Of a DNA stretch of 26,890 bases, positions 1-26,890 are shown piece after piece. Source of the stretch: an uncultured bacterium (GTDB lineage Bacteria > Abyssobacteria > SURF-5); assembly GCA_964510165.1 (NCBI GenBank), contig CAZEBC010000033.1:1-26890 (forward strand). The letters are read 5' to 3'. The notes under the pieces are model-generated. The model had not been told where the DNA came from. It searched no databases and worked only from the letters and a program-made list of their open reading frames with translations. The translations under genes and the position numbers were made by a program. Position 1 is the first letter of the stretch. Every line of letters begins with the position of its first letter.

Positions 1-1
1 G

Positions 2-82
2 TATGCCACGAAGCAAGTCGAAGCCTATGCGGTCGAAGAGGACGGATGGCTCATAATTACGGTAATCGTGAAGTATTTCTGA
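2..82 (+). CDS. 3' end (partial) of a DUF4258-like protein, putative toxin partner of DUF2283
   Basis: Frame from position 2 reads YATKQVEAYAVEEDGWLIITVIVKYF-TGA (stop 80-82), resembling DUF4258 C-termini; ends 19 bp before a DUF2283 gene. Confidence 0.6.
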   Translation, partial: YATKQVEAYAVEEDGWLIITVIVKYF

Positions 83-101
83 GAAAGGGAGGACGCGCAG
101 G

Positions 102-338
102 ATGAGGTTGACATATGATCCTAGACATAATATCGCGTACCTTCGGCTTCACGGAAAGACGACCGAGGTGGAGACGATCCGCGTCAGCGAGGAACTCAAC
201 ATTGACATCGCACCCGACGGGACCATCTACGGCATCGAACTGCTCAACGCGAACGATCAGTTGCGGGGCGAGGACGAGGGCAAAATGGTTATCATCAATG
301 AGGCCCTCGGCGACCGCCGCGAGATCGCCCTTCCGTAA
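102..338 (+). CDS. DUF2283 domain protein (putative antitoxin-like)
   Basis: MRLTYDPRHNIAYLRL...NIDIAPDGTIYGIELLNA matches the YD..aYi.l...D.d.dG.i.GIEil pattern; GGGAGG RBS upstream. Confidence 0.85.
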   Translation: MRLTYDPRHNIAYLRLHGKTTEVETIRVSEELNIDIAPDGTIYGIELLNANDQLRGEDEGKMVIINEALGDRREIALP

Positions 339-1117
339 GGACTGTCACCTCGTTTCCCCCAGAATACCTGGAATGACGACACCCTCCGCATGACAGTTGG
401 AACCACTTTTCGCGGATTGCGGTGAGTCGACCCGGACTTTGTATCCGCAGATTTCGCTGATTTCAATTGGGGACCGTGAGCCGCAAACCGTAAACCGACT
501 GTGGAACCGCGAATGAACGCGAATGCGGCGGGTCGAGGCGGACATTTGGCGGGTCGCCGCGCCGGAGCATGTGCGACCAAGAGACCAGAGGCCGCGCGGG
601 GCGGGAAGAACCCTGTGGCGATAATAATTAAGGCTGTCAAATGTGTAGATCTCACCCCTCATTTTCTTATATTCGCGGGCGCTCGCTTCGCTCGGGTTCA
701 CGGTTTACGGTTGGAAAGCCACCGCTGAGGCGCAGGGGATGAGGAGAATAACAACGCGGACGGATCGGACCATTCGGACGGGTTGGACGGGTCATAGGCT
801 GTGGACGATGTGGACATGATGGACAATGTGGACGGACACGGACAAGGCGCGGACAGGACGCGGACCGGTGGGACGGTGGGTCCGATTGCGGAGTGTGGAG
901 TGCTCGCAGTGCGAGCGGTTAAAAGTTCAAGGCTCAAAGTCGGGTGGTCGCTCTGCTGTGGGAGAAGGGGAAAAGGAGGCTTTCCAATGATGAGTGCGGA
1001 ATGATGAATGATGAATGAAAGGCGAGACGGGCAGGGATTGCGGCGAGTCGCCGCGGACGGGGATTGGGCGGCCACGCAGGGCCGTCCCTACGTGGGGGCT
1101 GATCGCCTGATAAAGCC
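339..1117. repeat. Non-coding region of stacked short tandem-repeat and palindromic motifs
   Basis: CGCAGATTT/CGCTGATTT (446-463); ACCGTGA/GCCGCAA/ACCGTAA (473-497); CGCGAATG x2 (508-525); CGGAC/TGGAC 9-mers (757-836); ATGATGA-type 7-mers (~1001-1018); 12-bp inverted pair 486-497 / 701-712. Confidence 0.75.
1066..1091 (-). repeat. GTAG-type REP-like palindrome
   Basis: Minus strand GTAGGGACGGCCCTGCGTGGCCGCCC; near-identical copies at 15845-15869 and 15977-16006. Confidence 0.75.
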
Positions 1118-1738
1118 TCAGTGCTTGCGCACGATGTCCTTGACCTTCATGAGGCGGGTGAGGTTGCCGCGTTCGAGTTCGCTGAGCTTGTCGCCGATGT
1201 GCTTGATGGTCTCCTGCAGGCTGGGGATCAGGATGTGTTCGAGCGCGTTGACGCGGCGGCGGGTGCGTTCGAGTTCGGCGGCGAGCATCTGCACACGCTT
1301 CTCAAGCTGTGCCATCCGGACCATGCGCGGCAGCATGACCGAGAGGATTTTGAGCGAGTGGTCTAGGTCGCCGGTCGAGGAGAGAAACCCGTATCCGAAC
1401 TCGCCCGTGAGCTCGCATTCGAAGCTGGGGACGCGCAGGTTCATGATCGGCTCGATGCGAGTCTTGAACTCGATATGTTTCTGGGAGAATGAGAGCGCCT
1501 CTTCGATTTCGGGCTGGAACGCTTCGAGCCGGGCGGCGAAGAACGAGCGGTAGGCCTTCTCAAGTTCTTCCTCCACCTGCTGGCGGTATCTCTTGGCCTC
1601 GCCCACCAGCGCCATGAACTGCCGCATCAGTTCTTCCTGCTTGTCCTTGAGCAGCTTGTGCCCGCGGCGCGCAAGCTGAAGCCTGCGCCTCAGCCTGAGC
1701 AGTTCCATGCGGTTGGGATTTACGCGAAGAATGGCCAT
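1118..1738 (-). CDS. atpD: V/A-type ATP synthase subunit D
   Basis: PNRMELLRLRRRL..ARRGHKLLKDK and TRRRVNALE motifs; last gene of the operon. Confidence 0.97.
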   Translation of the reverse strand: MAILRVNPNRMELLRLRRRLQLARRGHKLLKDKQEELMRQFMALVGEAKRYRQQVEEELEKAYRSFFAARLEAFQPEIEEALSFSQKHIEFKTRIEPIMNLRVPSFECELTGEFGYGFLSSTGDLDHSLKILSVMLPRMVRMAQLEKRVQMLAAELERTRRRVNALEHILIPSLQETIKHIGDKLSELERGNLTRLMKVKDIVRKH

Positions 1739-3154
1739 TTACGCCGCCTGATCCGCTTCCTCGGTTTTTTCTCTGATCTTCGATTCCTTCGGGTAGTACT
1801 TGTCTATGTATTCCTGCCGGATGCGTTTGAGTTCGCCCTTCGGCAGGAGCGTCAGAAGTTGCCAGCCGAGCTCGATCGTTTGCTCGATGGTCCGGTTCTC
1901 GTCGGAACCCTGTCTGACGAACTTGTCCTCGAACACGTCGGCGAACTTGAAGAACGCCTTGTCCTCCGGGCTGAGCGCGGCCTCGCCGAGGATGACCGCG
2001 AGTTCCTGCACTTCCTTGCCGCGGGCGTACGCGGCGAAGAGCTGGTTCGAGACGTCGGCGTGGTCCTCGCGCGTCTTGCCGCGGCCGATGCCTTTGTCGC
2101 GCAGGCGCGAGAGCGACGGCAGCACGTTGATGGGAGGATAGATGCCCTTGCGGTGGAGCGGGCGGTCGAGGATGATCTGGCCCTCGGTGATGTATCCGGT
2201 CAGGTCGGGGATGGGGTGCGTTTTGTCGTCTTCCGGCATCGAAATGACCGGTATCTGCGTGATGGAGCCGGTGCTCGTCTTGAGCCGGCCCGCTCGCTCA
2301 TATACTGTGGAAAGGTCGGTGTACAGATAGCCCGGATAGCCGCGCCGGCCCGGAACCTCCTTGCGTGCGGCGGAAATCTCGCGGAGCGCCTCGCAGTAAT
2401 TTGTCATGTCGGTGAGTATCACGAGCACGTGCATGTTCAGGTCGAACGCAAGGTATTCGGCCGCGGTGAGCGCCATTCGCGGAGTGGCGATGCGCTCGAT
2501 GGCCGGGTCGTCGGCAAGGTTTACGAACATCACCGCCCGGTCTATCGCGCCGGTACGCTTGAAGTCGGAGATGAAGTAATCGGCCTCCTCGAACGTGATG
2601 CCCATCGCTCCGAAGACGACCGCGAACTGCTCGCTCGTGCCGCGCACCGTGGCTTGGCGCGCGATCTGCGCGGCGAGCGCCGGATGCGGCAGGCCGAACC
2701 CGGAGAAGATCGGCAGCTTCTGTCCGCGCACAAGCGTGTTGAGGCCGTCGATCGCCGAGATGCCGGTCTGGATGAACTCGGACGGATACGCCCGCGCGTA
2801 TGGATTTATCGGGTTGCCATTGATGTTGAGTCGCTTCTCGGGGATAATGGATGGGCCGTCATCAATCGGCCTTCCCATGCCGTCGAACACGCGGCCAAGC
2901 AGGTCGCGCGAAACGCCCAGCTCGAGGCCGCGTCCGAGGAAGCGCACCTTGCAATCCACCACGTTGACTCCGGTCGCTCCTTCAAAGAGCTGAACGAGGG
3001 CCGTGTCGCCCGACACCTCCAGCGTCTTGCCTCGGCGAATCTCGCCGGTCGGCAATTCGAGCTCCACCAGTTCATCGTATTTGACGCCGGAGGTCTCGCC
3101 CACCAGAACCAGCGGCCCCACTATTTCGCGGATCGTTCGATATTCTTTGACCAT
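1739..3154 (-). CDS. atpB: V/A-type ATP synthase subunit B
   Basis: [55 protein letters not shown]. Confidence 0.98.
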
Positions 3155-3156
3155 GC

Positions 3157-4935
3157 TCAGCCCTCTTCCTGGGATTTGACTTTCAGGGACTTGATTGCGT
3201 CAACGGCGCGAGTCCGCAGAGCATCCAGTTTGTCGAGTTCCTGCTCGGTCGTGTAACGCATGCGCGCGATCTCTTCGCGCACCGGCAGCCTGGAGATTTC
3301 CTCTATCGGGGTCGCCAGTTGCAGCGCGTCCATCGCCGCATGATGGAACTGGAGAATGATCTTGAGCATCTTGTATTGTTTCGAGAACGAGGCGTAACTG
3401 TCGATCTCGTGAAATGCGTTCTGATGCAGAAAATCCTCGCGTATCGAGCGCGCCGTCTCCAGGATGAGCCGGTCGCTCGGGGAAAGCGCGTCGAGCCCGA
3501 CCAGTCTCGCGATCTCCTTCAGTTCGGACTCTTTCTGCAATATCTCCATCGTCTCGCGCCTGAGGTTGGTCCAATCGGCGGCGATCTCTTTCTCGAAGAA
3601 CTCGCGCAGGTGCTCGTGGTAAAGCGAGTAGCTCGTGAGCCAGTTGATGGCGGGGAAATGGCGTTCGTAGGCCAGCTTGTCCTCCAGGCTCCAGAACACC
3701 TTCACCACCTTGAGCGTAGCCTGCACGACGGGGTCGGAGAGGTCGCCTCCGGGCGGAGAGACGGCTCCGATGGCGCTGATGGCCCCCAGCCTGTCGTCCG
3801 ACCCCAGGCAGATGACCCTGCCCGCCCGTTCGTAATACTCGGCGATGCGCGTGGGCAGATACGCCGGATAGCCCTCCTCGCCGGGCATTTCCTCCAGGCG
3901 GCCCGACATCTCGCGAAGGGCCTCGGCCCATCTGGAGGTGGAATCGGCCATGATGGCGACGCTGTAACCCATGTCGCGGAAGTACTCAGCCATCGTGATG
4001 CCGGTGTAAATGGAGGCCTCGCGCGCGGCCACCGGCATGTTCGAGGTGTTCGCGACGAGCACCGTCCGTTTCATGAGCGGCTCGCCCGAGCGCGGGTCTT
4101 TCAATTCGGGGAATTCAAGCAGCACGTCGGTCATCTCATTCCCGCGCTCGCCGCATCCGACAAAGATAATGATCTCCGCGTCGGCCCATTTGGCGAGCTG
4201 GTGCTGGACGACCGTCTTGCCCGCACCGAACGGCCCCGGGACGCATGCGGTGCCGCCCTTGCCGATCGGAAACAGTGCGTCTATGACTCGTTGGCCGGTT
4301 ATGAGCGGCGTGATGGGCATGACCTTTTCCTTGTAAGGCCTCGCCCGGCGCACCGGCCATTCCTGCATCATCGTGAGCTTGTGTGTTTGGCCGTCGTGGC
4401 GCAGTTCCGCCACCACATCAGTAACGGTGAACTCTCCGGCTTCGATTCGCGCGACCTCTCCTCTCACTCCGAGCGGAACCAGGATGCGGTGCTCGACGAG
4501 CGTAGTCTCCTGAACGGTCCCGATGATGTCGCCCGCGACGACGGTGTCGCCCACCTTGACGCTCGGCCGGAAGCTCCATTTCTTCTGGCGATTGAGCCCG
4601 GGAGCGTATAGTCCGCGCGTGATCTGATTGCCCGACATCTCCATTATCTGGTCGAGCGGACGCTGGACGCCGTCGTAAATGGACTCGATCATGCCGGGGC
4701 CGAGTTCGACGCTGAGAGGGCGGCCCGTGCTGACGACCGGCTCGCCTGGCCCGAGGCCCTGCGTATCCTCGTACACCTGAATCGAGGCGCGGTCTCCGCG
4801 CAGCTCGATGATCTCGCCGACCAGGTTCTTCTCGCTGACGCGGACCACATCAAACATCTTCGCGGTCTGCATGCCTTCAGCGACCACGAGCGGCCCCGAG
4901 ACCTTTATTATCCTTCCCTTGGCTTGCTGGTTCAT
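3157..4935 (-). CDS. atpA: V/A-type ATP synthase catalytic subunit A
   Basis: Walker [44 protein letters not shown]. Confidence 0.98.
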
Positions 4936-4975
4936 TCGCCTGTCTCCGGTTACTGTCTTCGCATTCGCGCTCGCA

Positions 4976-5284
4976 TCATATGAACTCCGCGCCCATCGCC
5001 CTCCGGACGGAATTTCGGATGATCTGGGCGGCGACTCCTCTGCCGCCCTTGAGCGACGGGATGATCGCGAACGTCGGCCTGGGCGCCTCGAAGAACTTAT
5101 CGATCCTGTCCTTCGCCTCGTCGTAAACGTCCTCGGTCACAAAGATCACGGAGAAGTCTCCCTGCGAGACCTCCTGAACGAGCCTCGGAACGGACTCGTG
5201 CTCGTCCGAGAAGAAGACATCCGCCCCTAGCGACTTAAACGGCCAGACGGTGTCGCGGTCGCCTATGAATGCGATATCAGACAT
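4976..5284 (-). CDS. atpF: V/A-type ATP synthase subunit F
   Basis: [22 protein letters not shown] and VRRAMG motifs; 102 aa, between C and A. Confidence 0.93.
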
Positions 5285-6275
5285 ACAGGTACCTCAGACG
5301 CTCCTCGATCTGCGGTCGGGACCACCCGACAAGCTTGCCCTTGACGACGGTCCGGATCAGTTTCGCCTCTGCTTCCTTGCGAAAAAGGTAGTGGATGAGC
5401 GGGGCGATGCTGAACAGGTCCATTCTCATTTCCCGGAACTTGTGAAGCAACGCGTTGTCAAAGGCGAGTTCGAGTCGCCAAAACGATTTGTCTTCGGGCC
5501 AGGACCTGAACCCTTGCGAAGCGATGTGTCGCTCAACCTTTGTCCCATTCAACTGTTCGAGAAACAGGCCAAACTCTTCATCCATGTGACGCGCGAAGAA
5601 ATTGAACGGATACGTTCCGCCGGGGATGTAGCATTTCGGGAAATCTTCGGGCGTCCCGAACTCCCTGACCCTCACGAACGCCTTGATGTTCTCCATATTG
5701 ATTGATTCCCGGAACAATTCCGTGACGATGTTGTTCCGGCACTTGAGTGCGTTGCTCATGAGGAATTGCCACTTCAAGCGGTCGCACGTGTGGCTTATCG
5801 TGGAGAGCTCTCCTGTCTTCTCATATTCTTGCAGCGCCTCGAGCGCGGTTTCGCGAATATGTTCGGGCATCCAGCGATACTCGTTTTCGCGCACCGCGAC
5901 GCTCAGGTCGCCCACGCTGTAGCCGCCAAGGTCCACAAGGGAATCCGCATGGGGGACCCCGGTTATCCGCCACTTTAACATGGCCTTTAGGTTATGGAAA
6001 TCGTAGCGGACTCGGAACAGGCCGATCAATTCCTTATCCGGACATATTCTTTCAAGCAAGTCGTGGGTGTTGGCCAACTCCCTGAGCAGACCCTTGTCGA
6101 TCTGGGCGGGACCTTCCACACCCGCGAAACTCTCGGCATACGCGGTCTCGCCGAGGAGTCGCAGAATCTCCTGCGGGCTGACGGCGAGCATGCGCGAGGC
6201 GAACGCGCGGTCGAGCAGTTTGGTGCTGAGCGCGTTTATTCTGGCTACCGCATATGTATACCGATAGTCATTCAT
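5277..6275 (-). CDS. atpC: V/A-type ATP synthase subunit C (Vo d-like)
   Basis: Y.YAVARI.AL..KLL, YDFHNLK.MLK, IEERLR; 332 aa; operon position. Confidence 0.93.
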   Translation of the reverse strand: MNDYRYTYAVARINALSTKLLDRAFASRMLAVSPQEILRLLGETAYAESFAGVEGPAQIDKGLLRELANTHDLLERICPDKELIGLFRVRYDFHNLKAMLKWRITGVPHADSLVDLGGYSVGDLSVAVRENEYRWMPEHIRETALEALQEYEKTGELSTISHTCDRLKWQFLMSNALKCRNNIVTELFRESINMENIKAFVRVREFGTPEDFPKCYIPGGTYPFNFFARHMDEEFGLFLEQLNGTKVERHIASQGFRSWPEDKSFWRLELAFDNALLHKFREMRMDLFSIAPLIHYLFRKEAEAKLIRTVVKGKLVGWSRPQIEERLRYLYV

Positions 6276-6870
6276 GGGTCTTCTGACCGAACAGCATCCT
6301 GGCTATTTCGGGCTCGAGATGGTCGCGGCGCCAGGCGATGAGGCTCTTGAGCGTGAGGTTCGTTTCCTTGTTGCCCTCTCTCAGGATGACCCCCGCCGAG
6401 AAGTTGCCGGCCTCCCCGCTCAGACGAAGATGCCCCTTGGGGCCAAGCTGCTTGTTCAAATTCTCCAGAAATTCTTGCGAAAAGAAATCCTTGTGTCGGG
6501 CGGAAGGAATGATTTCTTCTCTGCCGGATTCGACGGCGCCAAGCATAAGCCGTGTCACGAACTCCAGATACTGCTCCTTAGGCAGGTTCACAATCTTTTC
6601 TTCCGCTCGCGCAAAGGCCTCATCTATGATTCTCTTTTTCTCGGCCAGGAGTTCCTTGCGCTGGTCGAGACCGGCGAGCGTTCTTATGCGGCTTGCGCGT
6701 TCGAGCGCCCGCTCCTTCGCCTGCTGCATGAGGCGCTGGCGAAGGTCTTCGGCCTGTTTGCGGGCTTTGTCGCGAATGGCGTCGGCCTCAGCCTTGGCCA
6801 GGGAGAGGAGCGAATCTGCCTCGGCATGGGCGTCGTCATCGATCTTCTTGATAATGTCTTCGAGCGGCAT
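6268..6870 (-). CDS. atpE: V/A-type ATP synthase subunit E
   Basis: N-terminal coiled coil (LEDIIKKI..DA..EA), C-terminal GVIL..G..E.N.T...EIARMLF. Confidence 0.92.
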   Translation of the reverse strand: MPLEDIIKKIDDDAHAEADSLLSLAKAEADAIRDKARKQAEDLRQRLMQQAKERALERASRIRTLAGLDQRKELLAEKKRIIDEAFARAEEKIVNLPKEQYLEFVTRLMLGAVESGREEIIPSARHKDFFSQEFLENLNKQLGPKGHLRLSGEAGNFSAGVILREGNKETNLTLKSLIAWRRDHLEPEIARMLFGQKTHE

Positions 6871-6920
6871 TTCTACCGAGCTTTCTTCTTAGCCATATCC
6901 GGCCTATGGTTGCTGCCCCT

Positions 6921-7391
6921 TCAGCCCTGCATGCCCGCTTGAACCCTGGTGAGCAGGATCAGGGTCGAAACCAGGGACAGGATGGCGTAGGTCTCAACGA
7001 CGGCGGCGAACACGAGCGCCGAGGCCAAGGTCTCAGGCTGCTTCGCAAGCTGGCTCGTTCCCGCCACACAGACTCTGCCCTGATAGATCGCCGAGAGGAA
7101 CCCCACGATCCCTATCGGAGCGCACGAGAACACTATCTGCCAACCTTGTTCGACCGTCGGCTGCCTGTCGCCCAGCACGACGGTGAGCACAAACATCAGC
7201 GCCACAAACCCGTAGAATCCCTGCGTCCCGGGGAGCGCCTGCAGTATGAGCATGCTGACGAACCTCTGAGGCTCCTCGCTTACCACGCCGGAGGCCGCCT
7301 GCCCGGTTATGCCCGTCCCGATTGCCGAGCCGATCGCGGCCAAAAGGAACGCGAAGCCCCCGCCCAGTATCGCGATAGTTAATCCTTCCAT
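6921..7391 (-). CDS. atpK: V/A-type ATP synthase rotor subunit K (four-helix c subunit, NtpK-like, Na+ motif)
   Basis: GSAIG, LQALPGTQGFYG, SAIYQG and VETYA, as in E. hirae NtpK. Confidence 0.96.
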   Translation of the reverse strand: MEGLTIAILGGGFAFLLAAIGSAIGTGITGQAASGVVSEEPQRFVSMLILQALPGTQGFYGFVALMFVLTVVLGDRQPTVEQGWQIVFSCAPIGIVGFLSAIYQGRVCVAGTSQLAKQPETLASALVFAAVVETYAILSLVSTLILLTRVQAGMQG

Positions 7392-7406
7392 CCCTTGCGC
7401 CTCCTT

Positions 7407-9422
7407 CTAAAGGTTGGATTCCGACATTGCCTGATCCACATCCGACCGAATTATGGTGTACTGTCTCTCCTCCGTGAACGGTCTGAACGGCTCGCCTCCG
7501 CCAATGAAGAATTTGCGGAAAAACTCCAGGTATTGAAGCCTGAGGGTATGGACAAAAGCGCCAAGACAGCTAATGGCCAGATTGAACCCGTGACCGAACA
7601 CAAGCACGGGTATCGCGAGCACATAGCCTATTCCATACGGCACACTTGTCAGCAGCCCGGCCGTCACGTTCACCATCATCCCCAGAAACGCGGTCGTCAA
7701 CCCGAGCGCCATGAGGCGCGAGTACGAGAGCACGTCACCGAAGAACCCCAGTCCGTCATAGAACGCGAGAAACGAACCCCGCAGCGGCCAAAGAAACACC
7801 TTTCGCGCTCCGCGGCCGCGACCTATCGCGAGCGGAACGGCTATTGCCAAGGCGGCATACCCCGCCGCTTTTCCAACGGGTTCGGGCACTTGGCCGCCGA
7901 AGAGATTCTTGTAGAAGAGCGGAGCAATCAGAATGAGCAGGATCATCCACAGTCCCTGGTCAACGACCGCAGCCGCGATGTCGCCGTCGCGCAAGTCACG
8001 CGCCATCTTCACGCCAAGACCAAACAAGACCTGCATCAATCCAAGGATGAATGCGACGTACAGGAACAACACCACGTCCGCGGTCGGATTGAACAGCATG
8101 ATTTTCTGAAGAGGCTCGGGGAGCTTTCCGACATCAATCCCAAATATGCCGCCTGTCAGCAGCCCCACAACCGCGCTCGACGCGCCGCCCCATGCCAATA
8201 TCTGCACTATCTTGCGCACTCCTCCGCGGAGTTTCAGTTTCCTCAGAGCCGCCAGGCAGGCCAGCGAGAGCACCATGCCATAGCCGGCATCGCCCAGACA
8301 TACCCCGAAGAAAAGCACAAAGAAGGGAAACAGGAGCGGTGTCGGATCAAACTCGGTGTACTGTGGCTGCCCGTAAAGCTCGGTGATGAGCGAAAAGGGC
8401 CTGACGGGAGCGGCATTCTCGATGAATATGGGAACCTTGTCCCCAGGTGCCGGGTCAGAGCACCGGATTTCGGCCACATGGGTCACTTGCCGGACCCGGA
8501 GCTTCATCCGCTCTTCTTGCTTTGCGAGAACCCAGCCCGTCACCAGAAAGGCGCGGGATGTGAACAGGAAGTTGCTCTGTGCCTGCAGTGACTTCAGTTC
8601 CTCGCTGCATTCATCGTGCAGGAGAAGCAGTTTCTCGCGCGCGGGCACAAGCTCGTGTGCGACGCGGCGTCGAAGCTCCTCATTGCGCTGCCGCAGCTCG
8701 CGTATCTGTTCTCGCAGCCGGTCAAGCGCTTCCGACGGCGTGCCCGTCAGCCCGATAAATCTGACGGGGCGCCAGCCGTATTTTCTTAATATCGGACTTA
8801 CAGTATCTTCCACCGATCTCGAGTAGATGAGCACCATCGAGACCGCATTCTGCGAATGCCCGACGGTCTCGAAGTGATGGAGCGGCGTCGCCTCGGCAAT
8901 CTCGCTGAATATCGGGTCGCAGGCGCGCGCATCGCAAATCCCCATTGAGACAATCGTTGTCTTGGTGTCCCGGATATTTTCGAGCGGAAGCCTCAGCCTG
9001 AGCCAAAGAGCGACATCCTCGGCCAAGGCCTCCTTCTTCTCAATCTGGCTCTCGTTTTCCGCGAGTTCCTTCTCGATGGAATTACATTCCTCATAAAGCC
9101 TGTCGGAGTCAAAACCTGCAAGACATTGCCGGAGTTCCTGCATGGTGAACACGGGCTTGGTCTTCAGCAGACTTTCGACAAAAGAGGCTTTTTGGATGAA
9201 CCGCTCGATGAACAGCAGGGAATATACCACACGCGCAAGCTTGTCCTTCACCTGGAGAAGAGAGCTTTCGAGAAAGGCGGGATATTCCCCTTCGGTGTCG
9301 GGCAGGAATTCCCTGACATCGGATATGTGGACAGCGCCGAGCGAGCGGAGCGTCGCCAGAATCTCCTCCCGACACTCGGCATGAGCGATGAGCTCGAGTT
9401 TTCTTACCTTGCTTACGGCCAT
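7407..9422 (-). CDS. atpI: V/A-type ATP synthase subunit I (a)
   Basis: P.Y.EFDPT, GDAGYG, SYSRLMALGL (essential Arg), LRLQYLEFF.KF. Confidence 0.96.
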   Translation of the reverse strand: MAVSKVRKLELIAHAECREEILATLRSLGAVHISDVREFLPDTEGEYPAFLESSLLQVKDKLARVVYSLLFIERFIQKASFVESLLKTKPVFTMQELRQCLAGFDSDRLYEECNSIEKELAENESQIEKKEALAEDVALWLRLRLPLENIRDTKTTIVSMGICDARACDPIFSEIAEATPLHHFETVGHSQNAVSMVLIYSRSVEDTVSPILRKYGWRPVRFIGLTGTPSEALDRLREQIRELRQRNEELRRRVAHELVPAREKLLLLHDECSEELKSLQAQSNFLFTSRAFLVTGWVLAKQEERMKLRVRQVTHVAEIRCSDPAPGDKVPIFIENAAPVRPFSLITELYGQPQYTEFDPTPLLFPFFVLFFGVCLGDAGYGMVLSLACLAALRKLKLRGGVRKIVQILAWGGASSAVVGLLTGGIFGIDVGKLPEPLQKIMLFNPTADVVLFLYVAFILGLMQVLFGLGVKMARDLRDGDIAAAVVDQGLWMILLILIAPLFYKNLFGGQVPEPVGKAAGYAALAIAVPLAIGRGRGARKVFLWPLRGSFLAFYDGLGFFGDVLSYSRLMALGLTTAFLGMMVNVTAGLLTSVPYGIGYVLAIPVLVFGHGFNLAISCLGAFVHTLRLQYLEFFRKFFIGGGEPFRPFTEERQYTIIRSDVDQAMSESNL

Positions 9423-9733
9423 CAGGAATTGCCGGCTATTGTACTGATAATCCGATCGACCGCACTCTGCATGGTCATTCGACCCGATTCCCGGAGGGCC
9501 TCAAGCGCCTTCTGGTTTTCTCTTCTTGATTCCTCGGCGCTCCTTCGAGCATTTGATTCGGCTTCGGCGATAAGCTGCTGTTCGGCCCGCCGACACTCCT
9601 CCCTCACGCCGTCAACGAGCTTCCGCCCTTCCTCGCGCGCCAGCCGGATGATTTCCTCGGAGTCACGCTTGGCCTTGGCGATGAGCCGTTCGCCCTCGTC
9701 TTCCACACGTCTTATCTCGTTGAGAAGTTCCAT
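9422..9733 (-). CDS. V/A-type ATP synthase peripheral stalk subunit G/H
   Basis: 103-aa charged coiled coil (EIRRVE.E.E.LI..AK..SEEII..AREE); first gene of the operon, overlaps atpI start by 1 bp. Confidence 0.85.
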   Translation of the reverse strand: MELLNEIRRVEDEGERLIAKAKRDSEEIIRLAREEGRKLVDGVREECRRAEQQLIAEAESNARRSAEESRRENQKALEALRESGRMTMQSAVDRIISTIAGNS

Positions 9734-9788
9734 GGGTTCAGCAGGTGTACACTGGTTGCGGTCGAAAATAAGGCCATTATTTGGCAGA

Positions 9789-9818
9789 ATACTAGCACAG
9801 ATTCGGAATGGATGTCAA
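9789..9818 (-). promoter_or_regulatory. Putative sigma70 promoter of the ATPase operon
   Basis: Minus strand TTGACA-N18-TAGTAT with TG extension, ~55 bp upstream of the first gene. Confidence 0.6.
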
Positions 9819-9825
9819 GGAGAAC

Positions 9826-9872
9826 ATACTATTTGTTGTGTTGCCGAGAGACCGGGACACTATATAATTTGT
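9826..9872. promoter_or_regulatory. Tandem NrdR-box-like sites
   Basis: ATACTATTTGTTGTGT (9826-9841, 13/16) and ACACTATATAATTTGT (9857-9872, 14/16) versus consensus acaCwAtATaTwGtgt; starts are 31 bp apart. Confidence 0.55.
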
Positions 9873-9891
9873 TTCGCCGACATCCATTTTG

Positions 9892-10242
9892 CTAGCTTTT
9901 CACCACGCCCGTATGAGGATCATACTTCCCCCGAAGCGCGTCCGCCCCTGTGCGGTCCCACAGCGGTATCCCCACATGGTAGGCCGCCCGGCTAATGAGG
10001 TGCGCGCCGACCGGCACCGTAATCACCAGAAAAGCAATGGTCGCAAGCGACAGCATCGTTATTCGGAGTTGATTGAAGTGGACGGCGAGCGAGAGAAGAC
10101 AAAAGCCTGCCCCGAGCGTGGACGCCTTCGAGGAGGCCGACACCCTCATGTAAAGGTCAGGGAGACGCAGAATCCCCAAACCGCTCACAAACATGAAAAA
10201 TGCCCCAATGAGCATGAATATCTGGCTTGCCGCCTCCCGCAT
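9892..10242 (-). CDS. mrpG: Mrp Na+/H+ antiporter subunit G
   Basis: G.LRLPDLY.R..ASSKASTLG, T.PVGAHLISRAAY. Confidence 0.95.
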   Translation of the reverse strand: MREAASQIFMLIGAFFMFVSGLGILRLPDLYMRVSASSKASTLGAGFCLLSLAVHFNQLRITMLSLATIAFLVITVPVGAHLISRAAYHVGIPLWDRTGADALRGKYDPHTGVVKS

Positions 10243-10245
10243 CGG

Positions 10246-10512
10246 TCAACCCCCTCTCCGGACGTGGTATGCGAACGCCACGGTCGTCAGAAACGCGATG
10301 AGCGCGGCAACAGCCGCGACATGCAGAAACAACCTCTCATTCGTCGCGACCGCATAAGCGGTCGTGAAGCCAATCCCGATTATTCCAAGCAAATCAAGTG
10401 CGATCACCCGATCCGGCAGGCTTGGGCCCAGGATGAGTCGGATAAAGGCGAGTACGAACGCCACGCTCAACACCGATAACGCCATGATGAAAACCGGATG
10501 CAACGGGTTCAT
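10246..10512 (-). CDS. mrpF: Mrp Na+/H+ antiporter subunit F
   Basis: RLILGPSLPDRVIALD, FLTTVAFA. Confidence 0.95.
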   Translation of the reverse strand: MNPLHPVFIMALSVLSVAFVLAFIRLILGPSLPDRVIALDLLGIIGIGFTTAYAVATNERLFLHVAAVAALIAFLTTVAFAYHVRRGG

Positions 10513-10982
10513 CTCACAACCTCCAGCAAGCGCCGCTCCAGCCCCTCTTTGACTTCTCTCTTGAATTGATACACGTCCCGGACGTACATGGCGTGAATGT
10601 AAAGCACTCGCTTGTCTTCCGACACATCCAGGCTGAGCGTGCCGGGGGTGAGCGTTATAAGGTTCGCCAAAAATGTGATCTCCGCATCGGTCTTCGCGTC
10701 AAGCGGGACGGCGATTATGCCCGGCGTCATCCTGTGGCGCGGCGTCAGCACATCATGCGCCACGCGGATATTCGCCTTGACCAACTCCCACAGGAAGTAA
10801 AGCGAGAAGCCGGTTACCTGGCGCATCTTCGTGAAATATACTGTCGAGGCTTCCGTCCGCTGGGTTAACCAAAGAATGACGTATCCGACGGCGTAACCCA
10901 ACAGGAAATTGGTCTCTGTGAATTGCCCGGTCAATGCCATCCACGCGACGGCCAGCAGAACGTTAGAGAGAAACAGTGTCAC
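10509..10982 (-). CDS. mrpE: Mrp Na+/H+ antiporter subunit E
   Basis: [33 protein letters not shown]. Confidence 0.95.
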
Positions 10983-12481
10983 GAAGCACCCCCCAAGACC
11001 GCCTCAATGTATCCACTCGGGTTCATCAGTTGTTCCCCGGCCCGAAACACAAGCGTCAGGAACGGATCGGTCATGAGCGCGATCACGGCCATGAGCAGCG
11101 CAAGCGCAATTATCGGGAGCAACAGCGCCACGCGGCTCCTCCAGTGGTCGCCGACCAACGGAGCGGGAACCTCAACGGGCGCCCGCTTCCAGAAAACTTC
11201 GTTCCATATCTTCGTCATCGAGTAAAGCGTGAGCAGTCCCACAAGCAGAGCCACTGCCGCTATCGCATAATCCCTGGTTTCGACTCCAGCCTTCACAAGA
11301 AGAAATTTCCCCCAAAAACCGGGGAGCGGCGGCATCCCCGCCAGCGAAAGCGCTGAAATCATGAAAAGCGAGGCCAACCCAGGCGATGCACTGTAAAGCC
11401 CGCCCAACTTCTTCAACTCGTACGTCCCCCTCATGCGGTGAACCACTCCGCTCACAAGAAACAGGCTGCTCTTGGCGATTATATTATGACAGATGAAGAA
11501 GACCGACCCCGCCAGCGAAAGCGGCGTGAAAAGGCCCAGCCCCATGACCATGTATCCGATCTGGCTCACTATGTGAAACGACAGAATGCGCCTGAACTCG
11601 TTGTGAGCGGCCGCCCCGAGCACCCCCGTCACCATAGTAAACCCCGAAACGACCAGGATAAGCCGGTGGGTCATCCCGACATCATGCACAAAGAGCAGCG
11701 TGAACACCCGGATGAGCGCATATACGCCTACCTTTGTGAGCAGCCCCGCAAAGATTGCCGATACGGCCACCGGAGGTGTATGGTAGGACGCAGGCAGCCA
11801 GAAGAACAGCGGGAAGATCGCCGCCTTTATCCCGAACGCGAGCAAGAACAGGAACGCCACGGTTGTCACCAATCCGGACGGCGATACCTCGGGCAGACGC
11901 CTCGCCAGGTCCGCCATGTTCAGTGTTCCCGCGACTCCGTACAAAATCCCGATCGCCGACAAGAACAGCGCCGATGACATCAGGTTCAAGGTGACATACT
12001 TGATCGCGCCCTCCAGTTGCGCCTTCTCGCCTCCAAGTTCCATGAGCACGAATGAGGAGATCAGCATCACCTCGAACCAGACATACATGTTGAATATGTC
12101 GCCCGTTAGAAACGAGCCGCATACCCCCATCAACAGCACATGCAGCAGCGGATAATACCCGAACGACTCACGCTCCCGATCCATCGCAACCAACGAATAC
12201 ACTGCAACGGCCAACCCCATCAGCCCTGCCATGACAACCATGATTGCGGAGAACAGGTCTGCCACAAGCGTGATGCCAAACGGCGCAGGCCAATTCCCGA
12301 TCTGAGTCGCCTGAATGCCCGATCCCCATATGGAACGCAGAAGCGCCAGCCCCGAGGCCAACAGACAGGCCGCGCCAGCCACGTTCAGCGCGCGCTGAGC
12401 GCCTCTCCGTCCCCATGCAAGCAGGCACACAATGGCCGTCAGGAACGGGATCAATATCGGAAAAAGCAGAAGCAGGTTCAT
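10979..12481 (-). CDS. mrpD: Mrp Na+/H+ antiporter subunit D
   Basis: [51 protein letters not shown]. Confidence 0.96.
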
Positions 12482-12499
12482 GGGGGATTATCAATTCCT

Positions 12500-12853
12500 T
12501 TATGGTGGCATATCCGTCGCCTGCATCTCGTCGAGGTCCGATGTGCCGACCGCCTGATATGTGCGCCGTATCAGCACCACGGCAAACGCCTGCACCCCGA
12601 AGCTTATCACGATCGCCGTCAGGATGAGCGCCTGCGGCAGCGGGTCGGCATACACGTCCGCAAGCTTCGTCATTCCTTCAGCCACTATCGGAGGCTCTCC
12701 CCGCGTGAGGCCGCCCATCATGAATATCAGCAGGTTCGCCCCATGGCTCAGGAGCGCCAGCCCCAGGATCAACTTGACGATGCTCCGGCGCATCATCATG
12801 TATAATCCTCCGGCGTACAGAGCTCCTACCACCAGTGCCAGCAGGATGTGCAT
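12500..12853 (-). CDS. mrpC: Mrp Na+/H+ antiporter subunit C
   Basis: [25 protein letters not shown]. Confidence 0.96.
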
Positions 12854-12854
12854 G

Positions 12855-13262
12855 TCAGTCCTCCGCCAACGTAAAGATGATGGTCAACGACGCGCCGATA
12901 ACCACAAAGTACACACCGGCGTCGAACAACTGAGGAGTGCCAAACTTCCAGTCGAGCGGAAGCCCGACCTCGCTCCACAGACCGGTCAAGAACGGTTCGC
13001 GCGAGAAGAGCGCGATACAACCGCTGAGCAGCGCCGCCAGCAACCCCAGCCCGATCAGGACTTTCGGGTCCACGCGCAGAATCCGTCGGGCTTCTCCGAC
13101 GCCGTATGCGATGGTGTACAGCGCAAAGGCGGCGGCGGCAACCAGGCCTCCTACAAAGCCGCCCCCCGGCTCATTGTGGCCGTGAAGCAGCAGATACACC
13201 GACAAGATGAGCAGCAGCGGCAGAAGATACCTCGTTGCGGTCTTCAGGATTAGCGACCCCAC
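12855..13262 (-). CDS. mrpB: Mrp Na+/H+ antiporter subunit B
   Basis: [27 protein letters not shown] start with GGGGAG RBS. Confidence 0.95.
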
Positions 13263-13274
13263 GCGCTTCTCCCC

Positions 13275-15575
13275 CTACGTCCTGTCGCTCTTGTCCATGC
13301 ACAGCTTCAGCAGCGAGTACACTCCCACTGCCGCGACGGCGAGCACCGTGATCTCGCCCATGGTGTCCAGCGCCCGAAAATCAACCAGTATCACGTTTAC
13401 CACATTGCGGCCATGCGCCTTTGGATAACTGTTTTCGGCGAAGTACGAGGACAGCCGCGATCCCCGCGAGGCGGCAGTCGTCATGAGAACCAAAATGGTC
13501 ATCAGCACGCCCCCGGCCAGGGCGCCCAGCCCGTCCCGCACTCGCTCCGGCAGGCCGGAATATCTCGCGAACCTCGGCATTGGATACAGCACCAGCACGA
13601 GCAGGACCACCGTCAGCGTATCAATCGAGAACTGCGTGATCGCAAGGTCGGGCGCGCCATATATGATGTAGACAAGTCCCATGCCGTACCCCACAACTCC
13701 GAGGGCGGCAACCGCTGCAAACCGGGAGCGCGCGTGCACGACCGTTCCCGTAGCGCCGATGATAACCACCGCAATCAGCGCCTCAAAGAGCCTAAGGTCG
13801 TGCCAGCCGTGGAAACCGATAAGCCGAGAATGTCCCAATGAAGAGCAACTGACTATGCCGACCGTGGTCACGATAATGATGAGCAGATAAAGATGCAGGT
13901 GCCCGCTCTGGAGGATGATGGTCTGGAGCCGTGCGATGAGGTTCAGTCCGTCAAGCGCCTTCTCATATCCCCGAGACGGCCCCCACACGGGGCCATAATC
14001 CATCCGTGAAATCAGCCCCCGAACAAGGTCGCGCTTCATGAAAACCGCTCCCCCGATCGCAAGCGTCAAAACGCTCAGCAGAAGCGGCAGCGAGAAGCCG
14101 TGAAATAGAGCCAGATGGAGCGATATGTCTTCTCCCGCAACCGAAACAACGGCAGCAGAAACGACCCCCTCGGCGATGCTTGGGGCAAGCCCGCACATGA
14201 GTCCCAGCGCCGCAAGCAACATCGGCCCCACCCACATAACGGCCGGAGCCTCATGCGGCGCCTTCGGCAGGTCCGGTCGCGACCCGAAGAACGGGCGGAA
14301 ACCCACGATTCCCGCGATCGCCACCAGCAATATGCTCGTAACAACGGTAATCCCTGTCAGGAGTGAGGCGGTTAGGGGAGCCTCCAGCGTCGCCGAATAC
14401 AGAAGTTCCTTTCCGATGAATCCGAGCAGGGGCGGAACGCCCGCCATCGAAAGCGCCGCCACTACCGCCGCAACCGTGGTTATGGGCATCGCAGCCGACA
14501 AGCCGCCCAACTGTCTCACGTCGCGAGCGCCGCTTTCATGGTCAACGTTGCCCGCAACAAGAAACAGCGCCGCCTTGTACAAGGCATGCGCCGCCAGATA
14601 GGTCATCGCCGCCGCTACCGCAGCCTGTGTGCCGATCCCCAAGAGAAAAGTGAGCGCTCCAAGGACGCTGACCGTCGAATACGCCAGTATCCGCTTAAGG
14701 TCGAATTCCTTCATCGCCAGCAGAGCGCCCATGAGCATCGTGGTCGCGCCCGCAGCGATTATGATGGCCTGCCACGCCCGCGTGCCGCCCATCACCGGAC
14801 TCAGCCGCGCCAAGAGATAGACGCCCGCCTTCACCATCGTCGCCGAATGCAGGTATGTGCTGACGGGCGCGGGCGCCTCCATCGCGTTCGGAAGCCAGAA
14901 ATGGAATGGAAACTGCGCCGATTTCGTGAGCGCGCCGCCGAGTATCAATAGCAACGCAGGCGAATAGAGCCGATGGGAGCGGATAAGCTCGCCCTCCGCG
15001 AGCAAGTCCGAAAGCTCAAAGCTCCCGCTCATCTGCCACACCAGCAGGAATCCAAACAGCAGCGCAAGCCCGCCTATCCCTGTCACCAGCAGCGCCTGCC
15101 ATGCCGCCTTGCGGGCGGCCTCGCGCTCATGCTCGAAGCCGATGAGCAGATACGACGTCAGGCTGGTCAGCTCCCAAAACACAAAGAGCGCAATGACGTT
15201 GTCGCTCAACACTACGCCCAGCATCGAGGACATGAACCCAAGCATATAGGCATAGAACCGCCCAAGATGCGGATGACCGGCAAGATAGGAATTCGTGTAG
15301 AGCAGCACGAGCGCGCCGATGCCCGTGATGAGCAGCGAGAAGAGAAGGCTCAACCCGTCGAGCCGAAATGACAGATTCACTCCGAGCGCGGGCGTCCAGG
15401 AATAGGACGAGACGACGACTCCGCCCGCGACGACATCATTAATGTGAAATGCGAAAGAAAGGAACAGCGCCGCCGGGAACAAACTCATAGCCACTCCGGC
15501 GCGTCTGTGCAAAATGCGGTGTAATAATGGGGCGATAACAGACAGCAGAAGACCCCCCACGACAGCCCCTGGCAT
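13275..15575 (-). CDS. mrpA: Mrp Na+/H+ antiporter subunit A (group 1, separate from MrpB)
   Basis: [74 protein letters not shown]. Confidence 0.97.
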
Positions 15576-15613
15576 CCATTCCTCTCCGCGTTAACTGGAC
15601 ACCCACACCCGCT

Positions 15614-15823
15614 CTACAGTGCTACCGGCTCACACAGATTCGCAGCCTTCGCCGCGGCCCGACCGCAAATGTGACACATATATTGCGCGTTCTTGGCGAG
15701 CCTTGCCACCTTGTCCATCTTCCGCTTCGTCGTCAACTCGCACAGATGGTTTGCATGACCGCTGTGAATTTTCTCGAGACTGTGCTCCGTAACGACCATC
15801 TTTTTCTTTATCTCGTCCATCAT
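15614..15823 (-). CDS. Small Cys/His-rich hypothetical protein (69 aa), probably metal-binding
   Basis: MMDEIKKK...HSGHANHLC...CHICGRAAAKAANLCEP; the longer ORF-track start (16087) runs through REP-like DNA and is unlikely. Confidence 0.7.
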   Translation of the reverse strand: MMDEIKKKMVVTEHSLEKIHSGHANHLCELTTKRKMDKVARLAKNAQYMCHICGRAAAKAANLCEPVAL

Positions 15824-15844
15824 CACACCCACCCTGTCAAGCTT

Positions 15845-16066
15845 GTAGGGGCGGCCCGGCTGGCCGCCCGGGATGCCTCCACGATTATAAGTTATCCTTC
15901 CTCTCCCTATAATATTCACAGTTAACAAGAGATAGGCAAGGCAAATCGCAGTGCGCTGATGAGAAACCCCACGGTCGCAGGGACGGCGGCCCTGCGTGGC
16001 CGCCCCACAGATGCGGGACAGCCTCAGTGGAGAGATTCTTTGTAGGGGCGCATGCTGCGCCCGTAC
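15845..16066 (+). repeat. Cluster of three GTAG-type REP-like palindromes
   Basis: GTAGGGGCGGCCCGGCTGGCCGCCC (15845-15869), GCAGGGACGGCGGCCCTGCGTGGCCGCCCC (15977-16006), GTAGGGGCGCATGCTGCGCCCGTAC (16042-16066). Confidence 0.75.
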
Positions 16067-16093
16067 CTGGAAAGCCTCAAGAAGCACATGTCA

Positions 16094-17137
16094 TCATGAC
16101 AGGCGCTCGTCGTATTCGATCCGCTCAATTTCCTCCCGGAACTCGTCGAGGAGGCGTTCCTTGTCAAGGTCGGGAAGAAAGCTGCCGCGCACGGCGTTCA
16201 GCGCCAGCGTCTTTATCTCCTCCCAGTCCAGCCCCAGCTCTTCCCGACACACGTTGTATTCCTGCGTGAGTGAAGTGTTGAACATGCCAGGATCGTCGCT
16301 GTTGACTGTCACCAGCAAACCACGCCTCAGGAAAACGGACAGCGGATGCTCGGAGTACGAGCGGATCGCGCCTGTCTTCAAGTTGCTCGTCGGACACATC
16401 TCGACCGCTATTCCGGCAATCCGCAAGTGCTCGAGAAGTTCATCGTCTCCGCGCGCCCCAAGTCCATGGCCGATCCGTTCCGCCCGGAGCGATTTGACGG
16501 CTCCCCACACGCTCGCGGGCCCGCCGACCTCGCCCGCATGCGCCACCGCGTGCAGCCCCTGCTTCCTCGCCCATGCGAACTGCTCGACAAACAACTCCGG
16601 TGAATAGTGAATCTCGTCGCCGCCCAGCCCGAGCGCGATGACGCCCGAGTCCTGATGCCGCGCCGCGTCTTTTGCTGTCTGCCATGCGTGCTCCTGGCCA
16701 AACTGCCGGCCAATATCGAGAATGAAGCGAACCTCCATCTTTCCCTCACGGCACGCTGCATTGACGCCGGCCTCAAGCCCCGCCATTATCTCGTCCATCG
16801 AAAGCCCGTTGAGCCGGTGCACCGTCGGCGCCATAGTGATCTCGGCATAGCGCACGTTCTGCGAACGCAGGCTCTGCACAACATCAATGCATGCAGTCTC
16901 GAAATCCTCAGCGTCCTGAAGACAACCGCATCTCTGCCGGTAGTCGTCAAGAAAATTGATGAGGTGGCCATATCCTCCCGAATGACGCCGGGGCGGCCGG
17001 CCGAGTTTAACCGAGTTCTTCTCGGCCAACTGCTCCATCGTCCTCGGCGAAATCGAGCCCTCCAAATGAACGTGAAGCTCAGCCTTCGGCATCCGCTCGA
17101 TGGCCCGCTCGAAATTATCTTGCCGCTCTCCGCTCAT
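16094..17137 (-). CDS. add: Adenosine/adenine deaminase
   Basis: PKAELHVHLEGS, AHAGE, ERIGHG, CPTSN, NSDDP. Confidence 0.93.
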   Translation of the reverse strand: MSGERQDNFERAIERMPKAELHVHLEGSISPRTMEQLAEKNSVKLGRPPRRHSGGYGHLINFLDDYRQRCGCLQDAEDFETACIDVVQSLRSQNVRYAEITMAPTVHRLNGLSMDEIMAGLEAGVNAACREGKMEVRFILDIGRQFGQEHAWQTAKDAARHQDSGVIALGLGGDEIHYSPELFVEQFAWARKQGLHAVAHAGEVGGPASVWGAVKSLRAERIGHGLGARGDDELLEHLRIAGIAVEMCPTSNLKTGAIRSYSEHPLSVFLRRGLLVTVNSDDPGMFNTSLTQEYNVCREELGLDWEEIKTLALNAVRGSFLPDLDKERLLDEFREEIERIEYDERLS

Positions 17138-17155
17138 GGCGCTCTTTCTGTAGAT

Positions 17156-18127
17156 TCACTTCCACGGCAAATTCGACAAGTCAACGTTGCCGCCCGAAAG
17201 AATGATCCCGATACTCCTGCCGACGATCCCGCTTCGATTCGCCAATAGCGCCCCCAGCGGAACCGCTCCCGACGGCTCCACCACGGTCTTCATCCGCTCC
17301 CATATCAGGCGCATCGCCTCAACGATCTCTTCCTCGGGCACGGTCACGATATCCTTGACGCGCTCTCGAATGATGGGAAAAGTCTTGTCGCCAAGCGAAG
17401 TCCGCAGGCCGTCCGCAATCGTTTGTGGATTGCTCGCAGGAATTATCCGCCCCGCATGGAACGAGCGGCGCGCGTCGTCCGCCCGCTCCGGCTCCGCGCC
17501 GATGACGACTGTCCCCGGCGAGACCGCATTCGCCGCAATCGAGGTCCCGCTCAGCAGGCCGCCGCCGCCGACCGGCGCCATCACGACATCGAGCCCCGGA
17601 AACTCCTCCAAGAGTTCAAGCGCGGCAGTGCCCTGTCCCGCTATCACGCGATAGTCGTTGTACGGAGGGATGTAGCATGCGCCGGTCCGCTCGACCACCC
17701 CGGCGAGCGCCTTCTCGCGCGCCCGCAGCGTCGGCTCGCAATACACGATCTCCGCGCCGTACCCGGCCACCGCCTCTTTCTTCACCCTCGGCGCGCTCTC
17801 CGGCATCACGACGTACGCCTTGATTTCGCGCCACCGTGCGGCCTGCGCAAGGGCGGCCGCATGGTTGCCCGATGAATGCGTCGCCACCCCTCGCGACGCC
17901 TCATCCTCGCTCAGCGAGAACACCGCGTTCGTCGCCCCACGGATCTTGAATGAGCCTGTCTTCTGAAGATTCTCGCACTTGAAAAACAATTCGGCATCGG
18001 CGAGGCGGTTCAACTCGCCGCATGTGAACACCGGCGTGCGATGAATGAAGGAAGAGATTCTCCTCGCGGCTTCGACAACTTCCCTGATGGTCGGAATGTT
18101 TTCATTAACCTCAGGCTGGTATTGCAT
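17156..18127 (-). CDS. PLP-dependent serine/threonine dehydratase / serine racemase family (no ACT domain)
   Basis: FKCENLQKTGSFKIRGA (PLP Lys), SSGNHA, PVGGGGLLSG, TIADGL, SGGNVD; ATG 18127 avoids overlap with the upstream gene. Confidence 0.9.
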   Translation of the reverse strand: MQYQPEVNENIPTIREVVEAARRISSFIHRTPVFTCGELNRLADAELFFKCENLQKTGSFKIRGATNAVFSLSEDEASRGVATHSSGNHAAALAQAARWREIKAYVVMPESAPRVKKEAVAGYGAEIVYCEPTLRAREKALAGVVERTGACYIPPYNDYRVIAGQGTAALELLEEFPGLDVVMAPVGGGGLLSGTSIAANAVSPGTVVIGAEPERADDARRSFHAGRIIPASNPQTIADGLRTSLGDKTFPIIRERVKDIVTVPEEEIVEAMRLIWERMKTVVEPSGAVPLGALLANRSGIVGRSIGIILSGGNVDLSNLPWK

Positions 18128-18149
18128 GCAAACGCTCCAATGATAAAGG

Positions 18150-18638
18150 TTATAGCGGACGAACACTCACAGCGGCCGCCATATCCAACCTTGCCCCGCT
18201 CGCCTGCGAAAGCTTCGCCGCCAATTTCCTGGATATCAAGAACGGAACAAACGGACATTTCGCAAACCGCAATTCGACCCTCGGAGAAAGCCATCTGCGG
18301 CGCTCCCCCTTCACGCTCACATCCTCCCAGGGAATGAACAGCGTCGGATGCGCGATCCGGAACGGGAATAAGATGGAAAGATATATGCCATACATGTTCG
18401 CGTCGATCGTCAAACAGCCATTGTAATTCGTTCCCCAGCGCAGTGACGCGCTCTGAAATCGAAACCGCTCTCCCGAACCGCTGTCAGTCGCCCGATAACT
18501 CTTCGCAAGCTCATGCCACCCGCCGAAGCGAGAAGCCATGGTCATCACGATAAGCCAACCAGCGACAAAGACCGGCGGAAACCATAGCGGAAACGTTGCA
18601 TCCTCATTCGTCACCATCAGCAGCCGCATCGCTTCCAT
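18150..18638 (-). CDS. Hypothetical membrane-anchored protein
   Basis: N-terminal TM segment, then GGWHELAKSY...YNGCL...GIYL...HP.LFIPW; tightly packed between neighbours; exact start uncertain. Confidence 0.75.
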   Translation of the reverse strand: MEAMRLLMVTNEDATFPLWFPPVFVAGWLIVMTMASRFGGWHELAKSYRATDSGSGERFRFQSASLRWGTNYNGCLTIDANMYGIYLSILFPFRIAHPTLFIPWEDVSVKGERRRWLSPRVELRFAKCPFVPFLISRKLAAKLSQASGARLDMAAAVSVRPL

Positions 18639-18642
18639 TCAG

Positions 18643-19185
18643 TCAAGCCCTCACGTGCGGCAGACCCAGCGCAACAACCGCCGCCCATGCGAGCACCTTG
18701 AATTCGCCCGCCGCGAGCGCGGCCTCGATTTCTTCCCTGCTCATTAGCAGCAACTGCTGCTCTTCCAGATCATCTGAAGCCGGCTCCGCCACGCGGCGCG
18801 CATCCGTCGCGAGAAACAGATGCGCAGTGCCCGCACCCCGGTTGCCGTCCACCGCATAGCTTCCCAAAAGCTTCCAATCCGAAGCCTCGTAACCGGTCTC
18901 CTCGCGAAGCTCACGCCGCGCGGCCTCGAACGGGTCCTCGCCTTCATCAAGATAGCCGCCCACCGGAGCGAGCGTGGTTCCCTCGACGGCATACTTGGTC
19001 TGACGAAAACAAAGGAATCTCTTGTCTTCGGTTATGGCGAGCACGTTCACGTAATCGGGCGTGACCAGCCACGGCCATTCCTTAAACACGCGGCCGTCAT
19101 CCAGTTCGACGGAATGATTTTCGACCTTCAGATACTTGCCAAGGTCAAGGATGGTTCGGCGGGAAAGCGTCTTCCACTGGCGCAT
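18643..19185 (-). CDS. NUDIX hydrolase (ADP-ribose pyrophosphatase-like)
   Basis: Nudix box GGYLDEGEDPFEAARRELREETGY. Confidence 0.93.
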   Translation of the reverse strand: MRQWKTLSRRTILDLGKYLKVENHSVELDDGRVFKEWPWLVTPDYVNVLAITEDKRFLCFRQTKYAVEGTTLAPVGGYLDEGEDPFEAARRELREETGYEASDWKLLGSYAVDGNRGAGTAHLFLATDARRVAEPASDDLEEQQLLLMSREEIEAALAAGEFKVLAWAAVVALGLPHVRA

Positions 19186-19197
19186 TCGGCTGTCCGT

Positions 19198-19917
19198 TCA
19201 ATGCCCGAGAAAGAGCGGGCCTCGCTCGAATTTCGGCTTCCACTCGGAATAGTCAACTACATAATTATATCCGCACACTTTCGAAATCTCGCGGCCCCGC
19301 AAGATGTCCCTTATCTTCCCGCCGCCGGCGATGGTCTCGTCAGCCGGACCATACGGATTGTAAGTCATTAGGTCCTTTTGCAGAAACACGTAATCGCAAA
19401 TCAGGAGAACGTCGCCGAAAAAATACATGGTGAAGCCCGGTGTGTGGCCCGCGATGTGAAACGCCTCGATTCCGTCCTCCTCGAAGTTCTTCTCGAACGT
19501 CGAGTCAAACGTGAAGGCCCGGCATATCTCGTGTGCGGAGTCACTCTTGTGGATGCGCACTTCCGCCGAGAACAGCTCGCGATACAGGTTGGACGCTCCC
19601 AAAAAATGATGATGCGTGAACACGAGCGCGTCCGCACGCTTAAGGCTCTTGTCGAACGACGAGGGACAATCTATCCAGAACGTCTTTTTCGCCGTCTCGA
19701 TCCGATACGCCGCATGCTCGAGCCCCAGCGCCGGAACAGAATTCAGCCGTGTCACTTTGTCATTGCCGCGCATGCCCTCCACCCGATACCTCGCCGAGTA
19801 CTCCTCCATCGAGATGAAATTCTCTTTCGCCGCCCTGCAAAACGGGCACTCATCGGGATAATACCCGACCATGTTAAACCTACACAGCAGACAGACGTAT
19901 TGTTTGGTCCGTTGCAC
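19198..19917 (-). CDS. Rubredoxin-like (CxxC...CPxC) domain fused to an MBL-fold metallo-hydrolase-like domain
   Basis: YVCLLC..NM....PDECPFC.A.KENF, then THHHFLG, HKSD, GHTPG, ICD; probable GTG start at 19917 because the ORF-track extension is repeat DNA. Confidence 0.75.
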   Translation of the reverse strand: MQRTKQYVCLLCRFNMVGYYPDECPFCRAAKENFISMEEYSARYRVEGMRGNDKVTRLNSVPALGLEHAAYRIETAKKTFWIDCPSSFDKSLKRADALVFTHHHFLGASNLYRELFSAEVRIHKSDSAHEICRAFTFDSTFEKNFEEDGIEAFHIAGHTPGFTMYFFGDVLLICDYVFLQKDLMTYNPYGPADETIAGGGKIRDILRGREISKVCGYNYVVDYSEWKPKFERGPLFLGH

Positions 19918-19934
19918 TGCGCGCCTGCGTCCAT

Positions 19935-19972
19935 CTCCCTCTCCCTCTGGGAGAGGGCCGGGGTGAGGGACC
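19935..19972 (-). repeat. CCCTCACCC..CCCTCTCCC..GGGAGAGGG palindromic repeat
   Basis: Minus strand CCCTCACCCCGGCCCTCTCCCAGAGGGAGAGGGAG; second copy at 23700-23732 on +. Confidence 0.75.
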
Positions 19973-20013
19973 CCGGACAAGCCCTACTGGTCCGACAAGT
20001 CCGACTCGTCCCC

Positions 20014-21744
20014 CTAAAAATTCAACACCGCGTCCAACTCCGCGTGCGGCACATCAAACACCGAGTTGTGCGGCGGCAGCTTTTCGGTCTCGAAGAACAT
20101 CGGCAGCCGATCCTCCTCGGACGTGAAGCCGGCGCCCTTGTTGAATTCGCGCTCGGTCCTCAGCACCGATTTCCCGAGCGCAACAACGTCATCCGGCCCG
20201 AGTTGAAGCCCATACCTTGCGTTGATCATCTGGTACATCGCCTCAAACGCCTCGGGCATGTCGAGCACCGCAAACGCGACGAACAGGCACAGTCCGCTGC
20301 TGTCCAGAGCCGCCGTCGCCACCTGCAGATTGCGCGAGAGTTCCACCTGACCCTCGACCCTCAGCGGGTCAGTCTTGCCGCCGACGCCGAGCACATTGGC
20401 CGTAATGCTGTAGCCCGCCGTGTGGTCGGCGCCCATCGGTGACGTCGCATACGTGACGCCGATCCCCTTAATCGCGCGCGGGTCATACGCCGGCAGCGCC
20501 TGCCTCTTGACGACCGGCACGCGTTCCACCCCAAACACCTGGCCCGTCACCGCCGCGCCGCACCCGAGCACGCGCCCGAGCGGGGTGCCCTTGCCCACTT
20601 CATCCCGTAACAGCGCGATTGCGCCCTTGCCGTCGCCGAACGCGATGTAGCCCGACTCCATCAGCACCGCCAGAGTCGCGCCCATCTCGATCGTGTCCAG
20701 CCCGATGTCGTCATAGAGCCGGTCGAGCCGCGCGATCGTGTCGAGGTCCCCGATGCCGCAGTTCGGCCCGTTCGCCCACACGGTCTCGTACTCCGGCCCT
20801 TTCGTCAGATACTTCTTATTCTTATCGTTATAGATGCGCGAGCATTGGATCACGCAGCCGCGATGGCACGGATGCGTCGGAAAACCCCCGCGCTGCAAGA
20901 TCACCTCGCGCTGCATCTCGCCGCTCACCTTCGAGGCAAGCTCGAACTTGCCCGCGCTGAAGTTGCGCGTTGGCAACCCGCCCGCTTCATTAATCACGTT
21001 GGTGAGCACATTGGTCCCATACGTCGGAAGCCCCTGGCCAGTGACCGCATGCTCCTTGAGGCATTTTGTGAACGTCTTGACCGCCGCTTTGAACGCCTCC
21101 GGGTTCTTGATCGGGACCGTCGGCGTTCCGCTGTCATCAAGCACGATAGCCTTCAGCCCCTTCGACCCCATGGCCGCCCCAAGACCACCACGGCCCGCAT
21201 GGCGCGTCGGCCGGTTCTCGAGGTCGGTCACCGCGATGCTCGCAGCCGACATCAGTCGCTCGCCCGCCGTCCCGATGGTGATGCAGGAAACCTTGTCGCC
21301 GTATTCCTTGGTAAGCTTCTCGACGGCCTTATAATTGTTGGCGCCCTTGAGTTCTTTCGCGGGCAAGAGTTCCGCCTTGTTCTTGTCAATGACCAGCTTC
21401 CAGAGGGCGCCGGCCTGCGCCTTGCCCTCGACCACAATCGCCGCAATCCCCAGCCGCGCCAGCTTCTGCGACGCCGTGCCGCCCGCGTTGCTCTCCTTGA
21501 TGCCGCCGGTCAGCGGGCTTTTCCCTCCCACTGAAAGCCTGCCCGAGCATGGAGCGCCCGTTCCCGTCAGCAGCCCCGGCGCAAACACAAGCTTGTTCTC
21601 CGAGCCGAGCGCATGACACAATGGCGGAACCTCCCGGCTCACAACCGCCGACGTGAGCGCCCGCCCCGCCAGCCCGGCATACTTCGACGCCGACTCCTCG
21701 GTCACGCTCTGCTCCGTCATGTTGATGCGAAGTATCTTTTCCAT
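20014..21744 (-). CDS. aor: Aldehyde:ferredoxin oxidoreductase (W/Mo-pterin, AOR family)
   Basis: KSPLTGGIKESNAGG, GRGGLGAAMGSKGLKAI, CxxGCxxxC, EYET, DDIGLDTI, GLCLF; ATG 21744 with GGGGAGG RBS (576 aa). Confidence 0.95.
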   Translation of the reverse strand: MEKILRINMTEQSVTEESASKYAGLAGRALTSAVVSREVPPLCHALGSENKLVFAPGLLTGTGAPCSGRLSVGGKSPLTGGIKESNAGGTASQKLARLGIAAIVVEGKAQAGALWKLVIDKNKAELLPAKELKGANNYKAVEKLTKEYGDKVSCITIGTAGERLMSAASIAVTDLENRPTRHAGRGGLGAAMGSKGLKAIVLDDSGTPTVPIKNPEAFKAAVKTFTKCLKEHAVTGQGLPTYGTNVLTNVINEAGGLPTRNFSAGKFELASKVSGEMQREVILQRGGFPTHPCHRGCVIQCSRIYNDKNKKYLTKGPEYETVWANGPNCGIGDLDTIARLDRLYDDIGLDTIEMGATLAVLMESGYIAFGDGKGAIALLRDEVGKGTPLGRVLGCGAAVTGQVFGVERVPVVKRQALPAYDPRAIKGIGVTYATSPMGADHTAGYSITANVLGVGGKTDPLRVEGQVELSRNLQVATAALDSSGLCLFVAFAVLDMPEAFEAMYQMINARYGLQLGPDDVVALGKSVLRTEREFNKGAGFTSEEDRLPMFFETEKLPPHNSVFDVPHAELDAVLNF

Positions 21745-21988
21745 CGCCACAACCTCCCCCCGCTCTTGACAGACCACCATGGCCTTGGTTGCAAGTGCAA
21801 ATTCATTCGCACGCCTTCTTCGAGCATTTTCGCGAAGTTCGTGCGAATAGAGTCGCGCCACACCCGAAACTGCTGGAATTATGTCACAAGCCACAAGCCA
21901 ATTCAAGCCGTAGTCGCGGACATCTTTCCTCCGCCGCGCTGGGGTTAGAGAAGCGGTTTCATCACCGAAAACCAGCCCAAGCCGCTGA

Positions 21989-23185
21989 TCAGTCGTATGC
22001 TCCTATTGTCTCCACGAGACGCCGGACCAGACGGAAATTCTCGACCGGCGTTCCGCGCGGAGTCGTGTCGGCGCTGCCCAGGAGCACGCCCCGGCGCGGC
22101 TTGATCCGCTCGATGAGGCCCGCCACCTCCGCCTCAACAGCCTTGGCGTCCTGGCTGATAAACGTGGTCGGGTCTATGCCGCCCATCACCGAGTGCTCCG
22201 GCAACCTGTCCGCCGCTTCATCGAGCGCGAGGTCGCCCGTCGGCGGCGGGGGTATGTCGGAGACGCCGTCGAAACGCCCGCGCCCGATATCGTTCACAAA
22301 CGCCCGCAACTTCCCGCACATGTGCACAAGAAATATCTTGCCGGCCGCCCCGAGTATGTCGGCGTGCTCGTTCAGGCACGGCAGGCAGTACCGGAGAAAC
22401 ATGTCGGGCGAAAGAAGCGTGCTCGATGTGTTCTCATATTGGACAACGACTTGGGCGGGGCTGGCGGCCACCGCCTCGACGTGACGCCGCACGGACGTGC
22501 GCAGCCGCGCCATGATGTCTTCGACTTCCGCGCGGTGGTCATGCAGCATATAGTACGTGTTCTCGAGACCCCACGCCATCTCGATAAGGAACATCAGTGG
22601 CGAGTTCGGGATTGAGACCATTGCGATCCCATCCTCACCTATCCGCGCCTCGGCCTCGTGGAACATATCGTATGCGGGCGCGGGCGGCTCCATGAGCAGG
22701 CGCTCGACGGCGTAATGAAATATCTTCAGTTCCTCATGGTCGGTCACCGCCGGCTTCACCATGTGCGGAATCCAGCCGACCTTGTCGGTATAGCGCCACG
22801 CCGCAGTCAACGTGCCCACGGGCGTCTCGATGATCTCGGTGAGCTGCCCCTGCTCGAACTCGGCCCTCGCCTCGACGGGCGGCCCGAACCGTCCCATGCT
22901 CTGAAGATGCGGTGCGCCGCCCGCGAGCGGCTCGGTCACCGGCACATGGCGCGCGTTGACGTCGCACCCCAGCCTTCGAGCGGCCTCGATCTGGGTTGCA
23001 AGGTCCATAATCGGTCCGGTCACGCCGCCGATGATTTCGGGAGGCATGTCCATGAGTGTATACGAATCGATCAGCGGAACAAAGGGGATCCGGTCGACCG
23101 GCTCTTTCCGAAGCGCGGCCAGAATCCGCTCCCTTGATGTCATTCTGCCGTGATCTTTCATCGGTGGCTCCAATATGGTTTGCAT
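21989..23185 (-). CDS. Uroporphyrinogen decarboxylase / MtaA-CmuA methyltransferase superfamily protein
   Basis: MTSRERILAAL..EPVDRIP, LLSPDMF..Y..P, HMCG, GGIDP, TPVEN; start may be 23161 or 23143. Confidence 0.85.
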   Translation of the reverse strand: MQTILEPPMKDHGRMTSRERILAALRKEPVDRIPFVPLIDSYTLMDMPPEIIGGVTGPIMDLATQIEAARRLGCDVNARHVPVTEPLAGGAPHLQSMGRFGPPVEARAEFEQGQLTEIIETPVGTLTAAWRYTDKVGWIPHMVKPAVTDHEELKIFHYAVERLLMEPPAPAYDMFHEAEARIGEDGIAMVSIPNSPLMFLIEMAWGLENTYYMLHDHRAEVEDIMARLRTSVRRHVEAVAASPAQVVVQYENTSSTLLSPDMFLRYCLPCLNEHADILGAAGKIFLVHMCGKLRAFVNDIGRGRFDGVSDIPPPPTGDLALDEAADRLPEHSVMGGIDPTTFISQDAKAVEAEVAGLIERIKPRRGVLLGSADTTPRGTPVENFRLVRRLVETIGAYD

Positions 23186-23210
23186 GCTTGGCTAATAATA
23201 CCCGGTAACC

Positions 23211-23240
23211 AGTGTACGTTGTTCCTTGCTCGTTGGTCAA
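23211..23240 (-). promoter_or_regulatory. Putative sigma70 promoter of the URO-D-family gene
   Basis: Minus strand TTGACC-N18-TACACT. Confidence 0.5.
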
Positions 23241-23280
23241 ACCCGACGACCTCCCGTTCAACGCATCCATCTTGGAGGGC

Positions 23281-23331
23281 TTGACAAGTAAGAGATTGCG
23301 TGATATGCTGTAATTTCAGAATATTCTGAAA
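23281..23331 (+). promoter_or_regulatory. sigma70 promoter with a perfect palindromic operator
   Basis: TTGACA(23281)-N17-TATGCT(23304) with TG extension, then TTTCAGAATATTCTGAAA (23314-23331). Confidence 0.75.
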
Positions 23332-23377
23332 AGATGGAACGAGGTAATATCGGCCTTCGTTTAAGGGAGGAACGCAC

Positions 23378-23653
23378 ATGACGGCAGGACAGAAAACCTC
23401 CAATAAGAAGGGCGCGTCCAGTCCCAAGGCGTGCTGCAGGATTGAGGCGCTTGTCTCGCTTGACGCCAGAGGCCAGATTCTTCTCCCGAAAGAGGTCAGG
23501 GAGAAAGCCGGTCTCCAGCCGGGCGACAAGCTCGCCGTGATTCTCTGTGAATCCGCCGACCAGATTTCCCGAATCACGCTGGTAAGAGCGGACGCCTTTG
23601 CACGGACGGCCAGGGAAATGCTCGGCCCGATGATGGGCATGCTCGAAGAGTGA
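23378..23653 (+). CDS. AbrB/MazE/SpoVT-fold DNA-binding protein, HgcC (HgcAB-associated protein)-like
   Basis: CCRIEALVSLDARGQILLPKEVREKAGLQPGDKLAVI...MLGPMM; AAGGGAGG RBS. Confidence 0.85.
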   Translation: MTAGQKTSNKKGASSPKACCRIEALVSLDARGQILLPKEVREKAGLQPGDKLAVILCESADQISRITLVRADAFARTAREMLGPMMGMLEE

Positions 23654-23699
23654 CAATCTTTTATCGGGAATACCGTGCGGCATGGCGTACCAATTGGCT

Positions 23700-23732
23700 C
23701 CCTCACCCCAACCCTCTCCCACCGGGAGAGGG
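23700..23732 (+). repeat. CCCTCACCC..CCCTCTCCC..GGGAGAGGG palindromic repeat
   Basis: CCCTCACCCCAACCCTCTCCCACCGGGAGAGGG; hairpin CCCTCTCCC/GGGAGAGGG. Confidence 0.75.
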
Positions 23733-23801
23733 CAAAGTGAGGAGTTTCGATTGCGGCGATGCCGCGCCGTGAACGCAATGTGTTGAGGAAAGGAGATTAG
23801 G

Positions 23802-24662
23802 ATGAGTTGGGTTTTGATTGACAAGGACAAATGCACAGACTGCGGCATCTGCGCGCTCAGGTGTCCGCTGTGCTTCTCACGACAGGGCGACACAATGACG
23901 GCACACGCAAACGAGAACTGCTGCAATCTCTGCGGCCACTGCGTGGCTCTGTGTCCGGCCGACGCCATCACCCACACGCGGATGGACATGACCAATTTCG
24001 TTGAGATTGCCGACAGCCCACCCTTCGAGACCGGTGCCTTCATGCGATTCATTCGTGAGAGACGCAGCCACCGCCATTTCAAGGACAAGAAGATATCCCG
24101 CGCCGATTTGGAGAAGCTCGTAGACCTCTGCCGCTACGCCCCCACCGGCGGCAACGTGCAAACGGTCGAAATCATCGTCGTCGAAAATCCGGACCGCCGA
24201 CAGAGACTTTCCGACCTGACGACCGACTTCTTCATCGAGATGGGCGGCGCCGCCGAGAAGTCGCTCCAGGAAGCGGCGGGCGACGCCGTCGCTGACCGAG
24301 AGACCCTCCAGACGCTCGCATACTACAAGAACCGCCTCACCCTGGCCCGCGCCGCGGGTTACGACGCCATCTTCTACAAAGCGCCTGCCGTCGCCATCTT
24401 CCATTCGCATGTGTCAACTCGCACCCCGAAAGACAACTGCGTCATCGCCTCGACCATCATGGGACTGACCGCACGGACCATGGGCCTCGAGGCCACCTAC
24501 ATCGGCCTGTTCGAGATGGCCTCGAAGATGTATCAGCCACTGGTCGAGGAACTGCGCCTGCCCCCAAACCACGAGGTCTTCAGTTGCCTCATCATGGGCT
24601 ATCCAAAGCTCAAATTCCTCAAGACCGTCGACAGAAAACCAGTCAAAACGCGGTGGGAATGA
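23802..24662 (+). CDS. Nitroreductase family protein with N-terminal 2x[4Fe-4S] domain
   Basis: CTDCGICALRCP and CNLCGHCVALCP; RRSHRHFK, YAPTGGN.Q, MGYP; AAGGAG RBS. Confidence 0.93.
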   Translation: MSWVLIDKDKCTDCGICALRCPLCFSRQGDTMTAHANENCCNLCGHCVALCPADAITHTRMDMTNFVEIADSPPFETGAFMRFIRERRSHRHFKDKKISRADLEKLVDLCRYAPTGGNVQTVEIIVVENPDRRQRLSDLTTDFFIEMGGAAEKSLQEAAGDAVADRETLQTLAYYKNRLTLARAAGYDAIFYKAPAVAIFHSHVSTRTPKDNCVIASTIMGLTARTMGLEATYIGLFEMASKMYQPLVEELRLPPNHEVFSCLIMGYPKLKFLKTVDRKPVKTRWE

Positions 24663-24771
24663 GTGCAATCGGGCGGAATCCGGAAAGGAAATCGGTCAAA
24701 CGGAAACACGTCGGCATAATGGTAATTCCAATGTAAGGACGCTCCTCGCATCGCTTCTCATCGCTACGCTC

Positions 24772-26628
24772 GTGGCGGTTCTGGCCGCGTGCGCCCGAGG
24801 TCCTGCGAGGGAGCAAGAGTCGACCAGAATAAGCGAGCCTGGCCGCTATCAAGGGTATACGTTCGCCGAATACAACGGGGTGACATCGTCATCGTTTTAC
24901 CTCACGATGCGAGACGGCGTGAAGCTCGCCCTGGACCTGCACTTGCCCAAGAATCTGCCCGAGGGCGAGAAGATACCGACCATCCTCTATCAGACCCGCT
25001 ACATCCGCTCGCTCGAATACCGGTGGCCGTTCAGCGTGTTGGTCGGCGATTCGAGAGAGATAAACAAGTCGATACGCTTCTTTGTGGCGCATGGCTACGC
25101 ATGGGTGAGCGTTGACGCGCGCGGGTCCGCCGCTTCGTTCGGAAGCAGACCGCTCGAGCTTTCGCCCGATGAAGTCAGGGACGGCGGTGAGATAGTGGAC
25201 TGGATCATCCGCCAGCCGTGGTCCGACGGAAAGGTCGGCAGTTTCGGCACGTCGTACACAGGCTCAACGAGCGAGTTCCTGCTTGTCAACAATCACCCCG
25301 CCGTCAAAGCGGTCGCTCCGAGGTTTTCGCTGTTCGACGCGTATCGCGACATCGCGTTTCCCGGCGGCGTGCATCAGACCTGGTTCACCAAAAAGTGGGC
25401 GGCGGGTAACACCGCGATCGACACGAACACCATCACCGACAAATTCGGCCCGAAGGTCCGCCTGATGGTCAAGGGCATCAAGCCGGTTGACGAAGACAAG
25501 GATGGCTCGCTCCTTGCGGCGGCCATCCGTGACCATGCGAACAACAACGACGTGCACAAGGAGGCGCTCGGTATCACATTCCGCGACGACATCAGCCCGT
25601 CCGGCATCGGCTCCATAGATATGCTCAGCTCGTTCACCTGCGCCGACAAGATGGAATCGTCCGGCGCCGCGATCTATTTCTATTCCGGCTGGTACGACGG
25701 CGCTTATCAGCGCTCGGCCATTGAAAAATACTTAACCCTCAAGAATCCCAAAAAACTCATCATCGGCCCGTGGGACCACGGCGGACGCCAGAACATCAGC
25801 CCCGCGAACCCTTCGCACGATCCCGGATTCGACCATGACGCCGAGATGCTCCGGTTCTTCGATTACCATCTGAAGGGAATCCCCAACGGAGTCATGGAGG
25901 AAAAGCCCGTTTATTACTTCACAATGATCGAGGAGAAATGGAAATCCGCCGACACGTGGCCGCTCCCGAATCAGCAGACCACGACGCTTTACTTCTCGGT
26001 TGACAACCGCCTGTCGGAAAGCCGGCCGACCGAGGACGCGGCCCATGACACTTACACCGTGGACTATTCCGCCGGCACGGGGGATCTCGCACGGTGGAAT
26101 TCCCTGACTGGACCCCGCGGTAAAGGGCTGTTCGGATATCCTGATAGAACCGAAGAAGACAAGAAGCTCCTTTGTTACACGAGCGAGCCTCTGCCCGAAG
26201 ATATGGAAGTCACCGGCCATCCCGTCGTCAGGCTATTTGTCTCCTCCACCGCCCAGGACGGCAACTTCTTCGCGTATCTGGAGGACGTTGGTCCCACAGG
26301 TCACGTCACCTACGTGACTGAAGGCCAATTGCGGGCGCTGCACCGAAGGCTCAGCGATGCAGAGCCGCCCTATGCCACGGTCGTGCCTTATCGAACTTTC
26401 AAGCGAGGCGATGCGCAGCCGCTTGTTCCGGGAGAAGTGGCCGAACTCGTGTTCGACTTGCTTCCCACTTCCTACTTGTTCAAGCAAGGCCATTCGGTGC
26501 GAATCGCGCTCGCGGGAGCCGACAAGGACCACTTTGCGCTGTTGAAAACGGACCCGCCTCCGACCCTGACTTTTTACCGAAACAGGAGTCACGCTTCCGC
26601 GGTGGCGTTGCCGGTCATTCCTCGATGA
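24772..26628 (+). CDS. CocE/NonD family hydrolase (S15-like), probable lipoprotein
   Basis: MRDGVKLA.D, DARG..AS.G, QPWSDGKVG..GTSYTG, GWYD, GPWDH; LAAC lipobox; true start uncertain. Confidence 0.92.
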   Translation: MAVLAACARGPAREQESTRISEPGRYQGYTFAEYNGVTSSSFYLTMRDGVKLALDLHLPKNLPEGEKIPTILYQTRYIRSLEYRWPFSVLVGDSREINKSIRFFVAHGYAWVSVDARGSAASFGSRPLELSPDEVRDGGEIVDWIIRQPWSDGKVGSFGTSYTGSTSEFLLVNNHPAVKAVAPRFSLFDAYRDIAFPGGVHQTWFTKKWAAGNTAIDTNTITDKFGPKVRLMVKGIKPVDEDKDGSLLAAAIRDHANNNDVHKEALGITFRDDISPSGIGSIDMLSSFTCADKMESSGAAIYFYSGWYDGAYQRSAIEKYLTLKNPKKLIIGPWDHGGRQNISPANPSHDPGFDHDAEMLRFFDYHLKGIPNGVMEEKPVYYFTMIEEKWKSADTWPLPNQQTTTLYFSVDNRLSESRPTEDAAHDTYTVDYSAGTGDLARWNSLTGPRGKGLFGYPDRTEEDKKLLCYTSEPLPEDMEVTGHPVVRLFVSSTAQDGNFFAYLEDVGPTGHVTYVTEGQLRALHRRLSDAEPPYATVVPYRTFKRGDAQPLVPGEVAELVFDLLPTSYLFKQGHSVRIALAGADKDHFALLKTDPPPTLTFYRNRSHASAVALPVIPR

Positions 26629-26670
26629 AACTGTACGGCGCAACTGGGTGTGCGACATGGATGGTGAGAA

Positions 26671-26722
26671 TTGACAGGCTGGTTTTCTTGTTACACTGTC
26701 TGCAAGTATGGAATACTTGCAG
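26671..26722 (+). promoter_or_regulatory. Putative promoter followed by an inverted repeat
   Basis: TTGACA(26671), TG-n-TACACT(26692) with a short 15-bp spacer, then CTGCAAGTAT-GGA-ATACTTGCAG (26700-26722). Confidence 0.5.
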
Positions 26723-26740
26723 TATGGAACAGTAAAAGGA

Positions 26741-26890
26741 AGACACCCCGGTCATGGGCCTCAAGTAACCCTCGCCTTCAAGAAAGAAGGGAAAAACCAA
26801 GACCTATGTTCTGCCCTCCCTTGCCGCAGTGAGGCTAGTAGAGGAGCAACTGGAAAACCGAAATCGGTATCTGGAATGGTCGAACCGGTG
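26741..26890 (+). pseudogene. Frameshifted DUF6788-like (IS-associated accessory gene) fragment, running off the window
   Basis: RHPGHGPQVTLAFKKEGK, then after removing one A in the A5 run (26792-26796) TKTYVLPSLAAVRLVEEQLENRNRYLEWSNR. Confidence 0.5.

What the first reader, a model, noticed from the sequence alone, without database searches (positions are those of the whole stretch)
9826..9872. Tandem NrdR-like boxes upstream of a V/A-type ATPase operon: possible nucleotide-sensing control of ATP synthase
Seen: two 16-mers, ATACTATTTGTTGTGT and ACACTATATAATTTGT, match acaCwAtATaTwGtgt at 13/16 and 14/16. They start exactly 31 bp apart in an otherwise GC-rich region, and the nearer one lies 7 bp upstream of the ATPase -35 box. 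Known: NrdR is an ATP/dATP-sensing ATP-cone repressor that binds tandem boxes about three helical turns apart, normally at ribonucleotide reductase genes, and no nrd gene is in this window. Inference: NrdR may regulate this ATPase operon or block read-through from mrp, linking adenylate pools to ion-motive ATPase expression. I do not recall such a regulon member.
Basis: partly seen in the sequence, partly recalled or inferred. Interest (0 to 1): 0.75.

Follow-up and report, generated by a model that had tools for sequence, protein, structure and literature searches.

The report
NrdR operator on an A/V-ATPase promoter
Two binding boxes for NrdR, the bacterial sensor of DNA-building-block supply, sit just upstream of the promoter of a rotary ATPase operon in an uncultured Abyssobacteria genome, which suggests that this "ribonucleotide-reductase-only" regulator controls more genes in this lineage.

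Summary
Boxes at 9826-9841 and 9857-9872 match the NrdR consensus 13/16 and 14/16, with a 15-bp linker, ending 7 bp before the -35 of the minus-strand A/V-ATPase promoter. The genome (Candidatus Abyssobacteria MAG) encodes NrdR and NrdJ, whose promoters carry the same box type. With a matrix built only from relatives' nrdR/nrdJ sites, the boxes rank 5th and 33rd of 4.17 M positions. The pair ranks 3rd genome-wide. Of 6 pairs of >=12-bit sites 16-80 bp apart, 5 lie at 31-32 bp.

Boxes occur at the same offsets in 4 of 9 family-level ATPase loci. In the three relatives every box keeps C4, A6, A8 and G13, while spacer and flank have diverged. The same layout (box, 7 nt, -35) is conserved at smc (9/9) and a ParA-like gene (9/9).

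Against: the distal box lacks one critical C/G position, 5 of 9 loci have no boxes, the boxes do not overlap the polymerase site, and no binding or RNA data exist.

Verdict: probably a real NrdR operator on a new kind of target. Repression is favoured but unproven. The scan has noted NrdR boxes at other non-RNR sites in other genomes, none at an ATPase.

The parts
9857..9872 (.). Promoter-distal NrdR-type box (14/16 to consensus; 13.9 bits, rank 33 genome-wide). Only one good half-site: it lacks one of the two critical C4/G13 positions.
9842..9856 (.). 15-bp GC-rich linker between the boxes (73% GC). Three strain differences (9853, 9854, 9856) fall here.
   Evidence: canonical linker length 15-16 bp per PMC13584703 abstract
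9826..9841 (.). Promoter-proximal NrdR-type box (13/16; 18.6 bits, rank 5 genome-wide). It has C4, A6, T11 and G13, with 88% AT between C4 and G13.
9819..9825 (-). 7-nt gap between the proximal box and the -35. The same 7-nt gap is found at the family's smc and ParA-CBM promoters.
9813..9818 (-). -35 hexamer TTGACA of the ATPase operon promoter; a -35 at this place is present in all 9 family-level loci.
9789..9797 (-). Extended -10 (TG, one base, then TAGTAT), 18 nt after the -35.
9422..9733 (-). First gene of the operon, 103 aa, AhaH / subunit H-like (below curated cut-offs).
1118..9422 (-). Rest of the A/V-type ATPase operon: subunits I, K(c), E, C, F, A, B, D.
9892..10242 (-). mnhG, last gene of the upstream Mrp antiporter operon (same strand). 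No terminator-like site lies between it and the ATPase promoter.

Best explanation
The two boxes form an operator for this organism's own NrdR. NrdR is a zinc-ribbon plus ATP-cone protein which, in the species studied, binds DNA as a tetramer when loaded with dATP plus ATP and not with ATP alone.

The operator sits directly upstream of the -35 of the strong minus-strand promoter of the A/V-type ATPase operon, with box centres near -51 and -82. This is where the RNA-polymerase alpha C-terminal domains normally dock. Bound NrdR most likely lowers transcription of this second, accessory rotary ATPase when dATP is plentiful. The ATPase would then join a lineage-specific NrdR gene set that also includes nrdR, nrdJ, smc, a ParA-like ATPase, a MinD-like ATPase and a cell-wall amidase.

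Shown: the sites, their rarity, their spacing, their conservation, the presence of NrdR, and the shared promoter layout. Inferred: that NrdR binds here, that binding represses, and the physiological logic.
For: (1) NrdR is present and canonical: TIGR00244 at 211.5 bits against a cut-off of 124.65. It has Asp15 and Arg17, the residues that PMC13584703 section 10 names as contacting C4/G13.
(2) The genome's nrdR and nrdJ promoters carry the same box type, in 9 of 9 and 10 of 10 family genomes examined.
(3) With a leave-G000-out matrix the boxes rank 5 and 33 of 4.17 M positions and the pair ranks 3rd.
(4) Spacing: of 6 pairs of >=12-bit sites 16-80 bp apart, 5 are at 31-32 bp; of 8 pairs at >=10 bits, 6 are. 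The matrix holds no spacing information.
(5) The proximal box meets all experimental criteria (criteria).
(6) Conservation: boxes at about -22 and -53 from the -35 in G001, G007 and G003. All 7 of their boxes have C4, A6, A8 and G13. Pairwise identity is 0.88 at critical columns, 0.51 at other box columns, 0.36 in the linker and 0.27 in the flank. A pair as good as the weakest relative pair occurs at only 9 positions in G000; the chance of one within +-3 nt of a fixed offset is about 1e-4.
(7) The layout 'box, exactly 7 nt, -35' is conserved at smc (9 of 9) and at ParA-CBM (9 of 9).
(8) A variant strain has 5 intergenic changes, none in a box or a promoter hexamer.
(9) Precedent for boxes wholly upstream of -35 and -10 at a real RNR operon: S. 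pneumoniae nrdHEF (PMC12051234 passages).
(10) Consensus -35 plus extended -10 suits a repressed rather than an activator-dependent promoter (inference).
Against: The distal box lacks one of the two critical C/G positions: the nearest C is two places further out, giving 10 bp between C and G. In E. coli nrdEF a single G13 change in one box abolished binding, and only a one-position shift in one box was tolerated.

Five of 9 family-level loci (G002, G005, G006, G008, L066) have the promoter but no box >=0 bits. The relatives' boxes score low on the family matrix (0.5-10.6 bits).

The boxes do not overlap the RNA-polymerase site, which is the usual repressing position. P. aeruginosa NrdR activates topA, so the direction is open.

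None of 80 A/V-ATPase loci from other phyla shows a pair. The nrdJ tree could not resolve whether box-bearing genomes form one clade. The strain data are not significant on their own: my estimate is about 0.3 for 5 changes missing 32 of 158 bp by chance.
Confidence: 0.5

Rival explanations
1. NrdR binds here but activates the ATPase promoter, acting like a class I activator from about -51 and -82 on the polymerase-facing side of the helix.
For: The boxes lie wholly upstream of the -35, at a fixed 7-nt distance shared with the smc and ParA-CBM promoters. A fixed distance fits a stereospecific contact. P. aeruginosa NrdR activates topA through a box (PMC4409342 passages).
Against: The core promoter is already near consensus (10/12 with TG), which is unlike activator-dependent promoters. 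topA has a single box, not a pair. All biochemically studied NrdR operators repress.
Confidence: 0.15
2. The site is vestigial or non-functional in this genome. It is either an ancestral operator now decaying (the distal box has lost a critical C/G) or AT-rich UP-element-like DNA that merely resembles NrdR boxes.
For: The distal box fails the C4/G13 criterion. A single such change abolished binding in E. coli nrdEF. Five of 9 loci have lost or never had boxes. The proximal box overlaps the region where UP elements lie (established knowledge).
Against: The proximal box is the 5th best site in the genome and the pair the 3rd best. The family's own nrdJ operator also has one full box plus a second element lacking G13. 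UP elements do not explain conserved C4/G13 or the 31-bp spacing. The variant strain keeps both boxes intact.
Confidence: 0.2
3. NrdR bound here acts mainly as a roadblock to read-through transcription from the upstream mrp operon, insulating the ATPase operon.
For: mrp and the ATPase lie on the same strand, only 158 bp apart, with no terminator-like site. mnhG/mnhF lie directly upstream in 3 of the 4 box-bearing loci.
Against: G001 has boxes without mrp upstream, and G005 has mrp upstream without boxes. The boxes keep a fixed offset to the ATPase -35, not to the mnhG stop. The same geometry occurs at smc and ParA-CBM.
Confidence: 0.08
4. The boxes repress a plus-strand promoter (TTGCCG 9841-9846, 16-nt spacer, TATAAT 9863-9868) that would give an RNA antisense to mnhG.
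For: The scan finds this match at 10/12, with the -10 inside the distal box and the -35 abutting the proximal box. That is the classical overlapping geometry.
Against: The AT-rich box core produces -10-like hexamers by itself, and the -35 matches only 4/6. No equivalent match exists in G001 or G007, and in G003 the matches lie at unrelated positions, whereas the sense promoter scores 10-11/12 in all four.
Confidence: 0.04

Closest known systems
NrdR operators of ribonucleotide reductase promoters (E. coli nrdAB/nrdHIEF/nrdDG, S. coelicolor nrdRJ/nrdAB, L. monocytogenes, S. pneumoniae)
   Same: Two 16-bp partially palindromic AT-rich boxes, a 15-bp linker of free sequence, a cognate NrdR in the genome, and the same box type at the genome's own nrdR and nrdJ.
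   Different: The target is a rotary ATPase operon, not an RNR. Both boxes lie upstream of the -35 instead of overlapping the polymerase site. One box has only one good half-site.
S. pneumoniae nrdHEF operator
   Same: The -35 and -10 both lie downstream of box 2, so the boxes are wholly upstream of the promoter (PMC12051234 passages).
   Different: There the spacers are 24-26 bp and the target is an RNR; here the spacer is 15 bp and the target is not an RNR.
P. aeruginosa topA, the one experimentally supported non-RNR NrdR target that I found
   Same: A non-RNR gene with an NrdR box whose mutation changes expression (PMC4409342 passages).
   Different: It has a single box, it is activated, it is DNA-topology related, and it lies in a different phylum.
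This family's own smc and ParA-CBM promoters
   Same: An NrdR-type box ending exactly 7 nt before a consensus -35, usually with a partner box 30-31 bp further upstream.
   Different: Those are conserved in 9 of 9 genomes with two full boxes in most. The ATPase operator is found in 4 of 9 loci and is weaker.

Membership tests
NrdR operator (tandem NrdR boxes) | Two 16-bp partially palindromic boxes matching the NrdR consensus | tested here: met
   13/16 and 14/16. 18.6 and 13.9 bits on a leave-G000-out family matrix, ranks 5 and 33 of 4.17 M positions.
NrdR operator (tandem NrdR boxes) | Linker of 15-16 bp (24-27 bp also tolerated) | tested here: met
   15 bp, 9842-9856. Criterion from the PMC13584703 abstract and PMC12051234 passages. 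The 31-32-bp start-to-start spacing is enriched genome-wide.
NrdR operator (tandem NrdR boxes) | C4 and G13 present in both boxes, 8 bp between them (9 bp tolerated in one box) | tested here: not met
   The proximal box has both. The distal box lacks one of the two, the nearest C/G lying two positions further out (criterion). It is met by all 7 boxes in G001, G007 and G003. The family's nrdJ second element also fails it.
NrdR operator (tandem NrdR boxes) | At least 63% AT between C4 and G13; A6/T11 present | tested here: met
   AT is 88% (proximal) and 100% (distal). The proximal box has both A6 and T11; the distal box has one of the two on either strand.
NrdR operator (tandem NrdR boxes) | Cognate NrdR encoded in the genome, and the same box type at its nrd genes | tested here: met
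   NrdR passes the TIGR00244 equivalog cut-off. Boxes lie in the nrdR and nrdJ promoters.
NrdR operator (tandem NrdR boxes) | Boxes overlap the RNA-polymerase binding site (usual, not universal) | tested here: not met
   Both boxes lie upstream of the -35. S. pneumoniae nrdHEF is a known exception.
NrdR operator (tandem NrdR boxes) | Nucleotide-dependent binding by NrdR (dATP plus ATP) | not testable with these tools
   Needs EMSA or microscale thermophoresis.
NrdR regulon as described in print (RNR genes, nrdR, topA) | Target is an RNR or DNA-replication-related gene | tested here: not met
   The operon is an A/V-type ATPase. No paper in the library holds both NrdR and 'V-type ATPase'. None of the 15 listed titles or abstract starts (of 19 papers) for NrdR + regulon + 'ATP synthase' concerned such a link; their full texts were not read.

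The most novel reading that the evidence does not exclude
In Candidatus Abyssobacteria, NrdR is not an RNR-specific repressor but a small global regulator. It would tie the dATP/ATP state to DNA-precursor synthesis (nrdJ, nrdR), chromosome segregation (smc, a ParA-like ATPase), division and cell separation (a MinD-like ATPase, a LysM amidase) and, in some genera, a second rotary ATPase. Part of this control would run through a distinct operator class placed exactly 7 nt upstream of the -35, whose mode of action (exclusion of the polymerase alpha subunit, or activation) has not been described for NrdR.
Probability: 0.45. Interest if true: 0.8.

Novelty: new variant of a known kind. Interest (0 to 1): 0.62.

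Why it matters
NrdR is described in current papers as the RNR-specific repressor (PMC9110341 abstract). In 186 proteobacterial regulons it averages 3.2 genes (PMC5343134 passages). A conserved set of NrdR operators on segregation and division genes and on an ion-motive ATPase would make NrdR a growth-state regulator in a deep-branching uncultured lineage. It would also define a second operator geometry, upstream of the -35 at a fixed 7-nt distance.

This is directly testable with recombinant protein and short DNA fragments, because NrdR proteins bind heterologous boxes (PMC13584703 abstract). It would also show that genome-wide NrdR-box scans should not be limited to nrd promoters.

Tried and rejected
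RNA evidence: no RNA holder listed for window 9300-10400, so starts, read-through and expression could not be examined.

Rfam on the nrdJ locus, to explain its ~400-nt leader: 0 matches at gathering score.

The nrdJ protein tree, meant to place box-bearing genomes: star-like at genus level, 6 of 8 inner branches open. No statement on gain or loss is possible.

The metagenome scan for more relatives gave only one usable family-level locus (L066); the rest were partial or about 29% identical.

80 A/V-ATPase loci of other phyla showed no tandem pair beyond the Abyssobacteria duplicates, so there is no general NrdR-ATPase link.

The C245 ATP-cone frame is not an RNR. From its printed sequence it looks like a 2-phosphoglycerate-kinase-like protein; this was not scanned.

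CoADR orthologues have no boxes in any of the 8 relative loci, so the C161 pair was re-assigned to the divergent amidase gene.

The antisense plus-strand promoter is not conserved.

Earlier notes of this scan: nothing on this place or on NrdR in this genome.

Full report
WHAT IS THERE. The window is contig C33 of a 4.17-Mb, 325-contig bacterial MAG with 57.7% GC. One relative's record title places the family in Candidatus Abyssobacteria.

All genes near the finding are on the minus strand:
- an Mrp antiporter operon ending with mnhG (9892-10242);
- a 158-bp intergenic region (9734-9891);
- a nine-gene A/V-type ATPase operon: an H-like 103-aa protein, then I, K, E, C, F, A, B, D (1118-9733).

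A consensus scan finds the ATPase promoter on the minus strand: TTGACA at 9818..9813, an 18-nt spacer, then TAGTAT at 9794..9789 preceded by TG, 10 of 12 matches. It finds no terminator-like site after mnhG. The nearer box ends 7 bp before the -35. The boxes are AT-rich islands (25% and 19% GC) around a 73% GC linker in a 59% GC window.

IS IT MORE THAN CHANCE? The genome encodes a canonical NrdR on C118, 153 aa, scoring 211.5 bits against the TIGR00244 cut-off of 124.65. It has one RNR, a B12-dependent NrdJ on C25. No NrdD or class I small-subunit match was found (genome 97% complete).

Only three sites in the genome reach 14/16 to the consensus. They are the window's distal box, a box in the -35/-10 spacer of a TTGACA, N17, TATAAT promoter 60 bp upstream of nrdR, and a box in the matching promoter of nrdJ.

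I built a weight matrix from nrdR box 1, nrdR box 2 and nrdJ box 1 of the relatives only, with no G000 site. These sites were read from stored loci by coordinate. The window's proximal box scores 18.6 bits, rank 5 of 4,166,280 positions. The distal box scores 13.9 bits, rank 33.

The matrix knows nothing about spacing. Yet of the 6 pairs of >=12-bit sites lying 16-80 bp apart in the genome, 4 are 31 bp apart, 1 is 32 and 1 is 29. At >=10 bits, 6 of 8 are at 31-32 bp. No control spacing outside 29-33 bp gives a pair summing >=24 bits. The ATPase pair sums to 32.5 bits, third after nrdR (39.5) and a MinD-like gene (33.1).

Among 1,565 GC-matched 158-bp windows, with the window's own site excluded, 7 reach a sum >=24 and 3 reach >=32. 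I did not map which loci those windows cover.

EXPERIMENTAL CRITERIA. The mutational study PMC13584703 (sections 7 and 10 read) sets these requirements:
- C4 and G13 are critical, with 8 bp between them; 9 bp is tolerated in one box only.
- A6 and T11 are important.
- At least 63% AT between C4 and G13.
- A 15-16-bp linker of free sequence.

The proximal box meets all of them. The distal box has a perfect half-site on one side but lacks the critical C/G on the other. This is real evidence against full-strength binding, because a single G13 change abolished binding to E. coli nrdEF. Against that, the family's own nrdJ operator also pairs one full box with a conserved second element that lacks G13. 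NrdR of this genome has Asp15 and Arg17, the residues the paper names as contacting C4/G13.

CONSERVATION. The class holds only 11 reference genomes. The ATPase operon was found in 7 other family genomes, at 52-61% AtpI identity (G002's gene lies in two contig pieces), plus one metagenome contig (L066). It was not found in G004 or G009.

All 9 loci keep a -35 followed by an extended -10.
- Four loci (G000, G001, G007, G003) have positive-scoring boxes at about -22 and -53 from the -35, always 31 bp apart. G003 has a third box a further 31 bp upstream.
- Five loci (G002, G005, G006, G008, L066) have none.

The relatives' boxes score low on the family matrix (0.5-10.6 bits). Even so, all 7 keep C4, A6, A8 and G13 with >=62% AT. 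Mean pairwise identity among the four genomes is 0.88 at those critical columns (1.00 among the three relatives), 0.51 at other box columns, 0.36 in the linker and 0.27 in the 5' flank.

In all of G000 only 9 positions carry a 31-bp pair as good as the weakest relative pair. The chance of one falling within +-3 nt of a fixed offset is about 1e-4, even on an AT-rich null. Kin are not independent, but the diverged linker and flank show that what is kept is kept selectively.

A variant strain seen in two runs of one study differs at five intergenic places: 9755, a 1-nt deletion at 9780, and 9853, 9854 and 9856. None lies in a box or a promoter hexamer. On its own this is weak.

THE LINEAGE HAS A WIDER NrdR BOX SET. 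Following the other tandem pairs of G000 led to conserved operators elsewhere.
- A MinD-like ATPase gene has a box in the -35/-10 spacer and a second box 31 bp downstream, in 8 of 8 orthologous loci (for G000).
- A ParA-like ATPase with a glycogen-binding module has a box ending exactly 7 nt before TTGACT in 9 of 9 genomes. The partner box lies 31 bp upstream in 8; in G002 it lies in the spacer.
- smc (SMC_N plus hinge domains) has a box ending exactly 7 nt before TTGACA in 9 of 9 genomes. By the pairs listed, a partner box lies 30-31 bp upstream in 7 of the 9, and a box in the -35/-10 spacer pairs with it in G000, G004, G006 and G009.
- A LysM/Amidase_3 gene has a box at -22 from the -35 and one in the spacer. 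Pairs >=14 bits occur in 4 of 9 loci; a spacer box is visible by eye in 9 of 9.

Not every G000 site is conserved. The CoADR side of the C161 pair has none in the 8 relative loci, and a strong single box before a KAS-like gene has weak counterparts in 2 of 8.

The contig carrying the F-type ATP synthase gamma-subunit gene has no site >=10 bits. The A/V-type enzyme is therefore a second rotary ATPase, and the only one of the two with boxes.

The ATPase operator of G000 has the same 'box, 7 nt, -35' layout as the family-wide smc and ParA-CBM operators. I regard this as the strongest single argument that it is a working site of the same protein.

HOW IT MOST LIKELY WORKS. [quoted passage not shown] With ATP alone it forms oligomers that do not bind.

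In this window the box centres fall near -51 and -82, taking the start about 7 nt after the -10. This is an inference; no start is mapped. That is the docking zone of the polymerase alpha C-terminal domains. Because the core promoter is near consensus, I favour repression by occlusion of that zone (confidence 0.5).

Activation is a live rival (0.15). P. aeruginosa NrdR activates topA, and a fixed 7-nt distance fits a stereospecific contact.

Three further rivals:
- A vestigial or non-functional site (0.2), because of the flawed distal box and patchy conservation.
- A roadblock to mrp read-through (0.08). mrp lies directly upstream in G000, G007, G003 and also in box-less G005, but not in box-bearing G001.
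- An NrdR-repressed antisense promoter (0.04), because the plus-strand match is confined to G000.

COMPARISON WITH WHAT IS KNOWN. It works like an NrdR operator and meets most defining features. It fails the strict 'C4 and G13 in both boxes' criterion in this genome, though the relatives meet it, and it does not overlap the polymerase site.

In print, NrdR is called RNR-specific (PMC9110341 abstract and introduction passages). 'All genes described as regulated by NrdR were RNR genes' until topA (PMC4409342 passage). Proteobacterial regulons average 3.2 genes (PMC5343134 passages).

Two searches bear on whether the link is in print. A search for NrdR with 'V-type ATPase' found 0 papers. A search for NrdR + regulon + 'ATP synthase' found 19 papers. 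From the 15 listed titles and abstract starts none concerns such a link; I did not read them.

Rodionov and Gelfand 2005 and RegPrecise, which list candidate non-RNR targets, were not readable here. I know them only through citation, so an ATPase entry there cannot be excluded.

The Abyssubacteria genome paper does not contain the words ATPase, ATP synthase, Mrp, antiporter or V-type.

Earlier notes of this scan report NrdR-type boxes at other non-RNR places in other genomes (a gcrA promoter, an origin, phages, an island), none at an ATPase. I did not test those.

VERDICT. The site is probably a genuine NrdR operator on a new kind of target, with an atypical geometry that this lineage uses elsewhere. 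The direction and strength of control in this genome are open.

Noticed in passing
G000 contig C11, about 8951-9075 (L064 about 1950-2075, minus strand); relatives L231-L238: The smc promoter carries an NrdR-type box ending exactly 7 nt before TTGACA in 9 of 9 family genomes. By the pairs listed, a partner box lies 30-31 bp upstream in 7 of the 9, and a box in the spacer pairs with it in 4.
   Followed up: yes
G000 contig C188:490-536 (L062/L170); relatives L171-L178: A ParA-like ATPase with a C-terminal AMPK/CBM48 glycogen-binding module has tandem NrdR-type boxes upstream of its -35, with an exact 7-nt gap, in 9 of 9 genomes (G002 has the partner box in the spacer instead).
   Followed up: yes
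G000 contig C151:9323-9369 (L060/L182); relatives L183-L189: A MinD-like ATPase gene (373 aa, with an extra ~100-aa N-terminal part) has the classical NrdR geometry, a box in the -35/-10 spacer plus a box 31 bp downstream, in 8 of 8 orthologous loci.
   Followed up: yes
G000 contig C161:1813-1859 (L061/L219); relatives L220-L227: A LysM + Amidase_3 (cell-wall amidase) promoter has one box upstream of the -35 and one in the spacer. The spacer box is visible in all 9 loci, and pairs >=14 bits occur in 4 of 9. The divergent DUF4405/CoA-disulfide-reductase side is not conserved.
   Followed up: yes
G000 contig C25:16531-17195 (L046); relatives L047-L055: nrdJ is transcribed from a promoter about 400 nt upstream of its start codon (664 nt in G000, where an N-run and a duplicated ~60-bp stretch lie in the leader). 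A 16-nt element 32 bp after the box is nearly invariant across genera but scores poorly as an NrdR box. There is no Rfam match at gathering score.
   Followed up: partly
G000 contig C2:31925-31971 (L063): Tandem boxes 31 bp apart (26.7 bits) lie just downstream of a TTGACA, N17, TATGGT promoter, before a 750-aa TPR protein. Relatives were not checked.
   Followed up: no
G000 contig C122:151-166 (L065): A single strong box (20.6 bits, 3rd best in the genome) lies downstream of a promoter before a beta-ketoacyl-synthase-like gene. Only weak counterparts exist, in 2 of 8 relatives.
   Followed up: partly
G000 contig C245, about 3575-4850 (minus strand): A 425-aa protein with two N-terminal ATP-cone domains followed by a P-loop kinase-like part (it looks like a 2-phosphoglycerate kinase). 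It is a second ATP-cone protein besides NrdR, and not an RNR (the kinase part was judged by eye and not scanned).
   Followed up: partly
window 9853-9856: A variant strain in two runs of one study carries three clustered substitutions (9853, 9854, 9856) in the linker right next to the distal box, plus 9755 G>A and a 1-nt deletion at 9780 near the inferred transcription start.
   Followed up: partly
L011 (G003) 1013-1028: The G003 ATPase promoter has a third NrdR-type box (all six conserved positions present) a further 31 bp upstream, giving three phased boxes.
   Followed up: partly
window 16094-17137 (minus strand): An adenosine deaminase gene lies two genes upstream of the mrp operon; a 157-aa ORF with no Pfam match lies between them. 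No NrdR-type site >=8 bits is nearby.
   Followed up: no
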